Assembly: GCA_963422735.1 (NCBI GenBank)
Contig: OY730476.1
Location: 1,760,001-1,824,000, forward strand
Reading direction: 5' to 3'
DNA from: Candidatus Latescibacterota bacterium
GTDB taxonomy: Bacteria > Latescibacterota > UBA2968 > UBA8231
Length of the DNA: 64,000 bases
Numbering within the stretch: position 1 is the stretch's first letter; the number at the start of each line of letters is the position of its first letter. Below are positions 1 to 64,000 of this stretch, in pieces. The notes under the pieces are model-generated. The model ran no database searches and was not told the DNA's origin. It saw only the letters and a program-made list of their open reading frames with translations. The position numbers and the translations under genes were made by a program.

Positions 1-558
1 ATCGCCTTCGGTCGCGTGGCTGTCGTCGTTTGCAAATCCCCACAGACGTCTTCCCGCGCTCAGCAGCATGTCCCAGCGATTCGTCGCGTAGGGGCTGCCC
101 TCCAAGCGGCTGATCACGCCGTTGTATATCTCCAAGCCCACATAGCCCTCGCAGGTCTGTAAAAGCTCCTGCGGACAATGGTTGAAATTGCCGCGCCAGT
201 TGGGATGGTTAAAAAGAACGAATCCACCACCCGACTCGTTGGCCTTGTCGATTACTTGCTGCCGATCCGCATGCGGCGCGACCCACGCTGCGGCCCCTAC
301 GTGCAAAACGTGCGGGCCGTTGGCTGTAATCTCATTGCCCGGCACCAAGATCATCCCTTGGGCGTCGTATTGCTCGTACTCTTCTAAGGACGTATAGATG
401 TCGTGGTCGGTGATTGACAAGAAGCCGTAGCCGCGGCCCGCGTAGTCGTCGATTACCGCCTGGTGGGTGCGCTCGCCGTCGCTGGCGGTGGTGTGTGCGT
501 GCAGGTTGCCGACTAGCCAGCGTCCTCCGCGCAAATTCTGGTAGGGATGTTCGATCAT
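1..558 (-). CDS. PHP-domain metallohydrolase (CehA/McbA-like), partial, runs off window start
   Basis: Manual translation from ATG at 558: MIEHPYQNLRGGRWLVGNLHAHTTASDG...LSITDHD; PHP motifs HxH..SDG and TDHD; not in ORF track because no stop in window. Confidence 0.8.
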   Translation of the reverse strand, partial: MIEHPYQNLRGGRWLVGNLHAHTTASDGERTHQAVIDDYAGRGYGFLSITDHDIYTSLEEYEQYDAQGMILVPGNEITANGPHVLHVGAAAWVAPHADRQQVIDKANESGGGFVLFNHPNWRGNFNHCPQELLQTCEGYVGLEIYNGVISRLEGSPYATNRWDMLLSAGRRLWGFANDDSHATEGD

Positions 559-640
559 TAAGTTTCTCCTCGGTCGGGAAGCCGCCTCAAAATACGAGAG
601 CACTCTGCGGGTGACAAGGGAAGGGCTCGCCGGGGCAGTG

Positions 641-669
641 TTGACGCGAAAAGTAAGTGGCCCTTTAAT
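641..669 (+). promoter_or_regulatory. Putative sigma70 promoter
   Basis: TTGACG-17 bp-TTTAAT in the divergent intergenic region upstream of the 999-3880 operon. Confidence 0.5.
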
Positions 670-732
670 ACAAGCTTTAAGAACACATAATTCACTGACA
701 TTACGCAGTTTGCCGCCCAATGCGTGGTTTAG

Positions 733-754
733 CCCTGCCGAAGCAGGAGTCCAG
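733..754. repeat. Degenerate REP-like palindrome (GTCATTCCCGCG..GCGGGAATCCA family)
   Basis: CCCTGCCGAAGCAGGAGTCCAG; related to copies at 3965-4124 and 23497. Confidence 0.4.
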
Positions 755-818
755 TGGGAGCCACCCGCACGGACTGGTTCGTCCGCGACAAAGCACTGCG
801 CAACGTCAGTAATTAAAA

Positions 819-992
819 TCGGAATTTCCTAGTTTACGGTTGAGGATTCAGGTCTCATTTATGCGGTTTCACTCGGCCTGCCCGTAGCCCTCGTCCGGGC
901 CAGCGCGGTACCCGGCCAGTCGCCGGGTACCCGCCGCCAAGGGGGCGGATGGGACTAACCCCTAACCACTGACCCCTAACCACTGCTTTAAA
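819..992 (+). mobile_element. MITE copy A (diverged, right TIR missing)
   Basis: TCGGAATTTCCTAG left end, shared GC-rich core, degenerate CCACTAA heptamer tail. Confidence 0.8.
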
Positions 993-998
993 ATCCCG

Positions 999-2153
999 AT
1001 GAAAATCACCGATATTCACACGCTCTCGCTTTCGCGCGCCCACGAGCCTGAGCACCAGTGGTACAGCACCACCTTCCACGTGTCCAAAGCCGACTGCTCG
1101 ATCTGCATCATCGAAACCGACGAGGGCTTGCAGGGCATCGCCGAACCTTGCGCTTACGGTGTACCGCCCGCAATCGCCGCTCGCATCGAAGAGCTCAAGC
1201 CCAGTCTCATCGGCCGCGATCCCCGCGACGAGGACCTGACGCCACACAACGAGGCGGTGCGCACCAACGACATTGCCAATGCCGGCCTCAACTGCGCGCT
1301 GTGGGATTTGCGCGGCAAGATCGCTGGCAAACCCACCGCCGACTTGCTCTGCGCGCCGGGGCAATCCCCCCTGCGCCGCCTCCGCCTTTACGCCTCCTCG
1401 GGCGTGCGCTACGACTGGGACGATCACCCCGAATCCGTTGTCGAAGAGGCAATCGGCTACGCCGAAGACGGCTTCACCGCCTACAAGATGCGCCTAGGCA
1501 CCCACTGGGCTTGGTCGGGCGTCACCGTCGATCGCTTCCTGAAAATAGCGCACCAAGTCCACGAGGCCGTGGGTGAGCGTATGGACTTAGCCCTCGATGG
1601 CAATTGTCGCCTCTCGATGGAGGAGGCGCTGCCCATTGCCGAGGCTCTCGACGAGATGAACTGGGCTTGGTTTGAGGAGCCGATCAAACGCGTACCCGCG
1701 GACTACGCCCGGCTCAACGAGGCCGTCTCCATCCCCATCACCGGCGGCGAGCCTTTTACCACTTGGGCGCAGTTTGAGCCTTTTATGGAGGTGGGAAGCT
1801 TCGGCATCGTCCAGCCCGACGCCGGCGTCTGCGGCATCGACCTCTGCATGGAAGTCGGCCACAAGGCTCACTTCGAGTACGGCGGCATACCCCTGATCCC
1901 GCACAACTGGCACAATGGCCTGATGACGATGGCCAACGCCCACATGGTCGCAGCGCTGCCTGCCCCGCGCCTAGTCGAGCTGAATATGCGGCAGGGTCCC
2001 CTACAGTGGGAGATTCTGCGCGAAAAACCGCTGATCGAAGACGGCCACCTCGTTCTGCCCGATGCCCCGGGCTTCGGAGTCGAATTGGCCGACGACCTCG
2101 AGGCGCGTTTTCCGTACATTGAAGGCTCTTGGGGCAATCCCGTACAACGCTGA
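999..2153 (+). CDS. Mandelate racemase/muconate lactonizing enzyme family (enolase superfamily)
   Basis: ALWDLRGK, KMR, LALDGN, WFEEP, TGGE, QPD, PHNW motifs. Confidence 0.9.
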   Translation: MKITDIHTLSLSRAHEPEHQWYSTTFHVSKADCSICIIETDEGLQGIAEPCAYGVPPAIAARIEELKPSLIGRDPRDEDLTPHNEAVRTNDIANAGLNCALWDLRGKIAGKPTADLLCAPGQSPLRRLRLYASSGVRYDWDDHPESVVEEAIGYAEDGFTAYKMRLGTHWAWSGVTVDRFLKIAHQVHEAVGERMDLALDGNCRLSMEEALPIAEALDEMNWAWFEEPIKRVPADYARLNEAVSIPITGGEPFTTWAQFEPFMEVGSFGIVQPDAGVCGIDLCMEVGHKAHFEYGGIPLIPHNWHNGLMTMANAHMVAALPAPRLVELNMRQGPLQWEILREKPLIEDGHLVLPDAPGFGVELADDLEARFPYIEGSWGNPVQR

Positions 2154-2159
2154 GGACTT

Positions 2160-2993
2160 ATGGTCACCGACCTCGAAAATTATCTCTTCGACCTGCACGG
2201 CTATCTGCGCTTAGAAGGAGCACTTACCGACGACGAGGTCAGAGATCTCAACGATTGCCTCGACGCCGTCCCGCCGCTAGAGCCGGGCGACTGGTACGGC
2301 CATGTCCACGCTCATACCTATGGCGCAGTGGACGGCCTCAACTTGCAGCAAATCTACGAGGCCGGCGAACCTTTTGAGCGGATGATCGACCATCCCGCTT
2401 GGATAGAGAAGGTGAAGCACTTCGTCGGTGGCGAAGGCACGTTCGACTACGCACACGGCCCGCTTTTCATCGACGAAAACTTTGCCAACTTCCGCCAGCC
2501 CGGGGAGGCGATCGGCCTGCATTCCGGCGGCTATCCGCCCATCATGCGCAACCAATTCCGCTACCACGGCGGACGCTACATCTGCGGCCAAATCAACATC
2601 CTCGTAGCGCTCACGGACATCGGTCCGGGCGACGGCGGCACCATGCTGATCCCCGGCAGCCACAAATCCAACTTCGCGCATCCCCACTTAGACCGGCATC
2701 GCATGCGGCCTGAAGGTGCCACCGTTGAGGGCATCGCCGGCGCGGTCGAGTGCCATATGGCCCGAGGCGACGCCCTACTCTTCGTCGATGGCCTTTCTCA
2801 CGGCTCGGCCCGGCGTAAAAACGCGGGCACCCGTCGGATCTTCGTCTATCGCTACGGCCCCTCTTGGGGCAACTTCCGCCACGGCTACCACCCCTCGGAC
2901 GAGTTGTTGGCGCGCCTGAAGCCCGAGCGGAGGCAGATCGTCTGGCCGCAGAGGCCCCGTCCCCAAGGGCCGCAAAGAAAGGCCGTTGAGTAG
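2160..2993 (+). CDS. Phytanoyl-CoA dioxygenase (PhyH) family protein
   Basis: [25 protein letters not shown] motifs. Confidence 0.85.
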
Positions 2994-2998
2994 ATTCT

Positions 2999-3880
2999 AT
3001 GAAGGGCATCATCCTCGCCGGCGGCCAAGGTACTCGCCTCTATCCTTTGACCGTCTCCGTCTCCAAGCAGATCCTGCCGATCTTCGACAAGCCGATGATC
3101 TACTACCCGCTCTCAGTACTCATGCTGGCCGATATCCGCGAGATCCTCATCATCTCCGGCCCGGAGCACATCGACCTCTACCGCCAGCTCTTCGGCGACG
3201 GCGAGCGGCTGGGGCTGAGCATTGAATACGCGGTCCAACCCCGGCCCGAGGGCGTGGCCCACGCCTTTATCGCGGGGGCCGATTTCGCCGGCCGCGACCC
3301 CTGTGCCTTGATATTCGGCGACAACTTCCTCTACGGGCACGGCCTGACCGCCGTTTTGGAGCACGCCAGCCAACTGCGGGAGGGGGGATTGGTCTTCGCT
3401 TACTATGTAAAGGATCCCACGCGCTACGGAGTCGTCGAATTCGACGGGGAGGGCAACGCCATCAGCATTGAGGAGAAGCCGCAAAACCCCAAGTCCAACT
3501 ACGCCGTCATCGGCCTTTATTTTTACGACGGGGAGGTCGTTGACATCGTCCGCGGCCTCAAGCCCTCGGCCCGCGGCGAACTGGAGATTACCGATGCCAA
3601 CAACGAGTACCTGCGCCGCCAGCAACTCAAGGTCAAGGTGTTGGGGCGGGGCTTTGTTTGGCTCGACACCGGCACACACGAGAGCCTCCTAGAGGCCAGC
3701 GACTTCGTCCAAACCATCGAGCACCGGCAGGGGCTTAAAGTGGGCTGCGTCGAGGAAATAGCGTACCGCAAAGGCTACATTGGCGAGGAACAGCTCCTCC
3801 GCGTCGCCAATTACTCCCAAGACAATGCGTATTGCCTCTATCTCAAGCACCTCGTCGAACAGTCCGGGCCGACGTTCTAA
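2999..3880 (+). CDS. rfbA: Glucose-1-phosphate thymidylyltransferase
   Basis: [54 protein letters not shown]. Confidence 0.97.
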
Positions 3881-3964
3881 TAGTCGCCTATTGGCCGAAT
3901 GATTTTCTCCGCACCCCCTTCCAGTTCGTATATATAGGGGGCGATGATGACCACCTTGTCGTTG

Positions 3965-4124
3965 TTGGATTGCCGCTTTCGCGGCAATGACGGAGTGATG
4001 TCCGCCGTTTCTAAGTCGGGCCGCCGCCCTCCCGTCCGTTCCGAAAAACCATCTTTCATTCCTTCGCCCCTTGTCATTCCCTTGCTTAAAGATGCAGGGG
4101 CCGGCTCTGCGGAAGCGGGAATCC
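3965..4124. repeat. Pair of REP-like palindromes
   Basis: TGGATTGCCGCTTTCGCGGCAATGAC (3966-3991) and GTCATTCC[insert]TGCGGAAGCGGGAATCC (4073-4124), approximate reverse complements. Confidence 0.6.
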
Positions 4125-4202
4125 TGTCACTATTGATCTTCCCATAGGGTTGCTTGCTTTACAACGTTGCTCTCAATGCCAATATGGAAAGGTTATAAAC
4201 CA

Positions 4203-4385
4203 ACGGAACTTCCTAGTGTACGGTTGGGGATTCCGGTTTCATGTAGGCGGTTTCACTCGGTATGCCCGTAGCCCTCGTCCGGACCAACGCGGTCCCCCGC
4301 GTCAATGTTCCGGGGCTAGTCGCCGGGTACCCGCCGCCAAGGGGGCGGATGGGACGGACCACTAACCACTAACCACTAACCACTA
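4203..4385 (+). mobile_element. MITE copy B (truncated in heptamer tail)
   Basis: ACGGAACTTCCTAG left TIR, core nearly identical to copy C, CCACTAA x~4, no right TIR. Confidence 0.85.
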
Positions 4386-4824
4386 CTATTTCGCGCAAGG
4401 TTACGCGACGATCCACCGCAGCGGCTTGGCGCAGCTTGGCGAGTGCGTAGTACTCCTCGGGCTGGTCGAAGACTTCCTGATTCACATAGTCGATGTAGCC
4501 CGCCTCGATAGCTTGGGCAGTGAAGTCGTTTTCGCGCACTTCATCGGCAAAGCAGTCGAAGAACACCCCTCGGAGCCAATCTGCTCGTGCTCGATCGTTG
4601 AGAGGAAGCCGTCACCCAAGTGCTCGTAGGTGCCGGCATATACAACCGGCCTTGCGCTCTAAGCCCCAGAAGTAGTGCAGATTGCCCGTCACCCAAGCCG
4701 TCGAGGTCGTCGCACTTGAGGGGGACATGCGCCTCTAAGCGGATATTGGCCCGTCCATTGTCGTCGTCGAAAAATCGCCAACCAGCACTTTCAAGCAACT
4801 GGTCGATTTTACGTTCATTGCCCA
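4386..4824 (-). pseudogene. Fragmented ORF of unknown function downstream of murB
   Basis: Protein-like segments in three different frames (ERKIDQLLESAGWRFF; GTYEHLGDGFLSTIEHE; VFFDCFADEVRE), ending in MITE copy B. Confidence 0.35.
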
Positions 4825-5858
4825 CCCTCCTCCACCAACACCGGCTCTCGCTCCAAACGAATCCCAAAGGTCTGTTCTACCGCGTCCCGAATTTCACTGG
4901 CCAAGTCGAGGACTTCGCGGGTCGTGCCGCCGCGATTTACCAAAGCCAGCGCGTGTCGCTCTGAGATGCCAACCTCGCCCCTTTGCAGCCCCTTGTGAAA
5001 TCCCGCTTGCTCGACGAGCCAAGCGGCGGGAACCTTAACGCCAGCCGAATCGGGAAAGTGCGGGACGCTGGGATAGCGGTCTTTTAATGCGGCAAACGCT
5101 TCGGCGTCAAGGACTGGATTTAAGAAGAAGGAGCCGACGGAGCGCGAGTTGGGGTCTTGCGGATCGATGACCATGGACTTGCGGCGGCGGAGCACGAGCA
5201 CAGCATCTCGCACAGTAGTCAAGGTCGGGCGCGCGTCGTTTACGTGCCGGCCCAACTCCGCGTAGCGGATTTGCGGCTGGCCGTCAGCATCCAAGCGATA
5301 CGTCACCGAGGTCACAATAAAGCGGTCGCGGTCGGCTCCCTTAAAGCGACTCTGGCGGTAGGCAAAGCCGCATTCGGCCGGGGCAAACGCAATTTCCTCC
5401 AAGGTCTGCCGATCGAGTGCCCGCACTTCCACGATGGTGTCTTTTACTTCTTGGCCATACGCGCCTACGTTTTGGATGGGCGTCGCACCCACCGATCCGG
5501 GGATGCCCGAAAGACACTCCACGCCGGCTAGGCCGCGCTCCACGCAGCACTGGACAAAGCCATCCCAATCCTCACCGGCCGCTACCTCAACGGTCGCGCC
5601 GGTAAATGCCATGCCGAGGAGTCCCACTTTGAGCACCAAGCCGCTATAGCCCGCGTCGGCAAAGAGCACGTTGCTGCCGCCACCGAGCACTTGCACGGGC
5701 AGGCCCTCGGCCGCCGCCCAAGTCAAGCAGGCGCGCATCTCGTCTAGGGAGGTGCTCTCGGCCAAGTAGCGCGCGGGGCCGCCGAGGCCCATAGTGGTGA
5801 GAGGGGCGAGTGGGGTATTCTCGCAGAGGATGCAGAGGATGTGGGACGGCTTTTCCAT
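4815..5858 (-). CDS. murB: UDP-N-acetylmuramate dehydrogenase
   Basis: LGGGSNVLF, GIPGSVGATPIQNVGAYG, FAYRQSRFK, SVGSFFLNP, HALALVN, LEREP; start set at MEKP. Confidence 0.96.
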   Translation of the reverse strand: MEKPSHILCILCENTPLAPLTTMGLGGPARYLAESTSLDEMRACLTWAAAEGLPVQVLGGGSNVLFADAGYSGLVLKVGLLGMAFTGATVEVAAGEDWDGFVQCCVERGLAGVECLSGIPGSVGATPIQNVGAYGQEVKDTIVEVRALDRQTLEEIAFAPAECGFAYRQSRFKGADRDRFIVTSVTYRLDADGQPQIRYAELGRHVNDARPTLTTVRDAVLVLRRRKSMVIDPQDPNSRSVGSFFLNPVLDAEAFAALKDRYPSVPHFPDSAGVKVPAAWLVEQAGFHKGLQRGEVGISERHALALVNRGGTTREVLDLASEIRDAVEQTFGIRLEREPVLVEEGGQ

Positions 5859-5953
5859 GAAGTGACGCCTCGTTTCGCACGTAGTGAGCATTTGCGTTGC
5901 ACTGCCTATATTACAGAATATAGGGTGCATACCGCACACCGCCGGAGCCTACG

Positions 5954-6424
5954 ATGGGAAAGACCCTCTATCTCGCCAGCCCTTATGGATTCTCGCCGCA
6001 TTGGAAGGAGCGGCTCCTGCCCCAGTTCGTCTCTGCATTAGAGGGATTGGGGGCTGAGGTTTGGGAGCCTTTTGCCCGCAACAATCAAGTTGACTTTTCC
6101 AAGCCGGGCTGGGCCTATACGGTTGGCCAAGCCGATCTGCGCGACGTGGTCGCGGCCGACGCGATCTTCGCCATTGTCAACGGGACGCCCCCGGACGAGG
6201 GGGTGATGGTCGAATTGGGGGCGGCCATTGCCCTCGGCAAGCCGACCTTTCTCTTTCGCGACGACTTCCGTCGCTGCACGGACTCAGAGAACTACCCCCT
6301 AAACCTGATGCTGTTCACCGGCCTGCCGGAAAATAGCTGGGAAGCGTACTACTACACATCGCTCGCGGAAATTAGCGCGCCCGACAAGGCCCTAGCGCGC
6401 TGGCTGCGGGACGAACTGAGCTGA
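5954..6424 (+). CDS. Nucleoside 2-deoxyribosyltransferase family
   Basis: LYLASP, DEGVMVELGAA, NLML motifs. Confidence 0.88.
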   Translation: MGKTLYLASPYGFSPHWKERLLPQFVSALEGLGAEVWEPFARNNQVDFSKPGWAYTVGQADLRDVVAADAIFAIVNGTPPDEGVMVELGAAIALGKPTFLFRDDFRRCTDSENYPLNLMLFTGLPENSWEAYYYTSLAEISAPDKALARWLRDELS

Positions 6425-6428
6425 CATA

Positions 6429-7730
6429 ATGCGCACAGCCATTCCCCCCCATCTGCTGCAAGACCCGGAGATTGAACTGTCCGAAAAGGTCTTGCGCTCC
6501 TGCGTTCACTGCGGCTTTTGCAATGCCACCTGCCCCACCTACCTGCTCACCGGCAACGAACTCGAAGGGCCGCGCGGCCGCATTTACCTCATCAAAAGCA
6601 TTCTCGAAGAGAGCATCCCTCCGAGCCAGCAGACGGTCGAACACATCGACAACTGCCTCGGCTGCCTCGCGTGCGAAACTACCTGCCCGAGCGGTGTGGA
6701 TTATTCGCTCCTCTTGGAAACGGCCCGGCCGCGGCTGGATCAGCTCGTCAAGCGGCCTTTAGCCGACCGCCTGCTGCGCGCCTTGCTGACGCGGATGCTG
6801 CCCTATCCCGGCCGCACGCGCTTGGCGCTCAAAATGTCTGGGGTGGGGCGCGTGTTCTCCGGCCTTATGCCCCGTGCCATGCGGCCGCTGTTGGCGATGG
6901 CCCCCAAGCGGTTGCCGCCGCCAGCCGTTGTAGCTCGGCCCGGGGTCGTGCCGGCCGAGGGTACGCCGCGGCTGCGCGTGGCCCTGCTCACCGGGTGCGT
7001 CCAACAGGTGTTAGGGCCGCAGATCAACGACGCGACCGTGCGGCTGCTGACGCGGTTGGGGGTCGAGGTGGTCATTCCGCCGGATATGGGCTGTTGCGGT
7101 GCGCTGACCTTTCACATGGGCGAGCGCCAGCACAGCCGCAAGCTAATGCAGCGCGCCATTGCGGTTTGGCATCGCGAGCTGGAAGCGGGCTTGGACGCGA
7201 TTGTGCTCAACACGTCGGGATGCGGCACGGCAATCAAAGAATACGATCACATCTTTCGCCACGATCCGCAGTGGGCGGACAAAGCCAAGGCGGTAGTGGA
7301 GCGGGTGCGGGACGTTTCCGAGGTGGTGGCGCAATTGGGATTGGGTGCGGCCAATCACGCGCCGGCCCTGAAGGTGGCTTATCACGACGCCTGTTCGCTC
7401 CAACACGGCCTGCACGTCACCGAGCCGCCAAGGCAACTGTTGAAAGCGGCGGGCTTCGAGGTCGTCGAGGTGCCCGAAGGTCATATATGCTGCGGCAGCG
7501 CGGGCACGTACAACATGCTGCGCCCACACTTGGCGCAGAAGCTGCAAGCGCGCAAAGCCGCGCACATCGCCAGCGTTGCGCCGCAGATTGTGGCTGCGGG
7601 CAACATTGGCTGCATGGAACAAATCGCCGGTCGTGTCGAAGTGCCAGTCGTCCACACCGTCGAGCTGTTGGATTGGGCGACGGGTGGCCCGCGGCCGGCG
7701 CAGGTGCCGCTAGAAACTGCCAAGCGATAG
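6429..7730 (+). CDS. glcF: Glycolate oxidase iron-sulfur subunit
   Basis: CVHCGFCNATCPTY, CLGCLACETTCPSGV, two CCG domains, AAGNIGC, HTVELLDWATGG. Confidence 0.93.
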   Translation: MRTAIPPHLLQDPEIELSEKVLRSCVHCGFCNATCPTYLLTGNELEGPRGRIYLIKSILEESIPPSQQTVEHIDNCLGCLACETTCPSGVDYSLLLETARPRLDQLVKRPLADRLLRALLTRMLPYPGRTRLALKMSGVGRVFSGLMPRAMRPLLAMAPKRLPPPAVVARPGVVPAEGTPRLRVALLTGCVQQVLGPQINDATVRLLTRLGVEVVIPPDMGCCGALTFHMGERQHSRKLMQRAIAVWHRELEAGLDAIVLNTSGCGTAIKEYDHIFRHDPQWADKAKAVVERVRDVSEVVAQLGLGAANHAPALKVAYHDACSLQHGLHVTEPPRQLLKAAGFEVVEVPEGHICCGSAGTYNMLRPHLAQKLQARKAAHIASVAPQIVAAGNIGCMEQIAGRVEVPVVHTVELLDWATGGPRPAQVPLETAKR

Positions 7731-7754
7731 ACGAATTTGCCTTTCCAAATGTTC

Positions 7755-7833
7755 TTAGAAGTGGTCTGCTTCACCGCGCCGGTCCGGGTGAAGCAGGCGC
7801 GACAGGCCGAGAGGGATTGCAGACCGCTTCTAA
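7755..7833. repeat. 79-bp mini-element bounded by 15-bp inverted repeats
   Basis: TTAGAAGTGGTCTGC ... GCAGACCGCTTCTAA (14/15), internal hairpin CTGCTTCACC/GGTGAAGCAG. Confidence 0.55.
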
Positions 7834-8020
7834 AATCCAAACGAGGAATCTCTGCCCATGCGCTCCATACTATGCGCCTTGATATGCTCGACCCGGCTTA
7901 CTTCTCATTCTGACGCTAACCCGGAAGGATTGGCGTTTGTAAAGATAGACGGCAAATTCGGGTTCACTGATCCGCCGGGAGGCTACGATTGAGCAACATG
8001 GCAACACCAAGGCTGAGCCG

Positions 8021-8100
8021 TTGCCCGCGTGGAAAAAGGCCAGCGGCTATCATCGCCGCTGGCTAGCCGAAACCCAGATCGGCCGCTACAAACAAATGCT
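8021..8100 (+). pseudogene. IS5-family (IS903-like) transposase C-terminal remnant
   Basis: WKKASGYHRRWLAETQIGRYKQ resembles the WK..SGYH.RS..ET...R.KQ motif of IS903-type transposases. Confidence 0.65.
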
Positions 8101-8202
8101 TGTTGACCATGATATTTCGGTGATTTTAGTCGAGTCACTGAGTCAAATGCTCTGGACGTTGGGCCAGCTAAAGCGCGTTGCAGGCCAGAACAGGTTTATG
8201 AG

Positions 8203-8409
8203 ACGGAATTTCCTAGTGTACGGTTGGGAATTCCGGTTTCATGTAGGCGGTATCACTCGGCTAGCCCGTAGCCCTCGTCCGGGCCAGCGCGGTCCCCCGC
8301 GTCAATGTTCCGGGGCCCGTCGCCGGGTACCCGCCGCCAAGGGGGCGGATGGGACGGACCACTAACCACTAACCACTGATTAAACAGTCCTTATTCTAGG
8401 AAAGTCCGT
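8203..8409 (+). mobile_element. MITE copy C (complete, 207 bp)
   Basis: TIRs ACGGAATTTCCTAG / CTAGGAAAGTCCGT (13/14), perfect 6-bp TSD TATGAG at 8197-8202 and 8410-8415. Confidence 0.93.
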
Positions 8410-8415
8410 TATGAG

Positions 8416-9570
8416 ATGACTTTTAGGCCATTTCTTCTTCTCGCTATTTTATGCAGCATCTTCCTCGTGTTTCCCAATGCATGTAACGGCGAAGATCCTA
8501 TGAGTAGTCCAGATAAAGACCAAATAGATTCACCATATACCATAGGCGTCTATTATTATCCCTGGTACAGCGGTGATTTTCACGGTGGCCACTATATGCG
8601 CAAAGAGCTGGTACCGCCGCAGTTGCCCATGCTCGGCGAGTACGACGATCGCAATTCCGCTGTGATCGCCCAGCATCTCAAGTGGAGCCGACAGGCCAAT
8701 ATATCGCTGTGGGTAGCGAGTTGGTGGGGTCCCGATTCTCGTGAAGATCAGACTCTGCTACAGCACATTCTGCCGCACGATGAATTAGGTGATATGCAGA
8801 TTGCGCTGTTTTATGAGACTACAGGGCGCACAAGGGAGTTTTCAGCGTTCAACCATGTCGCACCGGACATAGCCCATATTGCCGAACGCTATTTCAACTA
8901 TCCCAATTATCTGCGGATCGATGGACGTCCGGTGCTCTTTGTCTATTTGACGCGAGTACTCTCGCGCAATGGGGTGCTGGCTGAGGTGGTGGAGGCGATG
9001 CGCGTAACGGCCAGAGATGCGGGATACGATATATACATCGTCGGCGATGAGGTCTTTGGACAACCGCCGACGTCTTATGAGGCTATTGGGCTATTGGATG
9101 CCGTGACGAATTACGACGTGTACGGCAGTATGGGAGCGAAGGGTTATGCGGGACAGGCGGCAGTAGATCGGTATTATGCGGCGCAGGCAGGTTGGCGGGA
9201 ACTGGCTCATGCTGAAGAGACAGCGTTTATACCCGCTGCGACACCAGGATTTAACGACAAAGGTGTGCGCAATGGACATGAGGCTGTCTCGCGGAAGTTG
9301 AGCGAGGAAGCCGAATTTGGATCGCTACTTCGGGCGATGCTGGCACAGGCTGTAAAATATACGGATGAATCAACGGGGCGAATGCTGATGGTTACTTCGT
9401 GGAACGAGTGGCACGAGGATACACAGATTGAGCCGGTTGAAAAGGGGGAAGTGACTCGGTTGGATGGTAGCGAGACGGGGAAGGCGTTTAGTGAGGGATT
9501 GGATTACGAGGGATATGGGGAGCGGTATTTGGAAATATTAAGGGAGATTAGCTCGGAGGCAAAACTGTGA
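8416..9570 (+). CDS. Secreted GH99-like glycoside hydrolase (endo-alpha-mannosidase-like)
   Basis: Signal peptide, YYYPWY, SWWG, IDGRPVLFVY, PGFND, TSWNEWHEDTQIEP catalytic EWHE motif. Confidence 0.85.
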   Translation: MTFRPFLLLAILCSIFLVFPNACNGEDPMSSPDKDQIDSPYTIGVYYYPWYSGDFHGGHYMRKELVPPQLPMLGEYDDRNSAVIAQHLKWSRQANISLWVASWWGPDSREDQTLLQHILPHDELGDMQIALFYETTGRTREFSAFNHVAPDIAHIAERYFNYPNYLRIDGRPVLFVYLTRVLSRNGVLAEVVEAMRVTARDAGYDIYIVGDEVFGQPPTSYEAIGLLDAVTNYDVYGSMGAKGYAGQAAVDRYYAAQAGWRELAHAEETAFIPAATPGFNDKGVRNGHEAVSRKLSEEAEFGSLLRAMLAQAVKYTDESTGRMLMVTSWNEWHEDTQIEPVEKGEVTRLDGSETGKAFSEGLDYEGYGERYLEILREISSEAKL

Positions 9571-9929
9571 ACATACATCGTATCACCGCGATGGTGCCAA
9601 TAACCGATTTGGCTCAAGCGATAACCTTCTACTCGCAAAGGCTAGGTCTTCAAGTCGTCCGCCATAGAGACGAGTAGGGCCATGCCGTGCTGGAAGGCGA
9701 ACAGGGTTGCCAAGTGATGATAGACCGCTCGATACGCACGGAATCGAACGCCTCCACCGTCGTTTACTACTATACGTCCGATGTTGAAACGGTACGAGAC
9801 CGCGTGATTGCCGCTGGTCTCGTACCTGCTCCTATCGGCGTAACCTTCTACGGCATGACAGAGTTTCGAGTTCTCGATCTCGATTGAAATGAGGTCTGGG
9901 TCGGTGCAAGTGAGGCTCCCGCCACCTAA
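9567..9929 (+). pseudogene. VOC/glyoxalase family pseudogene
   Basis: MNIHRITAMVPITDLAQAITFYSQRLG...YGMTEFRVLDLD*NEVWVG; in-frame TAG 9675 and TGA 9885 (the latter at the G of DPDGN-like motif). Confidence 0.8.
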
Positions 9930-9964
9930 CAAGTCACTACCGTTGACTACCCAATCAGATTGAT

Positions 9965-10966
9965 ATGAACTGCATACACGAAACCAACCGTCGGCTGTGG
10001 AATAGTCAGGCCGCTATCTGGAAAGAACGAAGCAATCGAGAAGGTAGGTGGCACCGATGCCATAAAGATCCCGATTTGGCGTTTGAAGGTGGCGCTCTCC
10101 AACTGATTCAGACGGTTTCTAACGGATTAAGCAACAAAAGAGTATGCGTTATCGGCAGCGGCGATAATATAGCAGCGTCCGCCCTTGCAGGCTTGGGCGC
10201 GCAAGTTACATCGACGGACATTTCGGAAGAGCAATTAGCAACGGGGGCACGTAGAGCTGAGCAGCTTGGTCTGTCGATCTCGTTCGTTCGCTCGGATGCC
10301 GCCTGCCAAGAATCGCTGGCCGATTCGAGCTTTGACCTCGTATGCTCAACCAACGGCTTCTTTGTGTGGATCGCCGATCTCGAAGCGGTTTTCTGTGACG
10401 GAATTTCCTAGTGTACGGTTGGGAATTCCGGTTTCATGTAGGCGGTATCACTCGGCTGGCCCGTAGCCCTCGTCCGAGCCCGCGCGGTCCCCCGCGTCAA
10501 TGTTCCGGGGCGGTACCCGTCGCCAAGGGAGCGGATGGAACTAACCACTAACCACTAACCACTGATTAAACAGTCCTTATTCTAGGAAAGTCTGTTCGGT
10601 GAAGTAGCGCGCATTCTAAAACCCGGTGGCTCTTATGTGTATTTCGATGTCCACCCCTTTCAGCGACCTTGGAAGGAGCAGGCGATGCCACTTGCAATGG
10701 AAAAACCATATTGGTCCACAGGGCCGTTTCAGTCGCAAGATCGAGACTCTTATGAATTCAACTGGACTTTGGCTGACCTTTTGAACTCAATGGCTGCGGC
10801 GGGACTCATGTTAGTCAAGATCTTGGAGAGGCCGGCCCGCGACACCCGGTATTGTCAGGGGTCTTCTCATTGCGATGTCGTTGACGACACCTTATTGGAA
10901 TGGGGTGAAAATCCCCGGGCGGGACTCCCCATATGGTTGGCGGTTGCGGCGCGCAAGACAGTTTAG
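9965..10966 (+). pseudogene. Class I SAM methyltransferase interrupted by MITE
   Basis: VCVIGSGD, TDISEEQL, SFDLV; removing MITE plus one TSD restores EAVFGEVARILKPGGSYVYFDVHPF in frame. Confidence 0.9.
10398..10595 (+). mobile_element. MITE copy D (complete, 198 bp)
   Basis: Both TIRs; TSD TCTGTG/TCGGTG (5/6); inserted inside methyltransferase gene. Confidence 0.92.
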
Positions 10967-10999
10967 CGGAGAAGTTGAGGAGGAGAGGACCTTTTCGAG

Positions 11000-11371
11000 A
11001 TGATATTTAGGATTCGAAGATATCAGGTCGTCCCCGGCAAGGCGAAAGCATTCAACGACTTTTTCCTAACGAGACTGTTTCCCGTTCAGAAAAGGTACGG
11101 AGCCCGTCTCGTCGGTCGTTTTCAAACAGACGATGGGCTCCAGATCGTCGCTGTATGGGTTTACCAGAGCTTCGACCACTATAAAGAGGTGCAAAGCTTG
11201 GTCGCCGAGGATGCCGACTCGCTCGCCGCTCAAGAGCATCGACGACAGGTGCTGGATCCGCTCTTCACAGAGACGGACGAGTCCTTTATGATCTCAACGG
11301 TATCAATGGCATTGACTGAACTCTCTCACTTGGAAGCATACGTGCAAGAGAGGACTTCAGCCCAACATTAA
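11000..11371 (+). CDS. NIPSNAP family protein
   Basis: MIFRIRRYQVVPGK...GARLVGRF...VWVYQS pattern, 123 aa. Confidence 0.75.
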   Translation: MIFRIRRYQVVPGKAKAFNDFFLTRLFPVQKRYGARLVGRFQTDDGLQIVAVWVYQSFDHYKEVQSLVAEDADSLAAQEHRRQVLDPLFTETDESFMISTVSMALTELSHLEAYVQERTSAQH

Positions 11372-11378
11372 TGCGATT

Positions 11379-12152
11379 ATGAAACGCGACCACCGCCTCC
11401 GGCTAATTGCCTACCTGACGGTCGTCTTCTGGACGGTCATTTTCCTGCAGGCACCCATTCCGCAAGACCCTGCCTATCACCAGTTCGCCGATCAGCGCAC
11501 CCTGTTGGGTATCCCCCATTGCCTGAACGTGATTTCCAATCTGCCGTTTCTGTTGGTGGGATTTTGGGGATTCAGCGTCGTGTTCCGTCTCGCCGCGGCT
11601 CCTGTGCAGCAGGCGTTCGTGCGCCCGGCCGATTCGCTGGCGTATCAGATCCTCTTCCTCGCGGTGGCACTGGTCGGCCTCGGCTCCACCCACTACCACC
11701 TAGCCCCCAGCAACGAAACGCTCCTGTGGGATCGCCTGCCGATGGGCATTGCCTTTATGGCGTTTCTCGCTACTGCTATCACCGAGCGACTAGACCGGCG
11801 CACTGGCATCATCACCTTGCTACCGCTAATTGCCTTCGGCCTTTTCAGCGTGTTGTACTGGCACTATACCGAGCGGGCGGGAGCCGGCGATCTTCGTTAT
11901 TACATCGTCGCCCAAGCCTATCCGATTCTGTTCGTGCCCCTCATGGTTCGCCTGCTGCCGTCGCCGTACACGCGCGGGTCCGATCTCTACGTCGCCGGCC
12001 TGTTTTACCTGCTCGCGAAAGCCGCCGAAGTGTTTGACCAAGCCCTTTACGCGGCCGGAGGACTGATCAGCGGTCATACTTGCAAGCACCTACTCGGTGC
12101 CTTGGGAGCCTATTGGGTGCTGCGGATGCTCCGGCTGCGGCGGCTGCGCTGA
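11379..12152 (+). CDS. Ceramidase-like (alkaline phytoceramidase family) membrane protein
   Basis: PQDPAYHQFADQR, NVISNLPF, GSTHYH, WDRLPM, GDLR.Y, ISGHTCKHL. Confidence 0.85.
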   Translation: MKRDHRLRLIAYLTVVFWTVIFLQAPIPQDPAYHQFADQRTLLGIPHCLNVISNLPFLLVGFWGFSVVFRLAAAPVQQAFVRPADSLAYQILFLAVALVGLGSTHYHLAPSNETLLWDRLPMGIAFMAFLATAITERLDRRTGIITLLPLIAFGLFSVLYWHYTERAGAGDLRYYIVAQAYPILFVPLMVRLLPSPYTRGSDLYVAGLFYLLAKAAEVFDQALYAAGGLISGHTCKHLLGALGAYWVLRMLRLRRLR

Positions 12153-12175
12153 TTGGTTAGTTTGTCAAGGATACC

Positions 12176-13267
12176 ATGGATACTATCCGTCCCATCCGCG
12201 AGTCGGAACTCGACGAACTCATCGACCTGCTCTGCGCCGTGCATAACCCCCAAGGCCACGAGCGCTACCGAGGCTATATCGAGGGCGATCCGACTTGGTG
12301 CCCGTCGCAGACGCCGGTCATCGTCGTCGGAAGCCGCATCGTATCGACCCTGCGCATCTGGGACCGCCGGCTCCACCTCGGCTCCACGCCCGTCCGCATG
12401 GGCGGCATCGGCGGCGTCACCACCCATCCCGACTATCGGGGCCGCGGCCTAGCGACGCAGCTCATGGCGCAGACGGCTGAGTACCTGCGCGGCGATGGCT
12501 ACGACTTGGGTTTGCTGTTCACGGAGATTCCGGCGCACTTCTACCGGCGCCTTGGCTGGTGCTGTGTGCCGCTCATGGGATTTCGCGCCGAGCTGTACTG
12601 CCCTCCGCAGCCGGGGCGGTCCGCACTTGAGGTGCTGCCCTTCGACGAGAGCCGCGACTTGGAGGAGGCGGTAGCACTCTATCAGCGCTACAACGCCGGT
12701 CGCAGCGGCAGCCTGTTGCGTCTGCGTCCGTACTGGGACTACGCCCCCTCCCGTGTGCGGGGTGTGCTGCCCACCGCCATCGTCCGTGGTTCGGCGGGGC
12801 TCAACGGGTACATCAACTGGGTGAGAGACGACAACGGTGCCCGAGTGCGCGAAGTCGCCTACGAGAGCGGCCCGGCCCTCAATGCCCTCGTGCAGCATCT
12901 GCTTGACGAGTGCGCGGCGACCGGGGTGAGGCAAGTCCACGGCGAGATTCCCCACAGCCACCCCTTTGTCGATACTCTGGTCGCTACCGCTGACGCCGAT
13001 CTGTGGCTCGCGGGAAACAGCTCGATGATGGCCCTGCCCCTCAACCCCGGCTCGCTGATCGCCAAGGCCGTGCCCGAAGCGACAGAGGCTATCCGCAGGC
13101 TGCCGGCCGATCTGATGTGCCGACTCCTGTTCGGCGAGAGTTCCGGCCGCGACATAGAGCCCATCCTCCGCGCCCGCGGGATCTCGCTGGAGACCGGGGA
13201 AGCACGCCGACTTGAAGAGTGGTTTCCCCGCCGCGAGGTCATCTCTTGGATCCCCGACCACTTCTGA
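12176..13267 (+). CDS. GNAT N-acetyltransferase (Eis-like)
   Basis: GGIGGVTTHPDYRGRGLA, FYRRLGW. Confidence 0.88.
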   Translation: MDTIRPIRESELDELIDLLCAVHNPQGHERYRGYIEGDPTWCPSQTPVIVVGSRIVSTLRIWDRRLHLGSTPVRMGGIGGVTTHPDYRGRGLATQLMAQTAEYLRGDGYDLGLLFTEIPAHFYRRLGWCCVPLMGFRAELYCPPQPGRSALEVLPFDESRDLEEAVALYQRYNAGRSGSLLRLRPYWDYAPSRVRGVLPTAIVRGSAGLNGYINWVRDDNGARVREVAYESGPALNALVQHLLDECAATGVRQVHGEIPHSHPFVDTLVATADADLWLAGNSSMMALPLNPGSLIAKAVPEATEAIRRLPADLMCRLLFGESSGRDIEPILRARGISLETGEARRLEEWFPRREVISWIPDHF

Positions 13268-13740
13268 CGCCTGTGCGCCCGTCCAACTCCCCTCAGCAGG
13301 CCCTGCTTCCGGTCATCCGCCGCGAGCGACCCCGCCTGCTGAAGCCCCTCGACGATCCTCACTTCCGCTTCGAGCCGCCGGATGACCCCGTGCGACGGCG
13401 CATCCTCGCCAACCTCCTAGAAGGATTATCGGGGCACATGTCGGCCGCGAACCCCATGTAGCACCCCTCGGCCCCGCAGGTATTCGTCCAGCACATCGGC
13501 ATAGAATATGAGAGGCTCGTCCCCAACCGGGGACGCGATCTGTCGGGGCAACGGGCCGCATCAGGGATCTATTTTATCAATCTCCATGCCGGCGATCAGC
13601 TACACCAAGAAAAACTAACTTTGGTGCATTGAACCAGCAGCGCATGGCTTCAAGGGCGTGATCGAGAAGACGCCAAATCCCCTACATCTTCTTCACCGTC
13701 TATCGTGAGTAGGCCCGCCTTCGCAGCTAGTGAGCGCAGC

Positions 13741-16050
13741 CTAGATTTCCTCCGGCGGCACCAAGTGCTGAGTCGTCTCCGCTCGGTCGCATATTTCCTG
13801 CCAATCCCACAACTGAGGTATAAATTCCACGTCGGCCCAAAGCTGGGCTTGGTCGGCGTAGTGTGGGCTAGCCGGGTGGCCAGAGGCCCCCAGAGGCGCG
13901 ATCCAACACGAGCGGGTCCAGTCGGCGGGATCGAAGACATAGCGGTTGACCGAAAGACCCGTAACTGTGAAGTCGTCGAAGGCATAGCTGCCGGCTAGGG
14001 GCGTGTCGCCGTCGCCGTGAACGGAAAGCGACGGGGGGTCGAGGAAGGAAGCGGCCTCGGGGAAAACCGCGGAGAGCGGGTGCTGGGGCTGGGTGCGATG
14101 CAAGCGTCCCCAACGCCATTGGCGCATGTCGTCGCCGAGGGCTTCTTTGAGGACGGCGAGAGCACCGGTCAGGGCCTCGGTCAGGACTTGGGACCAAGTT
14201 TGGCCGGACGGCAGCAGTTTAGTATCGCCGCACTCGATAGCGAGGGTTGCTTCGAGGTTGATAAGACGCCAGTGGGCGTCGCCGCCATCCTCTGCGAGCA
14301 GGCCCAGGGCATCGCCGCCGAACAGGTGTTGAGCGAGGTAGTAGCCAAGCAGGGCGCGGGTTTGGGCATAGATCGTCGGCTGGGCTTGGTCGCGGTCCAT
14401 CCGGCCGTCCCACTCGCGCAGCAGGTCGAGGGCTTGACTGCAGTCGGCGTCGGGCGGTTCGATGGCGAGCAAGGCCCGCGTAAAGACCTCGGCCGGGAGC
14501 GAGACACGTTCGGCGTGGATGCGGCCCATAGCCTCGGGGGTGGCCGTGCCCTTTGGTAGTTGGAGAATGCGGGTCTGGATGCGGCGGGCGCGGTAGTCGG
14601 GGCTAAAGATAAGCCCGACGTAGTAGGGATAATCCGAGCCGGTCACGCGCTGGTTGCAGGTGATGGCATAGCCTGTTGCGGGGTCTATGGCTTTGGGCAG
14701 CTCGGCGTGGGGGATGTAGCCTTGCCACTCGTGCTCGCCGGTCCAGCCGGGGACGGCGCACCAGCCGTTTGCGGCCTCCCGCACGGGGATCCGACCCGCG
14801 TGGAGATAGCCGAAGCAGCCGTGGATGTCGGCGACAGCGTAGTTGTTGACGCGGTCGGTCCAGCGGGCAAAGGCTTGGTGCAAGCCCTCGACTGAGCGGG
14901 CGCGCATGGCATCGCGGGCGGCATCGACCCAAGGGGTACCTTCGGCGAGGCCGGGATCGCTGATGGCAATGGCTTGGCCCTTGCGCGGATCGCCGGCGAT
15001 GATAGGTCCGTGGTGGGTAATGACGACTTCAGAGGTGACGGGTGCCGCGCCGCGGATGTGGATTTTTTCCCGCAGGATCTCCGCTGGCCGCCACGCGCCG
15101 TTGAACTTGTACTCCAAGCCGTCGGCCGTTTCGCGGAAGCGCTCGACGAACATATCTTGAGTATCGGCACTACCGTAAGTCATGCCCCAAGCTACGTACT
15201 CATTGTGGCAAAAGTGCAGGGTGCCGGGGACGCCGGGCACTGAATAGCCGATGACGGCGAAGTCGGGGCAGGCGAGGTGGATTTGGTAATAGACGGAAGG
15301 GGTGTCGAGGGCGCGGTGTGAGTCTCCGGCCACCAGCGGCAAGCCCGAATCGGTGTACGCACCCGCGATGGACCACGCATTGGAGCCGGGGTCGGTTTCG
15401 CGGCGGCTGAGGGCAGCGAGGCCGTCGAGGGGCTCTCCCTGGTACTCGGTGCCGGGAGGCACGGTGAGTAGGTGGCCTTGGGGATAGCCTTTGATTAGCT
15501 GAGCGAGGTTTTCAGGGCCTACGACTTGGGCGAGACGGGTGCGCCAGAGCTTGGATTCAAAGGTGCCGAGCAGGCTGTTGCGCATCTTGTACACGGCGAG
15601 GCAGTGCCAGCTTTCCCACCGCTCGGGGCACTGGTCGAGGAGTTGGTATTCGACGGGTAGGGCCGTTGTCATCGCCAAAAAGGCGTTGACGCCAGCGGCG
15701 TACGCGTCGAGCATAGCACGGGCTTGGGGGCTGGACGCTTCGTAGTCCAACTTGGCGGTGCGGCCCATGCCAGCGGCGCGCAAGAGGCGATCGCGGGCCA
15801 GCCCTGCGGGACCGGCCCATTCGGACCAGCGGCCTAGGGCTTGATGGCGGTCGAAGTCCATCTGCCACAGTCGGTCTTGGGCCGTGGCGAAGCCTTGGGC
15901 GAAGAACATGTCGGCTTCGCTTGCGGCCTGGATATGGGGGATTCCCCACGGGTCGCGGTGGATGGGGACAGTTTTTTTAAGGCCCTCGCAACAGTAGGTG
16001 CTTTCGAGGTCGGGGAGGGCGGCTTGGAGGTCTTTGGCACTGATGGGCAT
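13741..16050 (-). CDS. Penicillin acylase family Ntn hydrolase
   Basis: RDPWGIPHI, AQDRLWQMD, GSNAW autoproteolysis site, DSH, SPHYADQ. Confidence 0.92.
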   Translation of the reverse strand: MPISAKDLQAALPDLESTYCCEGLKKTVPIHRDPWGIPHIQAASEADMFFAQGFATAQDRLWQMDFDRHQALGRWSEWAGPAGLARDRLLRAAGMGRTAKLDYEASSPQARAMLDAYAAGVNAFLAMTTALPVEYQLLDQCPERWESWHCLAVYKMRNSLLGTFESKLWRTRLAQVVGPENLAQLIKGYPQGHLLTVPPGTEYQGEPLDGLAALSRRETDPGSNAWSIAGAYTDSGLPLVAGDSHRALDTPSVYYQIHLACPDFAVIGYSVPGVPGTLHFCHNEYVAWGMTYGSADTQDMFVERFRETADGLEYKFNGAWRPAEILREKIHIRGAAPVTSEVVITHHGPIIAGDPRKGQAIAISDPGLAEGTPWVDAARDAMRARSVEGLHQAFARWTDRVNNYAVADIHGCFGYLHAGRIPVREAANGWCAVPGWTGEHEWQGYIPHAELPKAIDPATGYAITCNQRVTGSDYPYYVGLIFSPDYRARRIQTRILQLPKGTATPEAMGRIHAERVSLPAEVFTRALLAIEPPDADCSQALDLLREWDGRMDRDQAQPTIYAQTRALLGYYLAQHLFGGDALGLLAEDGGDAHWRLINLEATLAIECGDTKLLPSGQTWSQVLTEALTGALAVLKEALGDDMRQWRWGRLHRTQPQHPLSAVFPEAASFLDPPSLSVHGDGDTPLAGSYAFDDFTVTGLSVNRYVFDPADWTRSCWIAPLGASGHPASPHYADQAQLWADVEFIPQLWDWQEICDRAETTQHLVPPEEI

Positions 16051-16171
16051 TGCGTTCCTCTTGCGTTGTTAGGTTCAGGATATTCTGCAAGGCCAATGCG
16101 TTTGCCGCAACATGCCCATTGAACTGCTCTTTAGTTCAGCACAGTTCACTTTATAGTTCGGAGTTTGTGGC

Positions 16172-16418
16172 ATGAAATCAATTACCATTCGCGGAATGGA
16201 CGATGAAATGGACCGGCAAATCAGGGAGAAAGCCGCAGCCCAAGGCAAGAGTTTGAACGAGACCATGTAAAGGGTTGCTCGAACAGGCAGTGGGAGGGCG
16301 GCACTCGCGGCGAGAAGAATTTGCCGATCTATTTGGCTGTTGGTCGGCAGCGGATCTAGCCGAGTTTGAACAGGTGACAAAAGACCTCCGCCAGATTGAC
16401 CCCAGCGACTGGAAATGA
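16172..16418 (+). pseudogene. FitA-like ribbon-helix-helix antitoxin, frameshifted
   Basis: MKSITIRGMDDEM...GKSLNET then +1 shift (ACCATGTAAA, ~16265) to KGLLEQA...LFGCWS...IDPSDWK*, ATGA overlap with vapC. Confidence 0.8.
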
Positions 16419-16807
16419 ATCGCATACTTTTCGACACCAACGCCTGTACTGCTTTTCTAACCGGCAATGAGCGCGTACTGAATGCGCTGACCGAGGCGGA
16501 AACAGCGTTTTTCTCCGCCATTGTCATCGGGGAATTATACACTGGCTTTTGCGGCGGCAATCGGCTCAGGGAAAACAAGGCTCTGCTAGCGCGTTTTTTG
16601 CAAAAGTCCAATGTGCGCGTCCTCGACGTCACCGCCGAAACCGGGGAAATCTTCGGCCAAATCAAAAACGAGCTACAAAAAGCTGGAACGCCGATACCGC
16701 TAAACAATATATGGCTAGCGGCACAGGCTATGGAAACCGGCTCGGTTATCGTCTCCTTCGACGCGCATTTCGACCAAGTCAGCGGACTTAGGCGCTGGAT
16801 ATGGTAG
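16415..16807 (+). CDS. VapC-like PIN-domain toxin (probably inactive)
   Basis: FDTNA, IVIGEL, GTPIPLNNIWLAA, SFDAHF; usual ND motif is NN. Confidence 0.88.
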   Translation: MNRILFDTNACTAFLTGNERVLNALTEAETAFFSAIVIGELYTGFCGGNRLRENKALLARFLQKSNVRVLDVTAETGEIFGQIKNELQKAGTPIPLNNIWLAAQAMETGSVIVSFDAHFDQVSGLRRWIW

Positions 16808-17951
16808 GCCGATCGTGGATCGGGCCGGGGTGGTTGCGAAGCGAACCACCTTTGCGGCCGGTGAGCGCGGCTTGGATCTCGCCGAGAATGGACAGGGCAA
16901 TTTCCTCGGCCGTTTCAGCGCCGATGTCGAGGCCGACGGGGCTGAAGAGGCGTGCGGCCTGCTCATCGCTTGGCGCAATGCCTTCTTTTTGTAAATCGGC
17001 GAGCAGACGCTGAGTGCGCTGGTGCGGGCCGAGGACGCCCAAGTAGGCGAGGGGAACGTCGAGCAAATCCCGCAACAGAGCTTGATCCTGCAGGTAGTTG
17101 TGGCTCATGATGACGGCGCACGAGCGATTGTCGAACTGAAGCCCCTCGGGCAGATGACCGGGCTGGGCGAGGAGAACTTGCCTAGCCCAAGGGAAGCGCT
17201 CGGCGCGGGCATAGGCGAGCCGGTGGTCGGCGACGGTGACGCGCCAGCCGAGTTCGCCAGCTAGCCGGGCGAGGGGCACGGCGTCGTAGCCAGCGCCGAA
17301 GAGATAGAAAGCGATGGGTGGCAGCAGAGGCTCTATGAGAAGGGCCGCCTTGCCTTGCGTCAACTCGTAGTGGCGAGTGCAGCCCGGGGCGATGGGGAGT
17401 CGGGTGTCGTCGAGGGTAGCGAGGATTCCGGCGGCGTTGAGCGCAATCTCGCGCAGCTCCAAGTCGGCGATGTCGTCGCGGGTGTTTTCCCGCTCGTCGA
17501 GGATTAGATGTTGGCCCGGCGCGGCATTGGTTTCCCCCTCGGTGGCAAAGACTGTGACGAGAACGCCGTGCCGATTCTCCAAGGCGCAGCCGTGCAAGAA
17601 GGTTGGATAGTGGAAGGGGCTGTCTTGGGGCAGGCGCTCTAAGAGCACATCCACCGTGCCGCTACAGCCTAAGCCGGTGCCCCAGAGGATGTCGTCTTCG
17701 GAGGTAGCGTCGTAGTGGAGGAGACGGGGCTGGCCATCGGCGAAGACGGCTTGCGCATTTTCGCGTACATCGCCTTCGAGACAGCCTCCGCTGATGGTGC
17801 CCAAGCTCTGGAGGTCTGCTTCGATGAGCATGCGGGTGCCCGGGCCGCGATAGACCGAGCCGGAGGTCTGGACCACAGTGGCTAGCACATAGGGTACACC
17901 CGCCTCGTCAAGCTCCTGGGCGCGGCGGAGGATCGTTTGCAAGTCTTTCAC
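16788..17951 (-). CDS. XdhC/CoxI family molybdoenzyme maturation factor
   Basis: GSVYRGPG, GTISGGCLE, GLGCSG, FGAGYD, PVGLDIGAETAEEIALSI. Confidence 0.92.
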   Translation of the reverse strand: MKDLQTILRRAQELDEAGVPYVLATVVQTSGSVYRGPGTRMLIEADLQSLGTISGGCLEGDVRENAQAVFADGQPRLLHYDATSEDDILWGTGLGCSGTVDVLLERLPQDSPFHYPTFLHGCALENRHGVLVTVFATEGETNAAPGQHLILDERENTRDDIADLELREIALNAAGILATLDDTRLPIAPGCTRHYELTQGKAALLIEPLLPPIAFYLFGAGYDAVPLARLAGELGWRVTVADHRLAYARAERFPWARQVLLAQPGHLPEGLQFDNRSCAVIMSHNYLQDQALLRDLLDVPLAYLGVLGPHQRTQRLLADLQKEGIAPSDEQAARLFSPVGLDIGAETAEEIALSILGEIQAALTGRKGGSLRNHPGPIHDRPTISSA

Positions 17952-19222
17952 GGCTGGACTCCAAAGCGCCGGTACCAGTCGGATCTAGTCGGCGCAGCGG
18001 GCTGGGCTTTCGTCGGCGCGGGCGGCGCAGGGCGGCGCAGGTCCCGCGCGGCCGTCGCGCCGCGCAGCGTCATCAGATATCCGACAAGGGCCTTGAGGCT
18101 CTCGATATTGTGGGCCGGAGCAAAGAGGTCAATGTACGGCAAGGCGGCCTGCATACCGCGCGTGGCAGGCCGGTAGTCCGGGCTGCCCAACAGAGGGTTG
18201 AGCCAGATTAGGCAGCGGCTGCGGCGCTGCAACGTGTGCATACTTTCTTCGAGGATCTCAATATCGCCGGTGTCCCAGCCGTCGCTGACGATCAGCAGCG
18301 CGGTCTGATGATCGACGAGGGCGGCGTGTTCGCTGAGGAAGGTCGCCAGCGAGGTGCCGATGCGCGTACCGCCCGACCAGTCCGGCACCTGCGCGACAAT
18401 CGCGTCTAACCCCGCGCTCAGGTCGTTGTCTCTCAGCAGGGGCGCGATGTGGTGTAACGAGGTCGCAAACGCAAACGTCTCGATGCGGCGATAGGCGTTT
18501 TGGAAGGCGCACATGAACTGGATCAAGAAGCGGCTGTACAGGTCCATGGACTTACTGACATCGCACAACAAGACCAGCTTGGGCTTCTGGCGAGTGCGGC
18601 GGCAATAAGACAGGTCCAGCAGCTCGCCGCCTCGACGCAGGTTGGCGCGGAGGGTGCGGCGCAAGTCGAGGCGGCCCGGCGGGCCGGCGGGCCGATAGCG
18701 ACGGCTGAAGCGCGTAGCGAGCGCACGGGCGATGGCTTGCAGCAACCGCCCGATCTCCTCTAGCTCTTCGGCGTTAAAGTCCTTAAAGTCGCGCTTTGTA
18801 TGTACCTCGATGGAGCTGTACCCGGCGGCTTCGCGCTCTTCTTCGGTCGGCTCGCCTTGTTTGAGCCAATCGCGAACGCTCGTCAAGCCACTCTTGACGG
18901 GACGGTTGGCACTGGTCTTTGCGGAGGCAGGAGACTCGGGCCGGGGCCGACCCAACTCGCTAGCGCGATCCCATATCGACCAATAGGTATCGAAGAGCGC
19001 GTCGAAAAGCTTCTGCTCGGCGGGCGTCTTGGCCAAAATCGTCCGCAGGCTTAGCCGAAAGTCCTCCGGGTCTGACAGGTCAATGGCCGCGAGGGCGCGG
19101 AGCGCGTCTTGCTCCTCGCCTAAGGCCGGGCCGGAATACTGGATGCGCAACAGGCGACAGAAGCCGACCAAATTCGCGCTCAACGCGCCGTGCAGGGCGA
19201 TGTCGTCGATTTTGTGATTCAT
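17948..19222 (-). CDS. CoxE-like VWA domain protein
   Basis: LDLRRTLR, LCDVSKSM, WSGGTRIG, IVSDGWD, WLNPL; start set at MNHKID. Confidence 0.9.
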   Translation of the reverse strand: MNHKIDDIALHGALSANLVGFCRLLRIQYSGPALGEEQDALRALAAIDLSDPEDFRLSLRTILAKTPAEQKLFDALFDTYWSIWDRASELGRPRPESPASAKTSANRPVKSGLTSVRDWLKQGEPTEEEREAAGYSSIEVHTKRDFKDFNAEELEEIGRLLQAIARALATRFSRRYRPAGPPGRLDLRRTLRANLRRGGELLDLSYCRRTRQKPKLVLLCDVSKSMDLYSRFLIQFMCAFQNAYRRIETFAFATSLHHIAPLLRDNDLSAGLDAIVAQVPDWSGGTRIGTSLATFLSEHAALVDHQTALLIVSDGWDTGDIEILEESMHTLQRRSRCLIWLNPLLGSPDYRPATRGMQAALPYIDLFAPAHNIESLKALVGYLMTLRGATAARDLRRPAPPAPTKAQPAAPTRSDWYRRFGVQP

Positions 19223-20115
19223 CGTTGTGGAGCCAGCTTGGCGCGGACCCCCAATCCTTCCAAGAACTCGGCCAGCGATTGTTTCACCTGCGCCACGTCG
19301 CGTTGGTCTTTGAACACAATGCCCAAGGTATCCGCCACTACTTCGAGGTCGAGGTGGTGCTGGTGCAGGGCGACGAGGGCCTTGGCCCAGTCGAGGGTTT
19401 CGGCGACCCCGGGGATCTTTTCGAGGCGCTGCATGCGAATCTTTTCCATGAAGCGACAGATCTGCTCGGCGAGTTGGATGTCGATCCCAGCGACCTTGCC
19501 GCGCACGATCTCCACTTCCTTGGCAAATTCCGGGTAGTCGATCCACAGATAAAAGCAGCGACGGCGCACGGCGTCGGAAAGCTCGCGGGTGCGATTGCTG
19601 GTCAGGATTACGTGCGGTCGCGCGGCAGCGCGGATGGTGCCGATTTCGGGGATGGTAATCTGCCAGTCGGACAGCACTTCGAGGAGGAAGCTCTCAAACT
19701 CCTCGTCGGCTCGGTCGAGTTCGTCGATCAGCAGCACCGGCGGGACGGACTGGGTGATAGCTTGGAGCAAAGGGCGCTTGAGCAGGAAGTCCTCGGAGAA
19801 GAGGTCAACCTCGCGCTCGGCTAGGGGGCGTTGGCTCTTCTCGTCGAGCTTGATGTGCAAGAGCTGGCGCTGGTAGTTCCACTCGTACAGGGCAGCGTGG
19901 GCGTCTAGCCCTTCGTAGCACTGCAAGCGGATCAACTCGGTGTCGAAGGCACGGGCTACGACCTTGGCGACCTCGGTTTTGCCGACGCCAGCCGGCCCCT
20001 CGATGAGCAAGGGACGTTCTAGGGTCTGAGCGAGGTACACGGACATAACAACTTGGCGATCGGCGACATACCCGTGCTCGGCGAGCATCTCTTGGATCGC
20101 AGCAGTGGCACTCAT
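19219..20115 (-). CDS. CoxD-like MoxR AAA+ ATPase
   Basis: EGPAGVGKT Walker A, RLQCYEGLD, LLIDELD Walker B, PGVAETLDW. Confidence 0.92.
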   Translation of the reverse strand: MSATAAIQEMLAEHGYVADRQVVMSVYLAQTLERPLLIEGPAGVGKTEVAKVVARAFDTELIRLQCYEGLDAHAALYEWNYQRQLLHIKLDEKSQRPLAEREVDLFSEDFLLKRPLLQAITQSVPPVLLIDELDRADEEFESFLLEVLSDWQITIPEIGTIRAAARPHVILTSNRTRELSDAVRRRCFYLWIDYPEFAKEVEIVRGKVAGIDIQLAEQICRFMEKIRMQRLEKIPGVAETLDWAKALVALHQHHLDLEVVADTLGIVFKDQRDVAQVKQSLAEFLEGLGVRAKLAPQR

Positions 20116-20330
20116 TAAACCCCTCTCGTTGCGCAGTGTAACGTCCTATTCGCCGCCCACAAAGCTGCTCTTGCCGACTGCATGGTCGGAGGCGCGGGCG
20201 GTGCAAGTTTTCTAATATCACGCGTCGACTTCCGCATAGCAAGAACGCGCCGACTTCGCCCAACATTGCCCACTGCTAGGGATTCTCTATATTTCCAAGT
20301 CTCTTTAACGCCGTCTGTGGATACCTTTGT

Positions 20331-21380
20331 ATGGCCCTTGAAACACCTACCAAAACCGAGTTGGTACGCGACCTTTTGGGCCGCCCGTTGGCCTCTTTGC
20401 GCGTGTCGGTCATCGACCGCTGCGACCTGCGCTGCCAGTACTGCATGCCCGAAGAGCACTACACCTGGCTGCCCAGTAAAGACATTCTCAACGCCTCCGA
20501 GATCGAGCGCGTGGTAGATGCCTTCTGCCAAGTTGGAGTCCGCAGCGTACGCCTGACCGGCGGCGAGCCGCTGTTGCGCGCCAATCTGCCCGCGCTCGTC
20601 GCCCGCCTCGCCGCGCTGCCCCTCGTCGAGGACTTGGCGATGACGACCAACGCCACGCAGTTGGCGCGGTGGGCCGAGCCATTGCGGGCCGCTGGTTTGC
20701 AGCGGATCACCGTCAGCTTGGACTCGCTGGATCCAGCGCGCTTCGCGGCTCTGACACGCCGCAACACCCACGCCAAGGCACTGGAGGGGATCCGCGCAGC
20801 CGCGGCCATTGGCTTTGACGCGCTCAAGCTCAACGTGGTCGTCATGCGCGATTTCAACGACGACGAACTCGTGGATATTCTCGAATTCGGGCGCGAGGTA
20901 GGGGCCGAGGTCCGCTTCATCGAATACATGGATGTAGGCGGCGCGACTCAGTGGTCTATGCAGAAGGTCGTTTCGCAAGCAGAAATGCTGGCGCGGCTAA
21001 CGGCCCACTACGGGCCGATCGAGCCCGAGGCGGAGCGCGGCTCAGCGCCCGCAGCGCGCTTCCGCTTGAGCGATGAGACGCGCTTTGGCATCGTCGCGTC
21101 CGTCACTGAGCCGTTTTGCGGAGCCTGCGACCGCAGTCGCCTGACGGCCGATGGGGTGTGGTACACGTGCTTGTACGCGCAACAAGGCACCGACCTAAAA
21201 CCTTTGCTGCGCGGCGGAGCCGACCGCGCACGGCTAGTGAGACGGATGCGCGGCGGGTGGGCGGGGCGGACGGACCAAAGCGCCGAAGAGCGAAGCCGCG
21301 ACCCGCAGCGCGGCGCACTCTATCCGGCCGAAGCCTTAAAAGCCGATCCACACCGCGAGATGCACACCCGCGGCGGTTGA
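20331..21380 (+). CDS. moaA: GTP 3',8-cyclase
   Basis: CDLRCQYC radical SAM motif, TGGEP, FIEYM, FCGACDRSR, C-terminal GG. Confidence 0.96.
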   Translation: MALETPTKTELVRDLLGRPLASLRVSVIDRCDLRCQYCMPEEHYTWLPSKDILNASEIERVVDAFCQVGVRSVRLTGGEPLLRANLPALVARLAALPLVEDLAMTTNATQLARWAEPLRAAGLQRITVSLDSLDPARFAALTRRNTHAKALEGIRAAAAIGFDALKLNVVVMRDFNDDELVDILEFGREVGAEVRFIEYMDVGGATQWSMQKVVSQAEMLARLTAHYGPIEPEAERGSAPAARFRLSDETRFGIVASVTEPFCGACDRSRLTADGVWYTCLYAQQGTDLKPLLRGGADRARLVRRMRGGWAGRTDQSAEERSRDPQRGALYPAEALKADPHREMHTRGG

Positions 21381-21398
21381 GCCACTCCCTCCCCCTAC

Positions 21399-23468
21399 AT
21401 GGATTACTTTCGCGCCAAACGCTATTTGGACGCCCTACCCGACTGGGAGGTCGGCCGTCCAGCGCCCGGGCCGGTCGCGGATTACCTGCCGAGGATGCGC
21501 GCCCTGCTGGCCCGCCTCGGCAGCCCGCAGACGCGCTTTCGCTCAGTCATTGTCGGCGGAACCAACGGCAAGGGGACGGTCGCTAGCTTGCTCGCCGCCA
21601 TCCTAAAGGCACACGGGCATAAGGTCGGGCTATACACTTCGCCGCACCTACACACCCAGCGCGAGCGGATCCGCATTGACGGCGAGATACTCAGCAAGGA
21701 ACAATGGGCCGCGGCCGTGTCACACCTCGACAATTGCACCCGCGACTTTGGCCGGGAGGCGTTGGGTTCGTTCAGCAAGTTTGAGGCCCTAACCGGCCTC
21801 GCGTCCCATCTCTTCGCGCAGCAGGGCGTGGAGTTCGGGGTTTTTGAGGTGGGGCTTGGAGGCCGCTACGACGCGACTAACGCCTGGGACTCGGAGCTGG
21901 CAGTCCTGACGGCCATCGGCCTAGACCACGTGGACCTGCTGGGCAATACCTTGAAGGAAATCGCCGCCGACAAGCTGCACATCGGCCGGCCGGGTCGTAC
22001 GCTCATTACTACGGCAGCGCAAACACCCGAGGTAATGGACTTGCTTCGGCAGACCTGTGCAAAGCGGAAAGTAGAATTGCAGGTTGCCGGAACCGAGTGG
22101 CCGAGCCGTCCGGCGACCTACGCGGAAAATGCGCGGCTGGCCCTTGAGGCGGCGCAGCGGCTCGTCCAAGGCTTAGAAGACAAGGTCGCACACCAAGTCG
22201 TGGCGACCCATCGCTGGCCGGGCCGCTTTGAAGTGGCGCAAGAAAAGCCGTTGGTCTTGCTCGACGGGGCGCACAATCCGGCGGCGGCCGAGGCGTTGGC
22301 CGGAGAGTTACAGCGGCTGAGTGCGGAATGGGTGCTGGTGGTCGGCGCGGGAGCAGGGCACGATGCGGCGGGGATTTTGCGCGCCCTAGTGCCGGTGGCT
22401 CAGCGAGTCTTGCTGACCTCATCGGACCATCCACGGGCACTGGCACCAGCGGTGCTGGCGGACTTGGCACCGGACGGACTAGCCGTTGAGCAGCAGCCTG
22501 CAAGCCGTCAAGCTCTCAGGCGCGCCCTAACGCTGGCGGGGAGCAGAGGCCGAGTCTGCGTGGCTGGGTCGCTGCACTTGGTGGCTCGGGCGCGGGAGTT
22601 TTTCGCCCTACCCGGCGAGCGCGACGGCATTACCGAAGACATGGCGCTGGAGAATCTGGAGTGCGTTGCCGAGGCGGGCCGGCGGCGGGGACTCGTCTGC
22701 GAGTGGATTTCGCCAGATCGCACTCGGCTTAAATTGTCTGGCGGACGGCGGCCCTTGCGCTTCTGGCGCAACAAGCATCCCTTCAGCGACTACGTCGAGG
22801 CCCGGCTCGCCGAAGACAAGGCATACCAGTACGAGGACTTCGCTGCGGCCGGGTTGCCAGTCCCCTACACGCTCAAGCTCTTCAACCCGCTGGCCGATGC
22901 GCGCTTCGACCGCTACAAGACGCACACTTCAGTAGCGGAAATCGTCGAGGAGGTAGTGGCGCGGTTTGAATTTCCCCTCGTGGTCAAGAAGTGCCACAGT
23001 TCGCTGGCGCAGGGCGTGTTTTTGGAGCGCAACGCAGCAGACCTCGGCAAGCGGCTCGAATCCCTCTTTGAAAACAGCGCCTTTTTAGACAACATCGCGC
23101 TGGTGCAGCAATTCGTGGCCGGGCCGGAGTATCGGATCGTCGCCAGCCAAGACGAACTGCTGCTGGCCTATCGCAAGGAAAGCGAGGCCGTGGGGATGGA
23201 TGGGGACCTCAATCCGTTGCATCAGGCCACAGGACGCGCCGTGCGGGTAAAAGACGAGGCGCTGCTAGCGCCGATGCAGGTGCTGACGGCGCGGGTGGCC
23301 CAAGTCTATGCGCTCGGTTTTTACGCCATTGATCTCATCCACGGCGAGGACGGTTTCTCCATCCTCGAACTCAATCCTAACCCCATGTGCTACGCCTACA
23401 ACCGCGACAATGGACGAAAGGACTTCGTCGAGCTGTACGAGCGGCTACTAAAACAATTTGCACTATAA
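21399..23468 (+). CDS. folC: Folylpolyglutamate synthase/dihydrofolate synthase fused to C-terminal ATP-grasp domain
   Basis: GTNGKG, TSPHL, EVGLGGRYDATN, WPGRFE, LDGAHN; then EDKAYQY, FPLVVK, QQFV..EYR, AIDL, ILELNPNP. Confidence 0.85.
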   Translation: MDYFRAKRYLDALPDWEVGRPAPGPVADYLPRMRALLARLGSPQTRFRSVIVGGTNGKGTVASLLAAILKAHGHKVGLYTSPHLHTQRERIRIDGEILSKEQWAAAVSHLDNCTRDFGREALGSFSKFEALTGLASHLFAQQGVEFGVFEVGLGGRYDATNAWDSELAVLTAIGLDHVDLLGNTLKEIAADKLHIGRPGRTLITTAAQTPEVMDLLRQTCAKRKVELQVAGTEWPSRPATYAENARLALEAAQRLVQGLEDKVAHQVVATHRWPGRFEVAQEKPLVLLDGAHNPAAAEALAGELQRLSAEWVLVVGAGAGHDAAGILRALVPVAQRVLLTSSDHPRALAPAVLADLAPDGLAVEQQPASRQALRRALTLAGSRGRVCVAGSLHLVARAREFFALPGERDGITEDMALENLECVAEAGRRRGLVCEWISPDRTRLKLSGGRRPLRFWRNKHPFSDYVEARLAEDKAYQYEDFAAAGLPVPYTLKLFNPLADARFDRYKTHTSVAEIVEEVVARFEFPLVVKKCHSSLAQGVFLERNAADLGKRLESLFENSAFLDNIALVQQFVAGPEYRIVASQDELLLAYRKESEAVGMDGDLNPLHQATGRAVRVKDEALLAPMQVLTARVAQVYALGFYAIDLIHGEDGFSILELNPNPMCYAYNRDNGRKDFVELYERLLKQFAL

Positions 23469-23496
23469 AGAGTCGGACTTCTTGCCACCCTCCATT

Positions 23497-23517
23497 GTCA
23501 TTCCCGCGCATGCAGGC
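23497..23517. repeat. REP-like palindrome remnant
   Basis: GTCATTCCCGCGCATGCAGG, same family as 3965-4124. Confidence 0.45.
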
Positions 23518-23783
23518 TTCACTACGCCACCCGTTTTCACGGGCACAGGCTTTTAGGCGTGCCATCCACTCCGCGCACGATGCGGACCCCCGTCTGCACA
23601 GGGACTGCACAGGGACCGGCTTGGGCGCACTCCGTCGAGTCGTCGCGTCGCTCAGCGGTCCGACTGAACGCACCTAAGCCCGAACCGCCGAGGGGTACGC
23701 TGGATGCCGGCTTGTCCTGCTGCCACAAGGTGAAGCCCAAGCAGGACAAAAGCTGCGTAACATCAACTAACAAAGGAATCACC

Positions 23784-24920
23784 ATGGATATTCAGACCCG
23801 CCTCATCCACGCTGGCGAGGAGCGCATCGAAGGCGCAGTAGTGCTGCCCATCTTCCAGAGCTCGACTTTTGTCTCGCAAGACGATCAGGACTACGACGCC
23901 AGCCGCTATCTTCGCCTCAACAACACGCCCAATCATCTCGCATTGCACGCCAAACTAGCCGCTGTCTGCGGCGGCGAGGATGCCTTGGTGGCCGGTTCGG
24001 GAATGGCGGCGATCACCACTGCGCTGCTGACCTTGCTCAACAGCGGCGATCACCTGCTGATCCAAGACTGCCTCTACGGGGGTACGCACAGCTTTGTGAC
24101 GCAGGATGCGCCTCGTTTGGGGCTACACTGCGACTTTATCGCGGGCAACGCACCCGAGACGTGGGCGGCCAAGCTCCGGCCCGAGACGCGGGCAATCTAC
24201 GTGGAGACCATGACTAATCCGCTGTTGGAGGTCGCCGATTTAGAGGCGGTAGTGGAATTTGCGCGTACGCACGGGCTGGTTTCGCTGATCGACAATACCT
24301 TTGCCTCGCCGTGCAACTTCCGCCCGCTGGAAATTGGGTTTGATATAGAGCTACACAGCGCGACCAAGTACCTCAACGGCCATTCGGACCTCGTCGCGGG
24401 GGTAGTCGTCGGCTCGGCTGCTCGCATCAGCGCCATTACGCACAAGCTCAATCACCTCGGAGGGTCGTTGGACACACACGCCTGTTTTCTGTTGCAACGG
24501 GGCATGAAGACCCTGTCGCTGAGAATGCGGCAACACGACGAAAATGGGTTGCGGCTGGCGCACCTTTTGGCCGAGCAGGCGCAAGTGGCGCGAGTGAATT
24601 ACCCGGGGCTGGAAAGCCATCCGCAATACGAGCGGGCGCAGCGGCTGTTTGCCGGGGCGGGTGGGGTGTTGAGCTTTGAGCTGCACGAGGGCGTGGAGGC
24701 CGCCGAACGGTTGCTGTCCAAGCTAATTCTGCCCGCGTCAGCTCCCAGTCTCGGCGGGGTCGAGACCCTCATCACTCGGCCAGTTACCACGTCGCACAGC
24801 GGCTTGAGTCGAAAAGAGCGGTCGGCCATGGGCATAGCCGATGGCTTGGTGCGGGTGGCGTGCGGCATTGAGGCCGCCGAGGATTTGTGTGCAGACTTTG
24901 CACAGGCGCTGGCTGGCTAG
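23784..24920 (+). CDS. PLP-dependent transsulfuration enzyme (cystathionine gamma-synthase/lyase or methionine gamma-lyase family)
   Basis: PIFQSSTF, SGMAAI, LYGGT, DNTFASP, HSATKYLNGHSD, SLGGVETL; AAAGGA RBS before MDIQT. Confidence 0.92.
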   Translation: MDIQTRLIHAGEERIEGAVVLPIFQSSTFVSQDDQDYDASRYLRLNNTPNHLALHAKLAAVCGGEDALVAGSGMAAITTALLTLLNSGDHLLIQDCLYGGTHSFVTQDAPRLGLHCDFIAGNAPETWAAKLRPETRAIYVETMTNPLLEVADLEAVVEFARTHGLVSLIDNTFASPCNFRPLEIGFDIELHSATKYLNGHSDLVAGVVVGSAARISAITHKLNHLGGSLDTHACFLLQRGMKTLSLRMRQHDENGLRLAHLLAEQAQVARVNYPGLESHPQYERAQRLFAGAGGVLSFELHEGVEAAERLLSKLILPASAPSLGGVETLITRPVTTSHSGLSRKERSAMGIADGLVRVACGIEAAEDLCADFAQALAG

Positions 24921-24958
24921 TCCCGCTCTGTTATCTAACTTGAAAAAAAGCAGGTTCG

Positions 24959-26620
24959 ATGAGTCCGTATAACACATCATTGGCCGAGCAGTTGCGGCCC
25001 GTGCAGAAGCAAATGCACGAGCAGTACTCGTCTGTGATGCCGATCAGCCAAATCTCTATCAAAATCAACCCATGCGAGGGAACCGACCCCTTTGCAGCGG
25101 CTCAACAGAAAGTCTTGCAATGGACAGCCCAGCGCGTTGGGCAACGGCTCCCGGCGGAAGCTTGGAGTGGGCAATCCTTTGAGACCGAGAAAATTGGGGC
25201 GCAGTACGCCGCGGCCGTGTTGTTGGATGATCTGGCTATGTGGGGGGCGCGGCTCGATGATGCCGACAAGTCCGTGCCGCAACTTACTTGGGTTACAGAG
25301 GTTGGGCTAAAGCAGCTATCTGACCGGTCCATTGCCGTCAGCGCCCGCCTCGCGTGTACTAGGCGCGGGACGGATAACTTCATTGAGCGGTCCACTCCCG
25401 ATTTCATTCGGCCAATTGCCACCATTGGCACCGCCTTGCTAGACGGTCGTTTGTTGCGTCCAAATCCATGGCTGGTTTCCGACGACGAAATTCTGTCGCT
25501 GTGCGACTTGATTCGCGACCCCAGGCGCCGGGCCGCTGTCATTGTCGCGTCGCTCCCGGTCGGCTCCACTGATGCAAAAAACGCGACGTTCCCACTTGAC
25601 ATTCTATGCCGTAGGACGTTTGGTGCCGCCCACGTAGCCATCCTCACCGGGCCGGCCACCTTCCGCTTGACCGACGAGTTTGGGAAGGAGTTTTCCGTAT
25701 TCAATCGAGCTGTCAGAAACTACCGACCGAATTTTAATCCCGAGGTAGATGAACCGCATCAACACCCATGGGCTACAGCCCGTCGCATTCAGAATTGGGA
25801 CGGAGGCCCGGCTGCGTACGCGAGATTTTTGGCCGACCACATACTAAAGGACACAGTCAAGCGTTCGGATGCCGAGAGCGATCCCCCGTCCTTTGCCAAA
25901 ATTCGCCGACTGGCATCGGAGCGTCGCATAGAGCGCGCCAAGGAGACTAACGCGACCATAGCAGAAAGGCTCGAACTGGCTGAGGCCCAAATCGTCGAGC
26001 TCCAATCCGAGCGCGAAGAGATAGAAGAGACCTTTGAAGGCGTCCTGAAGTCCGTAGAGCAAGAGCGCGATGTAGCCCAAGCCAAGGCCGAGACCGCGAC
26101 CCAACGCGCATGGAATTTACGCGCCCGCGTGGAGATGCTCGAAAAGGCACTCGGGTCGAGCCCAAAAGAGCCGGAGATTCCCAGCAACCTGAACGATTTT
26201 GAGCAGTGGTGCGACAAGAACCTTGCGGGGTTTGTCGAAGTCTTGCCACGCGCCAAACACGCTGCCAAAAAAAGCAAGTACGAAGACCCTGCTTTCTTGT
26301 ACAAAGCCCTGCTTTTGCTCCGCGATTATTACGTTCCCATGCGGCTCTTCGGCTCTTCTAAAGCCGACGCTTTCAAGCAGGCTTGTTTGGCCCTGAACAT
26401 TGAGAATACCCAAACCTTTGCCGGCGCACGGTATGGAGAGTACGGCGACATGTATTTCGTGCGCTATGCCGGTCAGTCGCGCCTGCTTGACTGGCATCTG
26501 AAGAAGGGTAGCACCCGGGACGTACGCCGCTGTTTTAGGCTGTATTTCTTTTGGGACGAGGACTCGGAGCAGGCCGTTGTTGGATGGTTGCCTTCACACT
26601 TGGACACGCGAAAGAGCTAG
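24959..26620 (+). CDS. Hypothetical protein with coiled coil and putative RelE-like C-terminal domain
   Basis: 553 aa ORF; heptad-rich E/Q/A segment; C-terminal HLKKG..RCFRLYFFWD...VVGWLPSHL. Confidence 0.6.
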   Translation: MSPYNTSLAEQLRPVQKQMHEQYSSVMPISQISIKINPCEGTDPFAAAQQKVLQWTAQRVGQRLPAEAWSGQSFETEKIGAQYAAAVLLDDLAMWGARLDDADKSVPQLTWVTEVGLKQLSDRSIAVSARLACTRRGTDNFIERSTPDFIRPIATIGTALLDGRLLRPNPWLVSDDEILSLCDLIRDPRRRAAVIVASLPVGSTDAKNATFPLDILCRRTFGAAHVAILTGPATFRLTDEFGKEFSVFNRAVRNYRPNFNPEVDEPHQHPWATARRIQNWDGGPAAYARFLADHILKDTVKRSDAESDPPSFAKIRRLASERRIERAKETNATIAERLELAEAQIVELQSEREEIEETFEGVLKSVEQERDVAQAKAETATQRAWNLRARVEMLEKALGSSPKEPEIPSNLNDFEQWCDKNLAGFVEVLPRAKHAAKKSKYEDPAFLYKALLLLRDYYVPMRLFGSSKADAFKQACLALNIENTQTFAGARYGEYGDMYFVRYAGQSRLLDWHLKKGSTRDVRRCFRLYFFWDEDSEQAVVGWLPSHLDTRKS

Positions 26621-26691
26621 GCAACTTAGGCGGCAAAGGCACGCGCTATCGCCATGGAGGTAAGTGAGAGAAACCAATGAGCGTCCAACAA

Positions 26692-27330
26692 TCACAATAT
26701 CCCGTAGCGATCAAAAACCTCCCTCGGCGACTGCCCCGCAGCTAGTTCATCCCGCACTACGTTTTCCCCGGCGAGCTTTTCCATGGCTTTTTTGTGGACC
26801 TCGCCTTTGATCGCCGCCGGGATCACGGCCACGCCGTCGTAGTCGGCTAGGATGAAATCGCCGGGGCGAACCTGCACACCGCCGCAGGTGATGGGTTGGT
26901 TGATCGTCTTGGCGAGGATGCGGCCCGCCGAGTCGAGCGGCGAATAGCCTTTGCAGAAACAGTGGTAGCCCATGGCGTTCATCTGGCGCACATCGCGGAC
27001 CAAGCCGTCGGTAAGCACGGATTCGACGCCGCGAGCTTGGGCGGCCGTGGAGAGCAGCTCGCCCCAGAGGCCGGAACGCTCTTCGCCGTTGGTGGCGATG
27101 ACGAAGACATCGCCGGGGCTAGTCTGATCGTAGGCGGCAAAAACTTGGCCGTAGGGATCCGGGTGGGGTTCGGTATCGGCGTACGCGTCGATGGTGAGGG
27201 CCGGACCGGCGATGTAGGCGTCGGGGCGGCTGGGCCGGATATCGGGCGTCATGGCCTGATCGCGGTAGCCGAGCTGGTCCATGATGTCGGCAACTAAAGC
27301 CGAGTAGATGGGCTTCCATGCGTCGTACAT
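26692..27330 (-). CDS. RraA family protein (HMG aldolase-like)
   Basis: LWGELLS, DGLVRD, VRPGDFILADYDGVAVIP. Confidence 0.9.
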   Translation of the reverse strand: MYDAWKPIYSALVADIMDQLGYRDQAMTPDIRPSRPDAYIAGPALTIDAYADTEPHPDPYGQVFAAYDQTSPGDVFVIATNGEERSGLWGELLSTAAQARGVESVLTDGLVRDVRQMNAMGYHCFCKGYSPLDSAGRILAKTINQPITCGGVQVRPGDFILADYDGVAVIPAAIKGEVHKKAMEKLAGENVVRDELAAGQSPREVFDRYGIL

Positions 27331-27353
27331 TTTTAATCTCCGTGTGTTCAGCG

Positions 27354-28652
27354 CTAATTCTCTTTCCTGCGTCCCCCATTAAAGGCGTCTGGCTTCTCGG
27401 TGCCCGAAGGCCAGTACCCGCTCGGATCTTCGCGCCACGGCGTCCCGCATAGCTCCGTCAAAACCCGCCACTCGGCCGCGCCCATGCCCTCTGGGTGAAA
27501 GACGAAGCGCTTGAGTCCGGCCGCCTCGGACGCCCGCAAAATGCCGAGTAGGTCGCGTACGGGCATGGGGTCGCCGGCGTGTGGCGTGCGACCGGTCGAG
27601 ACCCAGCAGATTACCTTGTCGGCACCGGCCGCCTCCAAAGCGCGGCGCGTTTCGCCGTACACGACCTCGCTGAAAAACTCGTCGGGAAAGCCGGCCTCCA
27701 AGTCAAAGAGCGTCCGCACCTGAGGTAGTTTGATGCCAAAAAGCGCCTCGACCACGGCAAAGGCGTCCTCCTCTGCCAGCCCCGGATTCCACTCCCCAAT
27801 CGTCTGCACCCAGCGCGCTAGTGTGCCGTAGAGGCCGTCAAAACCGCGATGCCAATAGTAGTGCTTGGGCAGTATATAATCGAAGTATTCGGCCATCCGC
27901 TCGTAGTCCTGCCCGGTCAACCCAGAGACGATGGCCGTGCGCGGGATCCCGCCCAGCTCAATTTTGCGCGAGGCTTGATCGACGATTGTGCGGGCTTCTA
28001 CCCAAGCGCGGCGCGACTTCTCCTGACGCATCCGCAACCAATACAGCCCGTCCTCGTCGAGGTCGATTAAGTTCAGCACCGAAAAGAGGCCGCCTTGGGC
28101 GAGGTAGCGCACCCGCTGGGGCGTCAGCCGACACAGAGCCTGCCGCAGATGGTCGATGCCGCGCTGCATCCGCCCGACATCGGCCCCCATGGCGGCAAAA
28201 AGCTGGTCTTCGCCGGGCCGGAGCTCCAAAAGCTCTCCGCCGTGATGGAACGCTAGCTCGTAGTGGTTTTCGCCGGGGCCGTCGATAATGACGCCTTTTA
28301 CTTGGGGGTAGAAAGCGATCAAGTCCTCCAGCCCGACTAGCCCGCCGCGGCCCATGCCAAAGGTCATAATCTGCCAGCCACGTGCCGCTGCGTCATCCAT
28401 CATGGCTTGAAGCTTTTTTTCCTTTTCTATATCGCGGGGTGTCTCCTCCGGCGGCTCGACGCCGTGCTCAGCATAGAGCTTGGGATTGGCCGGATAGCTG
28501 GAGATCACCGAACCATCGTCCTGCTTAAACTGCATGCGGCCGACGATAATGCCCTCGACGCCGCCTTCTTCCCAAGCGTCGAAGCGCTGCTGGTAGTCTT
28601 CGAGCCAGTGTTCGAGGGGCTGGTCGCTGTGGGTGAAGATCCAGAATTTCAC
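27354..28652 (-). CDS. Conserved hypothetical protein (possible TIM barrel)
   Basis: 432 aa, native codon usage, GGAGG RBS, operon position; PKHYYWHRGFDGLYG motif; no family recognised. Confidence 0.65.
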   Translation of the reverse strand: MKFWIFTHSDQPLEHWLEDYQQRFDAWEEGGVEGIIVGRMQFKQDDGSVISSYPANPKLYAEHGVEPPEETPRDIEKEKKLQAMMDDAAARGWQIMTFGMGRGGLVGLEDLIAFYPQVKGVIIDGPGENHYELAFHHGGELLELRPGEDQLFAAMGADVGRMQRGIDHLRQALCRLTPQRVRYLAQGGLFSVLNLIDLDEDGLYWLRMRQEKSRRAWVEARTIVDQASRKIELGGIPRTAIVSGLTGQDYERMAEYFDYILPKHYYWHRGFDGLYGTLARWVQTIGEWNPGLAEEDAFAVVEALFGIKLPQVRTLFDLEAGFPDEFFSEVVYGETRRALEAAGADKVICWVSTGRTPHAGDPMPVRDLLGILRASEAAGLKRFVFHPEGMGAAEWRVLTELCGTPWREDPSGYWPSGTEKPDAFNGGRRKEN

Positions 28653-28662
28653 AAGGGCCTCC

Positions 28663-29496
28663 TTAGCGGTCTAACCACTTGTAAGCGATCTTGCCGTTTT
28701 TCCAGAAGTACTTGTCCGCCACGCCCTTTTCGCCAAAGTACGCTTTGACGATGGAGATGGCGGCCTCAAAACTCCCCGCCCGATCGCTGACGGGCCAATT
28801 GCTGCCGTAGATCACGCGGTCTGCGCCAAAGGCGTCCCACATCGCGTCGAGGATTGGGCGATAAAAATCCAGCTCTTCCGGTGCCGGATCTACCCTGCTT
28901 TGCTCCATGATCGCCGAGACCTTCACAAAGACCTGCGGTTGCTCGGCCGCTTGGGCGATGGCGTCCAACCACGCCGGATCGGGATCGCCGCCGTCGGTCC
29001 CTACCCCACCACAGTGGTTGATGACGATGCGCAATTCGGGCAGTCGCCGGGCCAGTTCGGACACTTGGCCCAAGTCCGCCGGCCCCACCAGCGCGTCGAG
29101 CTGCAAGTCCCGCGCGACGAGGTGCTCCATGTCAGCGAGAAAAGACCCGGCCTCCAAGTCGGCAAAATACCCGCTGCCACAGCGAATGCCGCGGAAAAGC
29201 GCGTTTGCCGCAAGGCGGTCAATGTCGCTTTTGAAAGCCGCTCGGTTGGGATCGACATGGCCCACCAACCCGACGATATAGGAGTCGGCGGCGGCCAAAT
29301 CCAAAATCCACTGATTGTCTGCCAGCCATGCACTGGCCTCCACCACCACTGTCCCGGTCACCCCTTCGGGCGCGGCGAGAGCGCGGTGATGCTCGGGCAA
29401 TACCGTGCGGTAGAGCAGCGCGTTGTCGGCTGGCGGCCAAGGTACCCCTTCGGGCCGGGTGGGATCGTAGAAATGGGTATGGGTGTCGATGATCAC
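28663..29496 (-). CDS. Amidohydrolase family (sugar-lactonase-like)
   Basis: IIDTHTHFYD, VINH, VKVS, FGADRVIYGSNWPV; GAAAGGA RBS before GTG 29496. Confidence 0.88.
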   Translation of the reverse strand: MIIDTHTHFYDPTRPEGVPWPPADNALLYRTVLPEHHRALAAPEGVTGTVVVEASAWLADNQWILDLAAADSYIVGLVGHVDPNRAAFKSDIDRLAANALFRGIRCGSGYFADLEAGSFLADMEHLVARDLQLDALVGPADLGQVSELARRLPELRIVINHCGGVGTDGGDPDPAWLDAIAQAAEQPQVFVKVSAIMEQSRVDPAPEELDFYRPILDAMWDAFGADRVIYGSNWPVSDRAGSFEAAISIVKAYFGEKGVADKYFWKNGKIAYKWLDR

Positions 29497-29531
29497 GATG
29501 CGTTCCTTTCTGTCATAGTGGTTGGCTCCGA

Positions 29532-30569
29532 TCATTCGGTCGGAGGGAGAAGCGTTTCGATCAGCGTCGCAAACGCCTCTATATCCCCTGCCTCGGTATC
29601 GAACGAGGTCATCCAGCGCACCTCGCCCCGATTCCAAGGATAAAAGAAAAACTCCTGCTGCAAAATGGGAATCACCTCCACCGGCAACCGGGCGAAGACG
29701 GCGTTGGACTGCACTGGGTAGATCACCTCCACCCCGCGAATGGGCCGCACTCGCTCTGCCAGCACCTGAGCCATGGCATTGGCGTGCTGGGCGCTCCGAC
29801 GCCACAGGTCGTCGGTCAACAGGGCCGTAAACTGCGCGGCGACAAAGCGCATCTTAGAGGCCAGTTGCATCCCCTGCTTGCGCGCCCGGCGATAGTGCAC
29901 GGCCAACTCAGGCTCAAAGAAGACCACAGCTTCCCCCAGCATCAGGCCGTTCTTGGTGCCGCCAAACGACAGCACATCGACCCCGCAATCCCCGGTGACC
30001 TCCCGCAGTTCCAAGCCCAAGCTCACGGCTGCGTTGGCGATCCGCGCCCCATCGACGTGCAGGAGCAACCCGTGTTCGTGGGCGCAGTCGGCGAGGGCAC
30101 AGATCTCGCTGGGTGCATAGACGGTGCCCAATTCGGTGGACTGAGTAATCGACACCACGCGGGGGCGCACTTGGTGCTCGTCGCCGCGAGCCGCAATGTG
30201 TGCAGCGACTCCCTCGGGAGTGATTTTGCCGTCGGGCGCGGGCGCGGGCAGGAGCTTGACGCCGGCCACCTGTTCGGGGGCACCGCATTCGTCGATGTGG
30301 AGGTGGGCCGTGTCCGAGCAGATCACCGCGTCGCAAAAGCGCGTGAGTGCGGAGAGGGCCGTAACATTGGCTCCGGTGCCGTTGAACACAAAGAAAACCT
30401 CTACCTCCGATCCCAACACCTCGCGAAAAAGCGCGACAGCTTCGGCCGTGTGGGGATCGTCCCCATAGGAATGCACGTGCCCCACGTTGACTCGCTGTAA
30501 GGCCGCCATGACCTCGGGGTGGACCCCAGCGTGATTGTCGCTGCCAAAGCCGCGAATGCGCTCGCCCAT
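29532..30569 (-). CDS. ltaE: Low-specificity L-threonine aldolase
   Basis: FGSDNHAG, NGTGANV, DECGAPE, HVDGARIANA, SFGGTKNG. Confidence 0.9.
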   Translation of the reverse strand: MGERIRGFGSDNHAGVHPEVMAALQRVNVGHVHSYGDDPHTAEAVALFREVLGSEVEVFFVFNGTGANVTALSALTRFCDAVICSDTAHLHIDECGAPEQVAGVKLLPAPAPDGKITPEGVAAHIAARGDEHQVRPRVVSITQSTELGTVYAPSEICALADCAHEHGLLLHVDGARIANAAVSLGLELREVTGDCGVDVLSFGGTKNGLMLGEAVVFFEPELAVHYRRARKQGMQLASKMRFVAAQFTALLTDDLWRRSAQHANAMAQVLAERVRPIRGVEVIYPVQSNAVFARLPVEVIPILQQEFFFYPWNRGEVRWMTSFDTEAGDIEAFATLIETLLPPTE

Positions 30570-30662
30570 TATTGCCAGTGCCTTTCTCTGTTGTGTGTTT
30601 TACTACTTAGGTTGTCGTCTCGTCGGGGGTTGCCCCTCAAGTCCCTCCCGATGAAACGATTT

Positions 30663-31513
30663 CTAATCACGCACGCATAGCCTGAACCGCAGCTTTTCGT
30701 TCAACTTTTCCACGAACGCATCTTTGTTCGGCACCGCGGGGTTGCTTCGCATGGCTTGATATACCTCCTCAACGGTGGTCGATATGAAGCGAGTAGGTGT
30801 CAACGTCAAACGATCGCCGTTTGGCACCATGTCGTACAGCGCGAATGCGGAAGCGTATTTCGGTGAAAATCCATCCTTCTTGAAGCCGTATCGGGAGACC
30901 AAGTTCGCATAAATATACTCCTGTATAACCCAGTAGCACTTCGAGTCCCAGGCCTCGTACACGATGCCTTTATTCATCAGTTGAGTGATGGCGCGCTTTA
31001 TCGAGTCGTAGGTATTCATCCCAAACTTGTAGGATTGACTCTGTAAGTTGCTCCCTTCGTAGAAATCGCATATTCCGCGAACCAACTCTCCGGTTTGCGT
31101 CGTAGAGTCGGACTGAAATTCGACGGCGACAAATTCATCCACCGTAGATTGCATTGGTTTGTGTTTGGTTATGACGTAATCAATGTTGCCCACGTTCGGC
31201 AGGCGGACTTCAGGAAAAACAACGATATTGTCCGTATTGCCAAAATGGTGTACTGCAATGTCTTCCAAAACCCGGGCCACCCCGGCGAGCGAGCCGCGTT
31301 CCTCAAAGCGATGCGGGCAAATTGCGTGGATCTCGCCGTCGTACTCCACGGAACAGACACCAAAAGGAAAGTCAATCAGCCGGCTTTCCTTGTTGCACCG
31401 CTTTTCTCGGAACGGGCACCGATGATCTCGGCGAGCGTTTCGCGCTACATCGGAGCGATTCCCGACCGGGTACCCAAAATTTCCGCCGGCCGTCTGCCCA
31501 AGTTCTCAGCCAT
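30663..31513 (-). pseudogene. NotI-family restriction endonuclease, frameshifted near 5' end
   Basis: MAENLGRRPAEI then -1 T in GAAATTTTGGG (~31477); restored frame gives FGYP...CPF...CNK...GVCSV...ICPHRF, IDYV, AVEFQ PD-(D/E)xK-like motif. Confidence 0.78.
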
Positions 31514-33644
31514 CTGTTCCCTCCCGAATGAGGCTTTTCCAAGCGGCGCGAATTTCGCCCGGCGAGAATGCACTTTCCAACAACCAGCCCAGCGTTGCGC
31601 CGCATTGCCGGCAAAACGTTTCGCTGTCATTGGTGTCAATAGCGTCCAAGGGCGTCCACGGAGTGGATAGTCTGTTGCCGTCGAGAGCAAAAACCAAAAC
31701 GCTGTCGTGCCGGATTGAGTTCAAGTTGCGGATGTGTACTGAGATAGGATGTTCGGAATACACTACGTAAGCGTTCATCAGCCTAAACCCAGCGCTTTTG
31801 AGAGCCAACGTGAGTTCGGCCCACGCTCTAGGATCCCAGTGGTGAAAAGTAAACACCATCCGCCCGGTCTGCTTCTTTAGAACGCGCCCGCACTCTGCGA
31901 AAATCCCCGCGAGCACTCTCATAAAATTGCTGGCACCAGCGGTCGCTTTTGTCGCGACAGCACTGTCGGATTCGTCGTAACTCCATTCGGCCTCGTCGGG
32001 AAGCAGGCGCGTCAGCCACACCCGAAAAAAAGCCGCCAGATTGCTGTATTGCACGCTGTCGTAATAGGGAGGGTCGGTCACTATCACATCTACGGAATGG
32101 TCGTCGATGGGCAGGCTCCGCGAATCGCCCTGAATGAGCCAAAAGCGGCTCCGATCGCGCACGAGCTCAGCCTGATTGAAAACCTCAACGCCGTCATCCA
32201 CTTCTCCCGATATCTTGACTAACCGCCTTTTGCCGTCTTCCCCAATTTTCCGTTCAACGGGCAATACCGACCACTTGCGCCCTCGCTCAATCCGGTCGCG
32301 AAAGAGCAATTGCAGGTTGCCGGATGACTTGCGAGGATTGACCGGGTTGTTCTCCAGTGCCGTGTATTGGAACGAATAGGCATGCAAAGCGAAAACGTGC
32401 CGAATCGCGCCCGGACGGCGCTTGTACCAACCCTTGTACCCGCAGAGCATTGCATTGAACTCTAAAGATGTGGACACAAGCATCCCGAGGGTGAGTTTAT
32501 CTATGCCCGCGTAGTCGTGCAGTTGCCGAATCACTTGATGCAAGTATAGTAGCTGACGGGATGAAAAAACATCGAGGTACGAACGGACATTGCGTCTTAG
32601 CAGGTCGCCGGACTTAGGGCCGTCATGCACCCTGAAATCCTCCAATGGCCCGAAATCCAGTTCGCTGCGCCGCTCGTCGGCCCGCTTGATTCGCGCCAAG
32701 TCCGCCTCACTAGGCGAACGGAAAAAGCTGCCGTGATCAGGGCAGGCCGCAACAATCGCAATCGGCGCATAGCGTACATAAAGTGGCAAATCGAGCAGTT
32801 CCTCGTACTTCTGACCGCAGCTAGGACACTCCTTTTCGGCTTTGGTAATCAGATTCGCGGCTGCACTGGGAGACAACGTTTCGACGGCGGCTTGCTGCCC
32901 ATTTTGATTGCGAAAAATCTCCCCGCTCTCAGGGCAAATGCTGATTTTTGCGTCGTCCTCGTGTCGCAAATCGCACTGGTCAATCTGCACGACATTCCGA
33001 CAAGCGCATTTTTTACGCAGCCCGTGCAGCACATACTGGATATCCACAGTCTGCTCACAGGTAGGACATTCGGTCTGGAAGTAAGGCCCCAAGCTATTGT
33101 GCAGATCGGCGAAGAACCGATTGAAAGCCACTCGCAAACCCGTCAACTCAACCTGCGTAAGCGATGCTCGGGCCTGCACAATCGGGATAGGGTCAATGTC
33201 CGCGCCGATGACGTTCGCGCCGAGGCGAATCGCCTCGTGCAGAGTCGTGCCGCCTCCCATCATTGGGTCAAGCACGGTTATGCCTTCTAGTCCGCCAGGC
33301 GCGTAGTAATCGCGGCACTCGCGGTTGGCCGCAAATTGCTTGAGTATGGTGCGAAACGTGGAACCGCACCGCCGTGCCCACCACTTGTGCAGATACGTGT
33401 TTGGACGAAAGAGATGTTTGTTGAACACCTCCTGACGGGAAAGGTCGTTGACAAATTCCTCGGGAAAGGTGCGATCTATCCCGAGACTGTGTTCCGTTCG
33501 CCACGGGCGAATTAGTTCATTCAGCGTCAATTGGCTCACGTCGCGTACAACTTCTCCGGATGGTGGATTGATTTTTCTAACGATGAGTACTCGGCCATTT
33601 TGCACCCCTCGGCGGACGCACTTGCCATACTTTGCTGTGTGCAA
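31506..33644 (-). CDS. DNA amino-methyltransferase with Cys-rich insert (DUF1156-like); start uncertain (possibly 33539)
   Basis: HKWWARR, LDPMMGGGTT (SAM binding), several CxxC, IVTDPPYYD catalytic motif, VFTFHH. Confidence 0.88.
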   Translation of the reverse strand: MHTAKYGKCVRRGVQNGRVLIVRKINPPSGEVVRDVSQLTLNELIRPWRTEHSLGIDRTFPEEFVNDLSRQEVFNKHLFRPNTYLHKWWARRCGSTFRTILKQFAANRECRDYYAPGGLEGITVLDPMMGGGTTLHEAIRLGANVIGADIDPIPIVQARASLTQVELTGLRVAFNRFFADLHNSLGPYFQTECPTCEQTVDIQYVLHGLRKKCACRNVVQIDQCDLRHEDDAKISICPESGEIFRNQNGQQAAVETLSPSAAANLITKAEKECPSCGQKYEELLDLPLYVRYAPIAIVAACPDHGSFFRSPSEADLARIKRADERRSELDFGPLEDFRVHDGPKSGDLLRRNVRSYLDVFSSRQLLYLHQVIRQLHDYAGIDKLTLGMLVSTSLEFNAMLCGYKGWYKRRPGAIRHVFALHAYSFQYTALENNPVNPRKSSGNLQLLFRDRIERGRKWSVLPVERKIGEDGKRRLVKISGEVDDGVEVFNQAELVRDRSRFWLIQGDSRSLPIDDHSVDVIVTDPPYYDSVQYSNLAAFFRVWLTRLLPDEAEWSYDESDSAVATKATAGASNFMRVLAGIFAECGRVLKKQTGRMVFTFHHWDPRAWAELTLALKSAGFRLMNAYVVYSEHPISVHIRNLNSIRHDSVLVFALDGNRLSTPWTPLDAIDTNDSETFCRQCGATLGWLLESAFSPGEIRAAWKSLIREGTDG

Positions 33645-33740
33645 TCAATAGGTTGGGAAATTGTTCCATCATCAGTATCCAATAGGATTCGGTAGGTAGA
33701 TGAACAAATATAGCTTCCCGGCGTCATTCTCCGGTGCCTC

Positions 33741-36467
33741 TCAATGCGCCTCTAGCCAGTTTTCGCCCACGCCCATCTCGATTGCTATCGGCACCTGCAT
33801 CGGCAGGGCCTCGCGCATCTCGCGCTCGACTAGAGGCGGTAGGGTCTCTATCTCGTCCCGGTGCAGGTCGAAGACCAACTCGTCGTGGACCTGTAACAGC
33901 ATCGCCGAACGGAACCCTTCCTCGCGGAGTAGCCGGTGGATGCGGCTCATGGCCAGCTTGATCATATCCGCGGCCGTACCCTGAATGCGGGTGTTGATCG
34001 CGTTGCGCTCGGCTCCTTTGCGGGTGGTGGCATTGCGCGAGTTGATATCGCGCAGATAGCGCCGCCGCCCAGTCATCGTCTCGACGTAGCCCTTGTCGCG
34101 GGCGAACTCCACGGTTTCATCGACATAGCGTTGTACCCCGGGGTACTGAGCAAAGTACTGCTCGATCCGCTCGGAGGCCTCCCGGCGGGAGATGTCGAGC
34201 CGCTCGGCCAGTCCAAAGGGCGAGATCCCGTAGATGATGCCGAAGTTGACCGTTTTGGCTTGGCGGCGCATCTGGGCTGTCACTTGGTCTTCTGCGACTT
34301 GGTAGATTTTTGCGGCCGTGGCGACGTGGATGTCACCGCCGCTTTTGAAGGTGTCCAGCATTCCCTCTTCACTACTGAGCGCGGCGGCGATCCGCAGTTC
34401 GATTTGCGAATAGTCGGCCGAGAAGAGCAGGTAGTCGCTGCTGCGCGGGACGAAGGCGCGGCGGATTTCCCGCCCCTGCTCGCTGCGAATGGGAATGTTC
34501 TGGAGGTTCGGGCGGTCGGATTTCATCCGCCCGGTGGCAGTCATTAGCTGTTCGTAGTTGGTGTGGACGCGCCCGGTGGCCTTATAGACCGCGCTGGGTA
34601 GCTGATCGACATACGTTGACTTGAGCTTGGTGTGCAATCGGTAGTCGAGCACCTGCCGCGCGATTTCGTGGCGATGAGCCAGCCGGCGCAAGACCTGTTC
34701 GCCCGTCTGGTACTGGCCGGTCTTCTGCGTCCGCCGCGCATTGGGGTCCAGCGCCAGCTTCTCAAAGAGTACGGTCCCGAGCTGATGGCCCGAATTGAGG
34801 TTGAAACGCTCGCCGGCTAGCTCGAACACGCGCTCGCTGGCTTGCTCAATGGCCGCCTCAAGCTGCTGCGAAAGCGCGGAGAGAGCCGCCGTTTCCATGC
34901 GGATGCCCTCGAACTCCATATCCACTAGCACCGGCAGGAGCGGGGCTTCGATCTCGTAGAAGACTTGGTGCTGCCCCATAGCTTCGATTTTCGGCCGCAG
35001 CGCCGCAGCGAGTTGGAAGGTGATGTCCGCGTCCTCACAGGCGTACTCGGCCACTTGCTCCACCGGCACCTGCAAGAGCGTTAGCTGCTCACCGCCGCGC
35101 TCGCCGATCAGCTCGGATATGGGCTTGGGCGAATAGGAGAGCAGGCTCTTGGCCAGCTCGTCCATGCTGCGTCTCAGCTCTGGCTCGGCCAAGGTCGCCG
35201 CCAGCATCGTGTCGAAGAAAGGCCCCTCCACCCGCACTCCGTGCCAGCGCAATACGGTGAGATCGTACTTGAGGTTGTGGCCGATTTTTTCGCTCGCTCC
35301 ACTTGCAAAGACTGGGAGAAAATCCTCCAAAACGGCCAGCACCTCAGCCCGTGCCCCAAGCAGCGGCACGTAGTGGCCCGTACCCGGTGCCCACGAAAAG
35401 GCCAAGCCAATCAGGCTACACTGCCGGGCGTCGAGACCATCGGTCTCGCAATCAAAGCAAAACACAGGCTGCTCTAAGAGCTCCGCGATCAACGCCCGCC
35501 GCTTGTCAGGCGTATCAACGAGTTGATAGTCGTGCTCTACATCGGCCACCCCTCTAAGCGGGCCGTGGACCGGTTCCTTTTCGGCGCTAAATTCGTCGCC
35601 GAGGAGCCGCCGGCCCAGCGTACGGAATTCGAGCTCGGCGAAGAGGATCTCCAGCTTCTCACGGTCCCATTCGGCCTTGGCCAAATCCGCCAGTCCCACG
35701 TCCAGTGGCACGTTGCACTCGATGGTGACTAGCTCCTTGGAGAGCAGAGCCTGTTCCCGGTATTCTTCTACATTCTGTTTCTGCTTGCCCTTGAGTTGGC
35801 CGGAGTGGGCCAGCAATTCTTCGATGCTGCCGTACTGGGCGATGAGCTTTTGCGCCGTCTTGGGACCGATCTTAGGTACGCCGGGCACATTGTCCGAAGA
35901 ATCGCCCATCAGCCCCAGCACATCAACCACTTGGTCAATCCGCTCAATCTGCCATTGTGCGAGGATTTCCGGCACCCCCAAAACCTCGGCTTCGCCGCCG
36001 CCGCGCCCCGGCTTGTACATAAAGCTCCGCTCGGAAACGAGTTGGCCGTAGTCCTTGTCGGGCGTGACCATGTACGTCGCAAACCCCTCGGCCTCGGCCT
36101 TTTTGGCCAAGGTGCCGATCACGTCGTCGGCTTCCCACCCCGGCTCGCGTAAGACCGGGATATTAAACGCCTCGCAGAGCCGGAATACATAAGGCAGGGC
36201 TTGGCTCAAATCCTCGGGCATCGCCTCGCGCTGGGCTTTGTACTCTTCGTACTTGTGGTGCCGATGCGTAGGCTCAGGCGTGTCGAAGACGACGGCGATA
36301 TGCGTTGGCTCGCACTTTTCGATGATGGAGAGCAAGGTGTTGGCAAAGGCAAAAACGGCTGAAGCGTTCATGCCCTTTGAGGTCAGGCGCGGGTTGCGGA
36401 TCAGGGCAAAGTGGCCCCGATAGACCAACGCCATGCCATCGAGTAGGAAGAGAACTTTTTCGCTCAT
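33741..36467 (-). CDS. polA: DNA polymerase I
   Basis: LLDGMALVYR 5'-exo, EADDVIG, FDCET 3'-exo, ADYSQIELR, AKTVNFGIIYG, QVHDEL. Confidence 0.98.
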   Translation of the reverse strand: MSEKVLFLLDGMALVYRGHFALIRNPRLTSKGMNASAVFAFANTLLSIIEKCEPTHIAVVFDTPEPTHRHHKYEEYKAQREAMPEDLSQALPYVFRLCEAFNIPVLREPGWEADDVIGTLAKKAEAEGFATYMVTPDKDYGQLVSERSFMYKPGRGGGEAEVLGVPEILAQWQIERIDQVVDVLGLMGDSSDNVPGVPKIGPKTAQKLIAQYGSIEELLAHSGQLKGKQKQNVEEYREQALLSKELVTIECNVPLDVGLADLAKAEWDREKLEILFAELEFRTLGRRLLGDEFSAEKEPVHGPLRGVADVEHDYQLVDTPDKRRALIAELLEQPVFCFDCETDGLDARQCSLIGLAFSWAPGTGHYVPLLGARAEVLAVLEDFLPVFASGASEKIGHNLKYDLTVLRWHGVRVEGPFFDTMLAATLAEPELRRSMDELAKSLLSYSPKPISELIGERGGEQLTLLQVPVEQVAEYACEDADITFQLAAALRPKIEAMGQHQVFYEIEAPLLPVLVDMEFEGIRMETAALSALSQQLEAAIEQASERVFELAGERFNLNSGHQLGTVLFEKLALDPNARRTQKTGQYQTGEQVLRRLAHRHEIARQVLDYRLHTKLKSTYVDQLPSAVYKATGRVHTNYEQLMTATGRMKSDRPNLQNIPIRSEQGREIRRAFVPRSSDYLLFSADYSQIELRIAAALSSEEGMLDTFKSGGDIHVATAAKIYQVAEDQVTAQMRRQAKTVNFGIIYGISPFGLAERLDISRREASERIEQYFAQYPGVQRYVDETVEFARDKGYVETMTGRRRYLRDINSRNATTRKGAERNAINTRIQGTAADMIKLAMSRIHRLLREEGFRSAMLLQVHDELVFDLHRDEIETLPPLVEREMREALPMQVPIAIEMGVGENWLEAH

Positions 36468-36487
36468 GCAGGATTCTTTCGTCGCGC

Positions 36488-37327
36488 TCAAACGGCTTGG
36501 TTGGCCGCTTCGTAGTATTTGTTGATGCCGGGCACGTCGCTCATCCCGTGCCACACGCCCCGGAAGAGCGTGCGGCGTTTCTGTGGGAACGAGGCGATCA
36601 CTTCGGACGACGGGCAGCCCTTGCCCCACTTGGAATTGACGGTGTCGTAGCAGGTAAACAAGGTCAGCCGGTCTCGCTGCTGGTTGGTCCAGCGCGTACC
36701 CGAATGGCACAGGGCCTCGGTGAAAATCACGGCCGAACCGGCTGGGCAGGTATAGCTCTCCCACAGCGCACTGTCGCGCTGGCTCAGCTCTTTGGGCCGG
36801 GGGAAGGCGGCCTTGTGGCTGCCCGGCAGAAAAAGCGTACCCCCGTCGCCCTCGCCGACTTCGTTGAGTTCCCACACCACTCGCGTCAGCCCGGAATGCA
36901 CTTTACCCGGCTGCATCTGATAGATGTGCGAGTTGCCGCGAAAGTTGAAGTAGCCACCGCCGCCGTGCGGGCCGAAGTTGTCGTGTCCGGCCTGGCGATG
37001 GCTGGTATAGGTATGGTCGTAGCGGAACCCATAGCAGTCTTCGCTGGCCAGCCCTTGATGCGAGAGCACTTCGTTGAGTACGCCCACTACCGCCGGGTGG
37101 TCGAGCAAGATCTGCGACGGGCCGCCGTGATTGTCGCGCTCGGGCGGCGGCAGGGACTCGCGCTCGTAGAGAAACTTATGCTGGTGAGCGCGGATCGGCA
37201 CCAACTCTTCTTCGCTCAACAGCGCAGGCAAGAGGATAAACCCCTTGAGGTCGAAGAAGTACTTCTGGGCCTCGGTCATCGGGATGACATCTCGCCCGTC
37301 GGCATTGGTCGTCGGTAGCAGCTCCAT
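36488..37327 (-). CDS. Phytanoyl-CoA dioxygenase (PhyH) family protein
   Basis: FFDLKGF, PHGG, GGTLFLPGSHK, LCHSG. Confidence 0.82.
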   Translation of the reverse strand: MELLPTTNADGRDVIPMTEAQKYFFDLKGFILLPALLSEEELVPIRAHQHKFLYERESLPPPERDNHGGPSQILLDHPAVVGVLNEVLSHQGLASEDCYGFRYDHTYTSHRQAGHDNFGPHGGGGYFNFRGNSHIYQMQPGKVHSGLTRVVWELNEVGEGDGGTLFLPGSHKAAFPRPKELSQRDSALWESYTCPAGSAVIFTEALCHSGTRWTNQQRDRLTLFTCYDTVNSKWGKGCPSSEVIASFPQKRRTLFRGVWHGMSDVPGINKYYEAANQAV

Positions 37328-37333
37328 AACGCC

Positions 37334-38347
37334 TCAGTCCTTCCAGTTGAATATCACATTGAGCATGTTTTTCTCTCGGCGATACGCCATTTCGTAGGCT
37401 TGGACCATGTCCGAGTAATGCAGCCGGTGCGTGACTAGGCGGCTCGGTTGGAGCTTGCCTTCCTGCATAAGCGAGAGCACGTGGGCGCAGCGGCTGTCGT
37501 TGCCAAAGCGATCTCCATCCGGCGGAGGAAAAAGCGACCCAGCCCGGTCGTTGACGGCGCAAAGCGAAACGCCCTTGAAGTAAAACCAACTCATGTCCAG
37601 CGGGTTAAAATCCAGCGGCGCTTCGCCTCGCCCGGGCAAGCTGACGATCGCCACTCGCCCGTTGGACCGGACTACTTCCATGGCCGTGCGATACGCTGGC
37701 CAAGGATTAGCCGTCAGTATCACCAAGTCAATCCCCTGCCCGTGGGTGAACTCGTCCAGCTTGGCCGCTAGCGCAGGGTCGTCCGACAACAGGGCCTCGT
37801 GCGCCCCCATCTGGCGCGCCATGTCCAGCCGCACCGAGCTGTTGCCCAACCCCACGACCCGCGCCCCAAAAAGCGGGCCTAGTGCCACGGCCCCTAGCCC
37901 CAAGACGCCCAATCCCACGACGGCTACGGTCTCGCCGGGCGCGAAAAAAGCCTTGGTATAGCAATGCATGCTCAAGGCGTACAAATGGGCGAATACCGCA
38001 TCTTCGGCTGCAACCCCATCCGGCACGGGTACGATGCTTTCGCTGTCCCGCGCTACGTACGCCGACTGATGGGGATGCCGCGACACCACCCGATCCCCCA
38101 CTGCGAACTTGATAACCTTGCTGCCGACACCTCGCACCACACCTAGGTTGCTGTCGCCCACCCAGCGCGGAAAATCCGGTGCCCCAGGCACCTGTTCGGC
38201 CCCTTCGTAGTTGCCGCGGTCGGTGCCGATCTTAAATCCCGTAATCTCCGTCTCCACCCAAATCTGGTCGTCCTCCAGATTCTCCGTGTCCAGCGTCCGA
38301 TCTTCAATCCGCAAGTCGCGCGGACCGTGCAGCATGGCAATTTTCAT
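37334..38347 (-). CDS. MDR superfamily (zinc-binding-like) dehydrogenase
   Basis: LHGPRDLRIE, VGDRV, VVGLGVLG Rossmann motif, LVTHR. Confidence 0.85.
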   Translation of the reverse strand: MKIAMLHGPRDLRIEDRTLDTENLEDDQIWVETEITGFKIGTDRGNYEGAEQVPGAPDFPRWVGDSNLGVVRGVGSKVIKFAVGDRVVSRHPHQSAYVARDSESIVPVPDGVAAEDAVFAHLYALSMHCYTKAFFAPGETVAVVGLGVLGLGAVALGPLFGARVVGLGNSSVRLDMARQMGAHEALLSDDPALAAKLDEFTHGQGIDLVILTANPWPAYRTAMEVVRSNGRVAIVSLPGRGEAPLDFNPLDMSWFYFKGVSLCAVNDRAGSLFPPPDGDRFGNDSRCAHVLSLMQEGKLQPSRLVTHRLHYSDMVQAYEMAYRREKNMLNVIFNWKD

Positions 38348-38366
38348 AGCGCTCTTCCTTTCAATT

Positions 38367-39939
38367 TCAAAGCCCGATCTCGTGGCGCAACGCCTCGGTC
38401 TCGGCGCACCAGTTGCCGACGTTCCAGCGGCCAAAAGCCCCCAAGCTGCCGCGCTCGTCTGGTCCGAAATAAACAGGGAGGTGAATAAGCGACAAGCCGC
38501 CGTGCGCCCGCGCTTGGTCCAACGCTCTCTCCAGCGACTCGGGCGAATACCCACCGCTCAATGCGACCACGCCTTCCACTGCGCTCGCCCAAGCTACGTA
38601 GTCAACGGCCACGCGGTCGCGGGTGCCACACTCGGCCCCGTACTGGGCTAGCTGCAGGCCCGAGATCGCGCCCATCCACCGATTGTCCAACAGCAAGATG
38701 CAACCGGTCGCTCCATGCTCTACGCCGTCAATGAGCACCTGTGGGTTCATGGTGAAAGAGCCATCGCCGCTAATGGCCAATCCGTAGAACGACTCGGCAG
38801 CTACTGCCGTGGCCAACAGCGCCGAGACTGCAAAACCCATATAGCTGGCCCCGGTCTCGGTAAAGGTGAGGCCCAAGCGATCGTCCTCTACTACCTGGAA
38901 GCCGTTGGCCTGCACGTCGCCGGCGTCGAAAAAACACACGGCGTCGCGGGTACGCGCCCAATCCGTGGCCACCTTGATCGCCGTCGGTTGGGTCAGAACC
39001 TCCGCGTCCCACACCTCCTCGTACAGCCGCGTAGTTGCCGCAGATCGATCCTTTGCTGCCGCCAACGGTCATGTTGCGCGGATGGTCGTACGGCAAGACG
39101 CCGGAAACTAAGGGACTGGTCGCCGCTACTGCATCGGCCAGCTCGAGCAATTCGGCCAACTCCGCCCCGGCCCCACGCGCTCCTCCGCCGACCTTGACGA
39201 CGACGCGCTCAGCCGCGGCAATGGCGGCTGCCGCCGCTGCGTGGCGACCCTCATCGGCGGCCGGACCCAACGGCGGCGGTGCGCCCACGGGTGGCTTGTC
39301 CAAATTGAATTGCGCCAGCTCGGCCGGTTGCACGTTGAGCGGCAAGAGTAAGAAAAACGGCCCGGCTTGATGAGGATGCTCCACTGCGTTGAGTCCGCGC
39401 CGGAGCGCAGCGGCAAGTGCCAGCGGCGTGTGCAGCGAGTACGCCCGGCCCACGGTGCCAAACAGCCGCAGGAAGGCGTTTTGTTCGGTCCCAAGGATCT
39501 GCTGCATGTTCGGCCCTTCGTCTTGGGTCGTCTCGTCCCCGAGCAGATACCAGATGCCCAACCCGTCCGAGCGCGGGACCATGGAGGCCGCCAGCGCTTG
39601 CAATGCACCTGGACCAATCGAGGTGACGGGCGCGGCCTTTTCTCCGCGCACCCAGCGCAGGGCCGCGGCCGCATGTGACGCCTCGATTTCGCTGCGCACC
39701 CCACAGACGCGCACTAGCCCCGCGTCCTGATAAATCCGCAACACCTCGCCGATCTCGGTCGAGCCGTGGCCGAAGACGCAAAAGAAGGTCCTGACGCCTT
39801 GCAACCAAAGCCCCAAGACTAACGCCTCGGATACCGTGGTGTCGATGCGGTGGCCCAGCACCCCAAGATCCCCGACTGCGGCGATTTGCTGCGCTCGCTC
39901 CTGCCGCGTCTGTGCTAATTGCGCTGCGGTTGCTTCCAT
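38367..39939 (-). pseudogene. IolD-like thiamine-pyrophosphate enzyme with internal deletion/frameshift
   Basis: VFGHG, TSIGPG, VGGSKGSICGNY then frame switch at ~39030 to RLYEEVW...GDVQANGFQ...GASYMGF...GDGSF. Confidence 0.8.
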
Positions 39940-39941
39940 AG

Positions 39942-40526
39942 TTAGCCGTCCGACAGGTACCCGCAGATACACTCAGCCACCACACGTCCCAATAGCTGCG
40001 ATCCCTCCGCGGTAAAATGCACCCCGTCTTGGGTCAAAAGCCGCGCCTTTCCCTCGCGTTGGACAACGACAAAGAGATCGTCAATCGGCACTCTTAGGTC
40101 CAGCGCCACGGCGCAGGCAGCAGCGTTGTAGGCTTCTACATCAGCCTCCAAGCGGTCGAAGCCCTTATTCTGATGGTGCCAATCCTCGTCCACCGGCGTG
40201 GTGGTGGCCCAGACGACAGCCCCGTTCAACTCGCGTTGCAGTCTTTGGAGTATCTGGCGCACGTTGCGTTCGTATTCGGCCAAGGGAACTTCGGATTCTG
40301 CGCCAAAGACCCTTTTCAAATCGTGTAGCCCACAATTGACGTGTACTATATCTGGTTGGCGTACGAGAATCCACTGATCCAGATGTGCGAGTACATTGCG
40401 ACTATCGCCGCCGTTTTGTTCGGGTGTCCAGACCTCGGCTCGACCCGCCAACTGTCTGACGACATGGTTCTGATAACCCATGCGGATCGAGTCGCCGATT
40501 AGGACGATGAGGGGCAAATTAGCCAT
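39942..40526 (-). CDS. SGNH/GDSL hydrolase
   Basis: IGDSI, NCGLHD, DGVHF. Confidence 0.92.
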   Translation of the reverse strand: MANLPLIVLIGDSIRMGYQNHVVRQLAGRAEVWTPEQNGGDSRNVLAHLDQWILVRQPDIVHVNCGLHDLKRVFGAESEVPLAEYERNVRQILQRLQRELNGAVVWATTTPVDEDWHHQNKGFDRLEADVEAYNAAACAVALDLRVPIDDLFVVVQREGKARLLTQDGVHFTAEGSQLLGRVVAECICGYLSDG

Positions 40527-40736
40527 TTCGCCTTTCCTTAGCTTGTGTATCTCTTCAACGGCAAAACAAAATGCTGGCCATCCTGTCCCCAGGCATATAA
40601 CCTAGGCATCGCGTCATCGCGTCTATAGCTGACAAAGAGGACCGCGAAGTTGCGGAACCGCACCCATTCTTCAATCAGGTAGGTAGTGCGGCCGAGGCAG
40701 ACTAAAATCCCTGCTCAACGACCGATTGCAGTCCCT

Positions 40737-41006
40737 CAGTCAGCGCGTCTGGCTCAGCGTTGAAGCCGTAAACCTCTTCTTTTTTTGGCCAGTTTGCGAA
40801 AGTCGCATTCGACTTAGAGCCCGTGCCAAAACTCGTCGGACTGGCCGAAGAACGCGCTAAAGCGGATGGACATTGTAGGGGTTATCGAACGTCTAGCGTG
40901 CCCGTGGGGCGACGCCGATGGCGCAGGCCATGGCATTTTGCGAAATCCCCATGGGTTTGAGGTATTCCTCTAGCAGAATTTCGCCAGGGGTAATTGGATC
41001 ATCCAT
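40737..41006 (-). pseudogene. HigA-family antitoxin remnant
   Basis: [19 protein letters not shown]...AIGV, deletion, [23 protein letters not shown] internal stop. Confidence 0.8.
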
Positions 41007-41650
41007 GTTCACACCCTATGACGTTACAAGGGGCTTGTCAATGGTAATCTACAATGGTCACCTGTTCCGGCAATTCATCTGTATTAGCTTTGCTCTGTCG
41101 AAAAGCTTTGGGCATTTTGGAGAATCGTCAAGTGGTGGGTGCTTACTGGCACGTAGCCTTGGCGTATTTGGGCTGTGAATGAGTGCGCCTGAATGACACA
41201 TCCCCATCGGTGCTTGTGTCGAGCCATAGCGCTTTCAATAGGCCACCGCTGATGGTAGTGGGCTTTTTCGGCCGACGATAGGTTGTTTTGGGCCCTTTGC
41301 GCCGGATGCCTCGTTTATTGAGGGCCATCCGCGTTAGGGGCTCGACCGAGCCGGTGATTATGAGCTGCTGGGTGGCTTGGTGCATCAGGGGCGGCAACGG
41401 TGGCACGTCTTGGCTGGGGCCTTGACTGGCCACTGCACCGGTAGCTAAGTGGGAGGCCAGATGGTACGCCAGTGGAAAAGAGTTGGTGTTGTGTGTAGCG
41501 CTAGGGCGAGAATTTGTGCATATAAGCCGGCAGACTCGCTGGGGCTACCTTCAAACTGAGCCGACCTATTTAACGATGAGACAGCTTGTAGTCCTTCGGG
41601 AATTGTGGTGTCATGGCCTGCGTTGCTACCGCCCCCCGGTTCAATGTTGC

Positions 41651-44526
41651 TTATCGGAGTAGGGTCATCTTCTCGACCACCACTTGATCGCTCACGCGCA
41701 ACCGATACCAATACACCCCCGACGCCACCGCCCGCCCCTGCGCGTCTCGACCATCCCAAACGACCGCATGAGAGCCAACGTCCCGATAGACCTTATTCAA
41801 TAGCTTCTTCACCACTTGACCGGCCACATTGTAAACGACTAGCGAGACGGGTCCGCCCGCCGGCACCTCAAATCGAATCGTCGTGCTCGGATTAAACGGG
41901 TTAGGGGCCGCTCGAACCGCCAGCACCTTGCCGGCCGGTTCGGCGGCGTTGCTCCCATGAGCGGCGAGTTTGGCCTGCACCAGCGGTGCCTGCGGCCACG
42001 AGGGAAAGGTCGTCGCCAGCCGCTGTAGCGTCTGCATCGCCGCGGACTCGTCGCCGCCGTGTTCCAACAGCAGTGCCTTGTCTAACAGCACATAAGGCAC
42101 CAACGCCGACTGAGGATAGTCGCGCTCAAAGGACGCGATGTTCGCGAGTGCGTCCCTGCTCTTGCCCTCGTTGTGCAACAAGCCAATCGTCAGATAGGCT
42201 ACCGCCGCCTGAATAGACACCGCGGTCGGTACATTAGCCGGCGGCCAGACCGGCGCATGGGCACCGGAACTGACGGGTTCGCCACCAACGGGGGCGATCG
42301 GGGCGCCCAAGTGACGGGACGCCGCCACCATCCCATACAAGGCGGCGATGGCTTCGGCTTGTTGATCCGCATACTGCGTAAACACCGACTGGAAGGCTGC
42401 CCACGCTTGGGCATACTGACCCGCAAAGAGCAACTCTTGCGCTTTCTGCACCCAATCAGCGGCAGCCCGTTGGCGATCTTCAGCCGGGTCTGCAACCGCT
42501 TTCGCCCACGGCTTGGCCTGTGAATTGGAGGTGTTGATGCTATAGGAGAGCGTCATCGCATGCCGACCATGCCAAACTGCAGTGGCCCTGAGTTGAGACC
42601 GGCTCGTACCTTGATACCCCCAAAAGCAGCCTTGAGCATCTATGTTGAGATGCACATCCTCTGCCGCGTATAGATCATACGTACTATTGTGCGGCGACGG
42701 ATAGGAAAAGTTGTTGCGCGGAACCGATACATTCCCATTCTGAGTGAGATAGATGCCGTATTGATTGGCGTAGAAATGGGATGTACTCCGAATGGCTCCC
42801 ATGTCCGTACTGACGAATCCGGTGGAACGGTCCAGATTGGGGTACCCGATTTCCCCTACCGTGCCTCCGTTCACATTGAGCCCATAGCCGGCACCGTGAA
42901 AAGAGCACTGATCCACCGCCACTGAGGAAGTAGCCCCCGACACATACAAGCCGGCCGTACTGGCTATCCGTAACGAAGCGTGAAATCGCACTGTGCGAGT
43001 GTTATGTTACTGCTGTTGACGATTTCCACGCCGTTGACAAGTGCCCCCCGGAAGGTAATCCCCTCTACTTTGACCTCGTTGACGCCGCTAAAGAGGGCGA
43101 CGGGCCTGTAGCCACTCGACGGAACGATGGTGACCGTACCGTAGCTACGCCTCAAGTGAACGCCACTTTTCATGGTGAGCGATTCGTTGTAGGTGCCGGG
43201 ATTGATCTGGATGGTGGTCCCACTGTCGGCCGCGGCGATAGCGGCGCGGATGGTCGTATAATCGCCGGGGACGTGGAGCATGTTCCAGTTAGATTCTGTT
43301 ACCGGAGAATGAGGCGGTGTGCCCGTCCAACGCTCATACTCCCTATCGTCGGCACTGACCACACCCCAAGCTGCATTATAGCGAGGGCCGGAAGGCGCAT
43401 TGTTGGACGCTAGTAGATCCTTGATGGGAATCGAAGCGCCTGGCGACTTTACCTCCGGTTGTCCCCAAAGAATGTTGGCCTTGAGCCAACTCATCTCAGG
43501 ATGGGCGTCAAAATCATAGGCCGAATCAACCAAAGGATCTTTGATGACCTCGATCTGAAACTCGGACCAGTGAATATAGCGTCCAAGACCATTGGGTTGA
43601 TCAGCTATACTATCAAATTCAGAGATATCAACAACATTACGCCAAGTGCCTGAAGATGGATAGGAACCATGTCCGCCGGTGCCCTTGCCGCTGACGCCTA
43701 GCAATGAATAGTCCTGATACCCACCCGTGAATATAATGGGATGGGTTCCATCGGAAACATAGAAATCGGTTCCCGGCTGACTCCGATTCAGGAACTTGTG
43801 GTGAAAGTAAAATTCCACCCGCTTGAGTTGAGCACGTGCGGGATCTTGACTACTGACGACGACGTTTATGTGTTCCCAATCGCCCTCATGGTTATTGACC
43901 CAATTATTGAACGGATAAAAATACCAGTATTGGATGACATATTCATTCGTGCTCGACCGTTTGAAAAGGTGTGCATAAACCTGATCGGGATGCGAATTAC
44001 TCTCGGCTTCTGTCTGATAGGATTCGCGCCAAGAAGCGGGTGAATTGCCGCCCGTATATTCAAAATGAAAAATCAGAATGTACGCTCCATGCGCCCAACT
44101 TTGGCTTGATTCGCCAGGCCGCCCTGTATATATCACGGGACTCCTTAAGCTTGAAAAATCGCCATTCGATTTAATACCAATAACTGTCTCATCAATAAGC
44201 GGTGGATCCCAAGCACGGGGATTGACATCGCGTAGGCGTTTATCAAATTTCCATTTTCCAGCCGAGTTATACATTGCGACCCAGAGGTTATTTTTGCTGT
44301 GAGCTCCTATGAAGCTGACCGGCTCGGGGGACACATTATCTCTAGCATCCAAGACCATCGCCGGAACGAACTTATCCGCAAGCCCTGTTTCGTATCTATC
44401 CTCGATGTCGTTGCTATCACTATCGACTGTACTCGAGCTAGTGACCGTGCCAGCACCATGGCTGGCCGTTGCCCATAGAGACATCCAAACCACGATACAC
44501 AGACAGCCAATCCTAGTTCGCATCAC
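41651..44526 (-). pseudogene. Large secreted multidomain protein (Vps62/NPP1-like + beta-helix + TPR + FlgD-Ig), split by frameshift at ~42965
   Basis: Signal peptide; QYWYFYPFN..NNHEGDWEH; VPGDYTTIRAAI..PGTYNE; TPR-like helices; APNPFNPSTTIRF..WDGRD..SGVYWYRL; ORFs 42964-44526 and 41651-42991 join with one extra base. Confidence 0.8.
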
Positions 44527-44611
44527 TACATCCTACTGTATGTTGTTCGTGGGGATTTCAAAACCTTTTTCGTTATAAATCTACCACCATTTTCACGCGT
44601 GGAACCAAAAA
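44345..44611. repeat. ~270-bp imperfect direct repeat, copy 1
   Basis: Aligns with 45042-45308: signal-peptide/leader coding region, upstream GGGGATTTCAAAACCTTTTT and 3' end of preceding ORF. Confidence 0.88.
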
Positions 44612-45223
44612 CGGAATGGGAATATACACACCATGGTATTCTTCAATGGGAACAAATAAGAGTATTCCTAACTCCGGGCGGAAGGACACCGACTCAGAAA
44701 GGGGCACATTCATCCTCAGGCCGCCGGCGGTAGTCATATAAAGTGGATCATCCGAGAATGTTGACAGACCTAGCCGGAAATAGCCACTGAGCCGCTTGTC
44801 ATGTCGGCCTAAAACCAAGCCCAAGGTGTGCCGCACATAGCGGTCTCCATCGTCCAAGTCCCACCCTCTCATCGATTCAGCTTCTAGTGCGAACCTGGGC
44901 TGTTGCCAGCCGATAGTAACACCGACGAAAGGCCATATTAGTAGGACGCCGGCTTGCACACCGCCATAGAAGCGGGGGTACCGCGAAGCCGCTTCGCTTG
45001 TGTCTTGACTAGTGCTTGTTGTGTCCTGCTCCGTCTTGCTGGCATCCAGCACCATCGCCGGAACGAACTTAGTCGCAAGCCCTGTTTCGTATCTATCCTC
45101 GATGCCGTTGCCATCACTGTCGACTATACTCGAGCCTGTGGCTGTGCCATCACCATAACTGGCTGTTGCCCATAGAGACGTCCAAACTATTGTCCACAGA
45201 CAGCTACTTCTCACGCTCGCCAC
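44573..45223 (-). CDS. Secreted protein: duplicated leader plus putative small outer-membrane beta-barrel
   Basis: First ~60 aa match those of 44526 ORF (VDSD.N.IEDRYETGLA.KFVPAMVLDA); remainder has alternating amphipathic beta strands. Confidence 0.65.
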   Translation of the reverse strand: MASVRSSCLWTIVWTSLWATASYGDGTATGSSIVDSDGNGIEDRYETGLATKFVPAMVLDASKTEQDTTSTSQDTSEAASRYPRFYGGVQAGVLLIWPFVGVTIGWQQPRFALEAESMRGWDLDDGDRYVRHTLGLVLGRHDKRLSGYFRLGLSTFSDDPLYMTTAGGLRMNVPLSESVSFRPELGILLFVPIEEYHGVYIPIPFLVPRVKMVVDL

Positions 45224-45308
45224 TATATCCTTTTGTATATTGTTAATGGGGATTTCAAAACCTTTTTTTAGAAAACTACCATTACCATTTTACACGTAGA
45301 CCCCAAAC
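45042..45308. repeat. ~270-bp imperfect direct repeat, copy 2
   Basis: Aligns with 44345-44611. Confidence 0.88.
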
Positions 45309-45515
45309 AGGAGTTGCTAAGTATCTTGGTTTGCGACTGAATCATTGTGGTTCCGCTGTTCGCCATGTTTAAACCCCTTCACACGCCCCTCTTTGGTTCA
45401 GGTTCGACCACACCACTAGGCACTTAGATGCACTCGCTGCGCTCTGGTTCTGAAATGTCGAGGATTTTGATCGGTGTAGCCGACTGGTCGCGGCAACTGC
45501 GCTCGCAGCGCGTCA

Positions 45516-45992
45516 CTATGGGCTGATGCCACCCATCTTGCAGACTTCTTTCCACTCCTGCGCGGCGACCGGCTGGATAGAGAGCCGCTGGCCCCGCTGC
45601 ACCACCCGCATGTTGGCGAGCTTGTCGTTGGCCTTCAGATCGGCGAGGTGGACAAACCTTTTGAATTTGCACTTCCACTTCACGTCGAAGGAGAACCAGC
45701 GCGGCTCGTCCTTGGTGGATTTTTCGTCGTAGTAGCGATGCTGGTCGTCGAATTGGCTAGGGTCGGGGTACCCTGCTGTTGTGATTGACGCGATTCCGGC
45801 GATCCCCGGCTCGTCGCAGTTGGAGTGATAAAAGAACGCTAGGTCCCCTTCTTCCATGCTGTCGCGAATGAGATTGCGCGCTTGGTAGTTGCGCACACCC
45901 CGCCAGTACCCCGTGCTTTGCGGACGCTGCTTCAACTCGTCAAAGGAGCACTCGTCGAATTCGCACTTGACGAGCCAGTACTTTCCAGCCAT
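45516..45992 (-). CDS. EVE domain protein
   Basis: YWLVKCE, WRGVRNYQARN, FFYHSNC, RLSIQPV. Confidence 0.93.
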   Translation of the reverse strand: MAGKYWLVKCEFDECSFDELKQRPQSTGYWRGVRNYQARNLIRDSMEEGDLAFFYHSNCDEPGIAGIASITTAGYPDPSQFDDQHRYYDEKSTKDEPRWFSFDVKWKCKFKRFVHLADLKANDKLANMRVVQRGQRLSIQPVAAQEWKEVCKMGGISP

Positions 45993-46072
45993 GCCTTTCC
46001 TGTTCCCCCGCTTACGACTTCCTCATCCCGCGCCTCAAAATGGTTCTACTGCTCGCCATACGCGCTCCTCTT

Positions 46073-46888
46073 TCACAGCCATTCCTCGACCACTTCCCGC
46101 GTCTTTTCTATACCCTCCCACTCGTCTCCTCGACTAGAAAAAATCAGCGAGTACGGCCCGGCGAATCCCGCATCGCTAGCCAGCCGAAGACAGCGCACAA
46201 AATCCTCGCGGTCCATCTGGCCCACTGCGGAGAAATCGGCTTTGGCATGCACGGAAGTCGCCCGTGGCAGAATCGCCGCCAGATCGCGGTATTTGTCCGG
46301 CCCCTTGAAGTTGCCGAAGTCAGCGCATAGGCCGACTTGGCCCTCGCACAAGTCGAGGACCGCGTTGAGTGCCCCCACAGACGTGCCCAGCGCCCGGAAA
46401 TTCTCCGTCAGCACCCCAATATCCAAGGTGAGACCAAAGCGAGCGAGCGCACGCAAGTTCGCCGCGCTTACCTGCACGGCTTCGCCGTCGTCTGTCCCCC
46501 CGGCGATCACCCGCACACACTGCGCACCGCAGCGGGCGGCAATCCCCATCCACTCGCGTATCCAAGCCACTTCCTTTGCGCGTTGGGCCGCATCGGGGTG
46601 CGCGATGTCCCCAGCGTCAATCAGCACGCTGAAGAGCTCGACGCCGCTGCCGGCAAGTGCCTGCCGCAACTCGCTGATATAGCCATCGTCGAGCCGCGGG
46701 AAGTGAAAGTGGCAAACCTCCAACAGGCCGATGCCGCGGGCGGCAAGCTGTGCCGGTAGCTCTAACAAGGTGAGTTCTCCCTGCCCGGCCCCTTCCAACA
46801 CCGGCTCGCCCTTGGGGTCAGGCCACTGGTACATCGACTCCCCTAACGTCCTGTGCAAGCTCCAGGACGACGTGGCTATGCGCGTCAT
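46073..46888 (-). CDS. Sugar phosphate isomerase/epimerase (xylose isomerase-like TIM barrel)
   Basis: SSWSLH, LTENF, CADFGNF, VHAK; start set at MTRIAT. Confidence 0.82.
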   Translation of the reverse strand: MTRIATSSWSLHRTLGESMYQWPDPKGEPVLEGAGQGELTLLELPAQLAARGIGLLEVCHFHFPRLDDGYISELRQALAGSGVELFSVLIDAGDIAHPDAAQRAKEVAWIREWMGIAARCGAQCVRVIAGGTDDGEAVQVSAANLRALARFGLTLDIGVLTENFRALGTSVGALNAVLDLCEGQVGLCADFGNFKGPDKYRDLAAILPRATSVHAKADFSAVGQMDREDFVRCLRLASDAGFAGPYSLIFSSRGDEWEGIEKTREVVEEWL

Positions 46889-46898
46889 CACACCATCC

Positions 46899-47600
46899 TC
46901 ACAGGCTGATTTTAACGACCCACCCCGAAGCAGCGTCGCAGTAGAGAAGATCGGCCCCAAAAATCGACAGACCATGCGGCTGGGGATCGCTGTCGGGCAC
47001 CACCACTCGATCCAACTCAGCCCCGCTCTCCACATCGAGCTTGACGATCACGCGGTCGGACGTATGCACTACCCAGATGCCGTCGGCGACCCGCACCACG
47101 CCGTGTGCACGCCCGTAAGGCAACTCCAGCACGTGCTCGACCGACCAGCCGGCGATCTTGACTTTGCTCAGCGTCTGGCTCTTGAGGGTGGTGACCCACA
47201 CGTAGCCATCTTCAAACGGATCGTACTCCATCCCGTGAACCCCACCCCCGCCGGGGACCAGGTAGCGGTTGCGAGTCGCGCCGGTGTCCGGATCGACCTC
47301 GAAAATTTCGCCCGTCCCTTGCGCGGCGTCCGTTGGCCGTGCGGGCCGCCAGAGCGTACCCGCCCCGTTGGCCGCCAACCACAGCGAACCGCCGCCCCAA
47401 GCCATACCGCTGGTATTGGACGACTCGCTGGGAATATCGCGGACTAGGCGGGTGACGCCATATTCAGACGGCTCGGCGATTTCGATCAGTGCCACCCGGT
47501 CGGTAATTTGGTCGGTAATCCACAGTCCTTCTTCTACTACTTGCAGTGCGTTGGGCACCCCGTAGGGTGCGCGGAAGAGCTTCTCTATGGTCCTACTCAT
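46899..47600 (-). CDS. Beta-propeller protein (Vgb/NHL-like)
   Basis: Repeated PNAL, SGMAW..LW, HGM, AHG, PHGL blade motifs. Confidence 0.7.
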   Translation of the reverse strand: MSRTIEKLFRAPYGVPNALQVVEEGLWITDQITDRVALIEIAEPSEYGVTRLVRDIPSESSNTSGMAWGGGSLWLAANGAGTLWRPARPTDAAQGTGEIFEVDPDTGATRNRYLVPGGGGVHGMEYDPFEDGYVWVTTLKSQTLSKVKIAGWSVEHVLELPYGRAHGVVRVADGIWVVHTSDRVIVKLDVESGAELDRVVVPDSDPQPHGLSIFGADLLYCDAASGWVVKISL

Positions 47601-47614
47601 CGTCGTCTCCTAAG

Positions 47615-48586
47615 TCAGTTGTCCCACATCAGCAATACCGCCATGGTCTCGCCCAACCGGTTGTAGAGCAGATCAAAGGCTGTTGCCGCTTTGGTGTAGG
47701 GGAAGCGGTGGGTGATCATCTTGGCGAACTGGATCTGGTCCGTAGCCAACAGTTCTAGGGCACGTGCCGATCCTGCGGGCCGCCGGTCGGCGTTGAGGTA
47801 GCTACCCACGAGGCGCTTGCCCATGATTTTTTCTGAGTAGAGCGGCAGGGGTTCGTCTTCGTATAGGCCCAGCACCTGCAAGAGGCCGCCGCGCTTGAGC
47901 ATGTCCTGCGCTTCGGCAAACGCCTGCGCCCCGGCCCGCCCGCCCACGGCTTCGACCACTACGTCGGCACCCTCCTCGTCCGTCAGTTCCAAAACCTGTG
48001 CGACAGAGTCGCCGGCACTGGCGTCTATCACCGCGTCGGCCCCCAACTTGCGCGCCAGCTCGCAGCGCAAGGGCAAGGTATCGATCCCAATGACGCGCCC
48101 CGCGCCCTGTGCCTTGGCCGCCTGCATACAACCGCTACCGACCAAGCCTTGCCCCTGTATGACCACGACATCGTCCGGGCCGGCTTCGGTCTCCCACATC
48201 CACAGGACCGAACTCGTGCCCAGCGGCCAGAAGGTGCCCGCCTCGGGCGACAGACCCATTGGCAGGCACACGGCCGCCGGTTTGTGCTGGCTGGCTACGA
48301 CTTCGACCGCCACGTATTCGGCGTGCGGCGCGAGGGCCGCGACTAGATCGCCGGTTTTGAACTCTTCGACCTCCGCGCCCACTTCTTCGACCCGGCCCAC
48401 TAGCGAGTAGCCCATGGCGCGATGATCAATCGCCTCCTCGCGCACGTAGCGACGCCAAATCTCCGAGCCTCGGCTGATTAGCGAACATTGGGCGCGAATC
48501 AAAATCTCGGTCGGGGCAAGAGCCGGAACCTCGACCTCTTCTACTGCGATATTGTAGGCCCCTGAGGGCTTGGCGATGCGTTTCAT
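47615..48586 (-). CDS. MDR superfamily (zinc-binding-like) dehydrogenase
   Basis: SLISRGSE, MGYS..G.V, GQGLVG, ADVVVEAVG, MITHRFP; GAGGAGG RBS. Confidence 0.86.
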   Translation of the reverse strand: MKRIAKPSGAYNIAVEEVEVPALAPTEILIRAQCSLISRGSEIWRRYVREEAIDHRAMGYSLVGRVEEVGAEVEEFKTGDLVAALAPHAEYVAVEVVASQHKPAAVCLPMGLSPEAGTFWPLGTSSVLWMWETEAGPDDVVVIQGQGLVGSGCMQAAKAQGAGRVIGIDTLPLRCELARKLGADAVIDASAGDSVAQVLELTDEEGADVVVEAVGGRAGAQAFAEAQDMLKRGGLLQVLGLYEDEPLPLYSEKIMGKRLVGSYLNADRRPAGSARALELLATDQIQFAKMITHRFPYTKAATAFDLLYNRLGETMAVLLMWDN

Positions 48587-48653
48587 AGACGGCCTCCTCG
48601 CGGACAATATGGCAAAAATACCGCGTGGGAACCAACCTAAGGGAAGCACTAAC

Positions 48654-48693
48654 AAAAAAACCGGGCGCACCCACTAAGGTGGGGTACGCCCGG
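48654..48693 (-). terminator. Intrinsic terminator
   Basis: Minus strand CCGGGCGTACCCCAC-CTTA-GTGGGTGCGCCCGG followed by T7. Confidence 0.85.
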
Positions 48694-48953
48694 CTGTACT
48701 CTCAGAAGCTATGTCGCCGAGGCGACAATGCTCCTGACCAGGTAGTCGATCACCTGGAGTTGATCAAGTGATCAACCTCCTTGCGGTACAATTACTACTC
48801 AATGGACCACCTCCTTTCGCTTGTGCGCGCCTCATATCCATACTCCAACTCTGCGCGTCGTTGCGGCCAATTACAAAGCCGGGCTGGCTCGCTCGCGTAG
48901 CCTCGAGCCTCAGCGTGGCGGCAACAGAGGCTTTAGGCCCCTGAACCCGTCTT
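48654..48953 (-). ncRNA. Candidate structured small RNA / mini-ORF transcript with extended Shine-Dalgarno repeats
   Basis: Bounded by promoter and terminator, no ORF over ~25 codons recognised, several hairpins, AAAGGAGGTGGTCCA and AAGGAGGTTGATC motifs; 5' end estimated from promoter. Confidence 0.65.
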
Positions 48954-48959
48954 GAGTTT

Positions 48960-49003
48960 AATATGACAAACGCCCAAGAACCATGTCAAATGCTTTTTAT
49001 TTT
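48960..49003 (-). promoter_or_regulatory. Strong sigma70-type promoter
   Basis: A-rich UP-like AAAATAAAAA, TTGACA (48989-48984), 18-bp spacer, TGn-CATATT (48965-48960). Confidence 0.7.
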
Positions 49004-49021
49004 CAGCGGCGCAGACGGCCC

Positions 49022-50953
<1,932 letters not shown>

Positions 50954-51014
50954 TCATATTTAAGTAGCAGGGGTTCATAACAATATCAAGGTGGGGTACA
51001 TGTTGAGGCCGCGT

Positions 51015-51797
51015 TTATTCTTGGTAAACGCGCGGCATCAGGAGCTGGCCATTGCGGGCCAGAGGCAAGCCGGCAAAGGCGCAGGAGTTGCCCCATTGAT
51101 CGATGGTGGCCGCGGTTTTGTACTCGTTGATGATGGCGTGGCGGGTGCGCGGGGTGTAGTTGTGGCCGGCGCGGTGGACGACGAGGACGTGGATGATCGC
51201 TACGTCGCCTAGCTCGGCCTCCAAGACGACCTGCTCACTGGCAGGAACGTACTCGTCGGGGATAGTGTGGCTGTTTTCTAAAGTGGGGTACTCGCCCTTG
51301 AGGTGGCTGCCGGGCAGGACTTCGGTGGCCCCAGATTCAAATCCACTCGGATCGAGGTACGTAATAGCCGCGGCCAAGTCTGGCTCGGTGTGGCGCTCGT
51401 ACGGCCAGTCTTGGTGCCAGCTTTGGGTGCAGACAAAGCCGGGAGGTTTGTTGCGGATCTTGCCGTTGTGGAAATCGAGGTACTGGCCCAAGAGATCGAC
51501 CATCACCGAGACAATGCGCGGCTCGGTGAACTGGTCGAACCAGTAGTCTCCGGCCAAGGTCTGATCCATCATGCCAACGACATTGTGCGGGTTGAAGGGG
51601 TCGGGCGAGTAGCCTTCCGGCGCGTCCATGAAGGAGTATTTGACGTTCTTGGGTCGGTTTTCAATATCGGTCACCAAGCGATGAAACTCGCAGCGCATCT
51701 GCTCCATCTCCGCAGGGCCATAGAAGCCTTTGAGCATCAGGTAGCCGTTGTCGTCGAAGAACTGCTTCTGCTCGGGATCTAAAATGAGCAAGCTCAT
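51015..51797 (-). CDS. Phytanoyl-CoA dioxygenase (PhyH) family protein
   Basis: FDDNGYL, WHQD, LPGSH, VHRAG Fe(II) triad. Confidence 0.9.
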   Translation of the reverse strand: MSLLILDPEQKQFFDDNGYLMLKGFYGPAEMEQMRCEFHRLVTDIENRPKNVKYSFMDAPEGYSPDPFNPHNVVGMMDQTLAGDYWFDQFTEPRIVSVMVDLLGQYLDFHNGKIRNKPPGFVCTQSWHQDWPYERHTEPDLAAAITYLDPSGFESGATEVLPGSHLKGEYPTLENSHTIPDEYVPASEQVVLEAELGDVAIIHVLVVHRAGHNYTPRTRHAIINEYKTAATIDQWGNSCAFAGLPLARNGQLLMPRVYQE

Positions 51798-52948
51798 AAT
51801 GCAGCGTCCTTTGGGGTTGGGCGGCTGGGCAGGAAGAAGGCCAAGCCGGCGGTCAATATCGGCAGCAGGGCGAGGTATTTCAAAGTCTCAGCGACGCCGA
51901 TCTGGTCGCCAAAATGGCCGATCAGCGGCAGCGCAAGGCTGGCCAAACCCCAGCTAAAGCCCAGCGGCAGGCTGGAGACCAAGCCGGTATTTTTCGGCGA
52001 AAACTCTTGGGCCAAGGCGACCATAATCGAGTTGGAAGACAGCAACAGACCGCCGCCCACAAAAAGCAGGGCATAGCTGGCCAGCATTCCCTCGACATAG
52101 ATAAAGGCGTAGAGCGGCGGCACCGAACACAGCAGCGATCCCCAGACCAGCGGTTTAGGATCGACGCGGTCGGCCAAGTAGCCAACGACGAGCGCGCCGA
52201 CCACGCCGGCGATATTGTAGATTCCCAAGGGGATGCCGCCAGCGACCAGACCGAGACCGCGCTCCTCGGCCATGAGCGTCAAAAACGTGCCAAAGCCCAG
52301 CCCCGATACCGAGCGCAAGATGACGATCGCGGTGATCAGCACGAGGGGACCGGCTTGGCTGCCAAGACTGCGCCACTGGGCCGAGCTTCTGCCGTGGGAA
52401 AAGTTGGGGTTGCCGAGCGGCACCGCACGGCAGAGGAGCAGGAGGAACAACAGGCCGGGAATGGAGAGGTACGGCAGGGCGGCCAGCCCGAAGGAGTTGG
52501 CGTAGATAGGTGCCCACAGCGGCGTTAGACCCAGCCCCAGCGTCCCGCCAAAGATAAAAAGTGCCAAGCCGAAAGAGCGGCGCGGACCGCTGAGTTCGCC
52601 GGCCAGCGAAAAGACTTGGGGGTGGAAAGCGGCGACCCCGATCCCTCCCAGCGTTAGGATGCCGACGAGAGTCAGGTAATTGGATGCCAGCCCCATGAGC
52701 GGAGAGAAAATGGTCGCCAAGGCCAAGCCACCGACGATCAGCCAGCGCCAGGCCATGCGGTCGGCCCACAAGCCCATGAGAGGCTGGCTGATATTGCATA
52801 TAGAAACGATGGAACCCAAAAACCCGACCTGCGCCAAGCTCAGCCCCAAGTTGGCCTTGATCAGGGGCAAGAGCGGGGCCAACATTGTGGCGTAGCTATC
52901 GACGCAAAAGTGCGAGAGCGTAATGAGGAACAGGCGGAGTTTTTGCAT
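51794..52948 (-). CDS. MFS transporter (Fsr-like)
   Basis: HFCVD, QPLMGLWADR, GVAAFHP, ~12 TM segments. Confidence 0.9.
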   Translation of the reverse strand: MQKLRLFLITLSHFCVDSYATMLAPLLPLIKANLGLSLAQVGFLGSIVSICNISQPLMGLWADRMAWRWLIVGGLALATIFSPLMGLASNYLTLVGILTLGGIGVAAFHPQVFSLAGELSGPRRSFGLALFIFGGTLGLGLTPLWAPIYANSFGLAALPYLSIPGLLFLLLLCRAVPLGNPNFSHGRSSAQWRSLGSQAGPLVLITAIVILRSVSGLGFGTFLTLMAEERGLGLVAGGIPLGIYNIAGVVGALVVGYLADRVDPKPLVWGSLLCSVPPLYAFIYVEGMLASYALLFVGGGLLLSSNSIMVALAQEFSPKNTGLVSSLPLGFSWGLASLALPLIGHFGDQIGVAETLKYLALLPILTAGLAFFLPSRPTPKDAAL

Positions 52949-52957
52949 TTGCCTAGT

Positions 52958-54175
52958 CTAAGCCGTACCCTCCGAGCCGTCCAGACGGCGGCAGAGACCA
53001 AAAGCACCGAGAGCACCGAGCACCGCGAGGGCCGTGCCGAGATAGAAGGGTAGGGCGGCATGTATCTCGATCAGGTAGCCGCCGAGCAGGCTACCGACCA
53101 CCATCGAGCCACTCCAAGCGAGGTGGCCCAAGCCGACGAGGCGGTTTTTTTCATCGGCAGCGGCGACATCGTTGATGAGCCGGGGAATCAGCGTCGAGAC
53201 GGCCCAAGCAGTGCCCGTGAGGGCGGTGCCGCAGGCAAAGAGGCCAACGAGGGAGTCGTACAAAAAACAAAGCCCCAAGGCACTGAGGAAAATGCCAAAC
53301 GCCGAGCCGAGCAGCGGTGCGGTGCGGCCAAAGCGGTCGTTGAGATAACCGACGCTGAGCTGGCAGCAGGCCGCCACCACCAACGAGAGAGAGGCAAAAT
53401 ACGCGGGCAGGGCCTCGCTTTCGCCAACTCGGTAGATCAACAGGGGCAGGGCCAGCGTCGCCATGCCCCAGAAGGTGGTGATGGTCAGGCGCAGGCTGAG
53501 CAGGAGGTGCACATTGCCGCGGCCCAAAAGCGGGCGATAGGCCGTCCACGCATTGAGGCGCGCCGTCTGCGCCGTGGTGGGGGCGGGCGCGTCGCTGGGC
53601 AACAGCGCAAAAGCTAGGGCGATTACCGCGATCATGCCGATGCTCATGGCGGCCCCGATCTGGGCGAAGGAATAGGCGGTTTTGACCAAGCCAGTACAGA
53701 AGCTGCCAAGCGCGTTGCCGAGCGTATTGCTGAGAAAGTAGAGGGCACCGCCCAAACCGAGTCGAGCGGGAGAGACGGCGGCGATGAGGACGCTCTGCCC
53801 GGCGGTGGACCAAGGGCCGCTGGCCGCGCCCATCGCCAAAAGTAGGCACGAGAGCCCCCAAGGATCTGCGGTGCGAAAGACTAAGCCGGTGAGTGCGCTG
53901 CCGACGAGGCCGATCATCAGGGTCGCCTTGCGGCCAAAGCGGTCGCAGAGCCGGCCGGCGACGACGGCAAATATCCCGCCTAGGAGCAGCATTAGTGCGC
54001 GCAGATAGCCGGTAAACCACGGGGGCCGCGCCAAGTCGGCTTCGATATAGACGGGAAAGAGTGCTTGGAAGGGGGCGGAGAGGAAGCTGTCGAGAAAGTA
54101 GATCAAACAAAGGGCGAGGAAGGCGCGGCTGAGCAGCCCACCTTCCTCGCCCGCGGTCGCAGAAGCTGAGTCCAA
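52958..54175 (-). CDS. MFS transporter
   Basis: GRLCDRFGRK and GYLNDRFGR motif A, ~12 TM segments. Confidence 0.9.
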   Translation of the reverse strand: MDSASATAGEEGGLLSRAFLALCLIYFLDSFLSAPFQALFPVYIEADLARPPWFTGYLRALMLLLGGIFAVVAGRLCDRFGRKATLMIGLVGSALTGLVFRTADPWGLSCLLLAMGAASGPWSTAGQSVLIAAVSPARLGLGGALYFLSNTLGNALGSFCTGLVKTAYSFAQIGAAMSIGMIAVIALAFALLPSDAPAPTTAQTARLNAWTAYRPLLGRGNVHLLLSLRLTITTFWGMATLALPLLIYRVGESEALPAYFASLSLVVAACCQLSVGYLNDRFGRTAPLLGSAFGIFLSALGLCFLYDSLVGLFACGTALTGTAWAVSTLIPRLINDVAAADEKNRLVGLGHLAWSGSMVVGSLLGGYLIEIHAALPFYLGTALAVLGALGAFGLCRRLDGSEGTA

Positions 54176-54178
54176 GGG

Positions 54179-55138
54179 TTATTTCTTGCTTTTGGCGACC
54201 GAATTTTTAAGGACGCCGATCCCGGAGATCTCTATTTCAACCTTGTCGCCGGGTTTCATAAAGGTGCCGGTGGTCGCGCCGACGCCCGATATGGTGCCAG
54301 TGCTGATCAGGTCGCCTGGCTCTAGTGTGATAATCGCCGAGATGTACTCGATGATTTTGTCGACCGGGTAGAGCATCTGGCCAGTGTTGTTGTGTTGCTT
54401 GCGCTCGCCGTTGATGTACGTGCTGATGTCGAGAACCTGCGGATCGGGAATGTCGTCGCGGGTGACGATCCAAGGTCCCTGTGGGGCAAACGTGTCGAGC
54501 CATTTGCCGTTGAGCCAGTCGAACCACTCGTCGCGTGGGCGGCTGTCGGTGCGCTTCTTGATGAGCAACTCGCGCTCGGATACGTCGTTCATAACAGTGT
54601 ACCCAGCCACGTATTTGGGCGCGTCCTTGGCCGCGACGCCCTTGGCCTTGCGGCCGATGACTACGGCCAGTTCGCCTTCCCAGTCGATGCTATTGGCGAT
54701 CGGGGGGATGAGGATGCGGTCATCGGGGCCAATGACAGTGGTTGTCGGCGGCTTCATAAAGACGCGCGGGGTCTCCTTGTCTTGGGCATCCATTTTGCCG
54801 CCGCCTTCTTCGATGTGGTCTTGGTAGTTGCCGGCCAAGCAGAAGACCTTGCGCGGGTTGGGCATAGGAGCGCGGAGGCGGACTTTGTTGAGGGCGTGGA
54901 TGGTCTTGCCGTTGGGTTCTTTGTCTTCGGCATACACCGCGGCCTGTTTGGCGGCGCGCAGGCCCTTGGCACCTGCCGAGAGCAGGGCCAGCATGTCGGT
55001 AAAGAAGGGATGTATTTTGCGCTTTTCTTGGCGGGCCAAGACGCGGTCGGCCGCTCTGAGATCGACGACCACAGAGTCGTCGGCTACAACAGCACCGACG
55101 GATTGTTCGCCAGCGGCAGAGTACGTGACCAATTTCAC
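54179..55138 (-). CDS. Fumarylacetoacetate hydrolase family protein
   Basis: AGNY, DWEGELAVVIG, NDVSER, GKWLDTFAP.GP, LEPGDLISTGT. Confidence 0.93.
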   Translation of the reverse strand: MKLVTYSAAGEQSVGAVVADDSVVVDLRAADRVLARQEKRKIHPFFTDMLALLSAGAKGLRAAKQAAVYAEDKEPNGKTIHALNKVRLRAPMPNPRKVFCLAGNYQDHIEEGGGKMDAQDKETPRVFMKPPTTTVIGPDDRILIPPIANSIDWEGELAVVIGRKAKGVAAKDAPKYVAGYTVMNDVSERELLIKKRTDSRPRDEWFDWLNGKWLDTFAPQGPWIVTRDDIPDPQVLDISTYINGERKQHNNTGQMLYPVDKIIEYISAIITLEPGDLISTGTISGVGATTGTFMKPGDKVEIEISGIGVLKNSVAKSKK

Positions 55139-55227
55139 GGTTTCCTCCTGTGAAAAGGGTTTATGCGCCGACCAAATGGTCGGTCATTGCATTGGTTAAT
55201 AGGTAGGGACCATTTATATTCGTCGTC

Positions 55228-55794
55228 ATGTCAAAAGAATACTTCGTCCATCCTAGCACCTGCGTCGATGAGCCAGTCGCCATTGGCGCGGGAACCCATA
55301 TATGGCATTTCTGCCACCTGATGCCCGGCGCACAGATCGGGCAAAACTGCAATCTCGGCCAGAACGTCTATATTGACCGCGGTGTGGTAATCGGCGACGG
55401 CTGCAAAATACAGAACAACGTCTCGATCTACAAGGGAGTCACGCTTGAAGAAGGGGTCTTCTGCGGCCCGTCAATGGTATTCACCAACGTCGTCAATCCT
55501 CGCTCCTTTATCGACCGCAGGAACGAATTCCAAGAGACGTGGGTGCGAAGGGGGGCTTCGCTGGGGGCCAACTCGACCATTGTCTGTGGGGTCGAAATCG
55601 GTGCTTATGCCCTCATTGGTGCCGGAGCAGTCGTAACCCGCGACGCGCCGGCATACTCGCTGATAACAGGCGTACCGGGGCGGCAAGTGGGGTGGGTGTG
55701 TAGCTGCGGCGTCGCGCTGGGCGATGATCTGGTCTGTGGGGGGTGTGGCGCGCGCTACGTGGAGGAAGAAGGTCGGCTGCGACCGCTGCGTTGA
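55228..55794 (+). CDS. Hexapeptide-repeat sugar N-acetyltransferase (WbpD-like)
   Basis: IWHFCH, CNLGQNV, KIQNNVSIY, CGPSMVFTNV.NPRS, C-terminal Cys motifs. Confidence 0.9.
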   Translation: MSKEYFVHPSTCVDEPVAIGAGTHIWHFCHLMPGAQIGQNCNLGQNVYIDRGVVIGDGCKIQNNVSIYKGVTLEEGVFCGPSMVFTNVVNPRSFIDRRNEFQETWVRRGASLGANSTIVCGVEIGAYALIGAGAVVTRDAPAYSLITGVPGRQVGWVCSCGVALGDDLVCGGCGARYVEEEGRLRPLR

Positions 55795-55872
55795 AGCCCT
55801 CAATCTGTCGGAAACGTTGGCATCTCGAACTTCTCGACAGCCCTCAACACACCCAACGCGGGTCTTAAAAGG

Positions 55873-56033
55873 ACGGAATTTCCTAGTGTACGGTTGGGAA
55901 TTCCGGTTTCACTCGGCATGCCCGTAGCCCTCATCCGGACCAGCGCGGTCCCCCGCGTCAATGTTCCGGGGCCCGTCGCCGGGTACCCATCGCCAAGGGG
56001 GCGGATGGAACTGATCACTAACCACTGATTAAA
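55873..56033 (+). mobile_element. MITE copy E (internal deletion, right TIR missing)
   Basis: ACGGAATTTCCTAG, shared core, CACTAACCACTGATTAAA. Confidence 0.85.
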
Positions 56034-56096
56034 GTCGCCACTCAGTTGAGACGACCGACCCTTTTCCTCCGCCCCAATAACCCCCTCCCCCGCGTC

Positions 56097-56960
56097 CTAA
56101 TCCGTCGGAAATGACAGCGGAAACGTCGGCTCTTGCTCCTGTCGCCGGGTGCGCGACTCAATCTTCATCGCGTGGTATTCCTCGACAAATTCGGCCAAGT
56201 TCCTGCTCGCCTCCTCAAAGACGATTTTGCCCTTCTCGGCCGTGGCCTTCTCCGCCTCGCCCATCACCCCGCTATCCGAATACTGACTCGTCCACTCGAT
56301 CAAGCCCATTGGCCCGTGCCCGAACAAGTCGGTGTACACGAACTTTGAGCCGAGCTTGTTCGTCTTGGCGATCTCGCTCTTGATCTTGTCCTTGCGCACA
56401 CTCTCCGGCGCGAGATACAGCAGCATCGAGGTCTCCAGTTCGCCCGCGTGCGAACAGCCGCCCGGATAAACGCTCTCGCGCCACTTGTCGTCAAAGCCGG
56501 GATGGACCCGGAGCAAATGCCACCACGAGCAAAACGTGCAGCTAGCGTCGGTCTCGACTATCGTGCGCCGAGCGACCATGTCCACGAGATTGTGGTTGGA
56601 ACCGTGGCCATTGACGAGGATCATTTTCTTAAAGCCGTGATAGGCCAAGCTCTTGGTGATGTCGAGCACGTATTGGACGAAGTGCTCGTAGTGAATGTTG
56701 AGCGAACCCGGGAAGTCCATCACGTGGTGGACATAGCCATAGCTCACGGGCGGAAGGACGAGGGCGAGTTCGGGCTTTAGACGCGCCGCTTCCGTCGCCA
56801 CCGCGTTGGCACAGAGGTGATCCACCTTGAGCGGGAGGTGGTGGCCGTGTTGCTCAACCGAGCCAGTGGGTATGATGGGAATTTTGCCCATGGCTACAGC
56901 TTGGTTGACTTCGGGCCAAGTAAGCTCGTCGAACTTGTAAATTTCGGCTACGTCGGGCAT
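56097..56960 (-). CDS. Creatininase family amidohydrolase
   Basis: PTGSVEQHGHHLP..D, NGHGSN, HAGELETS, SGVMG. Confidence 0.92.
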   Translation of the reverse strand: MPDVAEIYKFDELTWPEVNQAVAMGKIPIIPTGSVEQHGHHLPLKVDHLCANAVATEAARLKPELALVLPPVSYGYVHHVMDFPGSLNIHYEHFVQYVLDITKSLAYHGFKKMILVNGHGSNHNLVDMVARRTIVETDASCTFCSWWHLLRVHPGFDDKWRESVYPGGCSHAGELETSMLLYLAPESVRKDKIKSEIAKTNKLGSKFVYTDLFGHGPMGLIEWTSQYSDSGVMGEAEKATAEKGKIVFEEASRNLAEFVEEYHAMKIESRTRRQEQEPTFPLSFPTD

Positions 56961-56983
56961 GGGGTCTCCTCTTACATTTTTGC

Positions 56984-57634
56984 TCAAGACAGGCCGAGCG
57001 TCTTGTGAATGCGGGTAGAGAGACGCCAGCGCGGATGACGCTTGAGTATCTCAAGGGCCTTCTGCACGTAGCGCGGCTCGGAGGATTCGGGCTGCAAATA
57101 GACGTAGTCGGCACGGTGCTCCTCGACGCGCTCCTCGCGGAACGCCTTGCCGACGACGTATTTGAGCTCGGTAATGCGCACAAAACCGGCGACGACTGGG
57201 TAGCATTTCGGCGACACAGTCCAATGGTCAATCAGCTCGAATAGCACCGGATTGGGCGCGATAGTGCCGTTGGTCTCAATGTGGAGCTTGTATCCAGCTT
57301 CTTTGAGCCGACCAGCCAGCGTCGCGAGATTTTGGCCCAAAGGCTCGCCGCCGGTCAAGCACACCCATTCAGCCGGGTGGCGCGCCACTTCGGCGGCAAT
57401 GTCCTCGATATCCATTAGGGTGAAGCGGTCGAACTCTGTATCGCAGAAAGGGCAGCGCAGATTGCAGCGCGCTAGGCGCACAAAGGTAGTAGGCTCGCCG
57501 ACGCGCAGGCCCTCGCCCTCAATTGAATAGAAAATCTCGTTGATCTGCAGGACGCGCCCCGAGCCGCTCCACACGGGCAGACGCTCGGCGCGCTCTTCAG
57601 CGGGCATGTGCAGCGTTGTGTCGCGGGCGGTCAC
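56984..57634 (-). CDS. queE: 7-carboxy-7-deazaguanine synthase
   Basis: EIFYSIEGEG, CNLRCPFCDT, TGGEP, IETNG, VSPK, LQP; adjacent to queC. Confidence 0.93.
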   Translation of the reverse strand: MTARDTTLHMPAEERAERLPVWSGSGRVLQINEIFYSIEGEGLRVGEPTTFVRLARCNLRCPFCDTEFDRFTLMDIEDIAAEVARHPAEWVCLTGGEPLGQNLATLAGRLKEAGYKLHIETNGTIAPNPVLFELIDHWTVSPKCYPVVAGFVRITELKYVVGKAFREERVEEHRADYVYLQPESSEPRYVQKALEILKRHPRWRLSTRIHKTLGLS

Positions 57635-58305
57635 AGCGTCTTCTCCCTAGCGGCATACGCCAACGGATCACAGGCTCGGTTCGCCGCAAAGGCCGCGAGC
57701 CGCTCGCTGCAGGCATCGCACAAACCGCAGGCCGGCCGCAAGCCCTCATAGCAGGTGTGGGTTTCCCCGTAGGGGACGCCGAGTTTGATCCCGAGTGCAA
57801 CGACGTCGCGTTTCCACAGATCGACAAAAGGGGTGTGGATTGCCCACGGCGCGTCGTGGGCAGATCCCAAGCGCAGGCTCTGTTCGAGGCTGTCGTAAAA
57901 GGGGCGGCGGCAGTCCCGGTAGGCCGGATAGTCGTCTTTGACCGGTGCCATATACAGATCAAAAATGCCCTTTGTTGTGCAATATGCAGCCGCTAGCGTC
58001 GCAAAGAGCATGTTGCGGAAGGGGACTACGGTGTCGCGTTGGCGTTTGGTCTCAGCAGTGGGCACGGCCAGCTTGGGGTCGGTCAGCGGGTTGCCCCCTA
58101 GGCCCGCCAGGTCCAACGCGAGCGTCTCGTAGGCCGCGACCTCGGCGCAACGGGCGAGGCGGGCGGCGCATTCCAGCTCGACGCGGTGGCGCTGGCCGTA
58201 GTCAATGCTAATGGCGTGGATGGAGCCTTGTTGCTGCGCCTTCAGCCACCAGAGCAAGGTGGTCGAGTCCATGCCGCCGCTGAGTAGAATTGCCGTCATC
58301 GTCAT
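57631..58305 (-). CDS. queC: 7-cyano-7-deazaguanine synthase
   Basis: LSGGMDS, YGQRH, VPFRN, Y.DCR, CY...CGLCDAC. Confidence 0.94.
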   Translation of the reverse strand: MTMTAILLSGGMDSTTLLWWLKAQQQGSIHAISIDYGQRHRVELECAARLARCAEVAAYETLALDLAGLGGNPLTDPKLAVPTAETKRQRDTVVPFRNMLFATLAAAYCTTKGIFDLYMAPVKDDYPAYRDCRRPFYDSLEQSLRLGSAHDAPWAIHTPFVDLWKRDVVALGIKLGVPYGETHTCYEGLRPACGLCDACSERLAAFAANRACDPLAYAAREKTL

Positions 58306-58522
58306 ATCGTCGTAAAGATAAAATAATAGGCCACCGCGCAAAAAGCGTAAATTAATGGCCAGCGACCAGTCCCAACCCGTCCCCTTGGAATAGCGGCGGG
58401 GAACTAATCACCAACCACTAACCACTTCTATACCTTGCGCGAAGGCGCATCCTGTGTATTGACAGTAATTTGACCCAATTGGATATTCAAAAAATGCCAA
58501 TGTTGTACACGTATAAAGGTAA

Positions 58523-58738
58523 TCGGAATTTCCTAGTTTACGGTTGGGAATTCCGGTTTCATTTAGGCGGTTTGGCTCGGCTGGCCCGTAGCCCTCGTCC
58601 GAGCCAGCGCGGTCCCCCGCGTCGATGTTCCGCGGGGCCAGTCGCCGGGTACCCGCCGCCAAGGAGGCGGATGGGACGGACCACTAACCACTAACCACTA
58701 ACCACTGATTAAACAGCCCTTATTCTAGGAAAGTCCGT
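58523..58738 (+). mobile_element. MITE copy F (both TIRs, no TSD visible)
   Basis: TCGGAATTTCCTAG...CTAGGAAAGTCCGT, CCACTAA x~4; a further heptamer remnant lies at ~58400-58425. Confidence 0.9.
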
Positions 58739-58744
58739 TACGCT

Positions 58745-59407
58745 ATGAGTGAGACGCCCCTGCGCCAAAGCCCCAGTCGGCTACAGCGGCTTTGGCGCAC
58801 GATAATGGCCGGCCTGACGATCATCGCGCCCCTGTGGGTTACTGGCTGGGTGCTCAAGACGCTGTTCAACTGGGCCGACGGCTTCTCCGCGCCGTTAATT
58901 AGCCAAATAGCCAAGCCGTTCGGCTCCCCCGAATTCCACATTCCCGGCTTGGGCTTTGTGCTGACTTTTGTCATTCTGTGGGTCGTCGGCGCCCTCGCCG
59001 CCAACGTGATTGGCCGCAGCCTGTTGCAATACGCACGCGAAGCGTTAGAAGGCCTGCCGTTGGTGCGCACGATCTACGCGCCCGTACAGCAGCTCATGGA
59101 GTCGCTGACCTCCCCGGGCAAGGCCGGCTTCGAAAAAGTCGTACTCGTCGAATATCCGCGCACCGGGCTGTGGACCTTGGGCTTTTTGGCCGGCGATGTA
59201 CCCCGCGAGGCCGAAGCAGCACCGGCGCACAGCATCTTCGTGCCCACGGCACCCAATCCCACCACCGGCTTTATGCTCATCGTGCCGCCCGAACAATTGC
59301 GTTCCACCGAACTCGGGGTCGAAGAAGCCCTAAAGATGATCGTCTCGGCTGGCGTCGTCGTGCCCACGGCCCTTTTCCTTCCTGCTGAAGCTGAAGAGAA
59401 GGTCTAA
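58745..59407 (+). CDS. DUF502 family membrane protein
   Basis: IPGLG, LPLVRTIY, VLVEYPR, FVPTAPNPTTGF, IVSAG. Confidence 0.92.
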   Translation: MSETPLRQSPSRLQRLWRTIMAGLTIIAPLWVTGWVLKTLFNWADGFSAPLISQIAKPFGSPEFHIPGLGFVLTFVILWVVGALAANVIGRSLLQYAREALEGLPLVRTIYAPVQQLMESLTSPGKAGFEKVVLVEYPRTGLWTLGFLAGDVPREAEAAPAHSIFVPTAPNPTTGFMLIVPPEQLRSTELGVEEALKMIVSAGVVVPTALFLPAEAEEKV

Positions 59408-59516
59408 GCCCTTTTCTTGCGATTGTCAGGTGCTTTCGTTATTCTCGCTGAGAAACTTGGGGCACCTCTCTCGCGTCCCAAAAGAAGCCCTTCGTATTAT
59501 TTGAGGAGATGATGCG

Positions 59517-60182
59517 ATGTCGATGTTGCCGTTTTTCATTCTGCCGATGATCTTGGTCGCTTGGGCTCAAATGCGGGTCCGCAGCGCCTTCAACAAGTAC
59601 AGCCAAGTGGCTTCGGCCGCGCGCCTTTCGGGTGCTGAGACCGCGCGGCGCATCCTGCACCAGCAAGGCATCTACGACGTGTCTGTCGAGGAGACGGGCG
59701 GGATGCTTTCCGATCACTACGACCCCCGCGCCAAAGCCGTGCGCCTTTCTTCGGACAACTTCCACGGGCACCATTTGGCCGGCTTGGCCGTGGCGGCGCA
59801 CGAGGTTGGCCACGCGATCCAACACGCCCGGGGCTACGTGCCGCTCAACCTGCGGCACTCGATCCTGCCCGTCGCCAACTTGGGCTCGAAGTTGGGCTTT
59901 CCCCTGATTCTGGCGGGGATGTTCTTCCCGGCCACCGGCCTGATGGATATCGGCATCATGTTCTTCGCCGGCGCGGTGCTGTTCCAAATCGTCACTCTGC
60001 CAGTGGAATTCAACGCCAGCTCGCGGGCCATGGCCATTCTCTCGCAGGGCTACCTAGCCGGCAACGAGGTGCGCTCGGCCCGGCGGGTGCTCAATGCAGC
60101 GGCCATGACCTACGTGGCAGCCGCCGCGACCGCCGTGCTAAATCTAGTATATATGTTGCTCATGCGCGGCTCAGACGAATAA
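59517..60182 (+). CDS. YugP-like membrane zinc metallopeptidase
   Basis: LSDHYDP, AAHEVGHAIQH, TLPVEFNASSRA, AAAMTYVA. Confidence 0.93.
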   Translation: MSMLPFFILPMILVAWAQMRVRSAFNKYSQVASAARLSGAETARRILHQQGIYDVSVEETGGMLSDHYDPRAKAVRLSSDNFHGHHLAGLAVAAHEVGHAIQHARGYVPLNLRHSILPVANLGSKLGFPLILAGMFFPATGLMDIGIMFFAGAVLFQIVTLPVEFNASSRAMAILSQGYLAGNEVRSARRVLNAAAMTYVAAAATAVLNLVYMLLMRGSDE

Positions 60183-60206
60183 TAGCAGGCTCGGCAAGAA
60201 GCTCCG

Positions 60207-60242
60207 AGGCCCCTCGCCCTTGCGGGTGGGGGCCTTTTGTTT
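60207..60242 (+). terminator. Intrinsic terminator
   Basis: AGGCCCC...GGGGCCT stem followed by TTTTGTTT. Confidence 0.7.
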
Positions 60243-60300
60243 ATGGGCTACACCTGCGTTTCGCTATATTATTGTTCCCCTACTACAGGAGAGTGCGAGC

Positions 60301-61131
60301 ATGATTTTGCTGTTATGTGCATTGCTCGCCAGCGCGGCGAGCGCTGGTGCCGATGTGTATTTCGAGGAAGAGGTCGTCAATCGAGGCTTTGGCAAAGACA
60401 AAATTGGAGCGCACAAAACGACCAACAAAATTTACATCAAGGGCATGAGCCAGCGGGTCGAGCAGCAGATTGAGGCCGACGCGAAAACGGCAAAGGCCTT
60501 CCGGCAGCAGGGTCAGTCTCTCAACACCAGCACCATTTTGCGGCTGGACCAAGCGCAAGTGTACGAAATTGACCTGACGGCACAGACCTTCGTCCAGCAG
60601 AAAGCCCCTCCGGCGCGCAAAGCCGTTGCTAAGCCGCAGTCTGCCCCCGGCGGACCGCAGATGGCCCTTGCGGTCAAGGTGCCGGGAGACACGGCGCGCA
60701 TCGCTGGAATTCCCTGCCGGCGGGTCGTCGCGCAAATGCGCACCCGCTACCTCGACCCCAAAACCCAAAAGCTCCGCCGCGAAAACCGCTACACGTACGA
60801 TGCCTGCATTGCCACGCAATTCCCCGGCTTTCAGGAGATCGCAGCATTTATGGACTTGCAGGACGCTAAAACATCTTATCCGTCGCTAATCGGGGGGGGG
60901 CTGGATGGGCTGGAAGATCACGAAGCCCTGAGCGACGGGCTAGAGAACGCCGAGGAACTTAAAGGCTTCGCCCTGCGCTCGACCTTGACGGCTACGGTCA
61001 AGCTCCCTAAAAAAGAGAAGTCCAGCCAAGTGTTCCGCTTAGACCGCAAGATCAAGGCCATGGCGCACGCCCCGCTGCCCGACTCGCTCTTCCATGTGTC
61101 CAAGGCCCTGACCCGCCTCAAATCCGAATGA
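60301..61131 (+). CDS. Secreted hypothetical protein (DUF4412-like)
   Basis: AGGAG RBS, signal peptide, IAGIPC and LPDSLF.V motifs. Confidence 0.65.
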   Translation: MILLLCALLASAASAGADVYFEEEVVNRGFGKDKIGAHKTTNKIYIKGMSQRVEQQIEADAKTAKAFRQQGQSLNTSTILRLDQAQVYEIDLTAQTFVQQKAPPARKAVAKPQSAPGGPQMALAVKVPGDTARIAGIPCRRVVAQMRTRYLDPKTQKLRRENRYTYDACIATQFPGFQEIAAFMDLQDAKTSYPSLIGGGLDGLEDHEALSDGLENAEELKGFALRSTLTATVKLPKKEKSSQVFRLDRKIKAMAHAPLPDSLFHVSKALTRLKSE

Positions 61132-64000
61132 AAAGGAAGCTGCTCGGGGCGGCGGCCGTTCTGGGTGCCGTCCTCGGCCTTGTCGCGCTCACGCCCCTAG
61201 GTCCTGCCGCGCTCGCGCACCTGTTAGAGCGCGGGGTTGGGGGGTGGCAGGTTTCCATCGGCGGTCGCGGAGGGGGCTTGCTCTATGGGTTTTCCTTTTT
61301 CGACTTGCGCTGCCAAAACCCTGCGCTGGGGGTGGCTGTCGATGTCGAGCATCTCGCTGTACGACCGTGGTCTTGGGCCGTCGAAATGCAGGCCCCCAAG
61401 GTGCGGATTGAGCCAAGCACCACGGTCGATACGACCGCCGCGGCCACAGATATCGAACTGCCCATCGCCTTCCTCCCCAACCTCAGCGCAACAGCCGGCG
61501 CACTCGATTGGCAGTTGGGCGAAACGCGGATCGTGGCGCGGGACTGGCGCGGCGCGTATCGCGCAGTAGCAGACACCTCGGCGCACTTAGAGTTGGCCTC
61601 GTCCGACCTGCAGGGAGTGCCGCTGCGCTCGCTAACGCTGGATCTCGCGCTTAGTCCTCACCGCATTGACCGCGGAGAAGTCCGGGCTTTGAGCCTTAGT
61701 GACAGTCTAAGGGCCGCACTGCACGCGTCGTTTTCCTTGGGGCTGAAGCTGCCGCGGCCTTTGCAGGTGGACGCCGAGGCGACGGTAGAGGCCGATTCCG
61801 CGCAGGGATCCTTAGAAGCGGAGATAAGCGGGGCGTTGACGCCGCTGCAATTGCGCGGGACGCTCAGGGGCAAGGGTAGCGCACCCGCGATCTCCTCAGT
61901 GGATCTGCGAGGGTGCGTGCGCGCCAACAGCACGCGCCTAACGCTGGATTCTCTACTCGTCTCTTTGTTCGACGGTACCCTGACGGGCGAGGGGACTTAT
62001 TTTTTCGCCCGCGATAGCTTGCAGGCCCAACTGCGGGGCGAGGGATTTGACCTTGCGCGAGCGGCCCCCTTTGCGGGACGGGCGGAATTCGATCTAGCGG
62101 CTGGAGTGCATTTGCAGCACCGGCACTATACGGCGGATTTTACCGCCATCCTGCGCGATGTGGACCTCATTCCCGATCAGCGATTTGACGCCGAGATAAC
62201 GGCTTGGCACCGGCCCGACGGGGCGACTCTTCTCGAACTCCAATCGCCCTTGCTGGAGTTGGCGGCCACCGGCTCTTCCAGCTTAGAGGGGGGCTACGAC
62301 CTCGCGCTAAAGGGCGAAGTGCAGGCGGCGTCCTTTTTGCGCGGAGCAGCGCCCGTAGCTATTGCTGGACAGGCCAAGCCCGATACGCTGGCGTTGCAGC
62401 TAACGACTAGCCATCTCCCCGGCGAATTGGGCGAGAAGTTCGGGCCGCTCGCAGTGGATCTACACCTGTTCGCCAACCGCTATCTCGCGGTCGCGCTGCA
62501 CTTAGAACGCGATCTCCTAGTAGCGCGAGCGGACATCGATCTAGCAAGCAGCGAGGTCGATACGCTGGTGGTGGCCGTGAACGGACTGGCTCTGGCGCGG
62601 GTCATGCCCGAGTTGGGTGGTCGGCTCGACGCAGACTTGCGCGGGGCGGGCGGCCTTTCGCTCGAAGCGCTCCTGCTGACCGGGCGCGTTGCGACCACGC
62701 CGCTAGAGTACGCGGATTGGCAGACCGGCGAGCTCGCACTGGATGTGGGCTGGGATCGGGGTGCGGCGCGGGGGGTCGGCGGGGGACGAGGCGTAAACGT
62801 GCTGGCCGAGCTAGACGCGGCTGGGCACTTAACGGCTCAAGCGGATTTTACCGATACCTTGTTGCGGGGGATAGATGGCGCAGTGGTCGCATTGGGCGGT
62901 ACTTTGCGCTGGGACGGGCCGCTGGATGACCTAGACGCGGCTCAAGCGGACCTCGCATTCGATTCGCTTTTGCTGCGGCAGGGGGAATGGGTGCTGCAAA
63001 ACTACGGTCCCCTCCAAGCCAACTATGGCGACGGGCGTATGGACCTCGCGGCGCTACACCTGCAAACGCCCGTTGGGCTAGTGGGCCTTTCGGGTTGGGT
63101 CGAAAGGGATTCGCTCTCCGTTGCAGCGGAGTTACCCTCCCTTGAACTGTCCAACCTCGTGCCCGATCTCAGCGCGGCGGGCGGCGGGCATCTGCGGGTT
63201 AGCGGCACCCTAGCCAAGCCAGAGGCACAAGGCGCGGTGACGCTGGGGGAGATGCGCCTCGACACCCTCGCCCTCGGCAATGCTCAACTGCGCCTTGCGC
63301 TGACTGATTCGCTCACTGCTGAGTTCAGCACCGATGCCGGCGCACACCTCGCGCTCACCTGCCCAGCCGCACCGCTCTTCGGGTCGGGGGAAGCCTCCGC
63401 TCGGCTCGCAATCGAGGCAGTGGCGGCCGACTTGGGGCCAGTGCTCAGTTATGCTTTGGGACGCCCGCTGCAGGGGCGGCTCGACCTCGATGGGCAGGTA
63501 GAAGCGGCCTTAGGGGATTCCATGCCAAGCTGGCGGGACTTGTCCGGGCATATCGATGTGCACAGCCTAGCCATTGAGAGCCACGCCACTGCCGACTCGC
63601 TGCGACTAGACCTCCTGTCTGGCGGGCGATTCGCGCTCGGCGAAGGGCGCGTGACATTGGACTCAGTGGCGATTGGCTTGCGGCGGTACGACCGCGACCG
63701 CCTCGCCCTGCAGCCGGCCGGCACCTTGCGACTGGCGGGCCAACTGGTGGGCACCCAGCCCTCGCAGATTGAGCTGGCCCTCAAAGACCTAGACTTGGCT
63801 TTCTTCGGCGGCCCCGAGGGGCTGGTCCAACTCGACGCCGAGGTCCGCGGCACAGCATCTGCTCCCCAGCTCGCCGCCGATCTGGCCGTGGAAACTGCGG
63901 ACTTGGGAAAGCTGCGCGGCCAGCTCGTCGGCGACCGACACGGCGGCGATTGGCATTTGAACTGGACGACCTTGCTCGACGACAGCCTCACTGTGACCGG
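61128..64000 (+). CDS. TamB/AsmA-like large beta-strand protein, partial, runs off window end
   Basis: ATGA overlap with previous gene; N-terminal hydrophobic anchor MKRKLLGAAAVLG..; long L/G/D-rich beta repeats such as SGTLAKP; only part translated by hand. Confidence 0.7.
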   Translation, partial: MKRKLLGAAAVLGAVLGLVALTPLGPAALAHLLERGVGGWQVSIGGRGGGLLYGFSFFDLRCQNPALGVAVDVEHLAVRPWSWAVEMQAPKVRIEPSTTVDTTAAATDIELPIAFLPNLSATAGALDWQLGETRIVARDWRGAYRAVADTSAHLELASSDLQGVPLRSLTLDLALSPHRIDRGEVRALSLSDSLRAALHASFSLGLKLPRPLQVDAEATVEADSAQGSLEAEISGALTPLQLRGTLRGKGSAPAISSVDLRGCVRANSTRLTLDSLLVSLFDGTLTGEGTYFFARDSLQAQLRGEGFDLARAAPFAGRAEFDLAAGVHLQHRHYTADFTAILRDVDLIPDQRFDAEITAWHRPDGATLLELQSPLLELAATGSSSLEGGYDLALKGEVQAASFLRGAAPVAIAGQAKPDTLALQLTTSHLPGELGEKFGPLAVDLHLFANRYLAVALHLERDLLVARADIDLASSEVDTLVVAVNGLALARVMPELGGRLDADLRGAGGLSLEALLLTGRVATTPLEYADWQTGELALDVGWDRGAARGVGGGRGVNVLAELDAAGHLTAQADFTDTLLRGIDGAVVALGGTLRWDGPLDDLDAAQADLAFDSLLLRQGEWVLQNYGPLQANYGDGRMDLAALHLQTPVGLVGLSGWVERDSLSVAAELPSLELSNLVPDLSAAGGGHLRVSGTLAKPEAQGAVTLGEMRLDTLALGNAQLRLALTDSLTAEFSTDAGAHLALTCPAAPLFGSGEASARLAIEAVAADLGPVLSYALGRPLQGRLDLDGQVEAALGDSMPSWRDLSGHIDVHSLAIESHATADSLRLDLLSGGRFALGEGRVTLDSVAIGLRRYDRDRLALQPAGTLRLAGQLVGTQPSQIELALKDLDLAFFGGPEGLVQLDAEVRGTASAPQLAADLAVETADLGKLRGQLVGDRHGGDWHLNWTTLLDDSLTVT

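Follow-up and report, generated by a model that had tools for sequence, protein, structure and literature searches.

The minus strand of the 64-kb window (the whole stretch of DNA analyzed here) raises the question of what an RNA of about 300 nt might be doing with several long complements of the 3′ end of 16S rRNA. The original prediction regarded this locus as a stand-alone RNA of that length, either an undescribed ribosome-binding RNA or a small-peptide locus. We found positions 48953-48654 to represent an independent structured RNA, as had been proposed, with its own promoter and terminator and a covarying structure. The features that delimit the transcription unit are as follows.

48953-48654, minus strand: the whole RNA, ~300 nt (promoter, terminator and covarying structure)
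49010-48990, minus strand: UP-like A-rich tract, seen in the sequence and conserved in the genus alignment
48989-48984, minus strand: −35 hexamer TTGACA (promoter scan), of which TTGAC is conserved in the genus alignment
48960-48968, minus strand: extended −10 element TGtCATATT (promoter scan, TG present), with the −10 at 48965-48960
48694-48661 (stem) and 48660-48654 (U7), minus strand: intrinsic terminator, a long G+C-rich hairpin identified by folding

The promoter had been read as a UP-like A tract followed by TTGACA-18-TGnCATATT, and both parts are present: 10 of 12 consensus positions are matched at 18-nt spacing, and this was the sole promoter-like site that our scan returned within 1 kb. 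The predicted RNA start lies near 48953, and metatranscriptome contigs extend as far as 48953. The strong terminator is likewise borne out by folding, though a consensus scan for terminators gave none. Among 63 distinct homologs, a hairpin followed by a T run was found in 57, and the pattern TTGNNN-17/18-TANNNT was found 77-197 nt ahead of the Shine-Dalgarno (SD) sequence in 38, the latter by a regular expression that misses the CATATT variants of the window RNA's own genus.

The RNA appears to be very abundant. The summed contig depth over 48674-48945 in four metatranscriptome runs was 3,248-535,660 (X17), 165-10,841 (X19), 174 (X15), and 76 (X16), compared with 0-45 for the flanking genes in the same runs. 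The RNA was thus above its flanks in all four, by ~5-fold (weakest run, better-covered flank) to >1,000-fold, these values being Logan contig word depths in which relatives are summed and which are a poor measure of expression.

The fold has a z-score of −5.0, and none of 100 shuffled sequences folded as well. RNAalifold applied to 23 sequences of the genus predicted 86 pairs, four of them with compensatory change. In a structure alignment, which was fitted to the model and hence is tilted toward the structure, paired cells amounted to 91.5% (shuffled alignments gave 75.2% and slid controls 35-45%) and 32 of the 47 pairs had compensatory change. From 5′ to 3′ the RNA comprises the following elements.

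48860-48953, minus strand: 5′ structured domain, with hairpin P1 and a junction containing GGCUCG/CGAGCC and CCCGGCUUUGU/GCGCAGAGUUGG helices (RNAalifold)
48825-48859, minus strand: hairpin H0, upstream of the SD (helix 1 of model R1)
48824-48819, minus strand: A-rich single-stranded linker from H0 to SD1, read from the sequence
48803-48818, minus strand: SD1, GAAAGGAGGTGGTCCA, the complement of the entire single-stranded 16S 3′ tail
48764-48802, minus strand: mini-ORF, with a UUG start at 48802-48800, 11 more sense codons (MSSNCTARRLIT) and a UGA stop at 48766-48764
48770-48782, minus strand: SD2, AAGGAGGTTGATC, with its GGAGG core at 48780-48776, inside the ORF and 9 nt ahead of the stop
48740-48781, minus strand: hairpin B, with an 8-nt loop and three outer pairs, −22.4 kcal/mol
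48777-48765, minus strand: 5′ arm of hairpin B, formed by the last 11 nt of the ORF and the UG of the stop
48756-48744, minus strand: 3′ arm of hairpin B, CAGGTGATCGACT, which is the third motif of the original prediction
48738-48757, minus strand: alternative hairpin C, CCAGGTG/TACCTGG, read from the sequence, which excludes hairpin B
48702-48737, minus strand: hairpin D, UCAGGAGC...GCUUCUGA with an inner GUCGCC/GGCGAC stem (helices 6 and 7)

Changes on both sides of a pair were found in all six pairs of H0 (95% of cells paired), in all 13 pairs of hairpin D and in seven of the 16 pairs of hairpin B (helix 5; 94.6% paired), and 33 distinct pairs of hairpin B arms formed 9-13 of 13 gapless pairs. 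The 5′ domain varies in length among genera; of the pairings suggested for it earlier, GGCTCG/CGAGCC is present in the consensus fold, with one pair compensated in six sequences, whereas that fold makes no use of CTCTG/CAGAG or GTTGC/GCAAC. We also considered an antiterminator in which GCCCGGC of the 5′ domain would pair with the arm of the terminator, and rejected it, as this pairing showed no covariation. Hairpin C is a putative structure mutually exclusive with B, the arms of which are nearly invariant and so fall outside covariation testing.

The three 16S complements lie where they had been placed, all on the minus strand (AAAGGAGGTGGTCCA at 48817-48803, AAGGAGGTTGATC at 48782-48770, and AGGTGATC at 48755-48748), and the proposed pairing of about 15 nt with one G-U proved slightly conservative: the 16S gene of this genome ends in ...GCGGCTGGATCACCTCCTTTCT, and therefore GAAAGGAGGTGGTCCA can pair with it over 16 contiguous positions, including one G-U. 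For this duplex an energy of −30.0 kcal/mol is predicted, versus −9 to −12 kcal/mol for ordinary SDs of 6-8 nt. The 4.95-Mb genome contains 10,499 GGAGG sites when both strands are counted; of these, SD1 has the longest pairing run with the 16S tail after the 16S antisense itself, a length equalled by one other, G-U-rich site. The evidence supports the extended SD as the most conserved feature across the whole bacterial family, with the 13-mer GAAAGGAGGTGGT exact in 63 of the 64 loci examined and altered by one change in the remaining locus, L063. What did not hold up is the notion of repeated complements acting as three equivalent 30S sites, since the second lies within the ORF, and the second and third form one hairpin. 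The sequence AAGGAGGT has just two copies in the window, both inside the RNA, a count that in itself is not above chance (2 observed vs. 1.41 expected); the notable point is the 34-nt separation of the two.

Downstream of SD1, at a spacing of 7 nt, a UUG start opens an ORF of 12 codons. A start codon and an in-frame ORF of 9-13 codons are preserved in all 64 loci in nine start/stop geometries (63 loci checked by script and L063 by eye). The start is UUG in 27, GUG in eight, and AUG in six of 41 distinct ORFs and lies 6-8 nt from the GGAGG of SD1 in 52 of 56 distinct sequences (6-11 nt across loci), while the stop may be TGA, TAA, or TAG, always at the same structural place. SD2, whose duplex with the 16S tail has an energy of −17.9 kcal/mol, retains the core GGAGG in 54 of the 56 distinct sequences and is 9 nt (46 sequences) or 10 nt (10 sequences) from the stop, so that, when the stop codon occupies the A site, the last sense codon is 6-7 nt from SD2. 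That spacing is the same as that from SD1 to the start. The 3′ part of SD2 doubles as the 5′ arm of hairpin B, so that the end of the ORF and its stop are buried in a covarying hairpin. A reading of UGA specific to RF2 or selenocysteine was rejected based on the occurrence of TAA and TAG at the same place (TAG in 107 of 113 loci of the Actinomycetota type described below), as was termination-reinitiation, since a start that overlaps the stop (UUGA) is confined to the window RNA's genus. The combination of a maximal SD and a conserved ORF would equally be expected if the locus were a peptide gene with high expression or a switch gated by translation.

The mini-ORF is conserved and the encoded peptide is not, there being no sign of selection on the peptide. 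Mean entropy by codon position was 0.89, 0.57, and 0.49, the third position being the least variable, and changes within the window RNA's genus were mostly non-synonymous and radical (C/R, R/G, N/K/T). Across loci, GGAGGU is translated in two frames, as AGG-AGG-U or GGA-GGU. Of the 41 distinct ORFs, 29 have AGT as codon 2 and 28 have it as codon 3, and AGU-AGU after the start is missing in several genera (e.g., MESTGRSIT and MQSTTRRWVV). The proposal of a small-peptide locus thus retains its ORF, present in 64 of 64 loci, but the lack of a selection signal on the peptide makes a peptide locus in the usual sense unlikely.

A covariance model found the RNA, at one copy per genome, in 71 of the 132 genomes of the class, its carriers by family being 67 of 75 (f1), 2 of 3 (f3), 1 of 22 (f4), and 0 of 31 (f2). 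As it was not found in f2 or in most of f4, the RNA is dispensable in relatives. No Rfam family reached its gathering threshold in the whole 64-kb window, and the RNA is absent from Rfam 15. This agrees with the earlier judgment that the locus lacks a tmRNA, RNase P, SRP, or 6S signature: the first three have no match in the window and are all present above threshold elsewhere in the genome. For 6S RNA there was no match in the genome at E ≤ 0.01, with a model that matches just 5 of 14 control genomes, such that a divergent 6S RNA elsewhere in the genome is feasible; the consensus fold of the window RNA is multi-branched with a 3′ terminator, unlike the 6S architecture of one long hairpin having paired ends and a bubble at its center. 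Our literature search, which did not extend to supplementary sRNA lists, found no paper describing this RNA, nor one describing a “ribosome sponge” with a Shine-Dalgarno sequence. At the least, then, the locus represents a new structured RNA shared across a family, with an ORF under selection and without selection on the peptide.

When other phyla were scanned with a pattern for SD/mini-ORF loci of this kind, at least 113 analogs were identified. The labels of the records with such RNAs are Actinomycetota, Latescibacterota, Eisenbacteria, Planctomycetota, Chloroflexota, and Gemmatimonadota; in 113 of the 120 pattern matches the start lies 6-11 nt after GGAGG and the ORF ends exactly at the stop of the pattern. 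Ten loci of these analogs were compared with Rfam at gathering thresholds, and no family matched the RNAs, the only matches being a tRNA and a TPP riboswitch at another place in one of the loci. In the Actinomycetota type, the end of the ORF and the stop form the 5′ strand of a long-range helix closing a 3′ domain of ~110 nt, and the peptides are alike (xxSSTGSGGTSG).

The nearest described system is the orphan sRNA CC2171 (RF01867), which qualifies the earlier description of the RNA as undescribed: no Rfam family claims it, but CC2171 has the same head. The window RNA scored 25.3 bits against this model, whose threshold is 75 (E 0.0024 for 651 nt and 0.0044 for the whole genome); a second weak match in the genome, at 16.6 bits, looks like coding sequence and was discarded. 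The heads of the two RNAs are nearly identical, with GAAAGGAGGUG(A/G)UCCA and, immediately after it, a GUG or UUG start (GAAAGGAGGUGAUCCA then GUG in CC2171, GAAAGGAGGUGGUCCA then UUG in the window RNA). The posterior probability of the alignment is “*” over the first 27 positions, in contrast to 2-6 with many mismatched pairs in the body, which in CC2171 has several hairpins closed by a 7-bp stem; beyond the head, only the terminator aligns well. Both are independent small transcripts with hairpins and a terminator. Four of the ten CC2171 loci tested passed the Rfam threshold, and these carry an ORF of 22-28 codons directly after the SD; more broadly, in 105 of 106 loci of CC2171-type RNAs the same head precedes an ORF of 12-31 codons, and the third codon position shows no relaxation (assessed in ORF-length groups). 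Expression of CC2171 in Methylorubrum is reported by Northern blot (10.1101/2022.01.24.477521). The window RNA differs in its shorter ORF, its SD2-to-stop geometry, its hairpin B, and its phylum (CC2171 being from Alphaproteobacteria), and in having a 5′ domain that extends ~135 nt upstream of the SD, as compared with only 8 nt in the CC2171 model.

We tentatively favor, with somewhat less than even confidence, a function in which the window RNA would work by docking and holding ribosomes. The order of the conserved core (upstream hairpin, A-rich linker, SD1, mostly non-AUG start, mini-ORF, SD2, and a stop inside a hairpin) suggests a putative module for ribosome docking and transit. A 30S subunit would first dock on SD1, in a duplex spanning the whole single-stranded 16S tail to its terminal nucleotides. 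Over-long SDs slow ribosome clearance, and the combination of such an SD with a weak start codon may favor long residence over output. Ribosomes that do elongate would unzip hairpin B and be recaptured by SD2 at the stop codon, where the in-frame stop would permit their exit without rescue. The net effect would be that ribosomes are held or cycled and free 30S or 70S particles titrated, the relevant product being ribosome occupancy and not a peptide. It is feasible that docking also shields the 16S 3′ end, the site at which RNase R begins 30S degradation; according to the account in PMC10901742, RNase R first attacks the single-stranded 16S 3′ end. In the single-sequence fold the SD1 core is largely paired with the 5′ domain (unpaired probability ~0-0.4 over GGAGGUGGUCC), and there is a weak helix in which GUGGU pairs with ACCRC inside the ORF, so docking may be regulated and not constitutive.

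A bolder form of the docking-and-holding reading, possible but on balance doubtful, is that the RNA is a counterpart of the hibernation and protection factors, parking ribosomes at two stations of the same geometry, at the start and at the stop of a disposable mini-ORF, buffering the free subunits, and shielding the 16S 3′ end from 3′ exonucleases. It would not be a replacement for a missing hibernation protein: HPF (PF02482) is present in 66 of 75 (f1), 29 of 31 (f2), 20 of 22 (f4), and 3 of 3 (f3) genomes, both with and without the RNA and with no complementary distribution, so the RNA fills no gap left by a missing protein. The same parking principle would explain the SD/mini-ORF RNAs of other phyla and CC2171. 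If this is correct, a widespread class of abundant bacterial RNAs, the conserved “product” of which is ribosome occupancy and not peptide, has been overlooked because its members resemble very short mRNAs. Control of ribosome availability and storage is so far known from proteins such as HPF, RMF, and RaiA; an RNA player would be added to it, and CC2171, an Rfam family listed without function, would gain its first functional hypothesis, which is testable in cultivable hosts (e.g., Caulobacter or Methylorubrum for CC2171).

Of the other explanations, the one that survives best, although we consider it unlikely, is a translation-gated riboregulator or sensor, in which the mini-ORF would report translation capacity or ribosome availability. 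Transit would unzip hairpin B and allow C to form, thereby switching an activity of the RNA (e.g., the pairing of its SD-like or anti-SD-like strands with targets) or its own decay. The mutual exclusion of B and C and the placement of the ORF end and stop within B (in the Actinomycetota type, within the closing helix of the 3′ domain) are consistent with such a switch, as are the complementarity of SD1 (AGGUGGUC) to internal GACCACCU segments, which makes alternative pairings possible, and the selection of an ORF without selection of its peptide. However, C has invariant arms and hence no covariation support, our analysis identified neither a target nor a single-stranded seed that is conserved, and the regions outside the SD/ORF/hairpin module vary by genus. 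A target in cis is also excluded, because at least eight loci of other genera have a convergent gene downstream.

Distinctly less probable is that the ribosome serves as a stabilizer, a bound 30S subunit or translating ribosome at SD1 protecting an RNA whose functional parts are its structured domains. A precedent is the STAB-SD of cry3A in Bacillus thuringiensis, an SD-like sequence complementary to the 16S 3′ end that, as described in PMC4113751, recruits a 30S subunit but does not direct translation. The high apparent abundance would fit this explanation, as would the position of the SD in Actinomycetota-type and CC2171-type RNAs, near the 5′ end and ~8-18 nt from the −10 box. In the window RNA, however, ~135 nt precede SD1, and a 30S subunit there would thus be unable to protect the upstream part from attack at the 5′ end. 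The STAB-SD, located in the 5′ UTR of a long mRNA, is accompanied by neither a start nor an ORF, whereas the window RNA has a conserved start, ORF, second SD, and stop and is not followed by a cistron. Stabilization would have no need of a fixed SD2-to-stop geometry, and across genera it is the SD/ORF/hairpin module that is conserved and the flanking domains that vary in sequence and length.

We give little credence to a small-peptide gene, in which the 12-residue peptide MSSNCTARRLIT would be functional and the super-SD would serve high expression. The presence of the ORF in all loci with a strong, correctly spaced SD, the likeness of the Actinomycetota-type peptides to each other, and the frequency of Cys, Ser, Thr, and Gly are what such a gene would predict, but they are opposed by the low variability of the third codon position, the mostly radical non-synonymous changes within the genus, a length that drifts between 9 and 13 residues, the two frames of GGAGGU, and the predominance of non-AUG starts. 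Nor are there conserved neighboring genes. Those within ~2.5 kb encode MetRS, a Zn-dehydrogenase, a TIM-barrel protein, PhyH, and a Vgb-lyase-like protein (the last below the Pfam cut-off), and a conserved neighborhood was rejected outside closely related genera, as neighbors vary by genus (clustering of flanking ORFs covered one third of the loci).

A minigene resembling CreT of the CreTA systems of haloarchaea, Acinetobacter, and Pseudomonas, in which translation of a rare-codon mini-ORF would sequester tRNA, or ribosomes, as a toxin, is very improbable. According to PMC8501985, CreT is a small RNA that needs a strong SD, start, few-codon mini-ORF, and stable stem-loop, and it is the act of translation that matters and not the peptide. 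The window RNA has the same parts list, including a stable stem-loop downstream, and most family members have AGU-AGU right after the start. CreT, as presented in that source, requires consecutive rare codons and AUG and is a toxin repressed by the CRISPR-derived guide CreA beside cas genes (PMC8501985). In contrast, the window RNA has UUG or GUG in 35 of 41 ORFs and no universal rare-codon pair, the double AGU being missing from several genera; there are no cas genes or CRISPR-like repeats nearby, and the RNA is single-copy, vertically inherited in step with the family tree, and transcribed from a consensus-like promoter.

Least credible is that the RNA acts in cis, as leader or attenuator, on the Zn-dehydrogenase gene, which lies 70 nt downstream. 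In leader-peptide attenuators such as ermC and trpL/rnTrpL, translation of a short ORF with its own SD rearranges alternative hairpins, and the short transcript left by termination may live on as an sRNA (as outlined in PMC6614838); the layout of leader ORF, alternative hairpins, and terminator is attenuator-like, and the same dehydrogenase gene follows on the same strand in the window RNA's genus and a neighboring genus. Unlike in attenuators, the terminator is outside the alternative pairings, the stop being ~70 nt from it with hairpin D between, no antiterminator pairing was found, and there is neither a regulatory run of codons nor a regulated downstream gene, the dehydrogenase gene having its own conserved promoter-like element, the downstream genes of at least eight other loci being convergent, and the downstream gene falling far short of the RNA in depth in the majority of runs. 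A sponge for a CsrA-type protein, considered for the several GGA motifs, was set aside as it would leave the conserved ORF unexplained.

The window RNA also has a likeness to tmRNA, as an abundant RNA of housekeeping type with a short ORF that acts, or here would act, on the ribosome; tmRNA differs in that it possesses a tRNA-like domain but lacks both an SD and a start codon, and the tmRNA of this genome was identified at G000:C1:1831251-1831609 with a score of 202.5 bits.

The RNA (window 48953-48654, minus strand) forms a transcription unit separate from its neighbors, in the interval from the methionyl-tRNA synthetase stop to the Zn-dehydrogenase start:

49022-50944, minus strand, methionyl-tRNA synthetase gene (PF09334)
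48989-48984, minus strand, -35 element TTGACA, with an A-rich tract upstream and an 18-nt spacer downstream
48965-48960, minus strand, -10 element of TGtCATATT
48694-48661, minus strand, terminator hairpin, long and G+C-rich, then U7 (from sequence and folding)
48586, minus strand, start of the Zn-dehydrogenase gene (PF00107)

The promoter of the original prediction (A tract, TTGACA-18-TGnCATATT) was borne out by a promoter scan, in which it had 10/12 consensus matches and was the sole promoter-like site in 1 kb. The strong terminator that had been claimed is the G+C-rich hairpin with its U7, which was overlooked by a simple terminator scan, and the three claimed motifs were found where they had been placed. 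The fold of the 312-nt stretch had a z of -5.0, equaled by 0/100 shuffles. A further promoter-like element, TTGGTT-17 nt-CATATT (window 48607-48635, minus strand), lies between the terminator and the Zn-dehydrogenase start; its conservation throughout the genus alignment suggests that the Zn-dehydrogenase gene is transcribed independently.

The RNA had been proposed to be undescribed, and comparison with Rfam 15 agreed, as no family reached threshold anywhere in the window. The sole notable match at permissive settings was to CC2171 (RF01867). Its score was 25.3 bits, the threshold being 75, and came from positions 1-27 together with the terminator. Identity with tmRNA, RNase P RNA or SRP RNA, of which the original prediction saw no signature, was ruled out, as each was located above threshold elsewhere in the genome (the tmRNA gene is at G000:C1:1831251-1831609 on the source contig, ~7 kb past the window end). 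No 6S RNA match was obtained in the whole source genome at E <= 0.01, and 6S identity was rejected since the consensus fold of the RNA is not 6S-like. The RNA is a new family absent from Rfam, similar to minigene RNAs by mechanism, and the finding is real and unusual.

By BLASTN, 22 of 24 further genomes belonging to the genus contained the 312 nt at 82-96% identity. Built on the 166 central positions, a covariance model had exactly one match per genome in 71 of the 132 genomes of the class (67/75 in family f1, 2/3 in f3, 1/22 in f4 and 0/31 in f2), and none in 36 genomes from ten further families of the phylum. The core sequence pattern occurred once per genome in 69/132 genomes; a reversed control pattern gave 11 matches. 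We examined 64 loci, 45 from the listed matches and 19 from genus members. Promoter-like elements flank the module in 38/63 by a TANNNT regular expression and, beyond these, as CATATT variants in this genus; terminators do so in 57/63. Promoter-to-SD distances span 77-197 nt. The gene upstream differs (methionyl-tRNA synthetase at some loci, a GFO/IDH/MocA oxidoreductase at others) and the downstream gene is convergent at at least eight loci of other genera (e.g., a sigma-54 response regulator, a response regulator-cyclase), which led us to discount a cis target.

Four metatranscriptome runs were compared with the locus as Logan contigs rather than raw reads, and in all four contigs span the RNA and end close to its predicted ends. 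The summed word depth over 48674-48945 was 3,248-535,660 in run X17, 165-10,841 in X19, 174 in X15 and 76 in X16, compared with 0-45 for the two flanking genes; such depths pool relatives and, as a poor measure of expression, do not quantify the RNA. In X17 there were 216 matching contig pieces, 121 of them at >=99% identity. These depths favor a discrete, very abundant RNA. In two of the four runs, depth peaked 10-60-fold over window 48810-48877 (minus strand), comprising SD1, the extended SD, and the segment just upstream of it, compared with the part that holds the ORF and hairpin; this peak could derive from processing, ribosome protection or library bias.

The original prediction assumed the usual 16S rRNA 3' end, and the single 16S gene of this genome ends in ...GGATCACCTCCTTTCT. 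Consequently GAAAGGAGGTGGTCCA (SD1, 48818-48803, minus strand) is able to pair over 16 consecutive nt with one G-U, a duplex predicted at -30.0 kcal/mol versus -9.2 to -11.6 for SDs of 6-8 nt. The 4.95-Mb genome has 10,499 GGAGG sites; setting aside 16S-gene antisense, none has a longer 16S-tail complement than SD1, and a single G-U-rich site equals it. SD1 follows an A-rich single-stranded linker. Its AGGUGGUC is the complement of internal segments of the GACCACCU type, which may be why position 12 is G and not the A of a perfect match to 16S. In a single-sequence fold of the source genome's RNA, the SD1 core is predicted to be largely paired with the 5' domain, so that docking could be regulated.

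At all 63 loci examined by script, GAAAGGAGGTGGT is followed by UUG, GUG or AUG 6-11 nt past its GGAGG and then by an ORF of 9-13 codons; the 64th, L063, inspected by eye, differs from the 13-mer by one substitution and likewise carries a 12-codon ORF. The nine combinations of start and stop offset are every one in frame, as expected only ~(1/3)^8 of the time were frame irrelevant. The stop codon, mostly TGA, has a constant structural position, and in five loci (L080, L082, L086, L088 and L095) it is TAA or TAG, kept despite disrupting one hairpin base pair. Starts in the 41 distinct ORFs are UUG (27), GUG (8) and AUG (6). A peptide gene is a main rival explanation, yet the peptide is not conserved (MSSNCTARRLIT in the source genome; elsewhere MSSTSTTGRWIT, MSSCIPAGGATT, MSSIPIRRSTT, MESTGRSIT and MKHTTIRRWTA), and genera differ in how they read the invariant GGAGGU within the ORF, as AGG-AGG-U or as GGA-GGU. 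In the final seven sense codons of these 41 ORFs, mean column entropy was 0.89, 0.57 and 0.49 at codon positions 1, 2 and 3; the third position is least variable, the reverse of what purifying selection on a protein produces. As the ORF is kept while its peptide varies, it is the possibility for a ribosome to start and stop that is conserved, not the product, and the RNA bears clear marks of selection acting on ribosome transit and not on a peptide.

The internal GGAGG, SD2, is present in 54/56 distinct sequences and precedes the stop by 9 nt in 46 and by 10 nt in 10. The last sense codon would therefore lie 6-7 nt from SD2 when the stop is in the A site, which, judged from sequence, is the same spacing as that of SD1 to the start (6-8 nt in 52/56). 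The 5' arm of hairpin B consists of the ORF's final 11 nt and the UG of the stop, and its 3' arm is CAGGUGAUCGACU, the third of the originally noted motifs. In 33 distinct arm pairs, 9-13 of the 13 positions pair without gaps, and compensatory changes are obvious (e.g., GGUGGGUCGUCUG/CAGACGGCCCACC). We infer that this 3' arm and the next (C/U)ACCUGG may form an alternative hairpin C, exclusive with B. When 43 sequences, 41 of them distinct, were aligned by fitting to the model, 91.5% of cells could pair versus 75.2% in column shuffles (0/500 as high) and 35-45% with slid partners, and 32/47 pairs had changes on both sides; the fitting biases these counts toward structure. The hairpin directly upstream of SD1 has covariation in all six pairs.

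We consider it very probable that the anatomy is that of a ribosome-engaged mini-ORF RNA; that its role is to hold ribosomes we propose only tentatively. Over-long SDs slow ribosome clearance. The 30S would dock at SD1 through a duplex spanning the whole 16S tail, and the over-long SD with weak start codons would favor residence over output. Elongating ribosomes would open hairpin B and be recaptured by SD2 at the stop, whose codon would let them depart without rescue. Together, these putative steps would favor a holding role, titrating free subunits and possibly shielding the 16S 3' end. RNase R is described as beginning its breakdown of the 30S at the 3' end of 16S, which is single-stranded (PMC10901742), and STAB-SD is described as an SD able to recruit 30S for a non-coding purpose (PMC4113751). 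Counting against ribosome holding are the occurrence of HPF both with and without the RNA and the RNA's absence from sister families, and the predicted partial occlusion of SD1 may do so as well. Besides a peptide gene, its main rivals are a translation-gated riboregulator, a device in which the ribosome is the stabilizer, a CreT-like minigene (as described in PMC8501985) and an attenuator.

Look-alike RNAs are present in several phyla. A pattern of SD1, then GGAGGT after a 14-36-nt gap, then a stop-like triplet 8-9 nt further on, found at least 120 loci (L097-L216) in a collection of species-representative genomes. Among the 120 matches listed, 113 have a start 6-11 nt past GGAGG (GTG 52, TTG 48, ATG 13) and a 9-15-codon ORF closing exactly at the pattern's stop (TAG 107, TAA 3, TGA 3; e.g., L099:5184-5244, L101:3234-3285, L104:1089-1152, L148:2514-2571, L173:714-776); the remaining seven look like chance. 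Most of the 80 titled matches listed are labeled as Actinomycetota-type (Gaiellales, Thermoleophilia), others as Latescibacterota, Eisenbacteria, Planctomycetota, Chloroflexota, Poribacteria or Gemmatimonadota. The Gaiellales/Thermoleophilia group, large among the matches listed, has xxSSTGSGGTSG-type peptides and TAG ends. RNAs of the Actinomycetota type have a -10 box ~10-20 nt upstream of SD1; their ORF end together with the stop supplies the 5' strand for a long-range helix closing a ~110-nt 3' domain, and downstream genes at the loci checked are convergent. No Rfam family was matched in ten loci tested from other phyla.

CC2171, a plain sRNA in its Rfam entry, is an orphan sRNA of the same kind; a preprint (10.1101/2022.01.24.477521) describes it as seen by Northern blot in Methylorubrum, with function unknown. 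Scanning metagenome contigs with the 19-nt head of its consensus yielded at least 120 loci (L217-L336; e.g., L219:460-631, L220:235-405, L226:409-578, L227:2922-3106), and among the matches listed GUG opens a 12-31-codon ORF in 105/106 with enough flank. Four of ten tested pass the Rfam threshold, with ORFs of 22-28 codons, and in bona fide CC2171 the ORF begins MSH(C/S) directly past the extended SD; other sequences with this head (MSYTKRCHLAGIAR and MTYSPTVICEVVPS types) matched no Rfam family. Divided into four length groups, which mix subfamilies, these ORFs vary to about the same degree at codon positions 1, 2 and 3.

Two further very long SDs, each with 14 pairs to the 16S tail, occur on the source contig outside the window. 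At AGAAAGGAGGTGATAC (G000:C1:~408,900-409,044, minus strand) a 2-codon ORF (TTG TCG TAG) begins 6 nt past GGAGG, with an anti-SD-like CAGCACCTCCGC ~60 nt beyond it; the gene downstream of this segment encodes a product beginning MKVLIKTAIGLTALVASF..., and the segment may be a leader of related design. The other, AGAAAGGAGGTGATGA (G000:C1:3781135 onward, plus strand), precedes a 38-residue ORF rich in Gly/Ser/Lys (MAKAHSGGSSKGSGGWPSKTGNLSGGGRENAPPKGKGK); this is a gene for a small protein, preceded by an extreme SD.
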